Source of the DNA: Candidatus Dormiibacterota bacterium
Lineage (GTDB): Bacteria; Chloroflexota; Dormibacteria; Dormibacterales; Dormibacteraceae
DNA: 64,000 nucleotides
NCBI GenBank assembly: GCA_035934385.1
Contig: DASYXY010000030.1
Coordinates: forward strand, 374 to 64,373
Reading direction: 5' to 3'
The position numbers were made by a program, and so were the translations under genes. Shown in pieces: positions 1 to 64,000 of the stretch. The notes beneath the pieces were generated by a model, which did not search any database, had not been told where the DNA came from, and saw only the letters and a list, made by a program, of their open reading frames with translations. Every line of letters starts with the position of its first letter. Positions within the stretch are counted from its first letter, which is position 1.

Positions 1-141
1 CCCTACATCGTGGTGATCGGACCCAAGGACATAGAGGCCGGCGTCATCTCGGTTCGCAACCGCGCGGATGAGCGGACGCAGGAAACGGTCGAGGCGTTCA
101 TCGAACGCGTGACGAAGGAGATCGCCGACCGCCGCCGCTGA
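1..141 (+). CDS. thrS: threonyl-tRNA synthetase, C-terminal fragment (5' end outside window)
   Basis: Frame 1 reads PYIVVIGPKDIEAGVISVRNRADERTQ...IADRRR to TGA at 139-141. This is the tail of a class II aaRS anticodon-binding domain. It lies upstream of infC-rpmI-rplT, as in the conserved thrS-infC cluster. Confidence 0.7.
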   Translation, partial: PYIVVIGPKDIEAGVISVRNRADERTQETVEAFIERVTKEIADRRR

Positions 142-144
142 CCG

Positions 145-1314
145 CTAGAGGCCGCCCGGGATGACGCCGCCGCAAGCGCCCTGGGCGCTGACCGGCGCGA
201 TGTTGCCCGTGGTCACGTCGCCGATTCTTGGCTGCTGCTGGGCGTCTCCGCCAGCGAGCACGTGAGAGTTGTCGACCCAGCCGCAGGCAACCATGTCGAG
301 AGCCTGCTTGGCGCCGGCGAGGGTGGTGGCGTTGTTGACTACCAGCGCGACCCTTGTGCCGTCAGGCGACAGGTAAGCCGGCGTCGGTCCCTGGATCGCG
401 AACGTCTGCACGGTTGCCCCGGTCCAGCTCAGGACGTGGACCTGACTGAACGCGCTGTTTTCGCAAAGGGCGCCCGCTGGCGTCGCCGAGCCGACGGGGA
501 TGCACGCCGTTCCCCCCAGCGTGAACTTGCGTCCAGCGGTCGTCGGGTCCACCACGTGAAGCTCCTGCGGACCGCAGCATGTCGGTCCGCCGCCCTGCGT
601 GCAGGAAGGCACCTTGGCCACCACGAGGTTGTCGCTCCCATGCCAGCCGATCGGCCACAACGTGTATGCGCCGGTCTCTGAAAACAGCTTGACGTGGTTG
701 GTGCCGCCGTTCAGGTCTTCGACGTACAGGACGGTCGTGGCGCCGCCGGTGCTGTAGGTGTTCTCGACCACGGCGATTCGCGAATCGTCGGGGCTGACAC
801 TGAACATGCTTCGAATCAAATCGCTGGTAGGCACGTGAGTGGCGATGCCTGTGACACCGTTGGGCGACAGAAAGTTGACGTTGCCCTGCTGGTCGAGGAA
901 GTACAGACGCGTGTTGCTCGTGCTCACGGGCAACGGCAGCACCGCGGCTGCTGAGCCGCCGCACGTGACCGGCGTCGGGCTGCTCGGTGTCGCGCTTGCC
1001 ACCACCTTGCCGGTGTTGTCGACGAGGCTGACGGCATAGGTGCCGGTGCCGCTGAGAGCAACCAGCACGCCGTAAAAAGCAATGGGCAACGCAGGCGCCG
1101 AGGGCGAACTGGCGGGCGAAGCGCTCTCTGACGAAGTCGGCGAAGCGGCGGGGCTCGAAGACGCCACCGGCGTTTGCCTCGCGGCCGTGCTGGACGAACC
1201 ACAGGCCGCTACGAGAAGGATGGCTACAGCGTAGGCGACGACCTTCAAGAGACCGCCGGGTATTTTGATCCCTCCCGGGTCTGTTCGCCAGGTGGCCTCT
1301 GCACCTGCCGTCAC
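145..1314 (-). CDS. putative lipoprotein with Ser/Pro-rich linker and beta-propeller-like (TolB/PD40-like) body
   Basis: 389-aa ORF. The N-terminal hydrophobic segment ends in the lipobox-like LVAACGSS, followed by a low-complexity S/P/A linker and then a beta-rich Gly/Thr/Val sequence. No specific family recognised. Confidence 0.55.
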   Translation of the reverse strand: MTAGAEATWRTDPGGIKIPGGLLKVVAYAVAILLVAACGSSSTAARQTPVASSSPAASPTSSESASPASSPSAPALPIAFYGVLVALSGTGTYAVSLVDNTGKVVASATPSSPTPVTCGGSAAAVLPLPVSTSNTRLYFLDQQGNVNFLSPNGVTGIATHVPTSDLIRSMFSVSPDDSRIAVVENTYSTGGATTVLYVEDLNGGTNHVKLFSETGAYTLWPIGWHGSDNLVVAKVPSCTQGGGPTCCGPQELHVVDPTTAGRKFTLGGTACIPVGSATPAGALCENSAFSQVHVLSWTGATVQTFAIQGPTPAYLSPDGTRVALVVNNATTLAGAKQALDMVACGWVDNSHVLAGGDAQQQPRIGDVTTGNIAPVSAQGACGGVIPGGL

Positions 1315-1391
1315 TTTTCCGGTACCATCCTCGGGCTGAAGCAGGGCACGACCCTCACCCCCAGGCGCCAGCCGAAGGGGTACAGAAAGTG

Positions 1392-1426
1392 CGGACGGCT
1401 TCCAGCTGTCCGTTTTGTTTTATTTG
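1392..1426 (+). terminator. intrinsic-terminator-like hairpin plus U-tract in the infC operon leader (possible attenuator)
   Basis: CGGACGGC / ttcca / GCTGTCCG stem (one G-U pair) is followed directly by GTTTTGTTTTATTTG. It lies 72 nt upstream of the infC start, on the infC strand. Confidence 0.5.
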
Positions 1427-1497
1427 TAGCGATTGGAGGAATAGCAGAACCCTGAATTTGACCGAGGTAGCGTCCCATACCGTTTAAGGAGCTAAGG

Positions 1498-2031
1498 ATC
1501 AACGATCAGATCCGCAGCTCCGAGGTGCGGCTGATCGATGACCAGAACAACCAGCTTGGCGTGCTTTCTCTGGACGCCGCGCTGCGCATCGCCAACGAGA
1601 AGGGATTGGACCTCGTCGAGGTGGCGCCGCAAGCGAACCCGCCGGTCTGCCGCCTGATGGACTACGGACGATTCAAGTTCGAGACCGTCAAGCGAGAGAA
1701 GGACCAGCGACGCAAGCAGAACGTCATCAAGCTCAAGGAGATGAAGCTGCGGCCGAAGGTGGCCGAGCACGATTTCCAGACCAAGTTCAAAGGGCTCAGG
1801 CAGTTCCTCGAAGCAGGCGAGAAGGTAAAGGTGACGATTATGTTCAGGGGCCGCGAGATGGTGCATCAGGACATCGGCCGCAAGATCCTCGAGAGGGTCG
1901 CCGATGACGCGCGCTCATTTGCGGTGATCGAGCGGCAGCCGCTGCTCGAGGGCAAGAACCTGTTCATGATCCTCGCGCCGAGCCGGCAGGGCGCGGTCGC
2001 TGTGCCGAAGGAGTCAGCCACCAGTGCCTAA
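1498..2031 (+). CDS. infC: translation initiation factor IF-3, probable non-canonical ATC start
   Basis: The ORF-track product (from GTG 1525) begins inside the conserved IF-3 N-terminus. The in-frame upstream sequence reads INDQIRSSEVRLIDDQNNQLGV..., which matches the IF-3 N-terminus. The frame opens after TAG 1468-1470. ATC 1498 lies 6 nt after AAGGAG (1486-1491). There is no ATG/GTG/TTG in between. Confidence 0.9.
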   Translation: MNDQIRSSEVRLIDDQNNQLGVLSLDAALRIANEKGLDLVEVAPQANPPVCRLMDYGRFKFETVKREKDQRRKQNVIKLKEMKLRPKVAEHDFQTKFKGLRQFLEAGEKVKVTIMFRGREMVHQDIGRKILERVADDARSFAVIERQPLLEGKNLFMILAPSRQGAVAVPKESATSA

Positions 2032-2218
2032 GCTGAAGACCCGCAAGGGAATCGCCAAGCGGGTGCGCGTCACGCGCAACGGCAAGATCGTGCGCCGCAA
2101 CTCCTGGATGAGCCACCGGCTGCACCAGAAGTCGAAGACGCACAAGCGCAAGGACCACACGGAGCAGAAGGTCGCGAAGGGCGACCGCAAGGCCGTGAAG
2201 CGGGCGCTGGGGGTCTAA
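2024..2218 (+). CDS. rpmI: 50S ribosomal protein L35
   Basis: [25 protein letters not shown]... is a typical L35. It sits between infC and rplT. Confidence 0.95.
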
Positions 2219-2225
2219 GTCCGAG

Positions 2226-2579
2226 ATGGCACGAGTCAAGCGCGGCGTACCGGCGCACCGCCGCCACAAGGGGATCCTCGACCGGGCCAAGGGCTTCCGG
2301 CTTTCCAAGAAGCTGCTCTTCCGACCTGCCAACGAGGCGGTGCTGCACGCGCTTGCCTATGCGTTCCGCGATCGCCGCCGGCGCAAGCGCGAGATGCGAC
2401 AGCTGTGGATCGCTCGGATCAATGCCGCCTCGAGGCAGTCGGGGCTGCCCTACAACAAGCTGATGCACGGCCTTCGCCAGGCCGGAGTGGAGATCGACCG
2501 CAAGATGCTGGCTGACCTGGCCGTGCGCGACAGCGGTTCCTTTGCCCGGCTGGTGGAGGTTGCCAAGAACAACCTCTAG
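2226..2579 (+). CDS. rplT: 50S ribosomal protein L20
   Basis: [25 protein letters not shown]... is a typical L20. Confidence 0.95.
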
Positions 2580-3315
2580 TCAGCCGCTAATCAGCAGCCC
2601 GGACAACGAGGTCGTCCGCCGGTTGCGGCGCCTCGCGTCCCGGCGCGAGCCAGGTCTCGCCCTCCTGGAAGGTCCGCGCGTGCTCAGGGAGGCGAAAGCG
2701 GCGGGGCTGGAGTTCGAGCTGATCGCGGTCCGTGAAGGCGGCAAGCTCCCATTTCATTCCGAGTCGCGGGTCACGCTCACAGCGGCGGCCTATCGTGCCG
2801 CCACCCAGACGGTCACGCCACAGGGCGTGATGGCCGTCGCCCACGTGCACGAAGCGTCCGCGGCTGAAGCGGTTACGGCTGCGCGCAGCGCGAGCTGGCC
2901 TCTGGTCGTGCTCGACCGCGTGCAGGACCCTGGCAACGTGGGCGCGATCTGCCGCACCGCCGCAGCCGCGGGAGCGCCGGCGCTTGCGGTGCTGAGCGGC
3001 ACGGCTGATCCTTTCGGCGCCAAGGCCGTGCGCGCGTCGGCCGGCAACGTGTTCAGGCTGGTGGTCGCGCGGGCGGCCTGGTCCGACCTCGTCGATCTCG
3101 TCGGCTACGGCGCCGCGTCGAGCGGCGGGGCGACGCTCGCGGCCGCACCCGTGGAAAATGCGGCCATGATCGTGTTCGGCAGCGAGGCGCACGGTCTGTC
3201 GCGGGGTGACCTGAAGCTGGTCACGATTCCGGTGGGTCGTGGCGTCGAATCACTGAACGTTGCGGCCGCGGCCGCGGTGATCCTGTTCGAGATCGCGCGC
3301 AGGAAGGCCGCATGA
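2542..3315 (+). CDS. TrmH/SpoU-family RNA 2'-O-methyltransferase (start uncertain)
   Basis: It has an N-terminal [15 protein letters not shown] substrate-binding-type segment and a C-terminal SPOUT motif ([10 protein letters not shown]...[22 protein letters not shown]). TTG 2542 overlaps rplT by 38 nt. Confidence 0.8.
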
Positions 3316-4343
3316 GCGAAGCGACCAGGCTTCGCGACACCGCGCTGGCGGCGATTGCGCAGGCGCGCGATGGGGCCGAGCTGGAAGCGATCGAGGTCGA
3401 GTACCTCGGCCGCCGCGACGGAAAGATCTCCCGTCAGCTGCTGTCAGGGATCGCTCAGCTCGATCCCTCACAGCGGGCTACGCTTGGGCAGGAGGCCAAC
3501 GAGGCCAAGAGGGCGGTTGAGGCCGCGCTCGCGGCTCGGCGGGCTGAGCACGAGGCGGCGCGGCTCGCGGACATCGGTGAGACCGAGGAGATCGACATCA
3601 CGTTCCCCGCGCCCGAGCTCAAGCGCGGCCATGCGCACGTCGTGAGCCAGGTGCGCAGGGAGCTCGAGGTGATCTTTGCGCGCATCGGCTACACGGTCGA
3701 GGAAGGGCCGGAGATCGAAAGCGACTGGTACAACTTCGAAGCTCTCAACCTGCCCAAGGGCCACGCGTCACGCGATGTGCAGGAGACGTTCTTCCTCGAC
3801 GCCGACGAAGAGATCGTGCTGCGAACCCACACGTCACCTGTGCAGATCCGGGCGATGCAGCGCATCGGCACGCCGCCGATCTACATCATCGCGCCCGGCC
3901 GTGTGTACAGACGCGACAACTTGGACGCCACTCATCTTCCTTACTTCATGCAGCTGGAAGGCCTTGCCGTCGACGAGGGACTGACGGTCGGTGACCTGAA
4001 GGGCACGCTGATGTACATGGTCCAGTCGCTGTTCGGTCGCGAGCGCAAGGTGCGCATGCGTCCACATCACTTCGGGTACACCGAACCGAGCTATGAGTTC
4101 GACACGATGTGCGGTCGCTGCATGGGGAAGGGATGCCGCAGCTGCGGCGGCCAGGGCTGGCTCGAAACGGGCGGATGCGGAATGGTCCACCCGCAGGTGC
4201 TGCGCAACGGGGGCATCGACCCCGATCGCTACTCCGGCTACGCGTGGGGCTTCGGCATCGAGCGCATGGCGCTATTGAAGTACGACATCGAGGACCTCCG
4301 CCTGTTCTATGAAAACGACTTGCGTTTCAACAGGCAGTTTTAG
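3312..4343 (+). CDS. pheS: phenylalanyl-tRNA synthetase alpha subunit
   Basis: Class II motifs are present (FRRDNLDATHLPYFMQLEG, GFGIERMALLKY). ATGA overlap with the upstream gene. Confidence 0.95.
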   Translation: MSEATRLRDTALAAIAQARDGAELEAIEVEYLGRRDGKISRQLLSGIAQLDPSQRATLGQEANEAKRAVEAALAARRAEHEAARLADIGETEEIDITFPAPELKRGHAHVVSQVRRELEVIFARIGYTVEEGPEIESDWYNFEALNLPKGHASRDVQETFFLDADEEIVLRTHTSPVQIRAMQRIGTPPIYIIAPGRVYRRDNLDATHLPYFMQLEGLAVDEGLTVGDLKGTLMYMVQSLFGRERKVRMRPHHFGYTEPSYEFDTMCGRCMGKGCRSCGGQGWLETGGCGMVHPQVLRNGGIDPDRYSGYAWGFGIERMALLKYDIEDLRLFYENDLRFNRQF

Positions 4344-6719
4344 ATGCGCATCTCCTACGAGTGGCTGGGCGAATACGTCGACACTAAGGGGCTGAGTCCC
4401 GTGGAGGCAGCCGACTTCCTGACGATGTCCGGCACCAAGATCGAGTCGGTCCAGGTCATCGATCTGTCAGCGATCATCGTTGGCCGCGTGCTCGAGCAGA
4501 AGGACCACCCGAGCTCGAACAAGCCGCTCTGGATCCACCAGGTCGAGGTCGGCGGGGGCAAGGTGATCCAGATCATCGCCGGCGCTCCGAACGCTGTGGC
4601 CGGAACGCTCGTGCCCGTAGCGCTTCCAGGCACGCGGGTGCCGAGCGGCACTCTCGTCCGCGACGCCAAGATCGCGGGCCAGGCGGGCCAGGGCATGCTG
4701 TGCTCCGCGGACGAGCTCCTGCTGGGCGAGGAGCGCGAGCCCAGGATCATGCTGCTCGACCGCGGCGAGCCAGGAGAATCGCTGGCCAAGTACATCCCGC
4801 CCGACGCGATCCTCGAGGCCGAGATCACACCCAACCGGCCCGACTGTCTCGGCCACATCGGCGTAGCCCGCGAGCTTGGTGCGGCGGCCGGCCGCGAGTT
4901 CAAAGCGAACTTCATGCCGCCGTACATCGAGGGCGTGCAGCCGCCGGCGAGCGAGCTCATCGACATCGCCATCGAAGTCCCTGACCTGTGCAGTCGTTTC
5001 GTCGCGGTTCCAGTGACCGGGTTGAAGGTCGGGCCGAGCCCCGACTGGGTTCAGCGCCGCCTGCGCGCCGCCGGCGTGCGACCTATCAGCAATGTCGTCG
5101 ACGCCACCGCCTACGTGATGCTCGAACACGCCAAGCCGACGCACGTGTTCGACGCCGCAAAGCTGGCGGGCAAGCAGCTTCATGTACGCGAAGCGCGTGA
5201 CGGCGAATCCCTGCTGTGCCTCGATGGGCAGACGCGAAAGGTCGGCCCCGGCATGCTCGTGGTCGCCGACGCCAAGGGTCCGGTTGCCATCGGAGGGATC
5301 ATCGGCGGCGAGGAGAGCGGCGTCTCCGAAAGCACCACCGACGTGGTCATCGAGTCGGCCGGATGGAACGGCGTCAACATTCGCGCCACCTCGCGGGCCC
5401 TCGGCCTGCGCACCGAGGCCTCACTCCGCCACGAGAAGGGCCTTGCACCGGAGATGGCGATGGCGGCCGCCCGCCGCGCCGCGGCGCTGGTGCGCGATTG
5501 GGCCGGCGGGAAGGTGCACGCAGACTGGGTCGACGTCTACCCGCGGCCGCAGGAGCCGGTTCGCATCCAGCTCGAACCGCAGAAGATCGACGGTCTGCTG
5601 GGCGTCCGGGTTCCACCCGACGAATCGCAGCGCATCCTTCGCGACCTCGACTTCCAGGTTCGCGACGACGATGGGACGTGGGATGTGCTGCCCCCGGTGT
5701 TCCGTGTCGACGTGGAACTCCCGGAGGACGTCGTCGAGGAGGTGGGGCGCATCTACGGCATCACCCGCATCCCGGCCACGCTGCCTGGCTCACGGCACAC
5801 CAGTTGGAACATCGCGCCGGCCGAGGACAACCACTGGATGCTGCGCGAGGTGCTACTTGGTGCGGGCTTCGACGAGGTGGTCACGCCGGCGCTCGTCTCG
5901 CACCGGTCCCTGCAGCGGCTTGGCCTCGCGGAAGGTGCGCGGACGCTGTTCAACCCGATGAGCGACGAGATGGACTCGATGAGGACCTCGCTGCTCCCTT
6001 CCTTGCTCTCAGTGGCTCGTTACAACCAGAACAGGATTTCGGAACGGGTTGACGTGTTCGAGCTCGCGCGGGTTTATCGCGGCAGCCGTGCGGACGGGCT
6101 TGCCGACGAACAGATCCACCTGACAGCTCTCGCGCGGGTCGACTCTGCCGCGGATGCAGGGAGACGTGGGTTTCTGCGTTTGAAGTCGGCGATGGACCGC
6201 TTGGCGCAGGACCTCGTCGCCGGCACCGTGCGTTACCTGCGCGAGGCGCCGCACCTGTATCACCCGGGCCGGACGGCGTCGATCGTGGTTGGCGGCAAGG
6301 CGATCGGTGTCGTAGGCGAGCTTCATCCGTCAACGCTGGCCGTGTTCGACCTGGACGGCCGCGCGGTGGCGCTCGACGTCGATGTCGAGGCGCTGATCGC
6401 AGCACGCGGCGACCGCAAGGCCACCGAGCTGCCCCGCTTCCCCGCGATCCAGCGCGACATCGCGGTCGTGGTCGACATGAGCGTTACTGCCGGCGAGCTG
6501 CACCGCGCAATCAAAGAGTCAGCCGGCAACTCGCTGGAGAGCGTGCGCGCGTTCGACGAATACCGCGGCGACCAGGCCGGCGAGGGCCGCAAGAGCATCG
6601 CGTTCACCTTGACTTTCCGGAGCCCCGAGCGCACCCTGACGGACGCCGAAGTGGAGAGGGTGATGTCTGACGTCCGGAAACGGCTGGAGAAAAAGCACGG
6701 GGCCAGGTTCCGTTCATGA
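4344..6719 (+). CDS. pheT: phenylalanyl-tRNA synthetase beta subunit
   Basis: 791 aa. Starts MRISYEWLGEYVD, with B3/4, B5 and FDX-ACB-type C-terminal segments. It follows pheS directly. Confidence 0.95.
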   Translation: MRISYEWLGEYVDTKGLSPVEAADFLTMSGTKIESVQVIDLSAIIVGRVLEQKDHPSSNKPLWIHQVEVGGGKVIQIIAGAPNAVAGTLVPVALPGTRVPSGTLVRDAKIAGQAGQGMLCSADELLLGEEREPRIMLLDRGEPGESLAKYIPPDAILEAEITPNRPDCLGHIGVARELGAAAGREFKANFMPPYIEGVQPPASELIDIAIEVPDLCSRFVAVPVTGLKVGPSPDWVQRRLRAAGVRPISNVVDATAYVMLEHAKPTHVFDAAKLAGKQLHVREARDGESLLCLDGQTRKVGPGMLVVADAKGPVAIGGIIGGEESGVSESTTDVVIESAGWNGVNIRATSRALGLRTEASLRHEKGLAPEMAMAAARRAAALVRDWAGGKVHADWVDVYPRPQEPVRIQLEPQKIDGLLGVRVPPDESQRILRDLDFQVRDDDGTWDVLPPVFRVDVELPEDVVEEVGRIYGITRIPATLPGSRHTSWNIAPAEDNHWMLREVLLGAGFDEVVTPALVSHRSLQRLGLAEGARTLFNPMSDEMDSMRTSLLPSLLSVARYNQNRISERVDVFELARVYRGSRADGLADEQIHLTALARVDSAADAGRRGFLRLKSAMDRLAQDLVAGTVRYLREAPHLYHPGRTASIVVGGKAIGVVGELHPSTLAVFDLDGRAVALDVDVEALIAARGDRKATELPRFPAIQRDIAVVVDMSVTAGELHRAIKESAGNSLESVRAFDEYRGDQAGEGRKSIAFTLTFRSPERTLTDAEVERVMSDVRKRLEKKHGARFRS

Positions 6720-7267
6720 CCTGGGTCGACATCCTGCCGCTGGCCTTGATCGTCATCTACGGCGTCCTCGGCCTCTTCACCGGCGTGCTTCGGCGGGTCA
6801 TCGGGTTGATTGCCGTCTACATCGGCTGCATCGCCGCGACAGGCATGGGGCTGCAGGCCGCAAACATCATCCAGCAGGCGTCCACCACGGAGCTGCCTGA
6901 CGCGCGCATCTACGGGTTCTTCGGTCTGCTGCTCGTCGTCCTGCTGGCGGTCGACGGCGCCGCGCAGCTGGCACATCGCCAGATCCAGATCGAGGCGATC
7001 GTCTGGAACCGCGTCTCAGGCGTGCTGGTCGGCATCCTCACAGCGGTGCTGCTGTCGGTGGTCGTCACCTATGAGCTGCAGGCGGCGGGGCACCCCAGCG
7101 GCGGCGGTCAGCTCGCAGGCACCCAGGCGCAGATCCGAGCCGCCGTCGACGGATCAAAGATCGCCGTCCCGCTCGTCAACTCGCTGGGCCGGCCGATAAT
7201 CGCGGTGTTCCAGCCCGCGCTCCCGTTCGACCCGCACCAGTACTTCAGCCGCGGGATAGTAAGCTAG
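6716..7267 (+). CDS. CvpA-family membrane protein
   Basis: 183 aa, four hydrophobic spans, N-terminus MTWVDILPLALIVIYGVLGLFTGVLRR is typical of the CvpA family. ATGA overlap with pheT. Confidence 0.6.
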   Translation: MTWVDILPLALIVIYGVLGLFTGVLRRVIGLIAVYIGCIAATGMGLQAANIIQQASTTELPDARIYGFFGLLLVVLLAVDGAAQLAHRQIQIEAIVWNRVSGVLVGILTAVLLSVVVTYELQAAGHPSGGGQLAGTQAQIRAAVDGSKIAVPLVNSLGRPIIAVFQPALPFDPHQYFSRGIVS

Positions 7268-7308
7268 CGCCCGCTCTGTCTTTCTTCGAAGACCTGCGCG
7301 AGCGCGCG

Positions 7309-8430
7309 GTGGAGATCCACGTCGAGGACCATCTGCGTGCGCGGCTCGAGCGCGGCGACCACCTGCGCGTCAAGCTCGGGCTCGACCCGACGGCGCCCGA
7401 CATCCATGTCGGACACCTTGTGGTCCTGGACATCCTGCGCGCGTTCCAGGATCACGGGCATACGGTGGTCCTCATCGTCGGCGACTTCACCGCGATGATC
7501 GGCGACCCGAGCGGGCGCTCGGAGACGCGGCCGATCCTCACACGCGAACAGGTCGACGCGAACGCGAAGACCTATTTCGATCAGATCTTCCTGGTGCTCG
7601 ACCGCGACAAGACGGAGGTCCACGGCAATGCCGAGTGGCTCGGGGAGCTGAGCTCCGCCGACGTGCTGCGCCTGCTCGGCAAGGCGACGCTGCAACAGGT
7701 GCTGCAGCGAGAGGATTTCGCCCAGCGCTTGAAGGAAGGCGCGGCCATCGGCGCGCACGAGATCCTCTATCCGTTCAACCAGGCATACGACTCAGTGGCC
7801 GTCCGGGCCGACGTCGAGATCGGCGGCACCGATCAGCTCTTCAACCTGCTGTTCGGCCGCGAGATCCAGAAGGCCTACGGACAGGAGCCGCAGGACATCG
7901 CGGTCTTTCCGCTTCTCGAAGGGCTCGACGGCGAGCAGAAGATGTCGAAGTCGCTCGGGAACTACATCGGCGTGAGCGAAGCGCCGGAGCAGATCTATGG
8001 CAAGACGATGTCCATCCCGGACCGCCTTCTGGAGAAGTACGTGAGGCTGACGTCAGGACTTCAGCATCCCGAGATGAACGCGATGCTCGGGCTGAAGCCT
8101 CGAGATGCCAAGGCGGCGCTGGCTCGCCGTCTCGTGCAGAGGCTGCACGGGGAGGCAGCCGCCGCACACGCCGAACAGGACTTCGAGACAAAGTTCCGGC
8201 GCCGCGAGGTGCCGGAGGATGTGGCCGAACGCAGCGTCGCGGACCTCGAGGACCTGCCAGGCGCTCTGGTGGAAGCGGGGCTGGCGCGCAGCCGAGGCGA
8301 TGCACGGCGTCTCATCGACCAGGGCGGCGTTCGCGTGAACGGAGAGAAGATCGGGCTCGACTGGAAGCTGCGCGACGGCGATGTCGTCCAGGCAGGTAAG
8401 AGAAACTTCGTTCGAATCCGGAAGCGATAG
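7309..8430 (+). CDS. tyrS: tyrosyl-tRNA synthetase (true start may lie a few codons upstream)
   Basis: HVGH (HIGH) and KMSKS motifs plus a C-terminal S4-like domain. The in-frame upstream residues LSFFEDLRERAVEI still resemble the TyrRS N-terminus, but the only start-like codon there is CTG 7276. Confidence 0.9.
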   Translation: MEIHVEDHLRARLERGDHLRVKLGLDPTAPDIHVGHLVVLDILRAFQDHGHTVVLIVGDFTAMIGDPSGRSETRPILTREQVDANAKTYFDQIFLVLDRDKTEVHGNAEWLGELSSADVLRLLGKATLQQVLQREDFAQRLKEGAAIGAHEILYPFNQAYDSVAVRADVEIGGTDQLFNLLFGREIQKAYGQEPQDIAVFPLLEGLDGEQKMSKSLGNYIGVSEAPEQIYGKTMSIPDRLLEKYVRLTSGLQHPEMNAMLGLKPRDAKAALARRLVQRLHGEAAAAHAEQDFETKFRRREVPEDVAERSVADLEDLPGALVEAGLARSRGDARRLIDQGGVRVNGEKIGLDWKLRDGDVVQAGKRNFVRIRKR

Positions 8431-8436
8431 AATCGA

Positions 8437-8450
8437 CGAAAGTATGTTCG
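8437..8450 (+). promoter_or_regulatory. candidate LexA (Cheo-type) box upstream of yebC-ruvCAB, one mismatch
   Basis: CGAAAGTATGTTCG compared with CGAAC-N4-GTTCG. It lies 3 nt downstream of TAGAAT (8428-8433) and 17 nt upstream of the yebC GTG. Confidence 0.4.
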
Positions 8451-8466
8451 GAGGCTGCTCTTAGTC

Positions 8467-9225
8467 GTGTCCGGCCATTCGAAATGGGCCGGCATCAAGC
8501 ACAAGAAGGCTGTCGTCGACGCCAAGCGGGGGCAGGCGTTCACGCGCGCAAGCCGTGAGATCACGATCGCGGCGAAGGAGGGCGGCGGCAACCCCGACGG
8601 CAACTTCCGGCTGAGGCTTGCGATCCAGAAGGCGCGCGAGATCAACATGCCGACGGACCGCATCCAGGGCGCGATCAAGCGAGGCACTGGTGAGCTGGCG
8701 GGCGAGAAGCTCGAGGAGATCCGCTACGAGGGCTACGGCCCGGCAGGCGTGGCGATCATGGTCGACGCACTTTCCGACAACCGCAACCGCACGTCGGCGT
8801 CAATCCGCCACCGCTTCTCGAAGGGCGGCGGCAACCTCGCGGAATCGAACGCAGTCGGGTGGATGTTCGAGCGCAAAGGCGCGATCTCGGCTTCGGCCGG
8901 CAAGCAGGACCCGGAGGATGTCGGGCTTGCGGCCATCGAAGCCGGCGCAGACGACGTCCAGGTCGAGGGCAAGTCTGTGGACATCACCACGTCGCCGAAC
9001 TCATTTGAGAGGGTGAAGGCGGCGCTCGAGGCGATGGCCGGCGTGACGATTGACAACGCCGAGGTCACGATGCAGCCCAAACAGACTGTCGCCGTCGACG
9101 AGGTCAAGGCGGCCGCGGTGCTGCGTTTGATGGAATCACTGGAGGAGGACGACGACGTCCAGCAGGTCTACGCGAATTTCGACATCCCAGCCGACGTCCT
9201 TGAAAGAGTCTCAGCACAGGTATGA
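8467..9225 (+). CDS. yebC: YebC/PmpR-family DNA-binding regulator
   Basis: MSGHSKWAGIKHKKAVVDAKRGQAFTR... is the canonical YebC N-terminus. Confidence 0.9.
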   Translation: MSGHSKWAGIKHKKAVVDAKRGQAFTRASREITIAAKEGGGNPDGNFRLRLAIQKAREINMPTDRIQGAIKRGTGELAGEKLEEIRYEGYGPAGVAIMVDALSDNRNRTSASIRHRFSKGGGNLAESNAVGWMFERKGAISASAGKQDPEDVGLAAIEAGADDVQVEGKSVDITTSPNSFERVKAALEAMAGVTIDNAEVTMQPKQTVAVDEVKAAAVLRLMESLEEDDDVQQVYANFDIPADVLERVSAQV

Positions 9226-9373
9226 ATGCAAAGAGTTGATGGGTCGCAAGTAGGCCGGATTCACTCCGGCCGTCTCCTAGCGTGCACTTCGTACGAACCA
9301 CCTCGCGTGGCGGGGCGAAACCCGGGATGGGGCCCCGCGGGGAAGGGCCGCAGCCCTTACCCGCGCTGTTCTA

Positions 9374-9865
9374 ATGCCATCTGACGGGCTGATCGTCGGC
9401 ATCGACCCAGGGCTCGCCGGCACCGGCTTCGCCCTGCTCGCCGAGCCCAACCGCGTGGTGGCCTGCGGCACTGTCTCGACCATCCCCGGCCGCGAGGGCC
9501 CCCGCCTCGTCGCCATCGCGAATCATCTCAGGGCCCTGATCACCGAACACCATCCCTCGGAGGCGTCACTCGAAGAGTTGTTCATGGGTCGCAACGCCAC
9601 GAGCGCGATCGGTGTCGCGCAGGCCCGCGGCGCGATCCTGGCCGTGCTCGAGGAGTGCCACGTTCCGGTGTTCGAGTACAAACCTTCGCAGGTGAAGATC
9701 GTGCTCACCGGCTACGGCAAGGCCGACAAGTCGCAGATCCAGCGCATGCTCGCGGCGCAGGTGCAACTGCCGGCGGGGAAGTTGGACGAGCACGCGCGCG
9801 ATGCGATCGCCATCGCGGTCTGTCATGCAAGAAGCCGGAAGTTCAACGGTGCGCGCGCGCATTGA
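9374..9865 (+). CDS. ruvC: Holliday junction resolvase RuvC
   Basis: IVGIDPGLAGTGFALL..., EELF, and DAIAIAVCHA catalytic-acid motifs. Confidence 0.9.
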   Translation: MPSDGLIVGIDPGLAGTGFALLAEPNRVVACGTVSTIPGREGPRLVAIANHLRALITEHHPSEASLEELFMGRNATSAIGVAQARGAILAVLEECHVPVFEYKPSQVKIVLTGYGKADKSQIQRMLAAQVQLPAGKLDEHARDAIAIAVCHARSRKFNGARAH

Positions 9866-10464
9866 TCGCGCACCTCAGCGGTAAGGTGAGGCGCACGGCT
9901 CCCGACTATGTCGTGCTCGACGTGGGTGGAGTGGGCTACCTGGTCAGCATCGCGGCCGGCACGCGCCAGCAGGTGCCCGCGCCAGGCGGAGCGCTCGAGC
10001 TTCACATCCATACCCACGTGCGCGAGGACCAGCTTTCTCTCTACGGGTTCAGCTCGGCCGAAGAGCTCGAGCTGTTCGAGATGCTGATCGGGGTCGACGG
10101 CGTCGGCCCCAAGGTCGGACTCAACATCCTGAGCGCGGCGAGCATCGAGGTGCTGAAGCGCGCGATCATTGCCGAGGACCCAACGCCGATTCGCCGCGCA
10201 ACCGGAGTGGGTCAGCGCACGGCGGCCAAGGTGATCATCGAGCTGAAGCCGAAGCTCGACGCGGACGAGGCGCTCGCGGTTGTGCCGCGCGCCGTCGCCG
10301 CGTCAGGTGATGGCGTGGTGCCCAAATCGGTCGAGGCGGCGTTGCGCAACCTCGGCTTCTCCCCTCAGGAGGCGCGACTCGGCCTGGAAGCAGTTGACTG
10401 GAAGTCGTCTCCGACCAGCGAAGACGCGCTGGCCACTGCGCTGAAGGCGCTGGGCAAGAAGTAG
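9862..10464 (+). CDS. ruvA: Holliday junction helicase subunit RuvA
   Basis: TTG 9862 (TTGA overlap with the ruvC stop) gives LIAHLSGKVRR...YVVLDVGGVGY, the canonical RuvA N-terminus. The longer ORF-track version (9655) overlaps ruvC. Confidence 0.9.
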   Translation: MIAHLSGKVRRTAPDYVVLDVGGVGYLVSIAAGTRQQVPAPGGALELHIHTHVREDQLSLYGFSSAEELELFEMLIGVDGVGPKVGLNILSAASIEVLKRAIIAEDPTPIRRATGVGQRTAAKVIIELKPKLDADEALAVVPRAVAASGDGVVPKSVEAALRNLGFSPQEARLGLEAVDWKSSPTSEDALATALKALGKK

Positions 10465-11481
10465 ATGAGCACCGAGGATCGCGTCGTGGACGCGCGGGTT
10501 GACGACGAACAGTACGACCTGACGCTGCGCCCGCGCACTCTGTCCGAGTATGTCGGGCAGGCGCAGGTGCGCGAGAACCTCGGCATCCTTCTCGAGGCCG
10601 CGCGGCGCAGAGGCGAGCCCGTGGAGCACGTGCTCCTCTGCGGTCCGCCAGGTCTCGGCAAGACGACGCTCGCCCACATCATCGCCAACGAGCTCGGTGT
10701 CGCCATCAAGGTCAGCTCTGGCCCGGCCATCGACCACCAGGGCGCGCTGGGGTCGATCCTGCTGAACCTCTCGACTCGCGACGTGTTCTTCATCGACGAA
10801 ATACATCGCCTCAACAGCGTGGTCGAGGAATCGCTCTATCCCGCGCTGGAGGACTTTCGCTTCGACGCCGTGCTGGGCAAGGGTGTGGGGGCGAGCGCGG
10901 CAACCCTGCCTCTGCCGCATTTCACGTGCGTCGGCGCCACCACGCGCCAGGGCCTGCTCAGCGGGCCGCTGCGCGATCGCTTCGGCGCCGTGTACCGGCT
11001 CGACTTCTATTCGAAGGCCGAGCTGGAAAGCATCGTGCGGCGGTCGGCGCGCATCCTCGATATCGAGATCCACGAGGAGGCGGTTTCAGAGATCGCCCGG
11101 CGCGCGCGCGGCACACCCCGAATCGCCAACCGCTTGCTGAGACGTGTGCGGGACTACGCGCAGGTGCGTGGCGACGGACGCGCCACGGTCGAGGCGACCC
11201 GCGCCGGCCTCGCGATGCTCGACATCGACGAGATCGGCCTCGAGCCACTCGACCGCAGGCTGCTGGAGACGCTTATCAAGAAGTTCAAAGGCGGTCCAGT
11301 GGGCCTGGACACCATCGCGACCTCGCTGTCGGAGGAGCCCGAGACGATCGAGGACGTACATGAGCCGTACCTGATCCAGATCGGGTTCATGGCTCGCACC
11401 GCGCGCGGGCGGGTGGCCACCGACCTGGCCTATGAGCACCTCGGGGAGCAGCCCCCGCAGACCCAGGCGCGCCTACTCTAA
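10465..11481 (+). CDS. ruvB: Holliday junction helicase RuvB
   Basis: Walker [36 protein letters not shown]. Confidence 0.95.
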
Positions 11482-11486
11482 GAGGC

Positions 11487-11693
11487 ATGGCCGAAGCCGG
11501 CCGGATCCTCCTGATATTCGGCGTGCTCATCTGTCTGATCGGCGGAGGCTTGATGCTGTTTGGCCGGTTCCACCTCCCGGGTGACATCACCATCCGGAGC
11601 GGCAACGCGACCGTCTACATCCCGATCGCGACGAGCATCGTCCTCTCGGTAATCCTGACCGTGGTCCTCAACCTGCTGTTCCGGCAGCGGTAA
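11487..11693 (+). CDS. DUF2905-family small membrane protein
   Basis: 68 aa, two TM segments and the LPGDI motif typical of this family. Confidence 0.7.
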   Translation: MAEAGRILLIFGVLICLIGGGLMLFGRFHLPGDITIRSGNATVYIPIATSIVLSVILTVVLNLLFRQR

Positions 11694-11720
11694 CTCGGCT
11701 TTGCATAGACTTCACAGGCC

Positions 11721-13214
11721 GTGCAGTTAGTCCTCAGCTGGCCGATTCGGCTGTTGATCGTCGGATTGCTCCTGTTTTCGGTGGGCGTCGACGGCGCCGG
11801 CTACATATACCGGCTCGTCAACCACTACCCGCTGACGGGCAATGTCCCGAACCTGCCGCCGAACTACTTCGGCTGGCCGCTCTACATCCACCAGGGCCTC
11901 GACCTGGCCGGCGGGACCCACATCGACTACCAGCTGACCAACTTTCCGCCCGGTCAGAGCCGCGCGGACGTCCAGCAGCGCACGGTCGACGTGATCAACA
12001 AGCGCGTGAACGCGCTCGGCGTGAGCGAGCCCGAGATTCGCGGGGCAGGATCGCAGAACGACCGCATCACCGTGGACCTCGCCGGCGTGACAGCCGATCA
12101 GGCGCAGCGCGCGATCGGACGGATCACGAAGCTCGTCTACGCGATATGGGTGCCCGACGACAAGGTGACAAACGGTCCGGAACCTGGCTACAAGCCGCAG
12201 CTCGCCGGGTTGACGGGAGACGACATCCAGAGCGCCACTGCGGCGCTCGATCAGAACGGCGTGTCGTGGGTCGTCAACCTGACGTTCACGTCGCATGGCG
12301 GCGACGTCTTCTCGAAGCTGACCCAGGACAACGTCAACGCTTGTCCCGGCGATCCAGCGACCAGCCAAACGGCCAACTGCGCCCAGCGTCACCTGGCGAT
12401 CTGGCTCGATCTCACCCAGAACGACATCAACAACTGGGAGAACGCCGACTACGTGGGGACCGTCTCGCGGCCATGGGACGCGCCGCAGAACGCGAGCGAC
12501 CCCACGCCGAAGTTCCTCACCGACCCAATCACGATTGAGCAGATCACCGGTGGCCAGGCAGTGATCAGCGGCTCGTTCACGCAGGCCACCGCCAACGACC
12601 TGGCGACCGGAATCAACTCCGGATCGCTGCCGGTGACACTCGTCGTCCTGGATGTCACCCAGGTCGGGTCGACGCTCGGCGCCCAGTCGGTGAAGCTGAG
12701 CCTCGCGGCCGGCCTGCTCGGCCTCGCGATCGTGGTGATCTTCATGCTCGTCTACTACCGGCTGCCCGGCTTCCTTGCGAGCCTTGCCTTGCTCTTTTAC
12801 GCGGGCGCAGTCTTCGCCGTGTTCAAAGCCTTACCGGTCACGCTGACCCTGGCAGGCATCACTGGCTTCATCCTGTCTGTGGGCATGGCGGTCGACGCCA
12901 ACGTCCTGATCTTCGAACGCTTCAAAGAAGAAGTGAGGGCCGGCCGCACCATACCTGCCGCGGTCGACGCGGCGGTCCGGCGCGCATGGCCCGCCATCCG
13001 TGACTCGAACACGTCGACTCTTATCACGTGCGTGATCCTCGGCTTTGTCGGACCTGCGCCGGTGAAGGGTTTCGCAATCGTCCTCGGCATTGGTGTCATC
13101 GCGAGCCTGATCTCTTCGATCATCGTGACCCACAACCTGCTGGCGATCGTTCTGGCCTCGACCAGCTTCCGCCGGCCTGCGCTACTGGGAGTCGACCGTG
13201 CTCGATCCAGCTGA
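11721..13214 (+). CDS. secD: protein translocase subunit SecD
   Basis: N-terminal TM, large periplasmic domain, C-terminal 5-TM block (GFILSVGMAVDANVLIFERFKEE). Confidence 0.9.
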   Translation: MQLVLSWPIRLLIVGLLLFSVGVDGAGYIYRLVNHYPLTGNVPNLPPNYFGWPLYIHQGLDLAGGTHIDYQLTNFPPGQSRADVQQRTVDVINKRVNALGVSEPEIRGAGSQNDRITVDLAGVTADQAQRAIGRITKLVYAIWVPDDKVTNGPEPGYKPQLAGLTGDDIQSATAALDQNGVSWVVNLTFTSHGGDVFSKLTQDNVNACPGDPATSQTANCAQRHLAIWLDLTQNDINNWENADYVGTVSRPWDAPQNASDPTPKFLTDPITIEQITGGQAVISGSFTQATANDLATGINSGSLPVTLVVLDVTQVGSTLGAQSVKLSLAAGLLGLAIVVIFMLVYYRLPGFLASLALLFYAGAVFAVFKALPVTLTLAGITGFILSVGMAVDANVLIFERFKEEVRAGRTIPAAVDAAVRRAWPAIRDSNTSTLITCVILGFVGPAPVKGFAIVLGIGVIASLISSIIVTHNLLAIVLASTSFRRPALLGVDRARSS

Positions 13215-14253
13215 GGAGAGGGACGCGCCGAGCACCGATGAAGCCGAAGCGGACGAGGATGAAGACCTCGTAGCTGAAGAGGCCGTCGAAGAACTCGAGG
13301 AAGAGCAAGAGCAGCCGGCTCCGGTGAAAGCCACGGAGCCACCCAGGGTCCGTCGCCTCGACATCGTCGGGCGCCGCAACTGGTTCTTCCTGCTCTCCCT
13401 GCTGATCATCATCCCGGGCATCGTCTCGATGAGCACCCGGCACTTTCTGCTGGGCATCGACTTCGCAGGTGGCACCGAGTTCACGGTCAGCTTCTCCAGC
13501 AACACGACAGTCACGGAGGTTGAGAACGCTGTTTCCGGCTTGAACATCGACGGGACCGTCATCGCGACAGGTTCCGGCGGGTACATCATCCGCACCCCGC
13601 CGCTCTCACCAGCAGCTCAGAAGAACGTCGAGGACGGGCTCCAGCGATCGCTGGGCACGATGCAGCTGCAGCAGGTGCTCGAGGTGGGGGGCACGATCGC
13701 GCGGGAGACCATTGAGTTCGCCCTCCTGGCGGTGGTGCTCGCTTCGCTGGCGATCCTGTTGCTGTTGGCGATCCGATTCCGGAATGTGCCTGGTGGATGG
13801 CGCGCAGGATTCCAGTTCGGCGGATCGGCTCTAGCCGCGTTGCTGCACGACGTGTTCTTGCTGACCGGACTTTTCTCGATCATGGGCGCGGTGTTGCAGC
13901 TGCGCATCGGACAGATAGACAGCCTGTTCGTCACGGCCGTCCTCACGGTGGTCGGCTTCTCGGTGCATGACACCATCGTCGTCTTCGACCGGATTCGCGA
14001 GAACCTGCGCGTGAGCCAGAGGCTGTCGTTCGAGCAGGTCGTGAACCTCAGCATCATGCAGACGGCAGCGCGATCGATCATCACGAGCTTCACCGTCGTG
14101 CTCGTCCTGGCGGCGATCCTGATCGCCGGCGGGTCGACGCTGAAGGGTTTCGCCCTCGCCCTCCTCATCGGCATCGTGTCCGGCACCTACAGCTCGATCT
14201 TCAATGCCGCGCCGCTGCTGGTCGTCTGGAGGCGACTGCAGCCTGTTCGATAG
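13198..14253 (+). CDS. secF: protein translocase subunit SecF (alternative start GTG 13324)
   Basis: LDIVGRRNWFFLLSLL..., HDTIVVFDRIREN. The first ~42 codons from GTG 13198 encode an unusually acidic tail. Confidence 0.9.
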   Translation: MLDPAEERDAPSTDEAEADEDEDLVAEEAVEELEEEQEQPAPVKATEPPRVRRLDIVGRRNWFFLLSLLIIIPGIVSMSTRHFLLGIDFAGGTEFTVSFSSNTTVTEVENAVSGLNIDGTVIATGSGGYIIRTPPLSPAAQKNVEDGLQRSLGTMQLQQVLEVGGTIARETIEFALLAVVLASLAILLLLAIRFRNVPGGWRAGFQFGGSALAALLHDVFLLTGLFSIMGAVLQLRIGQIDSLFVTAVLTVVGFSVHDTIVVFDRIRENLRVSQRLSFEQVVNLSIMQTAARSIITSFTVVLVLAAILIAGGSTLKGFALALLIGIVSGTYSSIFNAAPLLVVWRRLQPVR

Positions 14254-14267
14254 AGCTGAAAAGTTGT

Positions 14268-14290
14268 GTGGCCCGGGTTTCCCGGGCCAC
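14268..14290 (+). terminator. terminator-like perfect hairpin after secF (no U-tract)
   Basis: GTGGCCCGGG / ttt / CCCGGGCCAC, 14 nt after the secF stop. A second hairpin, ACAAGGGGG/tctgc/CCCCCTTGT, lies at 14341-14363. Confidence 0.4.
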
Positions 14291-14401
14291 CTCCCGCAAA
14301 CACCGCAAGCCATACCGGGTCGGTGGACGGGGGGTTCACCACAAGGGGGTCTGCCCCCCTTGTGCAACTTGTAAGGTAGAAGCAGGAAGCTGCTTACAAA
14401 A

Positions 14402-14872
14402 ATGCCGACCTGGCCAATAACGTCGATCAGAGCGCTGCTCGAGCCCACGCTCGAACACATGGGCTACGAGCTATACGCGCTGGAGCAATCGGGCCAGTCG
14501 GGGCGCACGCTGCGCGTGTCGATAGACAGGGTCGAGCCGATCACGATCGACGACTGCGAGCGCGTGAGCCGCGTCATCGGACCTCTGCTCGACAACTCCT
14601 CGCTGGTCCCTGGACCGTACGACCTCGAGGTCTCCTCGCCCGGCGCCGAGCGGCCCCTGCGTGGAAAAGAGGACTACCAGCGTTTCAATGGCAAGCGAGT
14701 GAATGTGCGCTATCGGTCCGGGCAGACGGAAACAGTCGTGGAAGGCCAGCTCGTCGCCGTCGACGGCGCCGGCATCGCGGTTCAGTCGCAGGGTCAGCGC
14801 GGGCGCGCGCCAGTGATCGTTCACATCGGATGGGATGACGTTGCCTCGGGCAGGCTCGCGGTCAGTCTCTGA
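14402..14872 (+). CDS. rimP: ribosome maturation factor RimP
   Basis: LLEPTLEHMGYELYALE...LEVSSPGAERPL motif. It lies upstream of nusA. Confidence 0.9.
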   Translation: MPTWPITSIRALLEPTLEHMGYELYALEQSGQSGRTLRVSIDRVEPITIDDCERVSRVIGPLLDNSSLVPGPYDLEVSSPGAERPLRGKEDYQRFNGKRVNVRYRSGQTETVVEGQLVAVDGAGIAVQSQGQRGRAPVIVHIGWDDVASGRLAVSL

Positions 14873-15875
14873 ACCGTCCACCGGCAGCCTCGCGGACGCG
14901 CTGAACGCGCTCTGCGCAGAGCTGGGCATTCCATTGCCCGAGATGCTTCGCACCGTTGAGGACGCGCTGGCCGCCGCCTACATCAGGGCTTTCAGCCCGC
15001 CTGGATTCGTGACCGTGAAGCTCGACACGGCCACCGGCGCGCTGAATGTAACCAGCCGCGTCCGCGATGCGAGCGGCAACGAGACCGTGGTCGCCCTGCC
15101 CTCTGAGGAGTTCAAACGCATGGCCGCTCAAACCGCCAAGCACGCGGTCCTGCGCCACATCCACGACCTCGAGCGCGACAAGGTCCTGCGCGAAGTTTCT
15201 GAGCATCGGGGTGAATTGGCCACGGGCGTGATCGATCGCATCGAAGGCGGGACTGTCTACATCGACCTGGGCCGCGCCGAGGGCGTTATGCCCACCGAGG
15301 AGCAGATCCCGGGCGAGCAGCTGCATCCCGGACGGCCCGTGCTGGTCGTGATCCTCGACCCCCAGCGCAATCACCGGCAGGCGCAGGTGCGCGTGTCGCG
15401 CGCAGCGCGTTCGTTCGTTCATCGCCTGCTGGAGGCGGAGGTCCCAGAGATCAAGGCGGGCACCGTGGAGATTCGCGCGCTGGCGCGTGAGCCCGGCTTG
15501 CGCAGCAAGATCGCCGTTTACTCCAACGAGCCGGGGCTGGACCCTGTTGGGGCCTGCGTCGGACCGAAGGGCGTGCGCCACCGTGCGATCCTCAGCGAGC
15601 TGGCGAGCGAGCACGTCGACATCGTTCCCTGGTTCGAGGACCCCGAGGCGTTCGTGGCCGCTGCGCTCGGGCCGGCCAAGGTCGAGTCGGTTTCGATCGA
15701 CCGTTCGACGCGAACGGCCACGGTCATGGTGCCGCGCACGCAGCTCTCGCTGGCGATCGGCCGGGATGGGCAGAACGCCCGGCTGGCAGCCAAGCTCACC
15801 GGCTTCCGGATCGACATCAAGCCCAGCGACTCAGACCCACTGGTCGATGCCGAAGCGGCGACACCAGCCGGTTAG
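14835..15875 (+). CDS. nusA: transcription termination/antitermination factor NusA
   Basis: N-terminal domain (EDALAAAYIRAF), S1 and two KH domains (GACVGPKGVRHRAI, LAIGRDGQNARLAAKLTG). Confidence 0.9.
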   Translation: MTLPRAGSRSVSEPSTGSLADALNALCAELGIPLPEMLRTVEDALAAAYIRAFSPPGFVTVKLDTATGALNVTSRVRDASGNETVVALPSEEFKRMAAQTAKHAVLRHIHDLERDKVLREVSEHRGELATGVIDRIEGGTVYIDLGRAEGVMPTEEQIPGEQLHPGRPVLVVILDPQRNHRQAQVRVSRAARSFVHRLLEAEVPEIKAGTVEIRALAREPGLRSKIAVYSNEPGLDPVGACVGPKGVRHRAILSELASEHVDIVPWFEDPEAFVAAALGPAKVESVSIDRSTRTATVMVPRTQLSLAIGRDGQNARLAAKLTGFRIDIKPSDSDPLVDAEAATPAG

Positions 15876-16098
15876 GACCTGCATCGCCTGCAGGCAGGAG
15901 GCCGGCAAGGGCGAGCTGGTCCGGCTCGTGCGCGTGGCGGACGGGTCGGCGGCGGTCGACCGGACCGGACATTTGCCGGGCAGGGGCGCCTATTTGCACC
16001 ACAATCAGGAGTGCGTCGAAACCGCGCGCAAGCGCCGCCAGCTGGAGAGGTCGCTGGGCGCCGCGGTGCCGCAGGAGCTCTGGGCCGAACTCGGCTGA
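15847..16098 (+). CDS. ylxR: YlxR/RnpM (DUF448) RNA-binding protein
   Basis: ATG 15847 gives MPKRRHQPVRTCIACRQEAGKGELVRLV...GRGAYLHHNQEC. The longer ORF-track form overlaps nusA. Confidence 0.85.
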   Translation: MPKRRHQPVRTCIACRQEAGKGELVRLVRVADGSAAVDRTGHLPGRGAYLHHNQECVETARKRRQLERSLGAAVPQELWAELG

Positions 16099-16140
16099 GA
16101 TTGGTCCCCGGCGGCGTTGGGGATAATTAGAGGTTCCTAG

Positions 16141-18123
16141 ATGAAAGCTCACGAACTCGCACGCGAACTCGGCATCAGCCAGAAGGAGCTGGTGAACTTC
16201 CTCCAGCAGAGGCGGCTGACCCGCAACGCAGCGGCGCCGCTGGCTCCGGGGGCGATCGAGGCCGCCCGCTCGGCTTTCAAGCCGACGTCGGTGGCGGTCA
16301 AGATCGAGCCCAACGGTGACCGCAGGGTAGTTCTGCCGCCGACCCTGACCGTCAAGGACCTCGCCGACAAGCTGTCCGTGAGCCCGGTCGAGGTCATCAA
16401 GAAGCTGATGGCCTCCAAGATCCTGGCGACCATCAACCAGGTCATCGACTACGCCACGGCCGAGATCGTTGCAGACGAGTTCGGTTACACCGTCGATCCC
16501 GTGGCCAGCGAGGACGTGATCGCCGTCGAGTCAGCCGAGGGCGAGGGCGACGTCGTCACCACCTCGCGCGAAGAGCTGTTCTCCCTTGCCAACGAGGACC
16601 CCAGCAAGCTCGTCGCCAGGCCGCCGATCGTCACCGTGATGGGCCACGTCGACCACGGCAAGACTTCGATTCTCGACTCCATCCGGAAGACACGCGTGGC
16701 GGCGGGCGAGGCCGGTGGCATCACCCAGCGCATCGGCGCCTACCGAATCGAGACCGCGGACGGGCACCCCGTCGTGTTCATCGACACGCCGGGCCATGAG
16801 GCGTTCACAGCGATGCGGGCCCGCGGCGCGCAGGTCACCGACCTGGTGGTGCTCGTGGTCGCCGCTGACGACGGCGTCATGCCGCAGACGGTGGAGGCGA
16901 TCCAGCACGCGCGGGCCGCGAGGGTGCCGATCATCGTCGCCATCAACAAGATCGACAAGGACAACGCCAATGTCGACCGCGTGCATCAGGAGCTCGCTGC
17001 GCAAGGAATCGTCACGCGCCACTACGGCGGTGAGTACGAATGCGTGCACCTCAGCGCCCGCACTGGCCAGGGCGTCGAGGACCTGCTGACCACCATCGTC
17101 CTGGCCTCCGACATTCTCGAGCTGAAGGCGAATCCCGACCGCAATGCGATCGGCACGATCGTCGACGCGCACCTCGAGCGAGGTCGAGGCCCGGTGGCCA
17201 CCGTGCTCGTGCAGGCGGGCACGCTCAAGGTCGGCGACGACTTCGTGTGCGGCCACATCTACGGGCGCGTGCGCGCCCTGTCGGACGACCGGGGACGAAG
17301 CGTCGACCAGGCGCCGCCGGCCACGCCGGTGGTCGTGTCCGGCATGAGCGAGGTGCCGCAGGCCGGCGACATCTTCCAGGTGGTCGGCTCCGAGAAGGCC
17401 GCGCGTCAGATCGCGCTCACCAAGCTCATGGAACGCCGCTCGCAGGAAGCTGCGCGCGACGTCGCGCCTCGCATCACGCTCGAAGAGCTCGCCCGCCGCG
17501 CCAAGGAAGGCGAGGTCAAGGAGCTCAGCCTCGTCGTCAAGGCCGACGCCCAGGGGACGCTCGAGGCGCTCCTTGCCGCGCTGCAAAAGATCGAAGACCC
17601 GGTGGTGGCGATCAAGGTCGTCGGGCAGGGCGTGGGTCAGGTCAGCGACTCGGACCTGCTGCTCGCCGGCGTCTCGAACGCGATCATCGTCTGCTTCAAC
17701 CTCAAGGCCACGCCCGCGTCGCAGGCGGCGGCGGAGAAGGCGAAGGTCGAGGTCCGCTATTACGACGTCATCTACAAGCTGACCGAGGACGTCGAGCGGG
17801 CCGCGAAGGGCCTCCGCGAGCCAACCTACCGGCAGATCCGCGAGGGCAGGGTCGAGGTGATCACGCCGATCAAGATCCCACGCCTCGGGATCATCGCCGG
17901 CAGCCGCGTTCTCGAGGGCAAGGTCAGCCGAGGCGGCTGGGTAAAGCTGTTCCGCGCGAAGGAGCTCCTTCACGAGGGCAGGATCAGCTCGCTCAAGCAC
18001 TTCAAAGAAGATGTCCGCGAGATGCCGGCGGGGCAGGAGTGCGGCATCGGGCTCGAAGGCTTCGAGGCCTTCACGGCGGGGGACACGATGGAGACTTATC
18101 GCCTCGAGCGCGAAGAAATCTAG
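16141..18123 (+). CDS. infB: translation initiation factor IF-2
   Basis: IF2-N ([13 protein letters not shown]), G domain ([21 protein letters not shown]). Confidence 0.95.
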
Positions 18124-18151
18124 TCTCGTATTGACGCTATCGGAGGCTGCG

Positions 18152-18580
18152 ATGACCAGCTACCGCACCGACCAGGTCGGCGAGCAGGTGCGTGAGGAGA
18201 TCATGTCGATCATCAGGCGCGACCTGAAGGATCCTCGCATCGGCTTCGTCAGCATCACCGCGGTCCGCATGTCGCCGGACCTTCGGCAGGCGCGCGTCCG
18301 CGTCAGCGTGCTTGGTGATCCGGACCAGAAGAAGGCGTCGCTGCAGGGTTTGATCTCGGCCAAGGGCCTCATCCGTCACGAGCTGGGGCGGCGGCTCGAG
18401 AACCTGAAGTTCTCGCCAGAGCTGCGATTCGAGCTGGACCCGTCGATCGAGTACAGCGCCCACATCAACGAGCTGCTCAAGGCAGTCCTACCCGCGACTG
18501 AGGGTTCGGATCCGGGGTCCCCACGAAATCTCGGCGGAGCCTCCGATTTCGTGGGGGACTCTGAGGGGGAGCAGACATAG
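18152..18580 (+). CDS. rbfA: ribosome-binding factor A
   Basis: ATG 18152 follows GGAGG (18143-18147). RTDQVGEQVREEIMSIIRRDLKDPRIGFVSIT is typical RbfA. Confidence 0.9.
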   Translation: MTSYRTDQVGEQVREEIMSIIRRDLKDPRIGFVSITAVRMSPDLRQARVRVSVLGDPDQKKASLQGLISAKGLIRHELGRRLENLKFSPELRFELDPSIEYSAHINELLKAVLPATEGSDPGSPRNLGGASDFVGDSEGEQT

Positions 18581-19581
18581 CCACCGCCCAGAGCGAGACC
18601 GGCGGTCTCTACGACCAGATCAAGGAGCTCATCGACTCCAACGACGAGATCCTGATCTTCGGCCACAAGGACGCCGACGGCGACACGCTGGGCTGCAGCC
18701 TCGCTTTCGCGGAGGCGCTGCGCACCGCGGGCAAGCACGTATGGGTGCTCATCCCGCACCCGCTCCCCGACATGTACTCGTTCCTACCGGGATTCGACGA
18801 CATCCACGAGGGCCCGCCGAGCGGTGTCGAGCCGCAGCTCGTTTTCTTCTTCGACTCCGGGAACCTGGAGCGCTCCGGCTCCACCGTAAAGCACATCGCC
18901 TCGAAGGCGACCATCGTCAACATCGACCATCACCCGTCGAACTCGCGCTTCGGCGACGTCAACGTCATCGATCCCGACGCTTCGGCGGTCGGGCAGATGG
19001 TGATGGACATGCTCGACCACTACGGCTACCGGATCACTCCGACGATCGCGACCAACCTCTACGTCGCGCTCCTCACCGACACCGGCGGCTTCCGTCACGA
19101 GAACACAACGGTGCGCGCGCTCGAGGACGCGGCGCGGCTCGCTAGCCTCGGTGCCGACCCCGGCCACATCGCGACCATGGTCTACAAGATGCGGCCCGAG
19201 ACGACCCTCAAGCTGAGCGGCATGGCCCTCGCCACGATGCGAGTCGAGATGCACGGCCGGCTGGCATGGGCCAAGGTGACGCGGCGCATGCTGCGCGAGG
19301 CGAACGCGGTCATGGCTGAGTCCGAAGGCATCATCGACACGCTCAACTCGATCGCCGGCCTGGAGCTCGCGATTCTATTCAAAGAGGTGCAGAGCGACCT
19401 GACAAAGATCAGCGTGCGCAGTCGCGGCGCGGTCGACGCCGCGGCGATGTGCGCGCTGTTTGGAGGCGGAGGACACATCCGCGCCGCGGGCGCCGAGATC
19501 GACAAGTCCATGGACGAAACGGTGAAGGTCGTTCTGGCCACGGCCAAGGAGGCGATCCTTGCCGCCTCAGTCAAGGCCTGA
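18577..19581 (+). CDS. nrnA: DHH/DHHA1 phosphoesterase (NrnA-like oligoribonuclease/pAp phosphatase), non-canonical start
   Basis: DHH motif I (ILIFGHKDADGDTLGCS) lies upstream of the first canonical start (GTG 18745). The frame opens at 18565. ATA 18577 overlaps the rbfA stop as ATAG. DHH, GGGH motifs lie downstream. Confidence 0.8.
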   Translation: MATAQSETGGLYDQIKELIDSNDEILIFGHKDADGDTLGCSLAFAEALRTAGKHVWVLIPHPLPDMYSFLPGFDDIHEGPPSGVEPQLVFFFDSGNLERSGSTVKHIASKATIVNIDHHPSNSRFGDVNVIDPDASAVGQMVMDMLDHYGYRITPTIATNLYVALLTDTGGFRHENTTVRALEDAARLASLGADPGHIATMVYKMRPETTLKLSGMALATMRVEMHGRLAWAKVTRRMLREANAVMAESEGIIDTLNSIAGLELAILFKEVQSDLTKISVRSRGAVDAAAMCALFGGGGHIRAAGAEIDKSMDETVKVVLATAKEAILAASVKA

Positions 19582-20467
19582 ACGCTTCGCCTCGGGGGTC
19601 CTCAACGTCGACAAGGCCGCCGGTGAGACTTCCTTTTCGGTGGTGCGGCACCTTCGCCGGCTGACAGGCGCCCACCGTGTCGGTCATGCCGGCACCCTCG
19701 ATCCGCTCGCCACGGGCGTGCTCCCGATCCTCTTCGAGTCGGCCACGCGTCTTGCCGATTTCGCGCTGCAGCTGCCGAAGACATACGTCGCCGACATCCA
19801 TTTCGGCTTCACCACCGCGACCGACGACGCCGAGAGTGAGCGTCGGGCCGTGGGTGACGCAAGCATGCTCTCGGAAGTCGACGTCGAGAAAGGCCTGTCC
19901 GCGTTTTGCGGACGCATCATGCAGGAGCCGCCCGCCTTCTCGGCCGTGAAGGTCGAGGGCCGGCGCGCGTACAAGCTTGCTCGGCGAGGCGAGGAGCCGA
20001 AACCGAAGGCGCGCGAGGTCGAAGTGTATGAGGCGAACCTGCTGGCCTTCACGCCAGGGTCGGAGCCGGTGGCTCGCGTCCAGATCCGCTGCGGAAGCGG
20101 TACCTATCTCCGGTCAATCGCCCGTGACCTGGGCCGCATGCTCGGAGTGGGAGGCTATCTCGGTCGCCTGGTACGCACTGCGTACGGTCCGCTCGAGATC
20201 TCAGCGTCCGTGAGGCTCGACGCCCTCGGCGGCGCGGAGGATGTGCGCGATCGACTCTTGCCGGCCGAGGTCATACTGCCCGAGATGCAGCCGGTGCGGT
20301 TGAACGTCGAGCAGGAGGCGATGGTTCGACAGGGCCGCGCGGTGCGCGTGCTGCCCGAACCCGGCCCGGGCCGCCTGCGCGCCCACGATGCAGGCGGACG
20401 GCTGATCGCTCTCGGCCACACCGATCCGTTGCGGCGCACCTTCGTGCCGGAAAAGGTGTTGTCCTGA
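19559..20467 (+). CDS. truB: tRNA pseudouridine-55 synthase TruB
   Basis: GVLNVDKAAGETSFSVV...GHAGTLDPLATGVLPI catalytic Asp motif. Confidence 0.9.
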   Translation: MPPQSRPERFASGVLNVDKAAGETSFSVVRHLRRLTGAHRVGHAGTLDPLATGVLPILFESATRLADFALQLPKTYVADIHFGFTTATDDAESERRAVGDASMLSEVDVEKGLSAFCGRIMQEPPAFSAVKVEGRRAYKLARRGEEPKPKAREVEVYEANLLAFTPGSEPVARVQIRCGSGTYLRSIARDLGRMLGVGGYLGRLVRTAYGPLEISASVRLDALGGAEDVRDRLLPAEVILPEMQPVRLNVEQEAMVRQGRAVRVLPEPGPGRLRAHDAGGRLIALGHTDPLRRTFVPEKVLS

Positions 20468-21369
20468 AGACACATCTCGGGCTGCCGGTCAGCCACATCG
20501 GTCCGGTCACGATCACAGTCGGCAGCTTCGACGGCGTGCACCTCGGACACGCCGATGTCATCCGCCGCCTGGTCGCCGCCGCTGTGGACTCTGCCGCCGC
20601 TCCCGCGCTCGTCACGTTCGAGCCGCATCCGCGCTGCGTGCTCGACCCCGCGAACTGTCCCCAGTCGATCACCACGCTGCAGGAGAAGCTGGCGCTCCTC
20701 GAGGCAGCCGGCATCGAGCATGCGATTGTTCTGCGATTCGACCGTGCGCTTGCGAGCCTGAGCCCTCAGGAGTTCGTCGACATGCTCGGCTCGCGCATGG
20801 AGATCAAGCGTTGGGTGATCGGCTTCGACTTCGCTTTTGGCAATCAGCGCAAGGGCAACGCGGGATGGCTGCGGGAGCACGGTCATGACGTGGACGTCGT
20901 TCCGCCTTTCGCGTTCGAAGAAAAGGCTCTGCACAGCTCTGATATCAGGCGTCTCATCAACACGGGCGATGTGCATGAAGCCAACCGGTTGCTCGGCCGT
21001 GAGTACGCGATGGCCGGACCCGTCGAGGCCGGCGATCGCGTAGGACGGCGCCTCGGCTTTCCGACCGCCAACATCGCTGTCGAGCCGAACAAGCTGATCC
21101 CGGCCCTGGGTGCCTACGCGGGCCGGGCGGTCACGGATGGAAAGGAATTCGTCGCCGCGCTCTCGGTAGGGTACCGGCCGACCTTTGGCGGGACGCAGCT
21201 CCGAGTTGAGGCCTTCCTTCTCGATTTCGAAGGCGACCTCTATCAGCGCCGCCTCGAGCTGCGTTTTATCCACTACTTGCACCCGGACATCAGGTTCGAC
21301 AGCCCCTCGGAGCTGGTGGTGCAGCTCAAGCGCGACGTGGCCGAAACCCGTCGGATCGTTCGTCAGTGA
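20464..21369 (+). CDS. ribF: bifunctional riboflavin kinase / FMN adenylyltransferase, non-canonical CTG start
   Basis: The nucleotidyltransferase motif GSFDGVHLGH is cut by the first canonical start (GTG 20536 is the V of that motif). The in-frame upstream sequence reads KTHLGLPVSHIGPVTITVGSFDG. CTG 20464 overlaps the truB stop as CTGA. Confidence 0.9.
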   Translation: MKTHLGLPVSHIGPVTITVGSFDGVHLGHADVIRRLVAAAVDSAAAPALVTFEPHPRCVLDPANCPQSITTLQEKLALLEAAGIEHAIVLRFDRALASLSPQEFVDMLGSRMEIKRWVIGFDFAFGNQRKGNAGWLREHGHDVDVVPPFAFEEKALHSSDIRRLINTGDVHEANRLLGREYAMAGPVEAGDRVGRRLGFPTANIAVEPNKLIPALGAYAGRAVTDGKEFVAALSVGYRPTFGGTQLRVEAFLLDFEGDLYQRRLELRFIHYLHPDIRFDSPSELVVQLKRDVAETRRIVRQ

Positions 21370-22496
21370 CGGCGGTCGCCGTCATCGGCGGCGGCATCGC
21401 CGGTTACTGCGCAGCGCTTGGGGCTCGACGTGAGGGGGCGGACGTGACGGTGATAGCGAAGGCGCCGGGCGCAACCGCCCTGTACGCGGGCGCGATGGAG
21501 GTCGTGGACGACCTCGAAGCATTGCTCAAGAGCGAACCGCATCATCCGTTCAGCCGCCTGGGCATGGACCTTGTGCGGTTGAGCACGGAGCTCGACACGG
21601 CAGTGCCTGCGCTTCTGCTCGCGCTCGAAAAAGACGGCTTGAAGATCGAAGGTGGCTGGCGCTCGCGAGAGGCCTACGCCGACATCCACGGCCTCGCTCG
21701 TCCCGCCAACCTCGTTCCAGCCACGGTCGCCGGTGGTGAGCTGAAGGGCCTTGTGGGCCGGCGCGTCACCGTGGTCGGCGTGCGCGAGGTGGGGGACTAC
21801 GACGCGGCCTCGACCGCCGAGGCCATGAAGGAGCTGCACCACGTGGAAGCGGTTCCGGAAGAGGTCTCGATTGCCGATCTGCCTGCAGGCGCGGCGCTCA
21901 CCGACCTGTACGGCCGGCGCGCGCCCGCGGTCACCAACGCGCGGGCGCTGGTCGCCTATCCGCCTGGTTTCACGAACCTGCCCGACGGCGGTTTCGAGCT
22001 TCTCGCCTCGCCGCCGTCGCCTCACGGCTGGCGCCTGCAGCAGGCGATCGGACTGGGCTCTGTGCGCGCCGAAGTCACCGACCTCCAGGTCGAGGGGGCG
22101 CGGGTCGTTGCGGCGAAGGCAGGTGAAAGAGCATTTCGCGCCGAAGCGTTCGTGCTCGCGACGGGCCACTACATCGGGGGCGGCCTGCGCAAGGACGGAG
22201 CCACGTCGGAGCCCCTGCTCGACCTCGGCGTCTTCCACGATGGCCGAGCTGTCGCGACACTCGGCGGGCGCCTCGAGCACATCGACTATCTGGAACCCGC
22301 CCAGGAGTTTAGGTCGGGGCTGGCCACCGACGACCGACTGCGGCCGCTGGACGAGGGTGGACGGGCGCCGTTCGAGAACCTCTTCGCCGCGGGATCGGTG
22401 CTGGGTGGCTACGACTACGCAGGTCCGTGCGGCTTCGGCGTGCCGATCCTGACGGGCTGGCTGGCCGGGCGGTTCGCCGCGCGTCACGCGCGCTAA
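21366..22496 (+). CDS. FAD-binding protein, GlpB-like (anaerobic glycerol-3-phosphate dehydrogenase subunit B family)
   Basis: N-terminal dinucleotide fold VAVIGGGIAGYCAALGARREGADVTVI, ~376 aa with GlpB-like layout. GTGA overlap with the ribF stop. Confidence 0.6.
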   Translation: MTAVAVIGGGIAGYCAALGARREGADVTVIAKAPGATALYAGAMEVVDDLEALLKSEPHHPFSRLGMDLVRLSTELDTAVPALLLALEKDGLKIEGGWRSREAYADIHGLARPANLVPATVAGGELKGLVGRRVTVVGVREVGDYDAASTAEAMKELHHVEAVPEEVSIADLPAGAALTDLYGRRAPAVTNARALVAYPPGFTNLPDGGFELLASPPSPHGWRLQQAIGLGSVRAEVTDLQVEGARVVAAKAGERAFRAEAFVLATGHYIGGGLRKDGATSEPLLDLGVFHDGRAVATLGGRLEHIDYLEPAQEFRSGLATDDRLRPLDEGGRAPFENLFAAGSVLGGYDYAGPCGFGVPILTGWLAGRFAARHAR

Positions 22497-22502
22497 AGCC
22501 CG

Positions 22503-23864
22503 ATGAGGCCCGAGCTCGAAAAGATCGTGGGCGCCGCCGCCGTCGATGAGCGACCCGTGCGCGACCTGTGGCCCGCCGCGACGATGGCCGAACGCGCCGG
22601 CCAGGCGCCCGACCGCATCGTTGTGGTGCGACCGTCGGGTCGCGAGCAGCTCGCCGCCGTCCTGCGCTGGGCCACCGCCAATGCCGTGATCGTCACCCCG
22701 CTCGGGGGCGGCAGCGGCGTTTGCGGCGCGCTGGCGCCGAAGCGCGGCGAGCTGGTGCTCGACATGGCAGGATTCGATCGCATCTTCGAAATCGATGAGG
22801 TGAACCTCACATGCCGGGTCGAGGCCGGCGTCAACGGACTGGCCCTGGAGAAGAAGCTCAACGAGAAAGGCCTGACGCTCGGCCACTACCCGAGCTCGCT
22901 GCCCGGCACGACGATCGGAGGCCTGGTGTCGACCCGGTCGTCGGGCCAGGAGTCAAGCCGCTACGGGAGCATCGAGGACATGGTCCTCGGCCTCGCGGTC
23001 GTGCTTCCGGACGGCACGTTTGCGGCGCCGCGACCGGGCCCGCGGTCGGCGGTCGGCCCCGCGTTGCACGAGCTGTGGCTCGGCGCGGAAGGAGCCCTCG
23101 GGGTCGTGCTCGGCGCGGTGCTCCGCGTCCATCGGCTGCCTGCGTCGGTCGTCGGCCGCGGGTACACGTTCGGCCGGTTGAGTGACGGCCTCGACGCCAT
23201 GCGGCGGGTGATGCAGTCAGGCATCCGGCCGCTCGTGATGCGGCTGTACGACCACGAGGACGCGGTGTTCAGCCGCTTCGAGGTCAGCGGCGACCAGTGC
23301 GTGCTCGTGATCGCGACCGCGGGTGAGGAAGAGATCGCTAGGGCCGAGGCTAGCGTCGTCAAGCGATTGACGGCAGGTGCTCAAGACCTGGGCGAAGAGC
23401 CGTGGCTTCGGTGGCAGGCGAACCGCTTCGGCCTGTCGGCCGAATGGCTGAAGGGAATCCTGAAACCGGCGGGTTCGTACGTGGACACGATCGAGCTGGC
23501 GGCGCCCTGGACTGTGCTGCCTAAGCTGCACGAGCGTGTGAAAACCGCAATAGCGGTCGGGGGACTGGCGTTATGCCATTTCAGCCACGCTTATGAGCAA
23601 GGCTGCTGCGCCTACTTCTCATTTGCAGGCGCAGCGGAGAGAGAGGAAGAGGCGCGCGCGGATTACAACCGCGCGTGGGAGGGAGCGATGAGCGCTGCGC
23701 TCGAGCTGGGGGCGACCATCAGCCATCACCACGGCACGGGCCAGGCGCGGGCGCGCTGGGTGGCCGACGAGATGGGCGGTTGGATGCGCGTCTGGCGCTC
23801 CGTCCGCGAAAGCCTCGACCCGGCGGGCATCATGAACCCGAACGCGATGGGAGGGAGGCGGTAA
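22503..23864 (+). CDS. FAD-linked oxidase (PCMH-type FAD domain; GlcD / alkyl-DHAP-synthase-like)
   Basis: VTPLGGGSGVCG FAD-binding motif, followed by a C-terminal FAD-oxidase_C-type domain ending HHHGTGQARARW...LDPAGIMNP. Confidence 0.8.
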   Translation: MRPELEKIVGAAAVDERPVRDLWPAATMAERAGQAPDRIVVVRPSGREQLAAVLRWATANAVIVTPLGGGSGVCGALAPKRGELVLDMAGFDRIFEIDEVNLTCRVEAGVNGLALEKKLNEKGLTLGHYPSSLPGTTIGGLVSTRSSGQESSRYGSIEDMVLGLAVVLPDGTFAAPRPGPRSAVGPALHELWLGAEGALGVVLGAVLRVHRLPASVVGRGYTFGRLSDGLDAMRRVMQSGIRPLVMRLYDHEDAVFSRFEVSGDQCVLVIATAGEEEIARAEASVVKRLTAGAQDLGEEPWLRWQANRFGLSAEWLKGILKPAGSYVDTIELAAPWTVLPKLHERVKTAIAVGGLALCHFSHAYEQGCCAYFSFAGAAEREEEARADYNRAWEGAMSAALELGATISHHHGTGQARARWVADEMGGWMRVWRSVRESLDPAGIMNPNAMGGRR

Positions 23865-23870
23865 GAAGAG

Positions 23871-24812
23871 ATGGCAGGCGAACCGATCCTGTTCATCGTC
23901 AACCCGGCGTCGGGCGGTGGCAAGACCGCGCGTGATTGGGCCGCGATCGAGGCGTGGCTGCCCTCGACCGGCCTTAGCTTCGAGACCGCGCTCACGACGC
24001 GGCCTCTCGAGGCGATGCAGATCGCAGAACGGGCTGTGCGCCAGTCGCGACCGGTCGTCGTCGCAGTTGGGGGCGACGGCACGCTCAACGAGGTGGTCAA
24101 CGGCTTCTTCCACAACGGCGCGCCGATCCCCACCACTTCGCGTATGGCGATGGTGCCGCTTGGCACCGGCGGCGACTTCCGCCGCACGCTGCGCATCTCG
24201 CTCGACCCGCGCAAAGCGATCGAGGTTCTCAAGTCAGGGCTGCCACGCCGGCTCGATGTCGGCTGCGTCACGTACCAGGGCAACGACGGAAACACTCAGG
24301 TGCGCCACTTCATCAACATCGCCGACGCGGGGTGGGGCGGCGAGGTGGTGCGCCGGGTGAACGCCGGCAAGAAGCGAAGCGGCGGGCTGACGTTCACGTT
24401 GACCGCCTTGATGCAACTGATGGCGTGGAAGAACAAGCCGATGCACGTGATCATCGACGGCCAGGCGTTCGACGTTGTCGCGCAGCAGGTGGTGGTCGCC
24501 AACTGCCAGTACTTCGGAGGCGGGATGCGCATGGCGCCGAACGCCTCACCCACCGATGGGGTGTTCGATGTGATCGTCATCGGGGACGCGGGCAAGATCG
24601 AGTCGCTGCGCGGCCTGAGCCAGATACGCGAAGGCAAGCACTTCGACGATCACAACCCGAAGATCACGATCATGTACGGCAAGCGAATCGAGGTCACCTC
24701 GTCCAAGCAGGTGCGCATCGACATCGACGGTGAGGATCCAGGGATGCTGCCGGCGCTGTTCGAGATTCAGCCGGGCTCGATCGAATTCCTGACTCCGCGC
24801 GCGGTAGCCTGA
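23871..24812 (+). CDS. diacylglycerol-kinase-family lipid kinase (YegS/DagK-like)
   Basis: ILFIVNPASGGGK...VVAVGGDGTLNEVVNG...PLGTGGDF motifs. Confidence 0.85.
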   Translation: MAGEPILFIVNPASGGGKTARDWAAIEAWLPSTGLSFETALTTRPLEAMQIAERAVRQSRPVVVAVGGDGTLNEVVNGFFHNGAPIPTTSRMAMVPLGTGGDFRRTLRISLDPRKAIEVLKSGLPRRLDVGCVTYQGNDGNTQVRHFINIADAGWGGEVVRRVNAGKKRSGGLTFTLTALMQLMAWKNKPMHVIIDGQAFDVVAQQVVVANCQYFGGGMRMAPNASPTDGVFDVIVIGDAGKIESLRGLSQIREGKHFDDHNPKITIMYGKRIEVTSSKQVRIDIDGEDPGMLPALFEIQPGSIEFLTPRAVA

Positions 24813-24819
24813 TCTCGTT

Positions 24820-26289
24820 TTGACGCGCGGCGTGATTGCCAGTCCGCACCGGCTGGCGAGCGAGGCGGGCGCCCAGGTCCTGCGCGACGGCGGGAACGCG
24901 ATCGACGCGGCCATCGCCGCCGACGCGGTGCTGTGCGTCGTCTATCCGCAAATGACGTCGGTCGCCGGCGACCTGATGGCGATCGTCTGGCCCGCCGGCG
25001 GGACGGCGCCCACTGGATTGGTCGGCGCCGGTCGCTCTGGAGAGCTAGCGACCATCGACGCCGTGAGGCAGCGGGGCCACGAGGCGATGCCGGAACGCGG
25101 CGCCCTCACGGTCACGGTGCCCGGGACGGTCGAAGCTTGGGGCCGCCTCATCGAGCGTTTCGGCACGCTCGGGTGGAGCGCCGTGCTGGAGCCGGCTGTG
25201 GCCCTCGCGCAGAACGGATTCACGATCACTCGCCATCTCTCTGACGCGCTGAAAAGCGCCGCGGGGTTGCTGGCCCGCGAGCCGGCGGCGCACGCCCTGT
25301 ATCCGCCCATGGACGCGGGCATGATCCTGCGCAACCCGGACCTGGCGTCGGTGCTGAATGACATCTCCCGCCATGGCTTCAACGGCTTCTACCGGGGCGA
25401 GATCGCAGCCGCGATCGTCTCCGCAGTCTCCAGGCGCGACGGGTTCCTCACCGCCCATGACATGGCCGGCCACCGGTCCGAGTGGCTCGAGACCGTCACG
25501 GTGCCGTATCGCGACGTCGTCGTCCACGAGCTGCCGCCGCCCACGCAGGGACTGATCGCTCTGAGCCTGTTGAAGGCGCTACACGAAAAGACCAGGGCCG
25601 AGCTGCAGCCGGGCCCGAAGTTCGTCGAGATGTTCAGGTCGGCGCGCGACACCGCGTACAGCATCCGCGACCGCATCACCGACCCGGACTTCGCGCCCGT
25701 CGCCGGTTTCGCCACCGCTGAGGTTCCCGACGGCGGCGACACGATCTACATGTGCGCGGCCGACGAGCACGGCAACCTCATCTCGCTCATCCAGAGCGTG
25801 GCCTTCGACTTCGGCTCGGGCATCGTCGCCGAGGGGACGGGCATGCTGCTGCAGAACCGCGGTTGCTACTTCAGCCTCGACCCCCAGCACGCCAACCGCC
25901 TGGAGCCGAAGAAGCGCACCCGGCACACGCTCATCCCTGCGCTGGCCACGCGAGAAGGGCGGCCATGGCTTCTCTACGGCTCGATGGGCGGCGACGGCCA
26001 GCCCCAGCTGCAGACCCAGGTCCTGGTCAACATCGTGGACCACGGCCTCGATCCCGCGGAAGCGGTGGCACGACCGCGTATCCGCATCACCCCGGACGGC
26101 GCCCGGGTGACGGTCGAGGCCAGCTATCCGTCGGCGGGCGAGATTGCGCGAAGCGACCCCGCGGTCCAGCTGCTGCCGGCCGGCCACCACTCGGTGGGAC
26201 ACGCGCACGCGATTGTCATCGACGGTCCAGGCAACTGGCGCGCTGGCTTCGATCCACGCTCGGACGGAAGCGTCGAAACAGTCGCCTGA
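24820..26289 (+). CDS. gamma-glutamyltransferase-family protein
   Basis: 489 aa. GDTIYMCAADEHGNLISLIQSVAFDFGSG, LQNRG, and GSMGGDGQPQ are typical of the GGT/Ntn-hydrolase family. No signal peptide seen. Confidence 0.8.
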   Translation: MTRGVIASPHRLASEAGAQVLRDGGNAIDAAIAADAVLCVVYPQMTSVAGDLMAIVWPAGGTAPTGLVGAGRSGELATIDAVRQRGHEAMPERGALTVTVPGTVEAWGRLIERFGTLGWSAVLEPAVALAQNGFTITRHLSDALKSAAGLLAREPAAHALYPPMDAGMILRNPDLASVLNDISRHGFNGFYRGEIAAAIVSAVSRRDGFLTAHDMAGHRSEWLETVTVPYRDVVVHELPPPTQGLIALSLLKALHEKTRAELQPGPKFVEMFRSARDTAYSIRDRITDPDFAPVAGFATAEVPDGGDTIYMCAADEHGNLISLIQSVAFDFGSGIVAEGTGMLLQNRGCYFSLDPQHANRLEPKKRTRHTLIPALATREGRPWLLYGSMGGDGQPQLQTQVLVNIVDHGLDPAEAVARPRIRITPDGARVTVEASYPSAGEIARSDPAVQLLPAGHHSVGHAHAIVIDGPGNWRAGFDPRSDGSVETVA

Positions 26290-26316
26290 ACTCGCCACGT
26301 ATAATTGCCGCTCGGT

Positions 26317-26586
26317 TTGGCAGAAGAGACGGAAGTCAAGGGCAAGATGATCGCCGAGTACAGGCGGTCTGAGAAGGACACCGGTTCCCCCGAGGTCCAG
26401 ATCGCGCTATCCAACGCGCGCATCAGGGAGCTCACCGAGCACCTGAAGACTCACGCCAAGGACCACCACTCTCGCCGCGGCCTCCTGCTCCTGGTTGGCA
26501 AGCAACGGCGTCTGCTGAACTACCTGAGGGACATCGACGTGGAGCGCTATCGCGCTCTCGTCGGCAAGCTCGGGATCAGGAGATAA
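26317..26586 (+). CDS. rpsO: 30S ribosomal protein S15 (alternative start TTG 26305)
   Basis: [37 protein letters not shown]...LGIRR. TTG 26317 gives the canonical 89-aa length. Confidence 0.9.
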
Positions 26587-26615
26587 GAAGAAGCCCCCCA
26601 GGGCAAATAAATAGA

Positions 26616-26740
26616 GGGAGGACTCCACGCTGGCGCGGGGTCAGCTCCTTATCCACTCCCATCGAGCTCGCAAGGTTCGACGGCAGCGGCTAGGAATCTG
26701 ACCTCATCGCACCTCGCGGAAGTCCTCCCACACATGGAGG
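26616..26740 (+). promoter_or_regulatory. structured pnp leader: long-range stem plus possible SD/anti-SD switch
   Basis: GGGAGGACTCC (26616-26626) pairs with GGAAGTCCTCCC (26718-26729). The CCTCC of the 3' arm (26724-26728) can instead pair with the pnp SD GGAGG (26736-26740). Confidence 0.4.
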
Positions 26741-26747
26741 TATTCGC

Positions 26748-28985
26748 GTGTCGATAACAACAAAGAATGTCGAGGTCGCCGGTCGGCGGCTGTCGATCGA
26801 GACCGGCCGGGTGGCCGAACAGGCGAACGGAGCCGTGATCGTTCGCCAGGGCGACTCCGTCGTCCTGAGCACGGTGGTGATGTCGAAGGAGCCTCGGGAA
26901 GGCATCGACTTCTTCCCGCTCACGTGCGATTACGAGGAGAAGCTGTACGCAGCCGGCAAGATCCCCGGCGCGTTCATGCGCCGCGAGGGGAGGCCAAGCG
27001 AGACCGCGATCCTCGCCTCGCGGCTGACCGATCGGCCGCTGCGGCCACTGTTTCCCGATGGCTTTCGCCTCGACATCCAGGTCGTTTCAACCGTGCTTTC
27101 GGTTGACCAGGAGAACGACCCCACCATCCTGTCGATCAACGGAGCCTCGACGGCGATCGTCATCTCGGACGTGCCGTGGTCCGGGCCGGTAGGCGCTGTC
27201 CGCATGGGCCTGCTCGACGGTCACGTGGTGGTGAACCCGCCCATGTCCCGGATGGCCGAATCAGAGCTCGATCTGGTGGTTGCCGGCACGGCGGACGCCA
27301 TCCTGATGGTCGAGGCAGGCGCCAAGGGTGTCAGCGAGCAGACCGTGCTCGAAGCGCTCGAGATGGCGCACGAGGCGATCAAGCAGATCTGCGCCGCCCA
27401 GCTCGAGCTGCGCGAGCAGGTCGGCAAGCCGAAGCGAGACTACGCGCCCAACGAGTATCCAGAGCATGCGGTCGAGGTGGTCAACGAGTACCTCGCCCTC
27501 CGCCTGGACGCAGCGGCGTTCGGTCCCGACAAGGCGGCCCGTGAGGCCAGCACCGATCAGCTGCGGAAGCAGATGATGGCCGACCTTGGCGCGCGATTCC
27601 CGGACTACGCCGACATCCTGGGCAAGCTCTTCGACAAGAAGCTCAAGGACCGCGTCCGCGAGCGCATCGTCGAGGAAGGCGTGCGCATGGATGGCCGCGG
27701 CCTGAAGGACGTGCGTCAAATCACCGTCGAGGTTGGCGTCTTGCCGCGCACGCATGGCTCTGGCCTGTTCACGCGGGGGCAGACCCAGGCGCTGACGATC
27801 GCCACGCTCGGCTCGATGTCCGACCAGCAGAAGCTCGATGGCCTGACCCTGGCCGACGAGTTCAAGCGCTACATGCACCACTACAACTTCCCGCCGTTCT
27901 CCGTAGGCGAGGCGCGACCTCTGCGCGGCCCAGGCCGCCGGGAGATCGGGCATGGCGCCTTGGCTGAGCGCGCGCTGCTGCCTGTCATCCCGCCTGTGGA
28001 GGAGTGGCCCTACACCATGAGGCTCGTGTCCGAGATCCTCAGCTCAAACGGTTCCACGTCGATGGCGTCCGTGTGCGGATCGACCCTCGCGCTGATGGAC
28101 GCGGGCGTGCCCATCAAGTCGCCTGTCGCCGGGATCGCGATGGGCCTGGTCACGCGTGGGGGCAAGCATGCGGTGCTCACTGACATCCAGGGTGTCGAAG
28201 ACAACCTGGGCGACATGGACTTCAAGGTCGCTGGCACTCGCGACGGCATCACAGCCCTACAGATGGACATCAAGATCAAAGGCCTGACGCACGAGATCCT
28301 CGCGCAGGCCCTCGATCAAGCACGCGAGGCGAGGCTCTTTGTGCTCGACAAGATGCTGGCGGTGCTTCCGCGGCCGCGCACCGAGATGAGCGCTTACGCA
28401 CCGCGCATCACGACCATCATGATCAACCCCGACAAGATCCGCGACGTCATCGGCCCCGGAGGCAAGATGATCCGCAAGATCACCGAGGAGACCGGTGCGC
28501 AGATCGATGTTGAGGACGACGGCCGCGTGTTCATCGCCGCCGTCGACCAGGTGGCGGGACAGCGCGCGATCGACTGGATCAAAGGCCTGACCGATGAGGT
28601 CGAGGTCGGCAAGATCTACCAGGGCAAGGTCGTGCGCATCATGGCCTTCGGTGCATTCGTCGAGGTGCTGCCCGGCCAGGACGGACTCGTGCACATCTCC
28701 AAGCTCACCGACCACCGCGTCGAACGCGTGGAAGAGGTCTGCAACGTCGGCGACGAGATCGTGGTGAAGGCGGTCGAGATCGACAGCCAGGGCAGGCTGA
28801 ACCTCAGCCGCCAGGCCGCGATCGAAGAGCTCACCGCGCAGGGCCTGCCGATCAACGAAAAGATCAACCCCGAGGTCATGGCCGCAGCGCTGGCTTTGCC
28901 GCCGGCCCCGCGGGAACGCAGCTTCGGCGGACGCGACCGGGGCGGTCGCAACGGTGGCGGCCGGAGCCGAGGTAGGCGAGACTAG
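26748..28985 (+). CDS. pnp: polynucleotide phosphorylase
   Basis: Two RNase PH domains, KH and S1. Glycine/arginine-rich tail. Confidence 0.95.
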   Translation: MSITTKNVEVAGRRLSIETGRVAEQANGAVIVRQGDSVVLSTVVMSKEPREGIDFFPLTCDYEEKLYAAGKIPGAFMRREGRPSETAILASRLTDRPLRPLFPDGFRLDIQVVSTVLSVDQENDPTILSINGASTAIVISDVPWSGPVGAVRMGLLDGHVVVNPPMSRMAESELDLVVAGTADAILMVEAGAKGVSEQTVLEALEMAHEAIKQICAAQLELREQVGKPKRDYAPNEYPEHAVEVVNEYLALRLDAAAFGPDKAAREASTDQLRKQMMADLGARFPDYADILGKLFDKKLKDRVRERIVEEGVRMDGRGLKDVRQITVEVGVLPRTHGSGLFTRGQTQALTIATLGSMSDQQKLDGLTLADEFKRYMHHYNFPPFSVGEARPLRGPGRREIGHGALAERALLPVIPPVEEWPYTMRLVSEILSSNGSTSMASVCGSTLALMDAGVPIKSPVAGIAMGLVTRGGKHAVLTDIQGVEDNLGDMDFKVAGTRDGITALQMDIKIKGLTHEILAQALDQAREARLFVLDKMLAVLPRPRTEMSAYAPRITTIMINPDKIRDVIGPGGKMIRKITEETGAQIDVEDDGRVFIAAVDQVAGQRAIDWIKGLTDEVEVGKIYQGKVVRIMAFGAFVEVLPGQDGLVHISKLTDHRVERVEEVCNVGDEIVVKAVEIDSQGRLNLSRQAAIEELTAQGLPINEKINPEVMAAALALPPAPRERSFGGRDRGGRNGGGRSRGRRD

Positions 28986-28992
28986 ACAGCAA

Positions 28993-29742
28993 ATGGGCGG
29001 GCAGATCCGGGTCGCGGTGGCAGGACACCGCGGCCGGGTCGGCTCGGTGCTCGTCCCGGTCCTGCAAGACGAGCCCGGCATCGAGTACGTCGGCGGGATA
29101 GGGCGCGGCGACAACCTCGCCGACTTCCTCAAGGAAAGGCGGCCTCGGGTGCTCGTGGACTTCACGAAGCCCGCTGAGGCTTTGCACATCGCCCTGGCGG
29201 CTGTCGCGGCCGGAGCCTCGCCGGTCGTAGGCACCACCGGCATCCCGGCCGAGGGGGTCGACAAGCTCGAGACCGCGTGCAAAGACAAAGGCCTGGGCGG
29301 GATCGTGGCGCCCAACTTCGCGATCGGCGCCGTGCTGATGATGCACCTCGCCGAGATCGCGGCGCCTCACTTCGAGGCGGTCGAGATCATCGAGATGCAT
29401 CACGCGGGAAAGCTCGACGCGCCATCGGGCACCGCGCTCTCCACCGCCCGGCGGCTGGCGTCGAAGCGCGGTGAGAAACCGTTCGCGCACCGCAAACCCG
29501 AAAAGGAAACGCTCGCCGGCACACGAGGCGGGGAGGAGGGCAACGTCGCTGTGCACAGCGTGCGTCTGCCCGGCTTCGTCGCCGACCAGGAGGTCATCTT
29601 CGGCCTCCCCGGCCAGACCATGACCATCGCCCACAGGACTACGAGTCGCGAGGCTTATGCACCCGGAGTGCTGCTGGCGATTCGCCGCGTGGTTGAATCA
29701 CGACGCTTCTATCGAGGCCTGGACCAGCTGCTGGGGCTTTAA
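28993..29742 (+). CDS. dapB: 4-hydroxy-tetrahydrodipicolinate reductase
   Basis: ATG 28993 gives MGGQIRVAVAGHRGRVG.... EIIEMHHAGKLDAPSGTA motif. Confidence 0.9.
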   Translation: MGGQIRVAVAGHRGRVGSVLVPVLQDEPGIEYVGGIGRGDNLADFLKERRPRVLVDFTKPAEALHIALAAVAAGASPVVGTTGIPAEGVDKLETACKDKGLGGIVAPNFAIGAVLMMHLAEIAAPHFEAVEIIEMHHAGKLDAPSGTALSTARRLASKRGEKPFAHRKPEKETLAGTRGGEEGNVAVHSVRLPGFVADQEVIFGLPGQTMTIAHRTTSREAYAPGVLLAIRRVVESRRFYRGLDQLLGL

Positions 29743-29772
29743 CTAAGCGCCAGTTCGAACTAAACTGAGCGA

Positions 29773-30819
29773 GTGCCCACCCCCAAGCGATTAAACGTGG
29801 CCGTCGTCGGGGCGACGGGGATGACCGGCCAGGAAACGCTGAAGGTCCTGGCCGAGCGCAACTTCCCCGCTGAGAAAGTGGTCGCGCTTGCGTCGGAGAG
29901 ATCCGCGGGCCTGACAGTGCCCTTCAACGGGTCGCAGCTGCAGATTCAAGCGATCTCCGAGGACGCGTTCAGCGGCATCGACATCGCGCTGTTCGCGGCG
30001 AGCGCTGACATCGCGCTGATGTACGCGCCGATCGCGGCCGAGAAAGGGGCACTAGTGATCGACCTCAGCTCCGCCTGGCGCATGCGCGACAACGTCCCGC
30101 TTGTCGTGCCCGAGGTCAACGCTCAGGACCTGCGCCAGCACGAGGGTATCGTCGCCAATCCAAACTGCTGCGCCATACCGCTCACCGTGGTGCTCAAGCC
30201 GTTGCATGAGAAGGCTGGAGTCGAGCGTGTGCTCGTGTCGACTTATCAGGCCGCGTCGGGTGCAGGCCGGGCGCTCGTCGACGAGCTCGAGGAGCAGACA
30301 AAGGCAATCGCCGCCGGCACCGAGCCGCCCGTCAACGCGTATCCCCACCAGCTCGCCTACAACGTGGTGCCGGGAGGATGGCGGCCGGAAGCAGACGGCT
30401 ACAACGAAGAAGAGGTCAAGATCGTCAACGAGACGCGCAAGATCTTGCACCTGCCCGACCTGCGCATCGCCGCGACGTGCGTCCGCGTGCCGGTGCCAGT
30501 CGGCCACGCTGAATCCGTCTTCGTGGAGACTCGCGACCCGATCAGCCCGGACGAGTTCCGAACGCTCATGGGCGCGGCGCCCGGAGTGATGGTCGAGGAC
30601 GACCCGGACGCAAAGATCTATCCGACCCCGCTGCATGTCGCCGGTACCGACGAGGTCTACGTCGGCCGCATCCGCAGGGACCCTTCGGTCGCGCGTGGCC
30701 TCGCGATGTGGCTGGTGTCGGACAACATCCGCAAGGGAGCGGCCCTGAACGCCGTGCAGGTGGCTGAGCAAGCGTTGGAGATGGGAGTTCTGCGGCCGGC
30801 GGGTCGCGCCGCGAATTGA
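29773..30819 (+). CDS. asd: aspartate-semialdehyde dehydrogenase
   Basis: VAVVGATGMTGQE, active-site NPNCCAIP. Confidence 0.9.
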   Translation: MPTPKRLNVAVVGATGMTGQETLKVLAERNFPAEKVVALASERSAGLTVPFNGSQLQIQAISEDAFSGIDIALFAASADIALMYAPIAAEKGALVIDLSSAWRMRDNVPLVVPEVNAQDLRQHEGIVANPNCCAIPLTVVLKPLHEKAGVERVLVSTYQAASGAGRALVDELEEQTKAIAAGTEPPVNAYPHQLAYNVVPGGWRPEADGYNEEEVKIVNETRKILHLPDLRIAATCVRVPVPVGHAESVFVETRDPISPDEFRTLMGAAPGVMVEDDPDAKIYPTPLHVAGTDEVYVGRIRRDPSVARGLAMWLVSDNIRKGAALNAVQVAEQALEMGVLRPAGRAAN

Positions 30820-30837
30820 CGAAGGAGGCTTAGGGCC

Positions 30838-31746
30838 ATGGCCAGAGAGTTGGGTCGCCTGCTGACCGCGATGATCACCCCGTTCAAGGCCGACGGCTCG
30901 ATCGACTTCGGCGCTGCAGAGAGGCTTGCCAACATGCTGGTCGCCGACGGATCGGATGGCGTGGTCGTCTCGGGCACCACCGGCGAATCGCCGACGCTGT
31001 CAGACGATGAGAAGGTGGAGCTCGTCGGGGTGGTCAAGAAAGCGATTCCCGACAACGACGTCGTCGCCGGCACCGGTAGCAACGACACGCACCACTCGAT
31101 CAAGCTTTCCGAACGCGCGATGAAGGCGGGCGCGGATGCGCTGCTCGCGGTCGTGCCCTACTACAACAAGCCGCCGCAGGACGGCATGTACCACCACTTC
31201 AAGGCGATCGCCGAGGTGGGGCCGACCATCATGTACAACATCCAGGGCCGCACCGCGATCAACATGACCGCGGCGACCACCCTCCGCTGCGCCGCGCTGC
31301 CGGGCATCGTCGGCGTCAAGGAGGCGAGCGGCGACCTCGACCAGATGGGCCTTGTGTGCGCGGGCAAGCCGAAGAGCTTTCGCGTGTGGAGCGGTGACGA
31401 CAGCTTCACCCTGCCGCTCATGGCCGTCGGCGGCTACGGGGTGATCTGCGTCACCTCGCACCTGGCGGGCAAATCGATGAAGCGCTTGATCGAGGCGCAC
31501 ATCGCGGGCGATAACGAGACCGCGCGGCGCATCCACCTGGGTCTGCTGCCGGTGATCAAGGCGCTCATGACGACCGCCGCCAACCCGGTGCCTGTGAAGT
31601 CGGCGCTCCAGGCCATGGGCTTCCCGGCCGGGCCGTTCCGCCTCCCGTTGGTGCCGCTCACCGACGAGCAGCTGCAGTCGGTCATGAAAGTCGTTCGTGA
31701 GGCCAGCGACCTCATCACGTTCAAGGCCGGAGTCAAAGTCGCTTAA
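30838..31746 (+). CDS. dapA: 4-hydroxy-tetrahydrodipicolinate synthase
   Basis: VVSGTTGESPTLS, YNKPPQ, GVKEASGD motifs. Confidence 0.9.
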   Translation: MARELGRLLTAMITPFKADGSIDFGAAERLANMLVADGSDGVVVSGTTGESPTLSDDEKVELVGVVKKAIPDNDVVAGTGSNDTHHSIKLSERAMKAGADALLAVVPYYNKPPQDGMYHHFKAIAEVGPTIMYNIQGRTAINMTAATTLRCAALPGIVGVKEASGDLDQMGLVCAGKPKSFRVWSGDDSFTLPLMAVGGYGVICVTSHLAGKSMKRLIEAHIAGDNETARRIHLGLLPVIKALMTTAANPVPVKSALQAMGFPAGPFRLPLVPLTDEQLQSVMKVVREASDLITFKAGVKVA

Positions 31747-32368
31747 CGCCTTCGCCGAGCTCCAGGTTCTTCACGCCGAGGTGCGGGGCTGCACCAGGTG
31801 CAGCCTGCATGCCACGCGCACGCAGGCGGTACCGGGAGTCGGCCCGTGTCCCGCCGACGTGATGATCGTGGGTGAAGCACCTGGCTTCAACGAGGACCGC
31901 CAGGGCGAACCGTTCGTCGGCCCTGCAGGCAAGCTTCTCGACACGCTGCTCGGCCGCATCGGCCTGAGCCGGGCGGACGTCTACATCACGAACGTCCTCA
32001 AGTGCCGGCCGCCGCAGAACCGCGACCCCATGCCCAACGAGGCCGAGGCGTGCGAGCCCTACCTGCAGCGACAGCTCCAGCTGATCAAGCCGAAGGTGGT
32101 TTTGGTGCTTGGGCGGCACGCACTCGAGCGCCTGCTTCCTGGGCAGGGGTCGATCTCACGCATCCACGGCAGCCTCGTGCTGCGCGGTGACATCGCGTAC
32201 GTGCCGCTGTACCACCCGGCGGCGGCGCTGCACAACGGATCGCTCGTCGCCGACCTCGAGCGTGACTTCGACAGCGTGCGCAAGTACCTCGACCGATTCC
32301 TCGCCCCGCCTCCGCCACCGGAACCAGAGCCTGAGAGGCAGGAAGCCGAGCAGCTACGTCTGTTGTGA
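31697..32368 (+). CDS. family 4 uracil-DNA glycosylase (start uncertain; ATG 31697 overlaps dapA by 50 nt)
   Basis: CTRCSL, GEAPGFNEDRQGEPFVGPAGKLL, and LYHPAAAL motifs. Confidence 0.8.
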   Translation: MRPATSSRSRPESKSLNAFAELQVLHAEVRGCTRCSLHATRTQAVPGVGPCPADVMIVGEAPGFNEDRQGEPFVGPAGKLLDTLLGRIGLSRADVYITNVLKCRPPQNRDPMPNEAEACEPYLQRQLQLIKPKVVLVLGRHALERLLPGQGSISRIHGSLVLRGDIAYVPLYHPAAALHNGSLVADLERDFDSVRKYLDRFLAPPPPPEPEPERQEAEQLRLL

Positions 32369-32420
32369 TCACCCCACGAACTCCGAGCCTGCGGCTGCGA
32401 GTTCACGGGGACCCCGTGAA

Positions 32421-34076
32421 ATGACCCAAGGGCGACTCCGCTACCTGCCGCTTGGCGGCCTCGGCGAGGTCGGCATCAACATGTGGGCCCTCGAGTGGGA
32501 GGACAAGGTCCTCGTGGTCGACTCGGGCCTGATGTTCCCCCAGGACGACATGCTCGGCATCGACCTGGTGCTGCCGGACATCTCCTACCTGCTGGAGAAG
32601 GATCGAGACGTCGTCGGGATCGTCCTGACGCACGGGCACGAGGACCACATCGGCGGCCTGCCCTACGCGCTCAAACTCCTGAACGTCCCGGTCTACGGGA
32701 CGCGGCTCACACTCGGGCTGCTGAAGCCCAAGCTGCGCGAGCACCACATCCTGCGCGAGGCCGACCTACGCGAGATTCGAATCGGCGACGCCGTCCAGCT
32801 CGGCCCGTTCCGGGTGGAGGCGGTCGCGGTGTGCCACTCGATTCCTGACGCAGTCGGGCTTTCGATCGAGACCCGGGTAGGCCGTGTCGTCTACACGAGC
32901 GACTTCAAGCTGGACCCAGCGCCGCCGGACGGTCTCCCCACCGACATGGCGCGGTTCAAGCGTCTCGGCGACGATGGCGTGCTGCTCCTGCTCAGCGACT
33001 CCACCAACGCGGAGCGCGAGGGCCACTCCGGCTCGGAGCGGGACCTCCACGCGCCGTTCGAGCGCATCTTCGGCGAGGCGCCAGGCCGGATCGTGGTCGC
33101 CAATTTCGCTTCCAACATCCACCGCATCCAGCACCTGGTGCGCATGGCGATTCAGTTCGATCGGCGGGTCGCGGTGGTCGGTCGCAGCCTGCAGCAGAAC
33201 TTCAAGACCTCTCGGGAGCTTGGGTTCCTCGACGTGCCAGAGGGTCTGACGGTGCCGCTGGAGGAGGCGGATCGGATTCCGCCATCGAAGCTGCTGCTGC
33301 TGACAGCCGGTAGCCAGGGCGAGCCGATGTCCGCGCTGACCCGTTTCGCGGCCCAGCGCCACCCGCTCGTGAACGTGCGCAAAGGCGACTGGGTCGTGAT
33401 CTCCGCGCGGCCCATCCCGGGCAACGAGCGGATGGTCCTCCAGACGGTGAACAACCTGTACCGGCACGGCGCCCGGGTTTTCTACTCCGAGGTCGGCAAC
33501 GTTCACGTCACCGGACACGCGCAGCGGGCGGAGCTGCGCGAGATGCTCGACGCGGTGCGGCCGCGCTACTTCATCCCTGTCCACGGCGAGTACAGGCAGC
33601 TGCTGCAACACGCCGAGCTGGCGAAGGAAATGGGCGTCCCCGACGACCGCGTTGTCGTAGTCGAGGACGGCGAATCCGTCGAGCTCGACGCGCAGTCGAT
33701 CCAGCGGGGCGAGAAGATCAGCACCGGTCTCGTGTTCGTCGACGGTCTGGGCGTGGGGGACGTGGAGCAGGTCGTGCTGCGCGACCGCCGGCACCTGGCC
33801 GAGGACGGGATCCTCGTCGTTACGCTGGCGCTCGACCGCGACACGGGATCGCTGCGGGCAGGACCAGATCTCCTGTCACGCGGCGTCATCGAACCCGAGC
33901 TGTCCACGAAACTGATGGCCGACGCTCGCAAAGCGGCTGTGGATGTCATCCGGCGCCTTGCGGAGTCACGCGACCTGAACATCCTGCAAGAGGCGATCCA
34001 CGACGCCGTTTCCAAGACTGTGTGGCGACAGACCCGCCGCCGCCCGATGGTCATCCCCGTCGTGACCGAGATATGA
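32421..34076 (+). CDS. rnj: ribonuclease J
   Basis: ATG 32421 gives MTQGRLRYLPLGGLGEVGINMW.... Metallo-beta-lactamase HGHEDHIGG, beta-CASP and C-terminal domain. The ORF-track N-terminal extension overlaps udg. Confidence 0.9.
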   Translation: MTQGRLRYLPLGGLGEVGINMWALEWEDKVLVVDSGLMFPQDDMLGIDLVLPDISYLLEKDRDVVGIVLTHGHEDHIGGLPYALKLLNVPVYGTRLTLGLLKPKLREHHILREADLREIRIGDAVQLGPFRVEAVAVCHSIPDAVGLSIETRVGRVVYTSDFKLDPAPPDGLPTDMARFKRLGDDGVLLLLSDSTNAEREGHSGSERDLHAPFERIFGEAPGRIVVANFASNIHRIQHLVRMAIQFDRRVAVVGRSLQQNFKTSRELGFLDVPEGLTVPLEEADRIPPSKLLLLTAGSQGEPMSALTRFAAQRHPLVNVRKGDWVVISARPIPGNERMVLQTVNNLYRHGARVFYSEVGNVHVTGHAQRAELREMLDAVRPRYFIPVHGEYRQLLQHAELAKEMGVPDDRVVVVEDGESVELDAQSIQRGEKISTGLVFVDGLGVGDVEQVVLRDRRHLAEDGILVVTLALDRDTGSLRAGPDLLSRGVIEPELSTKLMADARKAAVDVIRRLAESRDLNILQEAIHDAVSKTVWRQTRRRPMVIPVVTEI

Positions 34077-34378
34077 AGCTTCCGCCGCTCGCGCTGGTCG
34101 CCCCGAGCCTTTGCCCGCGGTGCGACCAGCCGGCGATGGTCCTGGACCGGCTCGAAGACCAGCGCTGCGCGCACTGCGGGCTGCAGCTGCACCGGTGCGG
34201 CAGCTGCCACGGCGTGGCCGGCCCGTTCGACCGCTTCTGTGGCTTCTGCGGCCACGAGCTGGTGCGTGGAGAGGAGCGGGCGCCCTACTGGCGGCTCTGG
34301 ATGCTGGCCGGCCTGGTTCCTCTGCTGGCCGGGCTGGTCTACGGCGTCGTCTGGGCCGCCTCCCACCCGATCAAGTAG
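34073..34378 (+). CDS. double zinc-ribbon protein with C-terminal TM anchor, coupled to rnj
   Basis: ATG 34073 overlaps the rnj stop (ATGA). Contains CPRC...CAHC and CGSC...CGFC pairs followed by WMLAGLVPLLAGLVYGVVW. Confidence 0.55.
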   Translation: MKLPPLALVAPSLCPRCDQPAMVLDRLEDQRCAHCGLQLHRCGSCHGVAGPFDRFCGFCGHELVRGEERAPYWRLWMLAGLVPLLAGLVYGVVWAASHPIK

Positions 34379-34389
34379 GGGAGGGGACG

Positions 34390-34686
34390 TTAGCCTCCGG
34401 CGATCGCTCCCAGGATCAGGTAGGGCTCCTTCCCGGCCGCGACCTCACCAGGCAGTGGTTCGTCGATCGGATCGTCCGAATGATCTTCCTCGCACGCGAA
34501 GAACCTGAGCATCGGCCGCCGCTTCTTGGTCTTCGGGTCGCGGATCGTCCCCAGCAGCGCCGGGTAGCGCGCTTCCAGCGCGTCCAGCACCGAGCGCTGC
34601 GTGACGTCACCTTCGACTTCGAGCTCAAGCGAGCGGCCGGTGCCTGCCAGCAATTGCAGGTTCTTCGGCAGCACGACCTGGATCAC
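34390..34686 (-). CDS. MoaD/ThiS-family ubiquitin-like beta-grasp protein with free C-terminal Gly-Gly
   Basis: GTG 34686 overlaps the upstream stop (GTGA). 98 aa. [13 protein letters not shown]...[17 protein letters not shown]...[12 protein letters not shown]-stop. Confidence 0.75.
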
Positions 34687-35801
34687 GGCAGCGTCTGCAC
34701 CTCGACCGACATGACGAGCGGAAGGTCGCACACGATCGCGCTCCAGCTGTTGCCGTCATCGTTCGACGCGTACACCTGGCCGCCGCTGGTGCCGAAGTAA
34801 ATGCCGCACGGGTCGAGCCTGTCGACCGCCATCGCGTCGCGAAGCACGTTCACGTAGCAGTCCTTCTGCGGCAAGCCCTTGGTCAGAGCCTCCCAGTCGT
34901 CGTCGCCTCCCTTTCGGTTGCGGTAAACGCGCAGCTTGCCGTCCATGACGTAGTGGTGCGAGTCGCTCGTGATCGGCAGCACGTAGACGGTGTCTGGGTC
35001 GTTGGCGTTGGTGTCGACGACGAAACCGAAGTCCGTGGGCAGGTTGCCGCTGATCTCGCGCCAGTTGTCGCCTTTGTCGTCGCTCCGCATCACGTCCCAG
35101 TGCTTCTGCATGTAGAGCGTGTCCGGCTTCGAAGGATGCATGGTGATGTGATGCACGCAGTGGCCGAACTCGGCGTCGGGGTCGGGGATGTGGTTCGAGC
35201 GCAAACCGTGGTTGATCGGCTTCCAGCTCGTGCCGCCGTCGTCGGTCCTGAAGGCGCCCGCGGCGGAGATGGCGATGACGATCTTGTTCGAGTCCTTCGG
35301 GTCTTCGATGATGGTGTGCAGGCACAGCCCGCCGGCGCCAGGATTCCACTCCGGAGCCGTGCGATGCGTACGGAGTGCCGGCAGCTCGGCCCACGTCTGG
35401 CCGGCATCGGTCGACTTGAAGATGGAGGCGTCCTCGACCCCGGCGTAGACGGTATCCGGGTCTTTCAGCGAGGGCTCCACGTGCCACACGCGCTTGAACT
35501 CATAGGGATGGGGAGAGTTGTCGTACCACTTGTGGGGACCGACGTTGCCGGCGTATTCGAACTGGTTGCCGACGGTCTCCCACGTCTTGCCACCGTCGTT
35601 CGAGCGGTGCATCACCTGGCCGAACCAGCTGCTTGACTGCGACGCGTACAGGCGATCGGGGTCGGCCGGCGAGCCCTTCATGTGGAAGATCTCCCAGCCC
35701 GGAAACAGCGGGCCTTCGACGTCCCAGCTTTTCCGGGTTCCGTCCGAGTTGAGGATGAACGCGCCCTTACGGGTGCCGACCAGGACTCGCACTTTGCTCA
35801 C
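34683..35801 (-). CDS. BNR/Asp-box repeat beta-propeller protein (sialidase-fold, function unknown)
   Basis: Asp-boxes [43 protein letters not shown] 35801 lies 9 nt after GGAGG (TTG 35807 is the alternative start). No signal peptide. Confidence 0.8.
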
Positions 35802-35871
35802 GAGCAACTACCTCCACATTGACGACCGGTCGTTGGCCAACACGATAAATGACTCCCGGGGCGGGCGAAAC

Positions 35872-36168
35872 TCATCGGTTCAAGCGTTTTCCGCATTCCA
35901 CGCAAAAGCTGTGGCGGCCCAGATTGTGGTGACCGCAAAACGTGCAGACGAGGCGGCGTGGAGGATCGGCCTGCAGCCACCGTTCGTGCTCGCGGCGGTA
36001 CCAGATTCCGTCCTCGGGTCCCAGCATCCAGCGATGGCCTTCGCCGTCGAGCACTGCGAGATCGCGCACCGCGAGCCTGAAAGCTCGCGCCTGCAAACCG
36101 CCCGCGCGCCTCTCCGCGACCAGCGCTCGATATCTCGCCTCGGCTTCGGCGAATGGATCGACCGCCAC
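35872..36168 (-). CDS. small protein with C-terminal zinc ribbon (hypothetical)
   Basis: 98 aa from GTG 36168, with coding-like GC3. Ends CTFCGHHNLGRHSFCVECGKRL. No SD. Same strand as the propeller gene, 64 bp upstream of it. Confidence 0.45.
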   Translation of the reverse strand: MAVDPFAEAEARYRALVAERRAGGLQARAFRLAVRDLAVLDGEGHRWMLGPEDGIWYRREHERWLQADPPRRLVCTFCGHHNLGRHSFCVECGKRLNR

Positions 36169-36255
36169 CGAGAAAGTATCGCCCGCAGCGCGATGCCGAG
36201 GGCGGCACGCAGGCGGGGTGTAGAATCCATCGGAACCGGGCCCCGGTAACGCAGC

Positions 36256-38532
36256 ATGCCTCGCACCACTGCACGCAGCTCACGTTCCTCCTCGCACGGC
36301 GCGCGGCGCTCATCCTCCGCGCGAAGTCGCTCGACGCGTTCGCAACGCCGGGTGCAGGCACGGCTTACGCAACGACAGGTGCGCGAGATCGGCGGCGTGC
36401 TGCTGCTCCTCGTCGGCCTGCTTGGAGTGCTGGCGGCCGCGAGCAGCCAGGGTTCGATCCTGACCGGCATTCGCGAATGGCTCCTGGGTAGCTTCGGGCG
36501 CGCGTGGTTCGTTCCCGTCGCCGTCGCCATCGGCACCGGCGCGTACCTGCTGTGGCCAAAGGCCCCGAGGCCACGGCCGCTCGACGTGGTCAGCGGCCTG
36601 GTCGCCGTGTTTTCGCTCGTCGGGCTGTTCGGCATGGCGGGAGCGCACGGCGGCGGACTTGGTGCGGGTATCGACCAGGCGCTCATCGAGGTTGTGGGCA
36701 CTTGGGGAGCGTGGGCGCTGCTGGTCGCGGGCCTCGTCATCGGGCTCATCGTCACGATCCACTTCAGTCCCGGCGCCGTCATCCAATCGCTGCTCGACGC
36801 CGCAAAGGCCGCCCTCGCCGAGCGCGACCGCCTCGACCGCCTGGTCCACCTGCCAGAGCAGCCGAAGGCGTCACCGATGAAAGCGGTGAACGGCGCATCG
36901 CTCGCGGTAGGGCCCGCGTATCCGCCTGTTCCGTCGGCGCCGCATCCGTGGGAGCTGGAGAGCGACCCCGAGCCCCAGCCCAGGAGGGAGCCGGCGCGAG
37001 AGGAGCGGATGGAAAAGAAAGAGCCCGACGAGGCCGAGCCGAAGCCCGCGCTGCGCGTCGTTGCGGAGCCTGAGGATGACCTGCCCCAGATCGAATGGAA
37101 GCTGCCGCCGATCGCGCTGCTAGACACCGTCACTGCGCGCCGCGAGCGAATGAAGGACGAGATCAAGCGCAACGCGGTGGTGATCGAGCAGACGCTTGAA
37201 ACCTTCGGCGTGCCTGCGAAGGTCGTCGGAGTCAACCCTGGTCCTGCGGTCACGCAGTACGAGGTGCAGCCAGGCGCTGGCGTGCAGGTGAAGAGGATCA
37301 CCGCGCTTCAGAACGACCTGTCGCTGGCGCTGGCCGCCGCGCCACTGCGCATCGAAGCCCCGATTCCGGGCAAGTCTGCGGTGGGCATCGAGGTGCCGAA
37401 CAAGGCGGCGAGCCTGGTGACCATCCGCGAGGTCCTCGAGACCGCGGCGTTCCGCGAAGGCACGCACTCGCTCGCACTCGCGATGGGCAACGACGTGTCC
37501 GGCGCGTCGATCGTGGGCGACCTCACACGCATGCCGCACCTGCTCATCGCCGGCGCGACGGGGCAGGGCAAGAGCGTGTGCATCAACGCCCTCATCACAA
37601 GCCTTCTGTTTCAGACGACGCCCGATCACATGCGGCTACTGCTCATCGACCCGAAGCGCGTCGAGATGACGAGCTTCCACGGCCTGCCTCACCTCGCGCT
37701 GCCCGTGCTCGTCGAGTCCCATCAGGCCGCGGCGGCCCTCCGCTGGGCGGTGGCCGAGATGGACCGGCGCTACAAGCTGTTTTCCGCCGAGGGCGTCCGC
37801 AACATCGCCGCTTACAACGAGAAGGCGACGCTGCGGTCCGCGCGTCGGCTGCCGTACGTCGTGGTCGTCATCGACGAGCTCGCGGACCTGATGATGGTCG
37901 CAGCTGGCGAAATCGAAGAGCTCATATGCCGCATCGCGCAGCTGGCGCGGGCTGTGGGCATCCACCTCATCATCGCCACGCAGCGCCCGTCGACGGACAT
38001 CATCACCGGCCTAATCAAGGCCAACATCCCGTCCCGCATCGCGTTCGCGGTCGGGTCCCAGGTCGACAGCCGCGTCATCCTCGACGCGGGAGGGGCCGAG
38101 AAGTTGCTTGGACGCGGCGACATGTTGTACCAGCCGGTCGATGCCGGCAAGCCGACGCGCATCCAGGGCGCATTCGTCAGCGACGCCGAGGTCGAGTCGG
38201 TCGTGAGCTTCTGGAAGTCGCAAGGTGCACCGCGCTACATGGAGGAGATCCTCGAGGAAGGCGCCGGCTCGGAGTGGGAGGGAAGCGAGAGATCCGAACG
38301 CAAGCTGGACCCGTTGTTTGCGCGTGCAGCGCGCGCAGTTGCAGCTGAAGGCGCGGCGTCGGTGTCTTTGGTCCAACGGAAGTTCAACGTCGGCTACTCG
38401 CGCGCGGGCCGCATAGTCGACCAACTCGCTGAGCATCGCGTGATCGGCGGATACCAGGGCTCGAAATCGCGCGAGGTGAATATGAATCTGCCCGATGTCG
38501 ATGAGCTGCTGGAGCGACTCGGCCTCGAATAA
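36256..38532 (+). CDS. ftsK: DNA translocase FtsK/SpoIIIE
   Basis: N-terminal TM block, Pro/Glu linker, motor domain (GATGQGKSV Walker A, VVVIDELADL), C-terminal gamma winged helix. Confidence 0.9.
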   Translation: MPRTTARSSRSSSHGARRSSSARSRSTRSQRRVQARLTQRQVREIGGVLLLLVGLLGVLAAASSQGSILTGIREWLLGSFGRAWFVPVAVAIGTGAYLLWPKAPRPRPLDVVSGLVAVFSLVGLFGMAGAHGGGLGAGIDQALIEVVGTWGAWALLVAGLVIGLIVTIHFSPGAVIQSLLDAAKAALAERDRLDRLVHLPEQPKASPMKAVNGASLAVGPAYPPVPSAPHPWELESDPEPQPRREPAREERMEKKEPDEAEPKPALRVVAEPEDDLPQIEWKLPPIALLDTVTARRERMKDEIKRNAVVIEQTLETFGVPAKVVGVNPGPAVTQYEVQPGAGVQVKRITALQNDLSLALAAAPLRIEAPIPGKSAVGIEVPNKAASLVTIREVLETAAFREGTHSLALAMGNDVSGASIVGDLTRMPHLLIAGATGQGKSVCINALITSLLFQTTPDHMRLLLIDPKRVEMTSFHGLPHLALPVLVESHQAAAALRWAVAEMDRRYKLFSAEGVRNIAAYNEKATLRSARRLPYVVVVIDELADLMMVAAGEIEELICRIAQLARAVGIHLIIATQRPSTDIITGLIKANIPSRIAFAVGSQVDSRVILDAGGAEKLLGRGDMLYQPVDAGKPTRIQGAFVSDAEVESVVSFWKSQGAPRYMEEILEEGAGSEWEGSERSERKLDPLFARAARAVAAEGAASVSLVQRKFNVGYSRAGRIVDQLAEHRVIGGYQGSKSREVNMNLPDVDELLERLGLE

Positions 38533-38550
38533 GCGATTACGCTCAGTTCG

Positions 38551-39612
38551 GTGAACCTGCCGAACGCGCTGACCGTCAGCAGGTTGGTCGCGATCCCGCC
38601 GCTGATGTACCTCCTGCTCGCGCGGTTTGATTATCACGACCAGGTCGCGGCTGCGGTCTTCGTGGTGTTCTCACTCACTGACACCATGGACGGCCAGATC
38701 GCGCGCCGGCGGGGCACCGTGAGCGACCTGGGGAAGTTCCTCGACCCGTTGGCGGACAAACTCTTTGTCCTCTCGGTGCTGATCGTCCTCGTCCAGGAAC
38801 GCCTGATCGCAGCGTGGGTGGTGGTCGTGATCTTCTCGCGAGAGCTGCTGATCACGCTGCTGCGCACCGCCGCCGCCGGTCGAGGCACTGTGATCGCGGC
38901 CGCGCCGCTGGGCAAGACGAAGACGGTGACGCAGGTCGCCGCGGTGACGCTGCTAATCCTGCAGCGGCCTTATCCGTGGCTCGCACTGCCGGCGACGCTT
39001 GCGGTCGCGTTCGCGGTGCTGTTCACGATCTCGAGCGGTCTCGACTACATGTGGCGGTGGCGTCATGTGCTGGTGGCCGGCGACCCGCCGCCCGCCGGTT
39101 CTTCGGTTGAGCCGGCGGCACGCGAGCTGGGTGGAGTGCTCGAGGAGACTGGCCTCACGCTGGCGCTGGCGGAGTCCTGCACCGGCGGGCTGCTGGCAGC
39201 CCTCATCACCGATGTTCCAGGCAGCTCCGGCTATTTCCTTGGTGGCGTGGTGGCTTATTCGAACTCCGCCAAGGAGAAGCTGCTGGGGGTCGCCGGCAAG
39301 CTCCTCGACGAGCACGGAGCCGTTAGCGCCGAGGTCGCCGAAGCGATGGCAAGTGGCGCGCGGGCCCGCTTCGGGACGGCGCTGGCCGCGGGCGTCACGG
39401 GCATCGCAGGCCCCGACGCGGACGGCACCGACAAGCCTGTGGGCCTGACCTACGTCGCGGTGGCCTCGCCTTCGCGAACGTCCAGCCGCGAGTTCACGTT
39501 TCACGGCGATCGGTGGGCCAACCGGCGCCAGGCGGCCCTGGAGGCGCTCGGAATGCTTGTCGAGGCGGCACGCTCGGTCGCCGCGACGCAAGGCGCGGTA
39601 AAGACTGCTTGA
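38551..39612 (+). CDS. pgsA: fusion protein: CDP-diacylglycerol--glycerol-3-phosphate 3-phosphatidyltransferase (PgsA) + CinA C-terminal (PncC-type NMN amidohydrolase) domain
   Basis: Residues ~1-185 carry the CDP-alcohol phosphatidyltransferase motif DTMDGQIARRRGTVSDLGKFLDPLADK and TM spans. Residues ~195-353 read LALAESCTGGLLAALITDVPGSS...VAYSNSAKEKLLGV...GVTGIAGP, the CinA_C/PncC signature. Single uninterrupted ORF. Confidence 0.8.
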   Translation: MNLPNALTVSRLVAIPPLMYLLLARFDYHDQVAAAVFVVFSLTDTMDGQIARRRGTVSDLGKFLDPLADKLFVLSVLIVLVQERLIAAWVVVVIFSRELLITLLRTAAAGRGTVIAAAPLGKTKTVTQVAAVTLLILQRPYPWLALPATLAVAFAVLFTISSGLDYMWRWRHVLVAGDPPPAGSSVEPAARELGGVLEETGLTLALAESCTGGLLAALITDVPGSSGYFLGGVVAYSNSAKEKLLGVAGKLLDEHGAVSAEVAEAMASGARARFGTALAAGVTGIAGPDADGTDKPVGLTYVAVASPSRTSSREFTFHGDRWANRRQAALEALGMLVEAARSVAATQGAVKTA

Positions 39613-39637
39613 CCTCCGAACACCTGTTCGATACTAT
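39609..39637 (+). promoter_or_regulatory. recA promoter with embedded LexA box
   Basis: TTGACC - 17 nt - TACTAT. The spacer contains a perfect CGAACACCTGTTCG (39617-39630). AGGAGG lies 8 nt before TTG 39726. Confidence 0.75.
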
Positions 39638-39725
39638 GTGCGGACGGCCGGGTCCTGTAAAGAAGAGATTGCGTTCCGCCCTTCGACATAGAACACTCGC
39701 CGCAACGACGTAGGAGGCATCTGGA

Positions 39726-40769
39726 TTGGAAAAGGAAAAGGCACTCGACACCGCGCTCGCGCAGATCACGAAGAGCTACGGCAAGGGCGCGATCATGAAG
39801 CTCGGCGAACAGGCGGCGCAGCGGGAGATCACGGTCATCCCGACCGGCGCCCTGCTGCTCGACCTGGCGCTGGGAGTGGGGGGCATTCCGCGCGGCCGGG
39901 TCACGGAGCTGTACGGACCCGAGTCGGCCGGCAAGACCACGCTCGCTCTTCACGTCATCGCCGAGGCGCAGAAGCAGGGCGGCGTGGCGGCTTTCATCGA
40001 CGCCGAGCACGCGCTCGACCCCCTCTATGCATCGCGCATCGGAGTGAAGATCGATGACCTGCTCATCAGCCAGCCCGATACAGGGGAGCAGGCGCTCGAG
40101 ATCGTCGAGGTGCTGGTGCGCTCGAATGCCGTCGACGTGATCGTCATCGACTCGGTCGCGGCTCTCGTGCCGAAAGCCGAGATCGAAGGTGAGATGGGCG
40201 ACGCGCACGTCGGGCTCCAGGCGCGGCTCATGTCCCAGGCGCTGCGCAAGCTGACCGCCGCGATCTCGAAATCCAACTGTTCGGTGGTCTTCCTCAACCA
40301 GCTGCGGGAGAAGGTCGGGATCATGTTCGGCAACCCCGAGACGCAGCCGGGAGGTCGAGCGCTGAAGTTCTACTCCTCGGTTCGCCTCGACATCCGCAAG
40401 GTCGAGGTGATCAAGAACGGGCTCGACTCGGTGGGCGCACGGGTCAAGGTGAAGGTGGTCAAGAACAAGGTCGCTCCGCCGTTCCGAGCCGCCGAGTTCG
40501 ACATCCTGTTCAACGAAGGCATCTCGCGCGAGGGCTCGCTCATCGACGCGGCTCTCGAGTACGGGATCTTCGACAAGAGCGGAACGTGGATGTCCTACGG
40601 CGACCAGCGCCTCGGGCAGGGGCGAGAGAACGTCCGCAACTACCTGCGCGAGAACCCGACGCTTGCCGCTGAGATCGAGGCCAAGGTCCGCGAGACCGCG
40701 GCCGGAGGTCCGGCTCCGGCCAAGGTCGTCTCGATGAAGGTTGCATCCGGTGGCGGGGAGGAGTTCTAG
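39726..40769 (+). CDS. recA: recombinase RecA
   Basis: GPESAGKTT Walker [11 protein letters not shown], canonical RecA throughout. Confidence 0.95.
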
Positions 40770-41259
40770 CCGGAGAGGCCCCCGCCGGCCGTCCGGTTCG
40801 GCAGTCGAGACTGGCCTCAGGCTCCTGGCGCGTCGCGCGCACTCACGAGCTGAGCTGCGCCTGAAGCTGGCGCGCCGGGGGTACCAGGAGGACGAGGTCG
40901 GCTCCGCCATGGCGCGTCTCACCGAGATGGGCTACCTCGACGACGGGGCGTTCGCGCGAGGCCTGGTGCGGCGCAGGAGCGCCACGCGGGGCTCGCTGGC
41001 GGTTTCCGCTGAGCTTGCTGCCAAGGGGATCGATCGGCACCGGGCGGCCGAAGCGCTGGCCGAGCTGGATTCCGACAGCCAGCTGGCTTCGGCCGTCGTG
41101 CTCGCCGAACGCCTGTGCCCGCGAGACGTGGAGATCGGATATCGCGGGATGCTCGCCCAGGTGGGCGTGAAGCTCCTGAGGCGTGGGTTTCCAGCCGGAA
41201 TCGTCAGGGCCGCATGCCGGGCTGTGCTGGCGGAGCGGCACGGCCTCCCCGAAGCGTAG
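40741..41259 (+). CDS. recX: regulatory protein RecX (start uncertain)
   Basis: Three-helix repeats ([19 protein letters not shown]..., [17 protein letters not shown]). It follows recA. Confidence 0.8.
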
Positions 41260-41609
41260 GCTCCGGCGCGGACCGAGCAGCGCCGCATCTGGGCGGCTCA
41301 GAGCTGCCGATGCCTGTGTTAGGGGCCCCGGCCGGCGTCGCTGCCCCCGCGTCCAAGACGCGGGGACCCCGATCGATGCGCTCCTCCTTGGGCCACCCCT
41401 GCCTTGGCCTCGGCAGCCTGACCGGCGCAAACGCGCCTGCCGCCCCCCGCGGCACCGTCGGCCGCCGCCGGAGCCTAAAATTTGACTCCACGCGAGGCGC
41501 TGGGGCGCCTCCAGTCATAGAGCCAACCCACCTCCTGACACGGTTCCAGACCGGGTCCCTGGAGAGCGGTTCCGCACTTTGACAAGCGAATACATGAGGT
41601 GCATGTCAC

Positions 41610-43139
41610 ATGCCTGCTTACGTCTTCGTACCGGCACTGGTGGCGGCCCTCCTGGTTGGCATCGGCGCCGCCTATCTGTACGTGCAGAGGCGCGCCGGGA
41701 ACGGCGCCAGCGCCGTCGAAGCCAGAGCTCAGCAGGTCCTTGCCGAGTCCGAGACTCAGGCCAAGGAGAAGCTGCTGGAGGCCAAGGAGGACGCGGTCAA
41801 GATCCGCACCGCCGCCGAACAGGAAGCCCGGGAATACCGGGCACAGTCGCAGCAGATCGAAAAGCGCCTGCTCCAGAAAGAGGAGAACCTCGACCGCAAG
41901 GGCGAGGACCTCAACCGTCGCGAGCGCGAGTTCGGCGACAAGGAGAAGGGGTTGGAGGAGCTGAAGGCTCAGCTCGAAGATCACAAGCGCCAGCAGCAGC
42001 TCGAGCTCGAGCGGGTCGCCACGATGACCCGCCAGGAAGCTCAGGGCGTGCTGATGGCCCAGGTCGAGCAGGACCTGCGCAACGAAGTAGCGCGCAAGGT
42101 CCGGGAGTCAGAGCTGGCCGCTCGCGACGACAGCGAGCGCCGTGCGCGAGAGATCGTCACCGAGTCGATCCAGCGGATCGCCGCCGACCAGACCGCCGAG
42201 GTCTCGGTCTCGGTGCTGCCGCTCCCGACCGACGAGCTGAAGGGCCGGATCATCGGCAAAGAAGGCCGCAACATCCGAGCGCTCCAGCAAGCGACTGGCA
42301 TCGACCTGATCGTGGATGACACGCCTGAAGCGGTGATCATCAGCGGCTTCGACCCTGTCCGCCGAGAAGTGGCCAGAGTCGCGCTGAACAAGCTCATCGT
42401 CGACGGCCGCATCCATCCGGCACGTATCGAAGAGATCGTGGCCAAGTCCCGTCAGGAGGTCCTGCAAAGGGTCAAGGAAGAGGGCGAAGCCGCGGTGCTC
42501 GAGGTCGGCCTGCAGGGCCTTCACCCGGAGGTCGTCCGCCATCTTGGAATCCTGCGATTCCGCACCAGCTACGGGCAGCAGGTGCTCAACCATTCCAAAG
42601 AGGTCGCTTACCTCGCAGCCATGATGGCTTCGGAGATAGGCGCCGACGTTCGCATCGCCAAGTTGTCAGGACTGCTGCACGACATCGGCAAGGCCATCGA
42701 CCACGAGGTCGAGGGTTCGCATGCGGTGATCGGCGCAGACCTGCTCCAGAGGCACGGGGTGCCCGCCCCCGTCGTGCATGCGGTGCGAGCCCATCACTAC
42801 GACGAGGAGCCCCAGACACAGGAGGCGCTGCTGCTGATCGCGGCAGACGCCATCTCGGCGGCCCGCCCGGGTGCCCGCCGAGAATCGCTAGAGGCTTACG
42901 TCAAGCGGCTGGAGAAGCTGGAGGAGATCGCGAACTCGTTCCAGGGAGTCCAGCAGTCGTACGCGATCCAGGCGGGCCGCGAGGTCCGAATTCTGGTCAA
43001 ACCGGAACAGATCGACGACGCGGCGGCCCAGCTCATGGCTCGGGACATCGCCAAGCGAATTGAGTCAGAGCTCAGCTTTCCTGGTCAGATCCGGGTCACC
43101 GTGGTCCGGGAGACCAGGGCCGTCGAATACGCGAAGTAA
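41610..43139 (+). CDS. rny: ribonuclease Y
   Basis: N-terminal TM, coiled coil, KH ([15 protein letters not shown]), HD domain ([12 protein letters not shown]). Confidence 0.9.
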
Positions 43140-43146
43140 TTCCCAA

Positions 43147-43179
43147 GGGAGCCTCCCACGGAGGCTCCCTTTTCTTTTT
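43147..43179 (+). terminator. strong Rho-independent terminator between rny and ymdB
   Basis: GGGAGCCTCC / cac / GGAGGCTCCC (10-bp perfect stem) followed by TTTTCTTTTT. It ends 17 nt before the ymdB GTG. Confidence 0.8.
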
Positions 43180-43196
43180 CCCCGACAATCTGGTTC

Positions 43197-43988
43197 GTGA
43201 GCTCGGACCAATTCCGGATCCTGTTCGTCGCCGACGTGGTCGGCCACCCCGGCCGGGAGGCCCTCAAGGCCCTCCTGCCCGGGCTGAAGAGAGAGTTCGA
43301 GCCCAACCTCACGGTGGTCAACGGCGAGAACGCCGCCGCCGGTTTTGGGCTGACCGCCAAGCTCGTCCAGGAGATCAGGGCATCCGGCGCCGACGTCATC
43401 ACCACCGGCAACCATGTCTTCGCCCAGAAGGAGTTCGTCACCGAGCTGCCGGAGCTGGAACGCGTCACCCGGCCGGCCAACTATCCGCCAGGCGCTCCGG
43501 GGAAGGGCTGGTGCACGGTCGCGGCTGCCGGCCACGACGTGCTCGTCATGAACCTGATGGGCCGGATCTTCGTCGAGACCATCGACGACCCGTTTCGCGC
43601 CGCTGACGCCATCCTCGCCGAGCACCCCGACCACCGGATCGTGCTGTGTGACATGCACGCCGAGGCCACGTCCGAAAAAACTGCAATGGGGTGGTACCTG
43701 GATGGCAGGGCCAGCGTGGTCGTCGGCACGCACACACACATCCCCACAGCTGATGCCAGGATCCTTCCGGGCGGCACCGCTTACGTCACCGACGTCGGCA
43801 TGGTCGGGCCCCGCGACGGCTGCATCGGCATGGACAAGGACGTGGTTCTCAAGCGCTTCCTGACGGGCGTGCCGAACCGGTTTGTGGTGGCCTCCGGGCC
43901 GGTGACTTTCAACTCGGTACTGGTTACCATTAGTGCCTCCAGCGGTCGGGCCACATCGATCCAGCGAGTCGACAGAGAACACTCTTAG
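43197..43988 (+). CDS. ymdB: YmdB-family metallophosphoesterase (2',3'-cyclic-nucleotide phosphodiesterase-like)
   Basis: ILFVADVVGHPGR...VNGENAAAGFG...TTGNH motifs. Downstream of rny, as in Bacillus. Confidence 0.85.
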   Translation: MSSDQFRILFVADVVGHPGREALKALLPGLKREFEPNLTVVNGENAAAGFGLTAKLVQEIRASGADVITTGNHVFAQKEFVTELPELERVTRPANYPPGAPGKGWCTVAAAGHDVLVMNLMGRIFVETIDDPFRAADAILAEHPDHRIVLCDMHAEATSEKTAMGWYLDGRASVVVGTHTHIPTADARILPGGTAYVTDVGMVGPRDGCIGMDKDVVLKRFLTGVPNRFVVASGPVTFNSVLVTISASSGRATSIQRVDREHS

Positions 43989-44001
43989 AGGGGATCCAGC
44001 A

Positions 44002-44286
44002 ATGTCAGCGGAAGGGCGCGCTCCGGTGGAGGTGCTGAAGGTGTCAGCCACCTCCAAGCCGGTTGCCGTGGCCGGCGCCATCGCTGGGGTGATCCGCAGC
44101 AAGGGCAGGGTCGAGGTCCAGGCCATCGGCGCAGGCGCGATCAACCAGGCGGTCAAGGCGATCGCCATCTCCCGCGGCTACGTCGCTCCTGGCGGCCTCG
44201 ACCTGGTGTGCATCCCCGCCTTCATCGACATCTCGATCGACGGAGAGGAGCGCACCGGAATCCGTCTACTGGTGGAGAGCCGATAA
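44002..44286 (+). CDS. spoVS: SpoVS-family protein
   Basis: ATG 44002 gives MSAEGRAPVEVLKVSATSKPVAVAGAIAGVIR...QAIGAGAINQAVKAIAI. Confidence 0.9.
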   Translation: MSAEGRAPVEVLKVSATSKPVAVAGAIAGVIRSKGRVEVQAIGAGAINQAVKAIAISRGYVAPGGLDLVCIPAFIDISIDGEERTGIRLLVESR

Positions 44287-45551
44287 TCCGAGCGAGGTCG
44301 TTCCACATCTGGACCATCGGGTGCCAGATGAACACCGCGGACTCCGAAAGCATCGCGCGGAAGCTGCTCGCAGCGGGCTACGTCGAGGACTCGCTGGAGC
44401 GCGCCGACATCGCGATCCTCAACACCTGCGTGGTGCGGCAGGCGTCAGAGGAGCGCGTCTATTCCAAGCTCCACGAGCTGAGGCAGTGGAAGACGCCCGA
44501 GCGAACGATCGCAGTCACCGGGTGCATCGTGGGCAAGGAAGGTGAGCATCTGCGGAAGCGATTCCCGCTGATCGACGCCGTTGTTCCCATTGGCGGGTAC
44601 GACGGCTTCATCGCTGGCCTGCAGTCGCGCTATGACTGGTCGCTGGGCGAGTCTCTGCCTTCGGCCGGCCGGACAGGCGTGAGCCACTTTGTCAGGATCA
44701 TCCAGGGCTGCGACCACAACTGCACGTTCTGCATCGTTCCGAAGGTTCGCGGCCGCGAGCGGCACGTACCGATGGCCGCGGTGCTGGCCGAAAGCAGCCA
44801 GGCCATTGTCGACGGCGCACGAGAGATCGTCCTGCTCGGTCAGAACGTCGACGACTACCGTGACCCCGACGGCCGCGGCGGGATGGCGGCGCTCGTGCGT
44901 GAGGTGGAGCGGCTGCCGGGTCTGAAGCGCCTTCGCTTCATGACGTCGCACCCGCAGGATCTCGAGGCTGAGCTGCTGGAGGTCATGGCAGCGAGCAACG
45001 TCGTGTGCCGCGAGTTGCAGTTGCCCGTCCAGTCAGGCGACGACCTGATCCTCCGCCGCATGGCGCGCGGTTACCAGACGCGCCACTACCACGCGATCAT
45101 CGAGCGCGCTCGCGCGTTGATGCCTGACATCGGGCTCGCGACCGACGTGATCGTCGGCTTTCCGGGTGAAACCGAAGCCGCCTTTCAGAACACACGGAGA
45201 TTGCTCGAGGACATCGAGTTCGACGTCGTGCACCTCGCGATGTATTCGCCGCGACCGGGCACGTACGCCGCGACGAAGATGCCCGACGACGTGCCCGATG
45301 CCGAGAAGCTGCGAAGGCTCAACGACCTGCTAGCGCTGCAGCGCGAGATCGCCGCGCGCAAGACCGCACGCTGGGTCGGGCGCGAGGTCGAAGTCCTTGT
45401 CGAAGGACGCGACGAGCTGGGCCGGGCGTACGGACGCATCCGGCAGGGCAAGCGCGCCGTCGTGCTCGGCAACGCCGAACCTGGAACCCTGGTCGACATC
45501 CGCGTGATCCAGGCGACGGCGGGTCAGCTGATGGGTGCTCGAGCGGCGTGA
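44283..45551 (+). CDS. miaB: tRNA-i6A37 methylthiotransferase MiaB (start either ATA/ATC 44283/44286 or ATG 44208)
   Basis: FHIWTIGCQMNTADSE, radical-SAM CDHNCTFC, TRAM domain. ATG 44208 would overlap spoVS by 79 nt. ATA 44283 overlaps the spoVS stop as ATAA and gives a typical-length N-terminus. Confidence 0.9.
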   Translation: MIRARSFHIWTIGCQMNTADSESIARKLLAAGYVEDSLERADIAILNTCVVRQASEERVYSKLHELRQWKTPERTIAVTGCIVGKEGEHLRKRFPLIDAVVPIGGYDGFIAGLQSRYDWSLGESLPSAGRTGVSHFVRIIQGCDHNCTFCIVPKVRGRERHVPMAAVLAESSQAIVDGAREIVLLGQNVDDYRDPDGRGGMAALVREVERLPGLKRLRFMTSHPQDLEAELLEVMAASNVVCRELQLPVQSGDDLILRRMARGYQTRHYHAIIERARALMPDIGLATDVIVGFPGETEAAFQNTRRLLEDIEFDVVHLAMYSPRPGTYAATKMPDDVPDAEKLRRLNDLLALQREIAARKTARWVGREVEVLVEGRDELGRAYGRIRQGKRAVVLGNAEPGTLVDIRVIQATAGQLMGARAA

Positions 45552-48028
45552 CTCCCGAGGCTCCGCTGACCCCGGTCATGAGGCAGTACCGGGAAGCGAA
45601 GCGTCAGCACCCCGACGGGATACTGCTGTTCAGGCTCGGCGACTTCTACGAGATCTTCTTCGAGGACGCGGTCACGGCGGCGCCGATCATGGGCGTGACG
45701 CTCACCTCGCGTCCGCTTGGCAAGTCCGGGCGCGCGCCGATGTGTGGCGTGCCGCACCACGCGTGGCAGGGTTATGTCGGCAAGCTCCTGCGGGCGGGTC
45801 ACAAGGTTGTGATCTGCGACCAGCTCGAGGCGCCATCCGGCAAGGCGGTCGTGAAACGCGACATCACGCGCGTGCTGACGCCGGGCACCGTGGTCGAGGA
45901 CGCGTACCTGGAGCCCGTACGCGCCAACTACCTGGTGGCGGCGTGGACGCGCGGCGGTCAGGCCGGCCTCGCCGCGTGCGATGTGTCGACGGGCGAGCTG
46001 TTGCTTTGCCAGATGCCGGAGGAGCGGCTCACCTCCGAGCTCCAGCGCTTGGCGCCTTCGGAGCTGCTGACCCCACCCGAAATCGAGGAGTACCGATTCG
46101 ATCCGGACCGCGGCAAGCAGCGCCTGAAGGACCTCCTGGGGATCGCTTACCCGGCTTCAGTCGGCGCAGCCGAAGCGCCGCTGGCGATTGGCGCTGCTGG
46201 GGTCGTGCTCGAATACCTCAAATCCAACCAGGCCCGCGTCGGGCCCGAGCTCCTGACGGTCCGCACTTATTCGCCCGACGCGACGATGCCGCTGGACGCG
46301 GCCACTGTTCGCAACCTGGAGCTGCCGGCGCTGATCAACCTTGTCGATCACTCCGCGACGGCGATCGGCGCCCGACGCCTGCGCGAATGGATCGGTGCAC
46401 CGCTGCGTGATGCCGAGTCGATCGAGCTTCGCCTGGCCGCGGTCGCCGAGCTCGTCGCCAGCCCAGCGTCGCGCGAAGCCATCCACCATGCGATGAAAGG
46501 CGTTGGCGACCTGCAGCGTCTCATCGCGCGCGCCGCGCACGGGCGCGCCGGCGCGCGAGAGCTCGTTGCGCTGAGACGCTCACTGGAAGCGCTGCCTGGT
46601 GTCCAGAGCTCGGTTGCGGGCTGCGAGTCGCTCGTGCTGCGCGAGCACGCGGACGAGATCGGCCCGGCACCAGAACTTGCGAGCGTCCTCCAGGCAGCTT
46701 TGGTGGAAGACGCGCCCACGTCACGAGACGGCGGTGCAATCAAGCCGGGCTTTGACCCGGAGCTGGACGGCGTGCGTGACGCGTCACGGGCCGCACGCGA
46801 ATGGATCGCGTCACTGGAAGCGGCCGAGCGTGCCCGCACCGGCATTCGGACTCTGAAGGTCGGCTTCAACAAAGTCTTCGGCTACTACATCGAGGTCAGC
46901 CACGCCAACACCGCCGCCATACCTGACAACTACACCCGGAAGCAGACCCTTTCGACCGCGGAGCGTTACGTGACCGCCGAGCTCCGGGAGAAGGAAGCGG
47001 TCGTGCTCAGCGCTCGGGAGAAAATGAATGCTCGGGAGCTCGAGATCCTGCGCGAGCTGGGCGAGCGGGTCGCCGCGCTGGGCCCACAGCTGCGCGCGAC
47101 AGCAATGGCGGTCGGGGCGATCGATGCGCTCGTAAGCCTCGCAACCGCCGCGGAGAAGCTCGGCTGGCGGCGCCCAGAGGTGAACGCGGGCACCAGGCTC
47201 GTCATCAGAGCAGGCCGCCACCCGCTGGTCGAGCAGGCACTGCCCGCAGGGGTGTTCGTGGCCAACGATCTGGAGCTAGACCCCGACTCAGAGCAGATCG
47301 TCATCCTCACCGGACCGAACATGGCCGGGAAGTCAACCTACCTGCGCCAGTCGGCGCTGATCGTCCTGCTTGCGCAGTGCGGCAGCTTCGTGCCCGCCGA
47401 GCGCGCGATGGTCGGGCTGGCCGATCGAATCTTCACCCGGGTCGGCGCTCATGACGACATCACCTCTGGGATGTCTACGTTCATGGTCGAGATGACCGAG
47501 ACCGCTTACATCCTCAACCACGCAACGAAGTCTTCACTCGTGATCCTCGACGAGGTGGGGAGGGGGACGTCGACTTATGACGGCGTCTCCATCGCTCAAG
47601 CCGTGGTCGAGCACCTGCACGAATCGCCACGCCTCGGTTGTCGCACGCTTTTCGCAACCCACTATCACGAACTCACGGCCCTCGCTGATCGCCTGCCACG
47701 TGTACGCAACGAGCGTGTGGAGGTGCTGGAAGAGGGCGAAGCCGTGCGCTTCCTGCACCGCGTGGTACCGGGCGGCGCCGACCGGTCCTACGGAATACAC
47801 GTAGCGGCGCTCGCGGGTCTTCCGGCGGCGGTCATCGCCCGTGCCCGCGACGTCCTGACCGAGCTGGAGCGCCAGCGCCCGCTCGAGCCCGCGGAGCTGC
47901 AGCTGGGCCTGCCCATGGAGATGGCGCCGGATCCTCTCCGCAAGGAGCTCGAGGAGCTCGAACCTGATTCGCTGAGCCCCCTGGAGGCGCTGCAGAAGCT
48001 CTATGAGCTGCGCGCGAAGCTGCACTGA
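45548..48028 (+). CDS. mutS: DNA mismatch repair protein MutS
   Basis: TPVMRQYREAK..., GPNMAGKSTYLRQ, DEVGRGTSTYDG. GTGA overlap with miaB. Confidence 0.95.
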   Translation: MTPEAPLTPVMRQYREAKRQHPDGILLFRLGDFYEIFFEDAVTAAPIMGVTLTSRPLGKSGRAPMCGVPHHAWQGYVGKLLRAGHKVVICDQLEAPSGKAVVKRDITRVLTPGTVVEDAYLEPVRANYLVAAWTRGGQAGLAACDVSTGELLLCQMPEERLTSELQRLAPSELLTPPEIEEYRFDPDRGKQRLKDLLGIAYPASVGAAEAPLAIGAAGVVLEYLKSNQARVGPELLTVRTYSPDATMPLDAATVRNLELPALINLVDHSATAIGARRLREWIGAPLRDAESIELRLAAVAELVASPASREAIHHAMKGVGDLQRLIARAAHGRAGARELVALRRSLEALPGVQSSVAGCESLVLREHADEIGPAPELASVLQAALVEDAPTSRDGGAIKPGFDPELDGVRDASRAAREWIASLEAAERARTGIRTLKVGFNKVFGYYIEVSHANTAAIPDNYTRKQTLSTAERYVTAELREKEAVVLSAREKMNARELEILRELGERVAALGPQLRATAMAVGAIDALVSLATAAEKLGWRRPEVNAGTRLVIRAGRHPLVEQALPAGVFVANDLELDPDSEQIVILTGPNMAGKSTYLRQSALIVLLAQCGSFVPAERAMVGLADRIFTRVGAHDDITSGMSTFMVEMTETAYILNHATKSSLVILDEVGRGTSTYDGVSIAQAVVEHLHESPRLGCRTLFATHYHELTALADRLPRVRNERVEVLEEGEAVRFLHRVVPGGADRSYGIHVAALAGLPAAVIARARDVLTELERQRPLEPAELQLGLPMEMAPDPLRKELEELEPDSLSPLEALQKLYELRAKLH

Positions 48029-49689
48029 TGAGCCGAATCCAGCAGCTGCCGCAGGAGGTCGCGGACGCGATCGCCGCCGGTGAGGTGATCGAGCGACCGG
48101 CATCTGTGGTGAAAGAGCTGATCGAGAACGCCCTGGACGCGGATGCACTCCGCATCACGGTCGACGTGCGCGGTGCGGGGCGGACATCGATCCGCGTCAA
48201 CGACGACGGTTCCGGCATCGCGGCGCCCGAGCTCGAGCTCGCCTTCCTTCGTCACGCGACCAGCAAGGTCGCCACGCTGCCCGACCTGGCCGCGATCACC
48301 ACGCTCGGGTTTCGAGGCGAGGCGCTCGCGAGCATCGCCGCGGTCGCCGACGTCGAATGCGCGAGCGGCGGCTCGCGCATCCACATTCGCGCCGGTGAGG
48401 TGATTGAGAAAGGCGCGGGACCCCTGCTGCCCGGCGTCAACATCGAGGTCAGAGACCTGTTCGCCAACGTTCCCGCCCGGCTGAAGTTCCTGAAGTCCGA
48501 CGCGACCGAGGTCGCGGCGATCAGGGACACGGTGTCGTCATACGCGCTGCTTCACCCGCATGTGAAGTTCCAGCTCACGATCGACGGCCGGTCGGCGCTC
48601 AGCACATCAGGAGATGGAGACAGGCGTCGCGCGTCAGCCGCGGTGCACGGCGGCGCGGTGGCGGCGGAGATGCTCGAGATCGTCGGTCTGCCGCTGATCA
48701 AGGGCATCGTCTCGCAGCCGCGCGTGAGTCGCGGCAGCCGGGATTGGATTGTCCTGGCGGTGAATGCGCGCCCCATCGCGTCGCGGACGCTCCTGTACGC
48801 GCTCGAGGAGTGCTACCAGGGACGCCTCGAGCGAGGCCGCCACCCAGTGGCGGTGCTCGACATCGGCATCGACCCCGAGTTGGTTGACGTCAACGTGCAC
48901 CCGGCCAAGCGCGAGGTCCGGTTTCGAGACGAGAACGCGGTGTTCGCCGCGGTCCAGCGAGCTGTGCGCGCCGCGCTGGGTGGCAGCGAGCCGTTCTTCT
49001 ACCGCCCCCCGGCGGCGGCGGCGGCGATGATGAGTACGTTCAGCGTTGGCGGCGGTCAGACACCCGCTGCGCTCTCCGGCGTGGCCGTGCAGGACGTGGT
49101 GACGCGCGAGGCTCCCACCGAGGCGCCGCTGCGACCGCTGGGCCAGATCGGCGAGGGCTACATCGTGGCCGAAGGCGCGCAAGGGCTCGTGCTCGTGGAT
49201 CAGCACGCTGCTCATGAGCGCATCCTCTACAACCGGCTGGTCGCGCGACTGCGTGATGGAAGAGGCATGACGCAGCCGCTCCTCATGCCCGCCGCGATCG
49301 ACGTCGAGCCGGCCTTGATGGCGGCCGCGGCGGACCACGCCAGCGAGCTGGCGGCGCTTGGCCTGGAGCTGGAAGAGTTCGGGCCGCGCAGTCTGCGCAT
49401 CACGTCGATTCCCACCGAGATGCCGGTGAGCCGCGCCACCAAGGCCGTGCAGGAGACGCTGGGGGCGCTCGCGGAGAATCGCTCCGACAACGCCATCCAG
49501 CAAGCTGCAGCCGAGCTCGCGTGCCACTCCGCAGTCCGGTTCGGTGACGTCCTGGACATGGCCGAGCAGCGCCGCCTTCTTACCGATCTGGAGCAGGCCG
49601 AGGATTCGATCACGTGTCCGCACGGTCGGCCCACGCGCTTGCTGGTGGACTGGCAGGAGCTGAAGCGGCACTTCCGGCGGAACTACTGA
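48028..49689 (+). CDS. mutL: DNA mismatch repair protein MutL
   Basis: IAAGEVIERPASVVKELIENALDA, GFRGEAL. The C-terminal domain has a CPHGRP motif. Confidence 0.9.
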   Translation: MSRIQQLPQEVADAIAAGEVIERPASVVKELIENALDADALRITVDVRGAGRTSIRVNDDGSGIAAPELELAFLRHATSKVATLPDLAAITTLGFRGEALASIAAVADVECASGGSRIHIRAGEVIEKGAGPLLPGVNIEVRDLFANVPARLKFLKSDATEVAAIRDTVSSYALLHPHVKFQLTIDGRSALSTSGDGDRRRASAAVHGGAVAAEMLEIVGLPLIKGIVSQPRVSRGSRDWIVLAVNARPIASRTLLYALEECYQGRLERGRHPVAVLDIGIDPELVDVNVHPAKREVRFRDENAVFAAVQRAVRAALGGSEPFFYRPPAAAAAMMSTFSVGGGQTPAALSGVAVQDVVTREAPTEAPLRPLGQIGEGYIVAEGAQGLVLVDQHAAHERILYNRLVARLRDGRGMTQPLLMPAAIDVEPALMAAAADHASELAALGLELEEFGPRSLRITSIPTEMPVSRATKAVQETLGALAENRSDNAIQQAAAELACHSAVRFGDVLDMAEQRRLLTDLEQAEDSITCPHGRPTRLLVDWQELKRHFRRNY

Positions 49690-50579
49690 CAGGTCGACCC
49701 GTCGTCGTCGTCGTCGGGCCGACGGGCATCGGCAAGACGTCCGTCGCGTTCCAGCTGGCCCTACGTCTCAACGGCGAGGTGGTGGTGGCCGACTCACGCC
49801 AGGTGTACGAAATGCTGGACATCGCGACCAACAAGCCTTCACCCGATCAGCGACGGCAGGTCCACTACCACATGATCGACTTCGTCGATCCGAAGCTCAC
49901 GTTCAACGCAGCGCAGTATGTGGAGGGTGCGCGCGCCGCCATTGACAACATCATGGGTCGGGGCAGAACGCCGATCGTCGAAGGCGGCACGATGCTGTAT
50001 GTCGACGCGCTGACCGAAGGCTTCAGCCTGGCCGGCGTGCCGCCGAACCCCGATCTGCGGAAGGAGCTCGAGCTGCTCGATGCAGCCGCGATGCGTGACC
50101 GCCTGCTCGCCCTCGATCCCGATCCTGGGGTCGACCTCCAGAACCCTGTTCGCATGATCCGCGCGATCGAGTTACTGGAAGCGGTTGGTCCGCCATTGAG
50201 GCAGCTGCGCCGGCGCAAGGCACCTCCGTGGCCCGTTGTGCGAATCGGGTTGACAACCGGGCTCGACGTCATCGACCGGCGACTCGCTGAGCGCAGCCGG
50301 TCGCAGGTCGAGCGAGGGCTCATCGCCGAGACCACTGCAGCACTCAAAGCCGGCGTTCCTGAAAGCGCGGCCGTGATGACGGGTATCGGCTATGCAGAGG
50401 CGCTTGCCCATATCCGCGGTGAGGTCAGCATGGAAGACCTGCCGCAGGTGATGGCGGCGTCGAATCGCCGATACGCGCGCAGGCAGTTGCGATGGTGGCG
50501 GCGGGACCAACGCATCAGGTGGTTCGAGATCGAGCCCGACCCGGTGCCCGCTATCCTCAGCTACGTTGAGAACAACTAA
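49686..50579 (+). CDS. miaA: tRNA dimethylallyltransferase MiaA (start CTG 49686 or GTG 49614)
   Basis: P-loop VVVVVGPTGIGKTS, DSRQVY. CTG 49686 overlaps the mutL stop as CTGA and gives a typical short N-terminus. GTG 49614 would overlap mutL by 76 nt. Confidence 0.9.
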   Translation: MTGRPVVVVVGPTGIGKTSVAFQLALRLNGEVVVADSRQVYEMLDIATNKPSPDQRRQVHYHMIDFVDPKLTFNAAQYVEGARAAIDNIMGRGRTPIVEGGTMLYVDALTEGFSLAGVPPNPDLRKELELLDAAAMRDRLLALDPDPGVDLQNPVRMIRAIELLEAVGPPLRQLRRRKAPPWPVVRIGLTTGLDVIDRRLAERSRSQVERGLIAETTAALKAGVPESAAVMTGIGYAEALAHIRGEVSMEDLPQVMAASNRRYARRQLRWWRRDQRIRWFEIEPDPVPAILSYVENN

Positions 50580-51741
50580 GGCCGCGGGCGCCAAGCGACT
50601 AGGGCTGATACCGCCATATCTCTTCGCCGAGATCGACCGTAAGGTCCAGGAAAAGAGGCGAGCCGGGATCGACGTCATCTCGCTCGGCATCGGCGATCCC
50701 GACCTGCCCACGCCGAGGCGGATCGTCAGCGTCCTGCAGGAGGCCGCGGCCGACCCCGACAACCATCGCTATGCGTCGTACTTCGGCCTGGCCGAACTGC
50801 GCGGCGCGATCGCCAACTGGTACCGCGATCGTTTCAGTGTCGGCCTCGACCCACACACAGAGGTGCTGCCGACGCTCGGCTCCAAGGACGGCATCAGTCA
50901 CGTTCCGCTGGCGCTGGTCGATCCGGGTGACGTCGTGCTGGCGCCGGACCCTGGCTACACCGTGTACGTCACGGGCGCGCTCATGGCCGGGGCCGAGCCG
51001 TACACGATGCCGCTGACGCACGAGAACGATTGGCTGCCTGACCTGGACGCGATCCCAGCAGACGTTGCGCAGCGAGCGCGACTGATGTGGCTCAACTACC
51101 CGAACAACCCCACCGCGGCGGTCGCCGGCAAGGAGTTCCTGACCCGAGCTGTGGATTTCTGTCGCGAGCACGGGATCGTTCTGTGCCACGACGCGCCGTA
51201 CTCCGAGATCGCATTCGACGGCTATCGACCGCTGAGCCTGTTCGAGATTCCAGGCGCGAAAGACATCGGCCTCGAGTTTCATTCGCTCTCCAAGACCTTC
51301 AACATGACCGGCTGGAGACTTGGTTGGGTTTGCGGACGCGCCGACCTGGTTGCCTTGATCGGACAGCTGAAGACCAACATCGACTCCGGGATCTTCCAGG
51401 CCGTGCAGTGGGCCGGCATCGAAGCCCTGAACGGTGGGGAGGAGGAGACGCGGGCCGCGTGCGAGGTCTACGCGCGCCGTCACCGCCTGGTGGCCGACAC
51501 GCTCAACACTCTGGGCTGGAACATCACGCCCCCGCGCGCGACCTTCTATGTATGGGCGCCAGTCCCGCGCGGATATGACTCGATCGGATTCGCATCGCAC
51601 GTGCTGGATGAGGTGGGCGTCAACATCACACCCGGTGTTGGCTTTGGATCGCACGGCGAAGGCTACTTCCGCCTGTCGGTCACTGCCGCGGATTCACGCC
51701 TTGCCGAGGCGATGAAACGGATGGAGAAGCTTCGTCTCTGA
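50566..51741 (+). CDS. dapL: class I/II aminotransferase, LL-diaminopimelate aminotransferase-like
   Basis: PPYLFAEIDRK..., NYPNNPT, and SLSKTFNMTGWRLGW (PLP lysine) are typical of the DapL-type subgroup. Confidence 0.75.
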   Translation: MRTTKAAGAKRLGLIPPYLFAEIDRKVQEKRRAGIDVISLGIGDPDLPTPRRIVSVLQEAAADPDNHRYASYFGLAELRGAIANWYRDRFSVGLDPHTEVLPTLGSKDGISHVPLALVDPGDVVLAPDPGYTVYVTGALMAGAEPYTMPLTHENDWLPDLDAIPADVAQRARLMWLNYPNNPTAAVAGKEFLTRAVDFCREHGIVLCHDAPYSEIAFDGYRPLSLFEIPGAKDIGLEFHSLSKTFNMTGWRLGWVCGRADLVALIGQLKTNIDSGIFQAVQWAGIEALNGGEEETRAACEVYARRHRLVADTLNTLGWNITPPRATFYVWAPVPRGYDSIGFASHVLDEVGVNITPGVGFGSHGEGYFRLSVTAADSRLAEAMKRMEKLRL

Positions 51742-53087
51742 TCGCCACTAGAAAACCTCGCGAGAGGGCGTACCTGGTCGGGATCGTGCTCCCGGGCGCC
51801 ACGGAAGACGTGGTGCGGGAGCAGATGTCAGAGCTCGCGGAGCTCGCGCGCACGGCCGGCGCCGAGGTCGTTGGCACTGACCTCCAGCGCCGCTCCGAGA
51901 TCGAGCCGTCGCATTTCATCGGCGCTGGAAAGGTCGACACGCTGCGCGAGATGGTGCTCGAGGGCGCATTCGACATGCTCGTGTGCAACGAGGATCTGAG
52001 CCCACGACAGCAGCGCAACCTCGAGGGTTCGCTTAAGGTCCGCGTGTTCGATCGCACCGAGGTCATCCTCGAGATCTTCGCCCTGCATGCGCGGACGCAC
52101 GAGGGTCGTCTCCAGGTCGAGGCGGCGCGACTGCATCACCTGCTGCCCCGCCTGATCGGCGCCTACTCATACGACCGCCAGGTCGGCGGCATGCGTGGTG
52201 GTGTGGGCGCGCGTGGTGGCCCAGGAGAGCAGCAGATCGAGACCGAGCGCCGGCGCATCCGCAAGCGGATCCGTGACCTGGATCGCGAGATCGAGCAGGT
52301 GCGTGGCCAGCGCCAGCAGCAGCGCACGGGCCGGCGACGCGCGGAGCTGCAGACCGCAGCGATCGTCGGCTACACCAATGCCGGCAAGTCGACGCTTCTC
52401 AACGCACTTACCGGCGCACGCGTGCGCGCGGAGCACAAGCTCTTTGCCACCCTCGACCCGACCACTCGCCGGCTCGACCTGCCCACCGGCCGGCAGGTGC
52501 TGTTGACCGACACCGTCGGTTTCATCCAGAAGCTGCCCACCGACCTCGTCGCGGCATTCCGAGCCACGCTCGAAGAGGTCACCCAGGCCGACATCGTCAT
52601 CCAGGTGCTCGACGCGAGCTCGCCCGCGGTGAAGGACCAGGCCGCGACCGTGGAGAAGGAGCTGGCCGAGCTGGGCGCCGAGGGCAAGCCGAGAGTGGTG
52701 GCGCTGAACAAGGTCGACCTGCTCGGTCCGGCGCAGCGACGCCGAGTGGTCGCGGCGGTGGCCGAGCGCTACCCGGCGGTGGTTGCGATCTCCGCCATCA
52801 ATCGTGGTGGCTTCGCGCCGCTGCTGGCGGCGATCGACGGGGCGAGCCGTGGCGAGACCGTCAGTCTCGAGCTCCTCGTGCCGTACGGCAGCGAGAGCGT
52901 GCTGGCTTCACTCCGCCGGATCGGCGGGGTGGAAAAGACCGAGTACGACGACCGGGGCACCCGCGCCTGGGGCTGGGCCCCCCGCCACGCCGCCGCCCGC
53001 TTTGAGCCCTACAGGAGCCCTACAAGCGTCTCCGCTGGGGTCAGCGGAACATCCGGATCACGCCGCGGACGACGCCGACAAGGCTGA
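51738..53087 (+). CDS. hflX: GTPase HflX, non-canonical CTG start
   Basis: The conserved N-terminus ERAYLVGIV lies upstream of the first canonical start (GTG 51786). CTG 51738 overlaps the dapL stop as CTGA. G domain GYTNAGKSTLLNALTG, DTVGF, NKVD. Confidence 0.9.
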   Translation: MIATRKPRERAYLVGIVLPGATEDVVREQMSELAELARTAGAEVVGTDLQRRSEIEPSHFIGAGKVDTLREMVLEGAFDMLVCNEDLSPRQQRNLEGSLKVRVFDRTEVILEIFALHARTHEGRLQVEAARLHHLLPRLIGAYSYDRQVGGMRGGVGARGGPGEQQIETERRRIRKRIRDLDREIEQVRGQRQQQRTGRRRAELQTAAIVGYTNAGKSTLLNALTGARVRAEHKLFATLDPTTRRLDLPTGRQVLLTDTVGFIQKLPTDLVAAFRATLEEVTQADIVIQVLDASSPAVKDQAATVEKELAELGAEGKPRVVALNKVDLLGPAQRRRVVAAVAERYPAVVAISAINRGGFAPLLAAIDGASRGETVSLELLVPYGSESVLASLRRIGGVEKTEYDDRGTRAWGWAPRHAAARFEPYRSPTSVSAGVSGTSGSRRGRRRQG

Positions 53088-53667
53088 CATTGCTGGTGAC
53101 GATCGGCTCGTAGGCCGGGTTCTCGGCGATGAGCTTGACGTGGCCGTTGCCTCGCTCGAAGCGCTTGACCGTGGCGTCGTTGTCGACCAAGGCGACGACG
53201 ATCGTCCCGTTGGTCGCCTCCTGCTGCGGCTTCACGAGCACCAGGTCGCCGTCGAGGATGCCGGCGTTGATCATGCTGTCGCCCCGCACCCGCAGGAGGA
53301 AGAACCCGTCCTGGGCCAGTTCGGCCGAGAGGAGGACATGGTCCTCGATGTTCTGCTCGGCGAGGATAGGGGCGCCGGCGGCGACGTGGCCGACGATGGG
53401 CACCGAGACCGCGTTGCGGCGCTGCTTGTCGACGCCCTCGTCCTGCACGAGCTGAACCGTGCGCGACTTGCTGGGGTCACGCCTGATCAGGCCGCGGCGT
53501 TCGAGCTGGTTCAGGTGGTTGTGGACGGTGGAGCTGGAGCTCAAGCCCACCGCCTCGCCGATCTCACGCACGCTCGGGGGGTAGTTGCGAACCTTGTTCT
53601 GGTAGCGGATGTACTCGAGGATCCTGGCCTGCCGGTCGGTTAGTTGATCGGTCAATTTGGATGTCAT
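53041..53667 (-). CDS. lexA: LexA repressor
   Basis: ATG 53667 gives MTSKLTDQLTDRQARILEYI...PPSVREIGEAVGL. Contains the cleavage site VAAG and the S24 peptidase motifs GDSM and K(RFE). Confidence 0.9.
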   Translation of the reverse strand: MTSKLTDQLTDRQARILEYIRYQNKVRNYPPSVREIGEAVGLSSSSTVHNHLNQLERRGLIRRDPSKSRTVQLVQDEGVDKQRRNAVSVPIVGHVAAGAPILAEQNIEDHVLLSAELAQDGFFLLRVRGDSMINAGILDGDLVLVKPQQEATNGTIVVALVDNDATVKRFERGNGHVKLIAENPAYEPIVTSNVSLVGVVRGVIRMFR

Positions 53668-53707
53668 CTCCGTGTGGTTTTGAAGTTCCGGGAGGTCAAC
53701 CGGGGCC

Positions 53708-53747
53708 ATGCTAGCACGCCGGCCACCGGAGTGCAAACCTTTGTTCG
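53708..53747 (-). promoter_or_regulatory. lexA promoter with overlapping near-consensus LexA box
   Basis: Minus strand: TTGCAC (53736-53731) - 17 nt - TAGCAT (53713-53708). CGAACAAAGGTTTG (53747-53734, one mismatch) overlaps the -35. Confidence 0.55.
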
Positions 53748-53752
53748 ATGTC

Positions 53753-53797
53753 TTGACAACCGAACGCCCGTTCGCTATGGTACCGAACGCATGTACG
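53753..53797 (+). promoter_or_regulatory. SOS-controlled promoter of the LysM gene: two LexA boxes
   Basis: TTGACA (53753-53758) - 17 nt - TATGGT (53776-53781). A perfect CGAACGCCCGTTCG (53761-53774) fills the spacer. A second box, CGAACGCATGTACG (53784-53797), covers the ATG. Only 9 nt separate the -10 from the ATG. Confidence 0.7.
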
Positions 53798-54111
53798 CCG
53801 CCGGACTTGCCACCCGACCCCTGCGCTCCGCTCACCGCGGTGGCGGCCGCGTGCACGGGCTCGGGCGCTGGGTGCTGGTGACGGGCGCGCTGCTAGGAGC
53901 GAGCCTGGCGCTGGCGCGGGTGGCTGCCGGCGATACGGCGCCCGTGCAACGGGTGGTGGTGCAGCCTGGCGACACTCTGTGGTCGATCGCGGCTGCCCGC
54001 TACCCGGCTGACGACCCACGCGAGCGGGTGGACGCCATCGAGAGGCTGAACGGGCTGGCAAGCCCGACGATCGTGGTGGGGGAGACTCTGCTTCTGCCGC
54101 CCGGCACCTGA
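53791..54111 (+). CDS. membrane-anchored LysM-domain protein (ChiZ-like position, divergent from lexA)
   Basis: ATG 53791. TM segment WVLVTGALLGASLALA, then LysM VVVQPGDTLWSIAAARY...IERLNGL...IVVGETLLLP. Confidence 0.8.
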   Translation: MYAAGLATRPLRSAHRGGGRVHGLGRWVLVTGALLGASLALARVAAGDTAPVQRVVVQPGDTLWSIAAARYPADDPRERVDAIERLNGLASPTIVVGETLLLPPGT

Positions 54112-54132
54112 CCCCTCGTTAGGATCGGCGCC

Positions 54133-54381
54133 ATGGTTGATGTCGTCCTGGTCACGCGTAAGGGTTGTCACCTCTGCGACGACGCCCTCCGCCTCCTCCG
54201 CGAGCTTGGCGTCGAGCCTCACCTCGCCGACGTTGATGCCGACCACGCGCTGTTCCAGCGCTACGACTGGCGCGTCCCCGTGGTGCTGGTTGATGGCGTG
54301 CCAGCGGCCGAGGGACTGATCACCCGCGCCCAGCTGCTGGCGGTCTTTGGCCGGTCGGGAGGGGGTCCGAACGCCGCCTGA
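54133..54381 (+). CDS. glutaredoxin-like protein (DUF836/YruB type)
   Basis: 82 aa, VVLVTRKGCHLCDDA (CxxC) ... VPVVLVDG. Confidence 0.75.
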   Translation: MVDVVLVTRKGCHLCDDALRLLRELGVEPHLADVDADHALFQRYDWRVPVVLVDGVPAAEGLITRAQLLAVFGRSGGGPNAA

Positions 54382-54445
54382 CCCCACAGGCAATGCTTTC
54401 GATAATGACTGCTAAAGAAAGCCTGAGTTCGAGCGGGGATCCGTT

Positions 54446-54503
54446 CGTTTGTATACAAACGAGTTGAACAGTGGCCTCTGAATTGCGCCTTTGTATACAA
54501 ACG
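54446..54503. repeat. two copies of an AT-rich palindrome 42 bp apart
   Basis: CGTTTGTATACAAACG (54446-54461, perfect 16-bp palindrome) and TTTGTATACAAACG (54490-54503). They lie in the convergent gap between the glutaredoxin-like gene and the 121-aa SOS gene, in the most AT-rich patch of the window. Confidence 0.9.
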
Positions 54504-54530
54504 CCGAGATTCGCATCGAGCGGGCTCCGG

Positions 54531-54896
54531 TCAGGCCGAGCGCTCCAGGACCGGCTGGGCGTCAAGTCCCCGCAGGAACACCTCGAGCGGCAGCGCCGCC
54601 GATTCGAAGTCGGCTCGCAGCAGCTCGAGGTCGGCGCCAGCCTGGTTCAGGCCGGCGATGGCCAGCTCGGCCGTGCGCAGCGCCTGGTCGACGTAGCCCA
54701 CCAGAGCCTCCTCAGGCCGCCCGGCGGCCGCCTCGCCGTCCCAGGCTTCCCGGACGCCCTCGGCCAGGCTCTGGAGCCTGGAGACGCCGCTGATGGCCAG
54801 CGAGCGCTCGGACGGTTCCGCCAGCAGGCGGTCGACGACCTCCGCAAACGTGCGGAGCAGCCGCCGCAAACGGACCTGGGTCGCCAGCGTACGCAT
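54531..54896 (-). CDS. hypothetical all-helical 121-aa protein, LexA-controlled
   Basis: Strong GC3 on the minus strand, Ala/Leu/Glu/Arg-rich. No family recognised. SOS promoter directly upstream. Confidence 0.6.
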   Translation of the reverse strand: MRTLATQVRLRRLLRTFAEVVDRLLAEPSERSLAISGVSRLQSLAEGVREAWDGEAAAGRPEEALVGYVDQALRTAELAIAGLNQAGADLELLRADFESAALPLEVFLRGLDAQPVLERSA

Positions 54897-54907
54897 GTTC
54901 GAGATGT

Positions 54908-54936
54908 ATTGTAGCCGAACGGGTGTTCGCAGGCAA
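54908..54936 (-). promoter_or_regulatory. SOS promoter of the 121-aa gene (leaderless-type)
   Basis: Minus strand: TTGCCT - 17 nt - TACAAT. The spacer holds a perfect CGAACACCCGTTCG (54929-54916). 11 nt separate the -10 from ATG 54896. Confidence 0.7.
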
Positions 54937-54985
54937 GAGGCGCCGGGTTACGTTAACTGCCCTCTTCCCCGCCGCTCGGAGCCGG

Positions 54986-55567
54986 CTATGGAGCGAAGAT
55001 GCGGCACAGGCTCCCCGCCAGCGTGTCCGCGTCCGCGCCGGGATGGGTCAGGAAGTACGACACCGCTTCGTTGACCGCGCCGACCACCGCCCGGCCGAAG
55101 ATGACCGGGTCCTTGTCGGCGTAGAAAGAGTCGTGTGAGGTCGCATGCCGGACCTCTTCCGCCACCGCCGCCGCGAACCGGCCCTGGACCTCGTGGCGCA
55201 CCTCATCGACCGCCGCGCTCAAACCGACCGATTCGACGATCAGCAGCCTCGCGACGGTCGGGCGCTCGAAGCAGCCCACGACGAAGCGGGTGATGCCGAG
55301 GCGCAGCCGCTCGTGGTGGTCGTGTCCGGTCGCCGCAGCGGCCAGCACATCGCGGATCAGCTCGCCGCCTTCGGCGAGCAGGACCTCGCGGAAGCAGTGC
55401 TCCTTGGACGTGAAGTGCTCGTAGAAAGCCGACTTAGACATGCGCGCCCGCGCTACTACCGCGCCGACTGCCGTCTCCTCGTAACCGCGCTCTGCGAAGA
55501 GCTCAAGCGCGGCGTCCAACAGCCGGCGGCGCCGGTGGTCGAGCCGCGCGGCGCCGGCTGCTCGCAT
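54986..55567 (-). CDS. TetR/AcrR-family transcriptional regulator
   Basis: ATG 55567 gives MRAAGAARLDHRRRRLLDAALELFAERGYEETAVGAVVARARMSKSAFYEHF (HTH). It starts 5 nt after the acyl-CoA dehydrogenase stop. Confidence 0.85.
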   Translation of the reverse strand: MRAAGAARLDHRRRRLLDAALELFAERGYEETAVGAVVARARMSKSAFYEHFTSKEHCFREVLLAEGGELIRDVLAAAATGHDHHERLRLGITRFVVGCFERPTVARLLIVESVGLSAAVDEVRHEVQGRFAAAVAEEVRHATSHDSFYADKDPVIFGRAVVGAVNEAVSYFLTHPGADADTLAGSLCRIFAP

Positions 55568-55572
55568 CCGGA

Positions 55573-56766
55573 CTAGTCCCGCGCCAGCGCGCGGGAAATC
55601 ACCAGGCGCTGGATCTCCGAGGTGCCCTCGAAAAGGGTGTAGATCTTGGCGTCGCGGTGCCATTTCTCCACGGGGAAGTCGCGGATGTAGCCGTAGCCGC
55701 CGCAGATCTGGATCGCCTGCTCGGTGACCTTGACCGCCACCTCGCCGGCCTTCAGCTTGGCCATCGATCCTTCCGCCTTCTTGAACTCGCCGCCGCTGCG
55801 GCCCTCCCAGAGCGCGCGCCAGATGAGCGCGCGAGTGGCCTCGATCTCGGTCGCCATGTCGGCGAGCATGAAGGCGATCGCCTGGTTCTCGATGAGCGCC
55901 CGACCAAACTGTTTGCGCTCCTTCGCGTAATGGAGCGCGAACTCGAAGGCGGCGCGGGCGATGCCGAGGGCCTGCGCACCTACGATGGGGCGTGACAGCT
56001 CGAAAGTCTTCAAAGCCACCGACGACCGCTGGTGTGAGCCCTCGCGCGCGCGTGCCAGCTTGGCCTCGAGCTTCTCGACGCCGCCGAGCACGTTCTCGAG
56101 TGGGATCGTGCAGTCCTCCAGGAGCACCTCGGCGGTGTGGGAGGCGCGGATGCCCATCTTCTTTTCCTTCTTGCCCTGGCGGATGCCCTTGGTCCCAGGC
56201 GGCACCACGAAGCTCGCCTGGCCGCGCGTGCCGAGCTCTGGCTCGACCGCGGCGACCACGACATGGACGTCCGCGATTCCTCCGTTGGTGATGAAGATCT
56301 TCTGACCGTTGATCACCCAGTCGCCGTTCTTGCGCACGGCGCGGGTCTTCATCGACGACACATCCGAACCCGCGTCGGGCTCGGTCACGCAGAAGGCGCC
56401 GAGCGCCGGCTTGTCAACGGTGCCGTAACAGGCCGGGATCCACGTCGCGATCTGCTCCGGCGTGCCCTGCGAGAAGATCGCCGCGATTGGCAGCCCCGTG
56501 CCCTGGATCGCAAGCGCGATGCCGGCACAGCCCCACGTGAGCTCTTCAGACACCAGCGCCGGCATGATGCCGGTCGAGTCGGCGTACGTCTGCTGGAGGA
56601 AATCCACGCCGTACAGCCCGACCTCGGCCGCCTTCTTGACCACCGGCCAGGGGAACTCCTCGGTCTCGTCGTAATGGGCCGCCACCGGGCGGATCTCCTT
56701 CTCCGCGAAGGCGTGGACCCAATCCCGGATCTCACGCTGCTCGTCCGTCAGCTCGAAAGAAACCAT
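55573..56766 (-). CDS. acyl-CoA dehydrogenase
   Basis: ATG 56766 gives MVSFELTDEQREIRDW.... Contains CVTEPDAGSD and ends GGYGYIRDFPVEKWHRDAKIYTLFEGTSEIQR. Confidence 0.9.
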   Translation of the reverse strand: MVSFELTDEQREIRDWVHAFAEKEIRPVAAHYDETEEFPWPVVKKAAEVGLYGVDFLQQTYADSTGIMPALVSEELTWGCAGIALAIQGTGLPIAAIFSQGTPEQIATWIPACYGTVDKPALGAFCVTEPDAGSDVSSMKTRAVRKNGDWVINGQKIFITNGGIADVHVVVAAVEPELGTRGQASFVVPPGTKGIRQGKKEKKMGIRASHTAEVLLEDCTIPLENVLGGVEKLEAKLARAREGSHQRSSVALKTFELSRPIVGAQALGIARAAFEFALHYAKERKQFGRALIENQAIAFMLADMATEIEATRALIWRALWEGRSGGEFKKAEGSMAKLKAGEVAVKVTEQAIQICGGYGYIRDFPVEKWHRDAKIYTLFEGTSEIQRLVISRALARD

Positions 56767-56801
56767 GCCTTTTCGCGCTCCTCGTTGCTGGTTCCACGTT
56801 T

Positions 56802-56817
56802 GGTACCCGCGGGTACC
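56802..56817. promoter_or_regulatory. 16-bp perfect palindrome upstream of the acyl-CoA dehydrogenase-TetR operon (candidate operator)
   Basis: GGTACCCGCGGGTACC, 36 nt upstream of ATG 56766. Confidence 0.35.
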
Positions 56818-56866
56818 GTTTCTGCACGGGGACGTTACGCCGCGCTGCGTCATCGTGTCAATGCGT

Positions 56867-57268
56867 TTACGAGGAAGGCGTGGGCGGCTCGGGTTCGCGG
56901 GTCGACAGCGCCCGCTGCAGGAGCAGGAGCGCGGCGCCGATGTAGAAGGCTCCGAACACGCGGGCCAGGAGCCCGCTCTCGAGGTGCACAGCGAGCAGCG
57001 CACCGCTGACGGCGCCCACCACGCCCGCCCCGCCAAGCCACCAGGCGGCGGTGACGTCGGCGTTGCCCTGGCGCAGGTGCGTGATCCCACCGACCAGGGC
57101 AGTGGGCACGATGGCCGCAAGCGACGTGCCCTGGGCGACCGTCTGGACCAGGCGAAAGCCGATGGTCAGGATCGGCACGAAGACCAGGCCGCCGCCGACG
57201 CCGATGGCGCCGCTCAGCAGGCCTGCGGCCAAGCCCCCGATTACGGCCGCCACATCGTGGAGCGTCAA
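56867..57268 (-). CDS. TauE/SafE-family anion exporter, C-terminal half (separate ORF)
   Basis: TTG 57268 overlaps the stop of the N-half ORF (TTGA). LTLHDVAAVIGGLAAGLLSGAIGVGGGLVFVPIL... is the second repeat of the TauE fold. Confidence 0.65.
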   Translation of the reverse strand: MTLHDVAAVIGGLAAGLLSGAIGVGGGLVFVPILTIGFRLVQTVAQGTSLAAIVPTALVGGITHLRQGNADVTAAWWLGGAGVVGAVSGALLAVHLESGLLARVFGAFYIGAALLLLQRALSTREPEPPTPSS

Positions 57269-57633
57269 GGGAGCAGCACCTGCTTGATCCCAACGAGCGC
57301 CATCAGGACTGCCACTCCGATGCGAAGCGGCCGCTCGGGAATGCTCTTCAGCGCCCGTGCGCCGATGTAGGCGCCGACCATGCTGCCGATGACGAGGAAC
57401 AGCGCCACCCGCAGGTCCATCTGCGGCGCGCCCGCGCGAAAGTAGTAGATGGGAAACGCGGCGACGGCGATGGGGATGATCGCCACAAGGGAGGTGGCAT
57501 TCGCCTGCCTCTGGCTGAGCCCGGCCCAAAGCACCAGCAGCGGGATCATCACAAACCCGCCGCCGACGCCGAACAACCCGCCCAGAAACCCGCCGAGAAA
57601 CCCGATCGCCGAGAACCGGGCCGGCCGGCCTAT
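57265..57633 (-). CDS. TauE/SafE-family anion exporter, N-terminal half (separate ORF), probable ATA start
   Basis: The first TM and the G-x-GGG motif (FSAIGFLGGFLGGLFGVGGGFVMIPLL) extend upstream of TTG 57576. ATA 57633 overlaps the stop of the upstream small ORF as ATAG. Confidence 0.6.
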   Translation of the reverse strand: MGRPARFSAIGFLGGFLGGLFGVGGGFVMIPLLVLWAGLSQRQANATSLVAIIPIAVAAFPIYYFRAGAPQMDLRVALFLVIGSMVGAYIGARALKSIPERPLRIGVAVLMALVGIKQVLLP

Positions 57634-57791
57634 TCCCCGGACCTGGGTGGTGTGGGCGTAGGCGGCTGCGGCTGGTTCGTCACCACCGAGTGATGGCGGA
57701 ACTGCACGTCCGCCGCGGCGGCGCCGCCCGGCTGCTTGGCCTTCTTCTTTTTCTTAACTTCGCGGCCTTGCTTGTTTCGGCCTTTTGCCAT
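57630..57791 (-). CDS. hypothetical Lys-rich 53-aa protein
   Basis: ATG 57791 gives MAKGRNKQGREVKKKKKAKQPGG...PQPPTPTPP. It has an A-rich Lys run in a high-GC genome. It overlaps the 3' end of the LOR/SDH gene by 38 nt. Confidence 0.35.
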   Translation of the reverse strand: MAKGRNKQGREVKKKKKAKQPGGAAAADVQFRHHSVVTNQPQPPTPTPPRSGE

Positions 57792-59022
57792 GGGCCTCAG
57801 TTTCAAGGACAAGGGCCAGTTCGCGCAAGAAGGATTCGACGTCCGTAACCAGGCCGATCGACTGCCAGGTGCCCCGATCGGCCAGCTTGGTCACCACCGC
57901 GGGGTTGATGTCGACGCAGACGGTCCTGACGCCCGCCGGCAGCATGTTGCCCGTGGCGATCGAATGCAGCATCGTCGAGAGCATCAGCGCCATCCGCACG
58001 CCGCCGAGGCTGGCGCGCATTCGTTGCTGGGCGGCGACCATGTCCGTGATCACGTCGGGCAGCGGCCCGTCGTCGCGTATCGACCCGGCCAGCACCATGT
58101 CGACCCCGTGCTCGATGGCCGATTTCATGATGCCGCTGCGCAGCTGGCCGCTCTCGACCATCTGCCTCAGGCCGCCGGCCGCACGCACCCGATTGATGGC
58201 CCGCATGTGATGCTCGTGCCCGTGCTCGCTCGGCGCACCGCTCTCGATGTTGATGCCGAGCGCCGTGCCGAACAGCGCCGCTTCGACATCGTGCACCGCG
58301 AGCGCATTGCCCGCGAAGAGGACCTGAACGTAACCGAGCTCGATCAGCTGCGAGAGGTACCGGCTGGCGCCTGTATGCACGACCGCCGGCCCCGCGACGA
58401 CCGCGATCCGGCCGCCGTGGTCGCGGATGCTCTTCATCTCCGCGGCGATCGCCCCGATGAGCACCTTCTTCGGCTTTTCGGCCGAGACCTCGCTCGCCAT
58501 GAAGCTGAAGATCTCGGTCTTGCGTGAGCGCTCCAGCGGGGTCACGCGCACACCTTCGTATCCGACGACGACCTCGGTCCCGACGGTTGCGCCCTGGAAA
58601 ACGATGCAGCGCGCGCGTCTCATCCGGCGGTCGACCGCGATAGCCGCGTCCATCTCGATGTTCTCGACTGTTATCCACGATCCATCGAGAAACACCTCCG
58701 TGGGCAGGTTGCTCGTCGAGTAGAAGCCTTCCGGGAAGACACCCTCTTTGATCACGCGCTCGAAACGAACCGGCCGCTCGGACTCGGAGGCAGCACCGAG
58801 CGCGCGCGCGCCCTTCACGATCCTGTCGAGCTGCTCGGAGGTGGACGCGACAACCTCCATGCGGCAGTAGGACGTGTCGGTCTTGTGCTGGCCGACGCGG
58901 AGCTCTTCGACTGTGAAGTTCCCGCCGAGGTCCATGACCAGGTCCATCACCTGCGGAAGGATCATCGAGTCGATGATGTGACCCGTCAGCACCAGCTTCG
59001 CCTTGTGCCGAGCTTCCGTCAC
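57754..59022 (-). CDS. LOR/SDH-domain protein (TIGR00300-like; archaeal-type ornithine cyclodeaminase-like)
   Basis: GTG 59022 gives TEARHKAKLVLTGHIIDSMILPQVMDLVMDLGG...VVAGPAVVHTGA...LFAGNALAVHD, recalled as the TIGR00300 pattern. Confidence 0.65.
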   Translation of the reverse strand: MTEARHKAKLVLTGHIIDSMILPQVMDLVMDLGGNFTVEELRVGQHKTDTSYCRMEVVASTSEQLDRIVKGARALGAASESERPVRFERVIKEGVFPEGFYSTSNLPTEVFLDGSWITVENIEMDAAIAVDRRMRRARCIVFQGATVGTEVVVGYEGVRVTPLERSRKTEIFSFMASEVSAEKPKKVLIGAIAAEMKSIRDHGGRIAVVAGPAVVHTGASRYLSQLIELGYVQVLFAGNALAVHDVEAALFGTALGINIESGAPSEHGHEHHMRAINRVRAAGGLRQMVESGQLRSGIMKSAIEHGVDMVLAGSIRDDGPLPDVITDMVAAQQRMRASLGGVRMALMLSTMLHSIATGNMLPAGVRTVCVDINPAVVTKLADRGTWQSIGLVTDVESFLRELALVLETEAHGKRPKQARPRS

Positions 59023-59023
59023 A

Positions 59024-60046
59024 TCAAGCTTCCCAGCGGACGGTGATCCGACCTTTGACTCCAGGCAGGGGCATGGCCTCGGACTCCGCCTCGACCGCTT
59101 CTCGCGCCGCTCGAGACAGGCGTTTCCACGCTTGGACCGTGACGGTCGCGGCTGCGCGGCGCCACGTCCCCACAATCTCCCCCCCAACGAGCAATGCCCC
59201 CGGCCAGACGCGCGAGGGCCACAGGGCCGCCCTGTGGGCGGCGTCTGGGATCAGCAGCTCGCGATCCTGCCCCTGGAGAAGAAAGTAGGCATCGCCGCTG
59301 GGCAGCAGTCGGGCGGGCGCGGCGAGTGCGGCTGGGGCATGGATCTCCGGCTCGTCAGCCGCGAGGATCCACGCGTCACCGATCGGTGTCCGCACGGCAG
59401 TCAGCGACTTGCGAAGCTCATCGAACACCGCCAGGGCCGAACGTGGGTTGATGCCGGCCCAACGAGCAAACGACCCGGCTGTGGTGGGTCCGTACACGTG
59501 CAGGTAGCGGCGCGCCAGCTCGAGGCGGGCTGCCCTGGGGTCTACTTCGGGGGCCGCCACCAACCGGAGCGTGGGCTGGCGGGCGCCATCCCACCGGATG
59601 ACGATCGTGCCGGTGGGGGCGGCGAATTTGAGGCTGTTGGGCTTCACCCCGACCCCGCGCGCCGCCTCACGCTCGGTCATCGGAGCGCCGTTGAGGACCT
59701 CGCGCAGGCGGCCGGCGACACTTTCCGCCCACCGCCGACCCGGCGCGTCATCCGGCATCCGCCCCAGCGTGAACACGGCGAGGTCGCGGCGCGGCACGAC
59801 AAAGACGCTGTACCGCGGCCCCCAGATCTGGACGAGCGAGGAATCTGTCCAGGTGTCCGGCCTGGTTCCCCGCACGCGGGCGTTGATCGACAGCGCTGCC
59901 GCACGGGGCATGCTGTCCTGGAGTCCCGCCCAGGCCGCGCGCCGCAGAGATCCCGGTCCCGGAGCAAGCCTCTCGTCGAGCGCCCCGACGCGGCGGCGAA
60001 AAGCCAGGACCTGCGACCGCGTGACCTTGAGCCGCGTATCGGTCAT
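59024..60046 (-). CDS. winged-helix DNA-binding protein, AlkZ/YcaQ-like (DUF1006)
   Basis: ATG 60046 (ATGA overlap with the pyrF stop). LKVTRSQVLAFRRR...AGLQDSMPRAAALSINARV...ELARRYLHVYGPTT...GDAYFLL are typical of this family. Confidence 0.7.
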   Translation of the reverse strand: MTDTRLKVTRSQVLAFRRRVGALDERLAPGPGSLRRAAWAGLQDSMPRAAALSINARVRGTRPDTWTDSSLVQIWGPRYSVFVVPRRDLAVFTLGRMPDDAPGRRWAESVAGRLREVLNGAPMTEREAARGVGVKPNSLKFAAPTGTIVIRWDGARQPTLRLVAAPEVDPRAARLELARRYLHVYGPTTAGSFARWAGINPRSALAVFDELRKSLTAVRTPIGDAWILAADEPEIHAPAALAAPARLLPSGDAYFLLQGQDRELLIPDAAHRAALWPSRVWPGALLVGGEIVGTWRRAAATVTVQAWKRLSRAAREAVEAESEAMPLPGVKGRITVRWEA

Positions 60047-60849
60047 GTAAGCCTGCCGATGACGGCGTTGATCTCCGCGCGTATGCCCGCGGCGGCGCGT
60101 GAAGGGTTGCGGTCGAAGAGGATCGCCCGACTCACCGAAATCAGACAAGAGGCAGGGTCACCGTTCCATGCGGCTCTGACCGACGCCTGAACGTCGCCAC
60201 CCTGCACGCCAACGCCGGGGACCAGGAACGGGAGCCCCGAGATCTTGCGCACGTCAGCGACAGCGGAGGGTGCAGTTGCTCCGACGACAAGGCCGATGTT
60301 GCCGTGCCCATTGGCACGCTCTGCCATGTCCGCGACGCGAAGGAACAGCGGCGCTCCGCCCGCGTCGAGGTGCTGCAGATCCTCCGCGCCCGGGTTGGAG
60401 CTGCGACACACGACGTACACCCCGCGGTCCTCGTAACGCGTGAACTCGTCAAGCGAGTCGGTGCCGAAGTATGGGCTGACGGTCGCCGCGTCCATGGCAA
60501 GCGTCTTGAAGACCGCATACGCATACGCCTTCATCGTGTTGCCCATGTCGCCACGCTTGGCGTCGAGCAGGAACGGCGTCTGGGCGAACTCCGCGTGCAG
60601 CTCCATGAGCGCCTTCCAGCCGTCAGGCCCGTACTGCTCCCAGAACGCGCTGTTCGGCTTGAAGCAGCATGCGAGCTCTTCTGTCTGGCGAGCGACCTCA
60701 CGGCAGTGGCGCAGCGCCCCCGCGGCAGCGCCGTCGATGCGCTCGGGGTCCGGATCCAGGCCGACGCACAGCATCGTTCCCCGCTCTTTGGAGAGCGCGC
60801 GCAAACGTTCGAAGAAGGCCAAGGCAGAACCAATGGTAGTTCGGGCCAA
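60043..60849 (-). CDS. pyrF: orotidine-5'-phosphate decarboxylase, type 2
   Basis: LCVGLDPDP, FLLDAKRGDMGNT, LVPGVGVQGG. Confidence 0.9.
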   Translation of the reverse strand: MARTTIGSALAFFERLRALSKERGTMLCVGLDPDPERIDGAAAGALRHCREVARQTEELACCFKPNSAFWEQYGPDGWKALMELHAEFAQTPFLLDAKRGDMGNTMKAYAYAVFKTLAMDAATVSPYFGTDSLDEFTRYEDRGVYVVCRSSNPGAEDLQHLDAGGAPLFLRVADMAERANGHGNIGLVVGATAPSAVADVRKISGLPFLVPGVGVQGGDVQASVRAAWNGDPASCLISVSRAILFDRNPSRAAAGIRAEINAVIGRLT

Positions 60850-60867
60850 ACCTCAGAATTGAGTTCG

Positions 60868-62613
60868 ATGGAGCGCGTGCTGCGGGTCGCCCTGGCCCAG
60901 GTCAACCCCATCGTGGGCGACCTCGAGGGCAACGCGCGACTCATAACCAACCGCATCGCGGAGGCACGCGACAAGGGCGCCGATGTGGTGTGCTTCCCCG
61001 AGCTGGTGCTCACCGGCTATCCGCCTGAGGACCTCGTCCTCAAGCCGAGCTTTGTGCGCGACAACCTGAAGCAGCTGGAGGCGGTGGTCGCCGCCACCGC
61101 GGGAATCTCGGCGGTGGTCGGCTTCGTCGACGACGACGGCGAGATCTACAACGCCGCGGCCTTCATCCACGACCGCGAGCTCAAAGCTGTCTACCACAAG
61201 GTTTTCCTTCCCAACTACGGCGTCTTCGACGAGGAGCGCTACTTCGCGGTAGGGCACCGCTGTCCGATCTTCGAGCTTGAGGGCATTCGGATCTCGGTCA
61301 GCATCTGCGAAGACTGCTGGTACCCGGCGGGCCCCATGGCCTGGCAGGCGGACCATGGCGCCGAGGTGCTCATCAACATCAATGGCTCCCCGTACCACGC
61401 AGGCAAGCGCGTCGAGCGGGAGAGGATGGTCGCCGAGCGTGCCGCCGACTACGGCGCTTTCGTCGCCTACGTCAACACTGTGGGTGGGCAGGACGAGCTC
61501 GTGTTCGACGGCAACAGCGTGGTGTTCGGTCCTCGCGGCGAGATGCTCGCCCACGCCTCGTCCTTCACCGACGAGCTGCTGCTCTGCGACATCAACGCCG
61601 GCGCAGTGCCTTTCCACCGGCCGCTCGAGAAGATCCGGCACGAGGCCGAGGGTGCGGCGCGGCTGGAGCTGGAGGTGACCGATATCCTCCTGCAGGGGGC
61701 CAGACCGGCAAAGCGCGCCACGATCGCGCCACGCATGGCGACGCCGCTCGAAGGCGCGGCCGAGATCTACACCGCCGTGGTGCTGGGCACCCACGACTAC
61801 GTCCACAAGCAGAACTTCAAGAAAGTGCTCATCGGCATGTCCGGCGGCGTGGACTCGGCCCTGACGGCGGCCGTCGCCGCCGACGCGCTCGGGCCCGAGA
61901 ACGTCATCGGCGTGCGCATGCCGTCGCGCCACACATCGGCCGAGAGCCTCGAAGACGCGGGCGCGGTCGCGGAGGCGCTTGGCATCCAGCTGCTGGACTT
62001 TCCGATCGAGCCCGCCCATCACGGGTTCGAAGAGATCGTCGCCGGCGCGTTCAAGGGCACCAAAGCCGGGATCGCGGAGGAGAACATCCAGCCGCGAATC
62101 CGCATGACGATCCTCCACGCGCTTTCCAACAAGCTGGGCTACATCGTGCTCAGCACCGGCAACAAGTCCGAGCTCGCGACGGGGTACGGCACGCTGTACG
62201 GCGACATCGCCGGCGGCTACGCAGTGCTGAAGGACCTGACCAAGACGACTGTCTACGACCTGTGCCGCTATCGCAACTCCCTCGGCCAGGTGATCCCGGA
62301 ACGGGTGATCACCAAGCCGCCATCCGCGGAGCTCAAGCCTGGCCAGCGCGACACCGACAGCCTGCCCCCGTACGAAAAGCTCGACCCGATCCTGCAGGGC
62401 TACGTGGAGCAGGACCTGAGCCCCGAGGAGCTCGTGGCGGCCGGACACGACCCGGCCACCGTGGCGGGCGTGATCGAGCTTGTCGACCGCAGCGAGTACA
62501 AGCGCCGCCAGGCGCCACCAGGCGTCAAGATCACGCCCCGCGCGTTCGGCCGCGATCGCCGGATGCCCATCGTCAATCGCTACAGCCCGAACGGAGCGCG
62601 GTCCACCAGCTAG
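60868..62613 (+). CDS. nadE: glutamine-dependent NAD+ synthetase
   Basis: ATG 60868 gives MERVLRVALAQVNPIVGDLEGN (CN-hydrolase domain, catalytic EDCW region). C-terminal synthetase domain GMSGGVDSAL. The ORF-track N-terminal extension is antisense to pyrF. Confidence 0.9.
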   Translation: MERVLRVALAQVNPIVGDLEGNARLITNRIAEARDKGADVVCFPELVLTGYPPEDLVLKPSFVRDNLKQLEAVVAATAGISAVVGFVDDDGEIYNAAAFIHDRELKAVYHKVFLPNYGVFDEERYFAVGHRCPIFELEGIRISVSICEDCWYPAGPMAWQADHGAEVLININGSPYHAGKRVERERMVAERAADYGAFVAYVNTVGGQDELVFDGNSVVFGPRGEMLAHASSFTDELLLCDINAGAVPFHRPLEKIRHEAEGAARLELEVTDILLQGARPAKRATIAPRMATPLEGAAEIYTAVVLGTHDYVHKQNFKKVLIGMSGGVDSALTAAVAADALGPENVIGVRMPSRHTSAESLEDAGAVAEALGIQLLDFPIEPAHHGFEEIVAGAFKGTKAGIAEENIQPRIRMTILHALSNKLGYIVLSTGNKSELATGYGTLYGDIAGGYAVLKDLTKTTVYDLCRYRNSLGQVIPERVITKPPSAELKPGQRDTDSLPPYEKLDPILQGYVEQDLSPEELVAAGHDPATVAGVIELVDRSEYKRRQAPPGVKITPRAFGRDRRMPIVNRYSPNGARSTS

Positions 62614-62615
62614 GC

Positions 62616-63662
62616 ATGGAGCTGCGCCGATTCGTGCCGCTGGCTCCGCTGCCGGGCGCGGTGCTCACGGCGGTGATTTACGGGCTCGACCCCACGTACG
62701 AGAGCGGCGGCTACCCCGTGCATCAATGGTCGACCCTTGGAGTGATCGCGGGGTGGTGCCTTCTGCTGGCGGGCCTTACGGTCGTCGCTCCGAGCCTGGT
62801 GGGTCGATGGATGGCCGTCATCGCTGCGATCGCGTGGGTGGCCGGACCGTCCAACCCAGGTGCCGGCGAAATAGTGCTGTATGCCATCGGCTTCCTACTC
62901 AGCGCGCTGCTCCTCCTGGTGAGCTCCGCGACCTTTGTCGTGCTCCGCTACGGGGCGAGGGGCCGCATCGCGGCGGCGATCGCTCTAGGAGCGCTTGGGG
63001 TAGCCGCGCTGGTGAGCTTCGGCTTCCCGCAAAGCCCCTTCGTCGACAACCCGGCCGGGCAGGTCTGGGCCGCGCTTCTGCTGGCGCCGGCCTTCGTCGC
63101 GGGCGGTGCGCTATGGCTCTGGCTGGATCGACCGTCCACGGCGGCCCTAGCCCGCGCGGGCCAGCCCGCCTCGTTCGCCCGCCGATTTCTTGCGGGTTTT
63201 GTGAGCTGGGTCATCTTTGGGTTTGGGACGTCCACGCTCGCCGGTGCGGGCGCGCAGGCCGGCCCAGCGGTCGGCTCAGTGATGAGCGTGGCGTCCTATC
63301 CCGTGGGCGTCGTTCTGCTGCAGATCATGCCAACTGCGCTTTGGGGCAGGACGCTCGGCCAGCTCGCCGCTGGTCTTCGTGTCGTGAGGGTGGACACCGG
63401 CTTGGCGCCAGGATGGCTGCGCTCGATCGTGAGGTTCACGTTGTTCCAGTCCGTGCCGCTTGTGGGCTTCATCTATTTCATGGCATGGGGAGTCAGCGTC
63501 AGGCTCGGGATTGGAGCCGGGGTCCCTGGCCGGCTGCTATGGGACCGCGCGTCAGGCACTGCGGTCGTCAGGGTCCCCGCGACGACCCCTGCCGTACAGC
63601 CGATCCCACCGCCGGCGCTGCCGAAGCCGGACCCTGACGTCGTCTGGCCGTCATACGACTAG
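62616..63662 (+). CDS. polytopic membrane protein with C-terminal RDD domain
   Basis: ATG 62616. Multiple TM spans, then an RDD-type segment (ARRFLAGFVSWVIF...GRTLGQLAAGLRVV...LWDRASGTAVV). Confidence 0.65.
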   Translation: MELRRFVPLAPLPGAVLTAVIYGLDPTYESGGYPVHQWSTLGVIAGWCLLLAGLTVVAPSLVGRWMAVIAAIAWVAGPSNPGAGEIVLYAIGFLLSALLLLVSSATFVVLRYGARGRIAAAIALGALGVAALVSFGFPQSPFVDNPAGQVWAALLLAPAFVAGGALWLWLDRPSTAALARAGQPASFARRFLAGFVSWVIFGFGTSTLAGAGAQAGPAVGSVMSVASYPVGVVLLQIMPTALWGRTLGQLAAGLRVVRVDTGLAPGWLRSIVRFTLFQSVPLVGFIYFMAWGVSVRLGIGAGVPGRLLWDRASGTAVVRVPATTPAVQPIPPPALPKPDPDVVWPSYD

Positions 63663-63720
63663 GCACCTTCCGGAGCCGGATCGACATAATCAAGTTCGAT
63701 GGCTCGTATAGATGGGGGCG

Positions 63721-64000
63721 ATGGCAGGGTCCTTTGACGTAGTCGTGATCGGCGGCGGCCCGGGCGGATACGTCGCCGCGCTTCGGGCCGCGCAGCTCGG
63801 CGCGTCCACGGCGATCGTCGAGAAGGACCGGATGGGCGGCACGTGCCTGGTCCGAGGATGCATCCCGACCAAGGCGCTGCTCCAGTCGACCGAGCTCTAC
63901 TCGCTGGCCAAGGCGGGTGAGCCGTTCGGCCTCGTCGCCGACAACATCGGCTTCGACTGGCCCACCGCCCAGAAGCGCAAGACCCAGGTCGTCGATCAGC
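63721..64000 (+). CDS. lpdA: dihydrolipoyl dehydrogenase, N-terminal fragment (3' end outside window)
   Basis: [27 protein letters not shown]...[16 protein letters not shown] (redox-active disulfide). Confidence 0.85.

Follow-up and report, generated by a model that had tools for sequence, protein, structure and literature searches.

Beyond recA, lexA and a few repair genes, the content of SOS regulons varies widely among phyla, and the lineage-specific members SulA, YneA, SidA, SosA, TisB and DdrR have repeatedly exposed new couplings between DNA damage and the cell cycle. Small helical proteins are also found in such regulons, as in Bacillus subtilis, where YnzC (DUF896) is an SOS protein of the lexA-adjacent yneA-yneB-ynzC operon, beside a LysM inhibitor. 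Dormibacterota are an abundant soil phylum of which we know of no cultured member, and we found no paper in the literature with both Dormibacter* and LexA and no study of a Dormibacterota SOS system. In Gram-positive bacteria the LexA site has been described as GAACn4GTTC, or CGAACRNRYGTTYC (PMC2248561).

In this study, we undertook a computational analysis of a small gene, here called X121, on the minus strand of a 64-kb stretch of DNA (the window) from a member of Candidatus Dormibacterota. Perfect LexA boxes were found in the 64 kb only at X121, recA, lexA and a LysM-domain gene, and among these X121 alone has no known relative. Pfam matches identified LexA, whose probable gene lies at 53041-53667, and the LysM protein, and recA was recognized by reading its sequence. 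The features concerned are the following.

54936-54931, minus strand: -35 hexamer TTGCCT, from direct sequence reading and a promoter scan
54929-54916, minus strand: predicted LexA operator 1, a perfect Cheo-type box, CGAACACCCGTTCG, in the 17-nt promoter spacer
54913-54908, minus strand: -10 hexamer TACAAT, from direct sequence reading and a promoter scan
54901-54888, minus strand: putative LexA operator 2, the variant box CGAACATGCGTACG (CGAAC-ATGC-GTACG), spanning the predicted transcription start and codons 1-3
54896-54531, minus strand: X121 coding sequence, 121 aa, stop at 54531, from the ORF, family conservation and models
39609..39637, plus strand: recA promoter TTGACC-17-TACTAT with a single perfect box (39617-39630), assigned to the same regulon
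53753..53797, plus strand: LysM-gene promoter, with TTGACA, a spacer holding a perfect box (53761-53774), TATGGT and the variant box CGAACGCATGTACG (53784-53797)
54446..54503, unstranded: inverted repeat of two copies of TTTGTATACAAA (stem 14 bp, loop 30 nt), in the gap where the 3' ends of X121 and a glutaredoxin-like gene converge

Direct reading of the minus strand gave the X121 promoter as the earlier note had described it, with TTGCCT, a 17-nt spacer in the order g-CGAACACCCGTTCG-gc, TACAAT, and 11 nt (acatctcgaac) before the ATG at 54896. The same promoter was recovered by a generic scan, in which 3 promoter-like sites were found in 3 kb against 0.1 expected. Exact copies of CGAACNNNNGTTCG number three in the 64 kb (0.18 expected; 0 of 100 shuffles gave three) and are located in the recA promoter (39617), the lexA/LysM intergenic region (53761) and the X121 promoter, and nowhere else in the window. 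All three of these perfect boxes lie within a 17-nt promoter spacer, confirming the operator-in-spacer design that had been attributed to X121, recA and the LysM gene.

The earlier note had also asked whether X121 orthologues keep a LexA box, and they do. Among 71 orthologous loci, 63 have a perfect operator 1 and 8 a copy with a single mismatch, situated in the promoter spacer throughout; the -35 TTG is kept in 67 of the 71 at a spacing of 17 or 18 nt, and the -10, as TAnnnT, in 70. X121 relatives at 35-45% identity retain the operator as well, and box 1 is lost in one distant relative, L083. Upstream of the gene, conservation is limited to the -35, box 1, the -10 and box 2, with flanks that are not conserved, and the palindrome of box 1 is preserved over ~70 loci while its four central bases and flanks are free to vary. 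A palindrome kept while its centre and flanks vary is the signature of a dimeric-repressor site, and this one is identical to the described Gram-positive LexA box (PMC2248561). Comparison of these sequences makes it highly likely that X121 is under LexA control, and, since two LexA-type operators are present at the promoter in nearly every relative, X121 is very probably a new lineage-specific DNA-damage (SOS) gene.

The earlier note was silent on a second, imperfect box, CGAACATGCGTACG, that overlaps the X121 start codon. This operator 2 covers ATG CGT ACG, the codons for Met-Arg-Thr at positions 1-3 of the protein. In the upstream footprint its information content equals that of box 1, and in L083 it is the only box retained. 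The variant was found twice in the window against 0.05 expected, both times over the start codon of an SOS gene. A trace of the box is also evident in the coding sequence, as codon 2 is CGT in 62 of 69 X121 genes (90%), whereas CGT makes up only 4.5% of their other Arg codons, and constraint at the DNA level extends to codon 3. In the LysM gene, the variant CGAACnnATGTACG lies over that gene's own ATG in 58 of 64 loci, with the 5-4-5 geometry intact despite a 2-nt offset of the ATG. Together these observations suggest that the second operator of X121 is probably functional. Box 2 has a mismatch in its core, which is GTAC instead of GTTC, and could reflect a constraint on the transcript start or on translation initiation without being an operator. 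If it is an operator, the start-codon GTACG variant box common to X121 and the LysM gene would represent a compact case in which a regulatory site and the N-terminus of a protein each constrain the other.

The proposal that X121 is expressed as a leaderless mRNA was not borne out. A leaderless transcript begins at the A/G of the start codon, with a -10 that ends ~6-8 nt before that codon, whereas in the window 11 nt separate the -10 from the ATG, and among the 70 loci with a placeable -10 this gap measures 10-12 nt in 65. Leaderless spacing, at 7 nt, occurs only in three divergent relatives (L072, L080 and L083). Tetramers resembling a Shine-Dalgarno sequence (GGAG, GAGG or AGGA) are present within 20 nt upstream of the X121 start in only 5 of 73 loci. 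Because the gap is longer than ~6-8 nt, a leader of ~4-5 nt is likelier than a leaderless start, and the predicted X121 transcript is thus more likely to have a leader of that length and no Shine-Dalgarno sequence. The recA gene of the window starts at 39726 after a leader of ~90 nt carrying GGAGG.

The X121 ORF is a real, conserved gene, as had been supposed: it has 647 relatives at E<=0.01, a median dN/dS of ~0.38, and a third-codon-position signal in which entropy is ~2-fold that of positions 1 and 2. The dN/dS value shows moderate constraint only. G+C content by codon position is 0.81/0.49/0.89 (GC3 0.89), and the protein is 121 aa long in 59 of 69 loci. An antisense ORF at 54471-54914 on the plus strand was rejected, as third-position variation tracks the frame of the minus strand, and DNA of such G+C content commonly has long antisense ORFs. 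Relatives of X121 were absent from viral contigs (IMG/VR), INPHARED phages and PLSDB plasmids. A mobile origin, as a phage or plasmid accessory gene, was rejected based on the fixed chromosomal synteny, these zero viral, phage and plasmid relatives, and a sole PHROGs match at E = 0.22. As judged from sequence comparison, X121 is chromosomal and belongs to the core genes of Candidatus Dormibacterota, and it is seen only in that phylum.

In ~75 loci the genes are arranged as TauE-ACAD-TetR-X121 >, < Grx, < LysM, lexA >, < hflX, where the arrows give direction. The distance between lexA and X121 is 1 kb in the window and 0.5-5 kb in nearly all loci, and the linkage is lost in L072 and L083; in the distant relatives L079 and L083, X121 has different neighbors. 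As the whole neighborhood is syntenic, nearness to lexA is weak evidence of a functional linkage and may reflect just a conservative genome. The TetR gene is upstream and on the same strand as X121 wherever there is sufficient upstream sequence, ending 90 nt before the X121 ATG in the window and separated from it by 0.5 to 6 kb among the loci, the inserts being a methyltransferase and an unknown ORF. The LysM gene (53791-54111) has its variant box, CGAACGCATGTACG, over its probable true start, ATG 53791, was called at 105 aa in L081, and shows the two-box promoter layout in 58 of 64 related loci.

Downstream of X121, the inverted repeat at 54446..54503 (two copies of TTTGTATACAAA against 0.04 expected) has a fold of -43.3 kcal/mol (z = -3.4), and a terminator-like site was called there on the plus strand; this repeat may be a bidirectional terminator. 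The TTGTATACAA palindromes were considered as a conserved regulatory site and rejected, being missing from 78 of the 78 related loci examined and specific to this genome. Rfam and tRNA/tmRNA scans of the window had zero matches.

The X121 protein had been described as all-helical with no transmembrane segment, and both points were upheld by structural models and hydropathy. Helices are predicted at residues 4-26, 28-59, 63-82 and 90-120, each of two independent AlphaFold models (pLDDT 91 and 90) has four helices, and the maximum Kyte-Doolittle 19-residue mean is 0.92, showing that a membrane segment is absent. The modeled fold is a generic four-helix bundle, too generic to point to a function. 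X121 is acidic (pI 4.8), lacks His, Cys and Lys altogether, and has a net charge of -5, with helices 2-4 at -3 each. The polar residues kept by 80% or more of the family are R2, T3, T6, Q7, R9, R11, R12, R15, R23, R40, W52 and R109, and none of the His, Cys, Asp, Glu or Ser positions is conserved. Helix 1 is arginine-rich, and R2, R9, R11, R12, R15 and R23 form a conserved exposed arginine face, to which R40 and R109 are added. On these properties it is reasonably likely that X121 is a non-enzymatic binding protein. The arginine face could also make intramolecular or oligomer contacts and bind no partner. Two short motifs were evaluated and rejected: RLRRL at the N-terminus as a Tat signal peptide, since the segment is modeled as a helix of the bundle (pLDDT 95-97) and is not followed by a hydrophobic region, and ALPLEVF as a β-clamp-binding motif, since it lies inside helix 4 at pLDDT above 90.

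The C-terminus of X121 is RSA, and in the family [ST]A ends 141 of 148 members and R[ST]A 133 of 148. The tail that follows LRGL[DE] is 9 to 23 residues long in nearly all members and has a pLDDT of 51-65 in one model and 56-62 in the other, so that it is predicted to be flexible up to its R-[S/T]-A end. The simplest reading of that end is a recognition motif anchored at the terminus. The C-terminal signals of ClpXP are a model for reading the tail as a degron, which by that analogy is a tentative possibility.

The conclusion that X121 belongs to no assignable known family was sustained by all of our searches, as Pfam, NCBIfam, PADLOC, PDB and Foldseek yielded no significant relative. Scans of Pfam, NCBIfam, PADLOC and PHROGs with the window protein and 50 family members had as their best match the PHROGs hit at E = 0.22, with stray single-member Pfam matches at E >= 0.006. 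PDB sequence searches with the single protein and the family profile gave a designed protein as the best match (E = 0.11), and Foldseek searches of the two models against PDB and BFVD returned generic bundles throughout (best E 0.055-0.3). An exhaustive profile search of 1.84 billion representatives recovered ~100 clusters only, comprising family members, fragments and DUF4116 repeat proteins.

Several specific assignments were evaluated and rejected. For a DinB/YfiT-like four-helix-bundle metalloprotein (DinB, DinB_2), in which a conserved histidine triad would bind the metal, the window protein had no match, DinB_2 matched 1 of 50 members at E = 0.47, and the family has no conserved His. A YneA/ChiZ-type division inhibitor was dismissed on the lack of a LysM match and of a membrane segment, and the RecA modulators DinI, RecX and PsiB on the lack of Pfam/NCBIfam matches at E<=1-10 in 50 members and of any PDB sequence or fold match. 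The R-x(4-6)-H motif of HEPN toxins would need a His, which X121 lacks and the family does not conserve; the Foldseek HEPN match had E = 0.39, and PADLOC was empty. The AWDGE segment does not indicate a WXG100/Esx protein, which would be a helical hairpin of ~100 aa with W-x-G at its turn: W52 sits halfway along helix 2, the family consensus at G54 is R, and the EsxB match in PDB had E = 1.1. Lastly, membership of Pfam DUF4116 (PF13475) was rejected because 0 of 50 members matched at E<=1 and the reverse profile gave 3-15 bits per repeat, a resemblance of short motif only.

Based on these findings we propose a mechanism in which LexA would occupy both X121 operators in undamaged cells. LexA on the spacer box between the -35 and the -10 would exclude RNA polymerase, and the second LexA site would span the transcription start and the first three codons. 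DNA damage would lead to RecA-stimulated self-cleavage of LexA, freeing the X121 promoter, and the resulting mRNA, without a Shine-Dalgarno sequence and with a leader of probably ~4-5 nt, or none in some of the divergent relatives, would be translated much as leaderless transcripts are. X121 itself would be a soluble acidic four-helix bundle that binds an anionic partner, either nucleic acid or an acidic protein surface, via the arginine face of helix 1, and its R-[S/T]-A tail would possibly be a degron for an AAA+ protease, making the protein short-lived. We lean slightly towards this proposal as a whole, that is, towards X121 as a core gene of the LexA regulon that encodes a tightly repressed, potentially growth-interfering SOS effector. 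The sole other gene found with a two-operator, near-leaderless promoter is the YneA/ChiZ-like LysM gene, and for that reason we rank X121 as a checkpoint or arrest effector ahead of a repair enzyme; a checkpoint-type role is itself a possibility that we raise with caution. More speculatively, X121 may found a class of SOS effectors confined to Dormibacterota, which would be silenced by two LexA dimers, on DNA damage bind and transiently block the machinery of division, replication or translation and then be removed via the R-[S/T]-A tag, serving as a soluble partner of, or alternative to, the membrane LysM checkpoint protein.

Other roles for X121 have to be weighed against that of a growth-interfering effector. 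X121 may feed back on the SOS switch as a modulator that binds RecA filaments or LexA and tunes induction or shut-off, as DinI, RecX and PsiB do on RecA or, in Acinetobacter, DdrR with UmuDAb, and would be unrelated to these. Lineage-specific small partners of SOS repressors are known, and X121 is small, acidic (pI 4.8) and probably non-enzymatic, is encoded 0.5-5 kb from lexA in nearly all loci, and is predicted to be co-induced with recA and lexA through the same operator. We nevertheless consider this role unlikely, as neither sequence nor fold searches linked X121 to DinI, RecX or PsiB, the lexA linkage counts for little in a syntenic neighborhood and is lost in L072 and L083, and repression by a double operator would be more typical of harmful late functions than of modulators. 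The eight arginines conserved in the family, of which one helix carries six on its exposed face, the SOS context and the lack of catalytic residues in the family would also suit a nucleic-acid-binding accessory factor that holds damaged DNA, ssDNA or RNA by its arginine face, and protects, marks or recruits without arresting growth. Such a factor seems improbable, since DNA binders are not usually net acidic as X121 is (-5), the scans showed no nucleic-acid-binding domain such as HTH or OB, and there was no significant structural neighbor among DNA-binding bundles.

Two further readings concern the target and the regulation of X121. The TetR gene, upstream on the same strand and 90 nt from the ATG in the window, raises the idea that X121 is an SOS antirepressor like Tum of coliphage 186, and small LexA-controlled antirepressors are a known design; on DNA damage X121 would then inactivate a non-cleavable repressor, for example the upstream TetR, and so link SOS to the acyl-CoA dehydrogenase operon or to some other regulon. 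We regard this as very unlikely, because the TetR-X121 spacing varies from 0.5 to 6 kb with other genes between, L079 and L083 have other neighbors, and phage or plasmid relatives were not found. It is just as hard to credit X121 as a housekeeping gene that is not damage-regulated, with palindromes that serve a different DNA-binding factor or are maintained for the sake of the promoter or of translation. Box 2 is indeed off consensus, and LexA control is read from sequence. Against this stand the occurrence of the same 14-mer at recA and lexA in the window, and only there, and a palindrome that is kept over ~70 loci with a variable centre and flanks and is identical to the Gram-positive LexA box (PMC2248561).

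The comparative evidence for the regulation of X121 is unusually clean. Given the ~70 independent loci, a footprint confined to promoter and operators, and the codon-level trace of operator 2, the X121 family offers a well-defined object for expression in a heterologous host, for interaction screens and for solving a structure. The LexA proteins of B. subtilis and Mycobacterium smegmatis read the same box.

X121 can be compared with several known systems. FAT, PAT-type and chemoreceptor ligand-binding bundles resemble X121 as up-down four-helix bundles of ~120-135 residues (TM-scores 0.5-0.6), and FAT domains are peptide-docking modules, which fits the proposed role of X121 as a binder. Unlike X121, however, these bundles are eukaryotic or periplasmic, and with a Foldseek E of 0.055-0.4 and 10-20% identity the likeness is of the kind shared by such folds in general and does not indicate homology. 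The DUF4116 unit YVPEALRTPELCLAAVQQNGxAL resembles residues 66-93 of X121 (YVxxALRTxELAIAGLxQAGADLELL), and the X121 profile matches multi-repeat DUF4116 proteins, whereas X121 has at most one such unit, inside its bundle. The profile reaches significance because the repeats, each of 3-15 bits, add up. YnzC is similar to X121 in being small, all-helical, SOS-controlled and encoded beside lexA and a LysM gene, yet it is a helical hairpin of ~77 aa, as opposed to a 121-aa four-helix bundle, and X121 had no DUF896 match in Pfam or PDB sequence searches.

The SOS division inhibitors (SulA, YneA, ChiZ/Rv2719c, DivS, SosA and SidA) are small and lineage-specific, as X121 is, LexA-repressed, as X121 is predicted to be, and often encoded near lexA. 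X121 differs from them as a predicted cytoplasmic four-helix bundle without a membrane segment or LysM domain, and no relation in sequence or fold was found; its promoter design is nevertheless that of the YneA/ChiZ-like LysM gene in the same genome. X121 also resembles Gram-positive LexA promoters (B. subtilis dinR/recA and lexA-yneA, and mycobacterial lexA-Rv2719c), with which it shares the 14-bp palindrome, GAAC-N4-GTTC (PMC2248561), a core promoter overlapped by the operator, and more than one box, as at the most tightly held of those promoters. In addition, a divergent LysM-domain gene adjoins lexA in the window as it does in Gram-positive lexA regions (YneA: PMC13396833). In contrast to those promoters, X121 is predicted to have a transcript with a very short leader and no Shine-Dalgarno sequence, its putative second operator is a fixed GTACG half-site variant within the first three codons, and that variant is common to two unrelated genes, X121 and the LysM gene, throughout the phylum.

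The reading frame that we call X121 is a real gene, as evidenced by the 647 database proteins that match it at E ≤ 0.01, the fixed length of its orthologues (exactly 121 codons in 59 of 69) and a clear coding signature: GC contents of 0.81/0.49/0.89 at codon positions 1/2/3, a median pairwise dN/dS of 0.38, and third codon positions with twice the variation of first and second positions. The closest named relative, at 88% identity, belongs to a Candidatus Dormibacteraeota MAG. When one genome per GTDB species was scanned, 78 loci were obtained, almost all of which bear the label Dormibacterota or the name "Chloroflexi bacterium CF_n" (from the same soil study). Some are labelled otherwise, the names on L022, L023, L026, L042, L051, L057, L072 and L076 being Verrucomicrobiia, Micrarchaeaceae archaeon, Eisenbacteria, Limnocylindrales, Nitrosopolaris, Nitrosotalea and Acidoferrum. 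These contigs are probably mis-binned or mislabelled, since most have the Dormibacterota gene order and neighbour proteins that are 85–95% identical, the range being 90–95% for those named Verrucomicrobiia, Micrarchaeaceae, Nitrosotalea and Eisenbacteria. In several cases (L053/L056, L025/L065, L059/L066) the X121-lexA region was also seen on both of two contigs from the same MAG, which suggests strain mixtures in the bins and not true duplication.

Our minus-strand reading of the X121 promoter agreed with that of the earlier note, and was as follows:

54936-54931, minus strand: -35 hexamer TTGCCT, by direct reading
54929-54916, minus strand: box 1, a LexA-type operator within the 17-nt spacer g-CGAACACCCGTTCG-gc
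54913-54908, minus strand: -10 hexamer TACAAT
11-nt gap (acatctcgaac), minus strand: from the -10 hexamer to the ATG at 54896
54531-54896, minus strand: X121 ORF, 121 aa

The reading holds up and could hardly have arisen by chance. The promoter was also picked independently by a generic sigma-70 scan of 53000-56000, which found three promoter-like sites where 0.1 were expected. Exact CGAACNNNNGTTCG occurs three times in the 64 kb, compared with 0.18 expected, and none of 100 shuffles gave three. The exact boxes are located in the recA promoter (39617), in the region between lexA and a YneA/ChiZ-like LysM-domain gene (53761) and in the X121 promoter, and each lies inside a TTGnnn-17-TAnnnT promoter, bearing out the proposal that all three genes have the operator in the promoter spacer. 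The recA gene (39726-40769) was identified by sequence reading, and lexA and the LysM gene from Pfam. The start codon of X121 is ATG 54896, since the N-terminally extended versions called by some gene callers (MSNMRTL..., MIPNMRTL...) start inside or beside the -10 hexamer and the 36 close relatives all share M1-R2-T3-L4. The 3–5 extra N-terminal residues (MSNM..., MIPNM...) in many family entries (P0017, P0028, P0039, P0042, P0065, P0069, P0078, P0081 and others) are very probably annotation artefacts.

The best-supported statement about X121 is that it is very probably repressed directly by LexA and induced by DNA damage. Comparison of the 60–70 nt 5' of the conserved ATG at 71 loci revealed that orthologues keep the LexA box, which was perfect in 63 and had one mismatch in the other eight, and in 67 it was situated between a TTG-type -35 and a TAnnnT -10 with a spacer of 17 or 18 nt. 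Information content was high only at the -35 TTG, the box 1 half-sites, the -10 and the start-codon block CGAACATGCGTAC; the four central bases of box 1 and all other upstream positions were unconserved. The arrangement persists in relatives having only 35–45% protein identity (L079, L080, L082), and the palindrome equals the Cheo box described as the Gram-positive LexA site, GAACn4GTTC, consensus CGAACRNRYGTTYC (PMC2248561). The comparison, a check that the earlier note had itself suggested, thus upholds the SOS promoter, and it is most improbable that X121 is under no LexA control at all.

The strict form of another claim, that the mRNA is leaderless, was not supported in the window. The gap between the -10 and the ATG, 11 nt here, is 10–12 nt in 65 of the 70 loci with a placeable -10. 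In sigma-70-type promoters transcription usually starts 6–8 nt from the -10, so that it should begin within CGAAC and give a leader of ~4–5 nt. As a Shine-Dalgarno-like tetramer precedes X121 in just five of 73 loci, the message is predicted to be Shine-Dalgarno-less and nearly leaderless. Three divergent relatives (L072, L080, L083) have a spacing of 7 nt, as would be expected for genuinely leaderless genes.

We argue that the start codon is itself covered by a second candidate operator, embedded in the coding sequence. The elements concerned are:

54901-54888: box 2, CGAACATGCGTACG, over the predicted transcription start and codons ATG-CGT-ACG of X121
53753-54381, plus strand: LysM gene region

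Box 2 deviates from the consensus in a single core position (GTAC for GTTC), and three lines of evidence point to an operator: codon bias, a matching element in the LysM gene, and a relative that keeps box 2 alone. Of 69 X121 genes, 62 have CGT as codon 2, compared with 47 of 1054 (4.5%) for the arginine codons elsewhere in these genes, and ACG and ACT are favoured at codon 3 over the otherwise preferred ACC; this bias is a DNA-level and not a protein-level constraint. In 58 of 64 loci the LysM gene has TTGACA, a spacer box and TAnnnT, followed by CGAACnnATGTACG across the codon at which it probably starts (ATG 53791), and in the window a perfect spacer box is followed by CGAACGCATGTACG over the ATG. 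The ATG occupies box positions 8–10 in the LysM gene versus 6–8 in X121 while the 5-4-5 geometry is equal, so what is conserved is the palindrome rather than the context of the start codon. In the window, exact copies of the variant CGAACNNNNGTACG are confined to these two start codons (0.05 expected), and in L083, where box 1 is lost, box 2 is retained directly after the -10. Because recA has a single box, as well as a long leader with a Shine-Dalgarno, the two-operator design specifically marks X121 and the LysM gene.

The LysM gene probably begins at ATG 53791, giving a protein of 106 aa, rather than at TTG 53644, where the longest ORF opens. A glutaredoxin-like DUF836 gene (54133-54381) follows on the same strand, 21 nt downstream, and for that reason is probably co-transcribed and SOS-controlled too. 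Elsewhere, a one-mismatch LexA-type box, CGAAAGTATGTTCG (8437; region 8425-8450, plus strand), immediately follows a -10-like hexamer, TAGAAT, upstream of a yebC-like gene, ruvC, ruvA and ruvB (8467-11481, identified by sequence reading only); it is a possible additional SOS operator.

Some 75 loci share the order TauE-ACAD-TetR-X121 > < Grx-like < LysM, lexA >, < hflX, with spacers on both sides of X121 that vary. Some genomes have a methyltransferase and an unannotated ORF upstream, and many have a LAGLIDADG-like ORF downstream. The features of the 3' flank are:

L081:9385-9939, plus strand: LAGLIDADG-like ORF, 4 nt after the X121 stop
L002, L006, L010, L013, L014, L016, L017, L019, L026, L042, L044, L046, L047, L048, L057, L070: equivalent ORFs
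L001, L012, L018, L023, L030, L034, L041, L053: frameshifted or fragmentary copies (~8 loci)
Window 54446-54503: inverted repeat, two TTTGTATACAAA palindromes 42 nt apart, pairing into a 14-bp stem

In ~17 related loci the LAGLIDADG-like ORF (165–184 aa) directly follows the X121 stop codon and is read from the same strand; it contains the motif AGFVDGEGC, and its Pfam LAGLIDADG_1 match (E = 2.6e-4) falls just short of the cut-off. As it is intact, frameshifted or, as in the window, absent, it looks like a free-standing homing-endonuclease gene that goes through rounds of gain and decay where an SOS transcription unit ends; it would be expressed from the SOS promoter. Its position is occupied in the window by the TTTGTATACAAA repeat (two copies versus 0.04 expected; fold z = -3.4), which lies where the convergent X121 and glutaredoxin-like genes meet at their 3' ends. 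None of the 78 related loci compared has this repeat, which is found only in this genome; it could serve as a bidirectional terminator or mark a scar where relatives have the LAGLIDADG-like gene. In one distant relative, L080, the convergent glutaredoxin-like gene (1434-2099, minus strand, 221 aa) is apparently fused to a C-terminal GNAT-type acetyltransferase-like region, as judged by eye only.

The absence of an assignable family or known motif held up in sensitive profile and structure searches. No significant match to X121 was obtained in Pfam, NCBIfam, PADLOC or PHROGs, in the PDB by sequence or profile, or in IMG/VR, phage genomes or plasmids. When 1.84 billion cluster representatives were searched exhaustively with the profile, only ~100 clusters were returned, the most distant labelled one again from Dormibacteraeota. 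AlphaFold2 confidently predicted an up-down four-helix bundle (pLDDT 91, pTM 0.84; helices 4–26, 28–59, 63–82 and 90–120), unchanged in a 43%-identical relative (pLDDT 90), and the Foldseek matches were generic bundles only (FAT domains, chemoreceptor sensor domains and designed proteins; best E-values 0.055–0.3, TM-scores ~0.5). The only sequence echo was of Pfam DUF4116, whose repeat unit YVPEALRTPELCLAAVQQNGxAL is resembled by residues 66–93 (YVxxALRTxELAIAGLxQAGADL; helix 3-loop-helix 4); the likeness is weak per repeat and DUF4116 was not recovered in the forward direction from the X121 family. DUF4116 units occur in long NACHT/STAND-type repeat proteins (entries P0165, P0196, P0208, P0212). 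From its sequence, X121 is a new protein family and a predicted lineage-specific SOS gene with an unusual operator arrangement and phylum-wide conservation.

Fifty members, the most divergent at 34% identity, were aligned and their conservation was scored against the modelled helices. Among polar residues, conservation reached 80% or more at R2, T3, T6, Q7, R9, R11, R12, R15 and R23 in helix 1, and at R40, W52 (helix 2) and R109 (helix 4) elsewhere. X121 is unlikely to be an enzyme, since the alignment has no conserved His, Cys, Asp, Glu or Ser; the window protein is without any His, Cys or Lys. On a helical wheel, the helix-1 arginines would form a face on the other side of the helix from the hydrophobic stripe L10/L13/I14/F17/L24; outside this region the protein is acidic (protein net charge -5, pI 4.8). 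X121 is probably a non-enzymatic binding protein, whose arginine face would contact an anionic partner.

Among possible roles we favour, tentatively, a checkpoint or arrest-type effector, because the double-operator, near-leaderless promoter is common only to X121 and the YneA/ChiZ-like LysM gene. A modulator of the SOS circuit acting on RecA or LexA appears unlikely, and a nucleic-acid-binding accessory factor is equally doubtful. X121 is chromosomal and in almost every locus lies no more than a few kb from lexA, which is weak functional evidence because the whole region is syntenic. A role as antirepressor of the neighbouring TetR is highly improbable.

X121 might also be short-lived. The last 9–23 residues of X121 have low model confidence and are coil in a longer relative, and the protein ends in [S/T]-A in 141 of 148 members, and in R-[S/T]-A in 133, regardless of tail length. 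A motif anchored at a free carboxy terminus beyond a variable linker is typical of terminus-recognising partners, the best-known bacterial case being C-terminal tags for ClpXP-type proteases. Potentially, X121 is kept transient through such a tag, analogous to the C-terminal signals by which several SOS proteins are cleared by ClpXP-type proteases.
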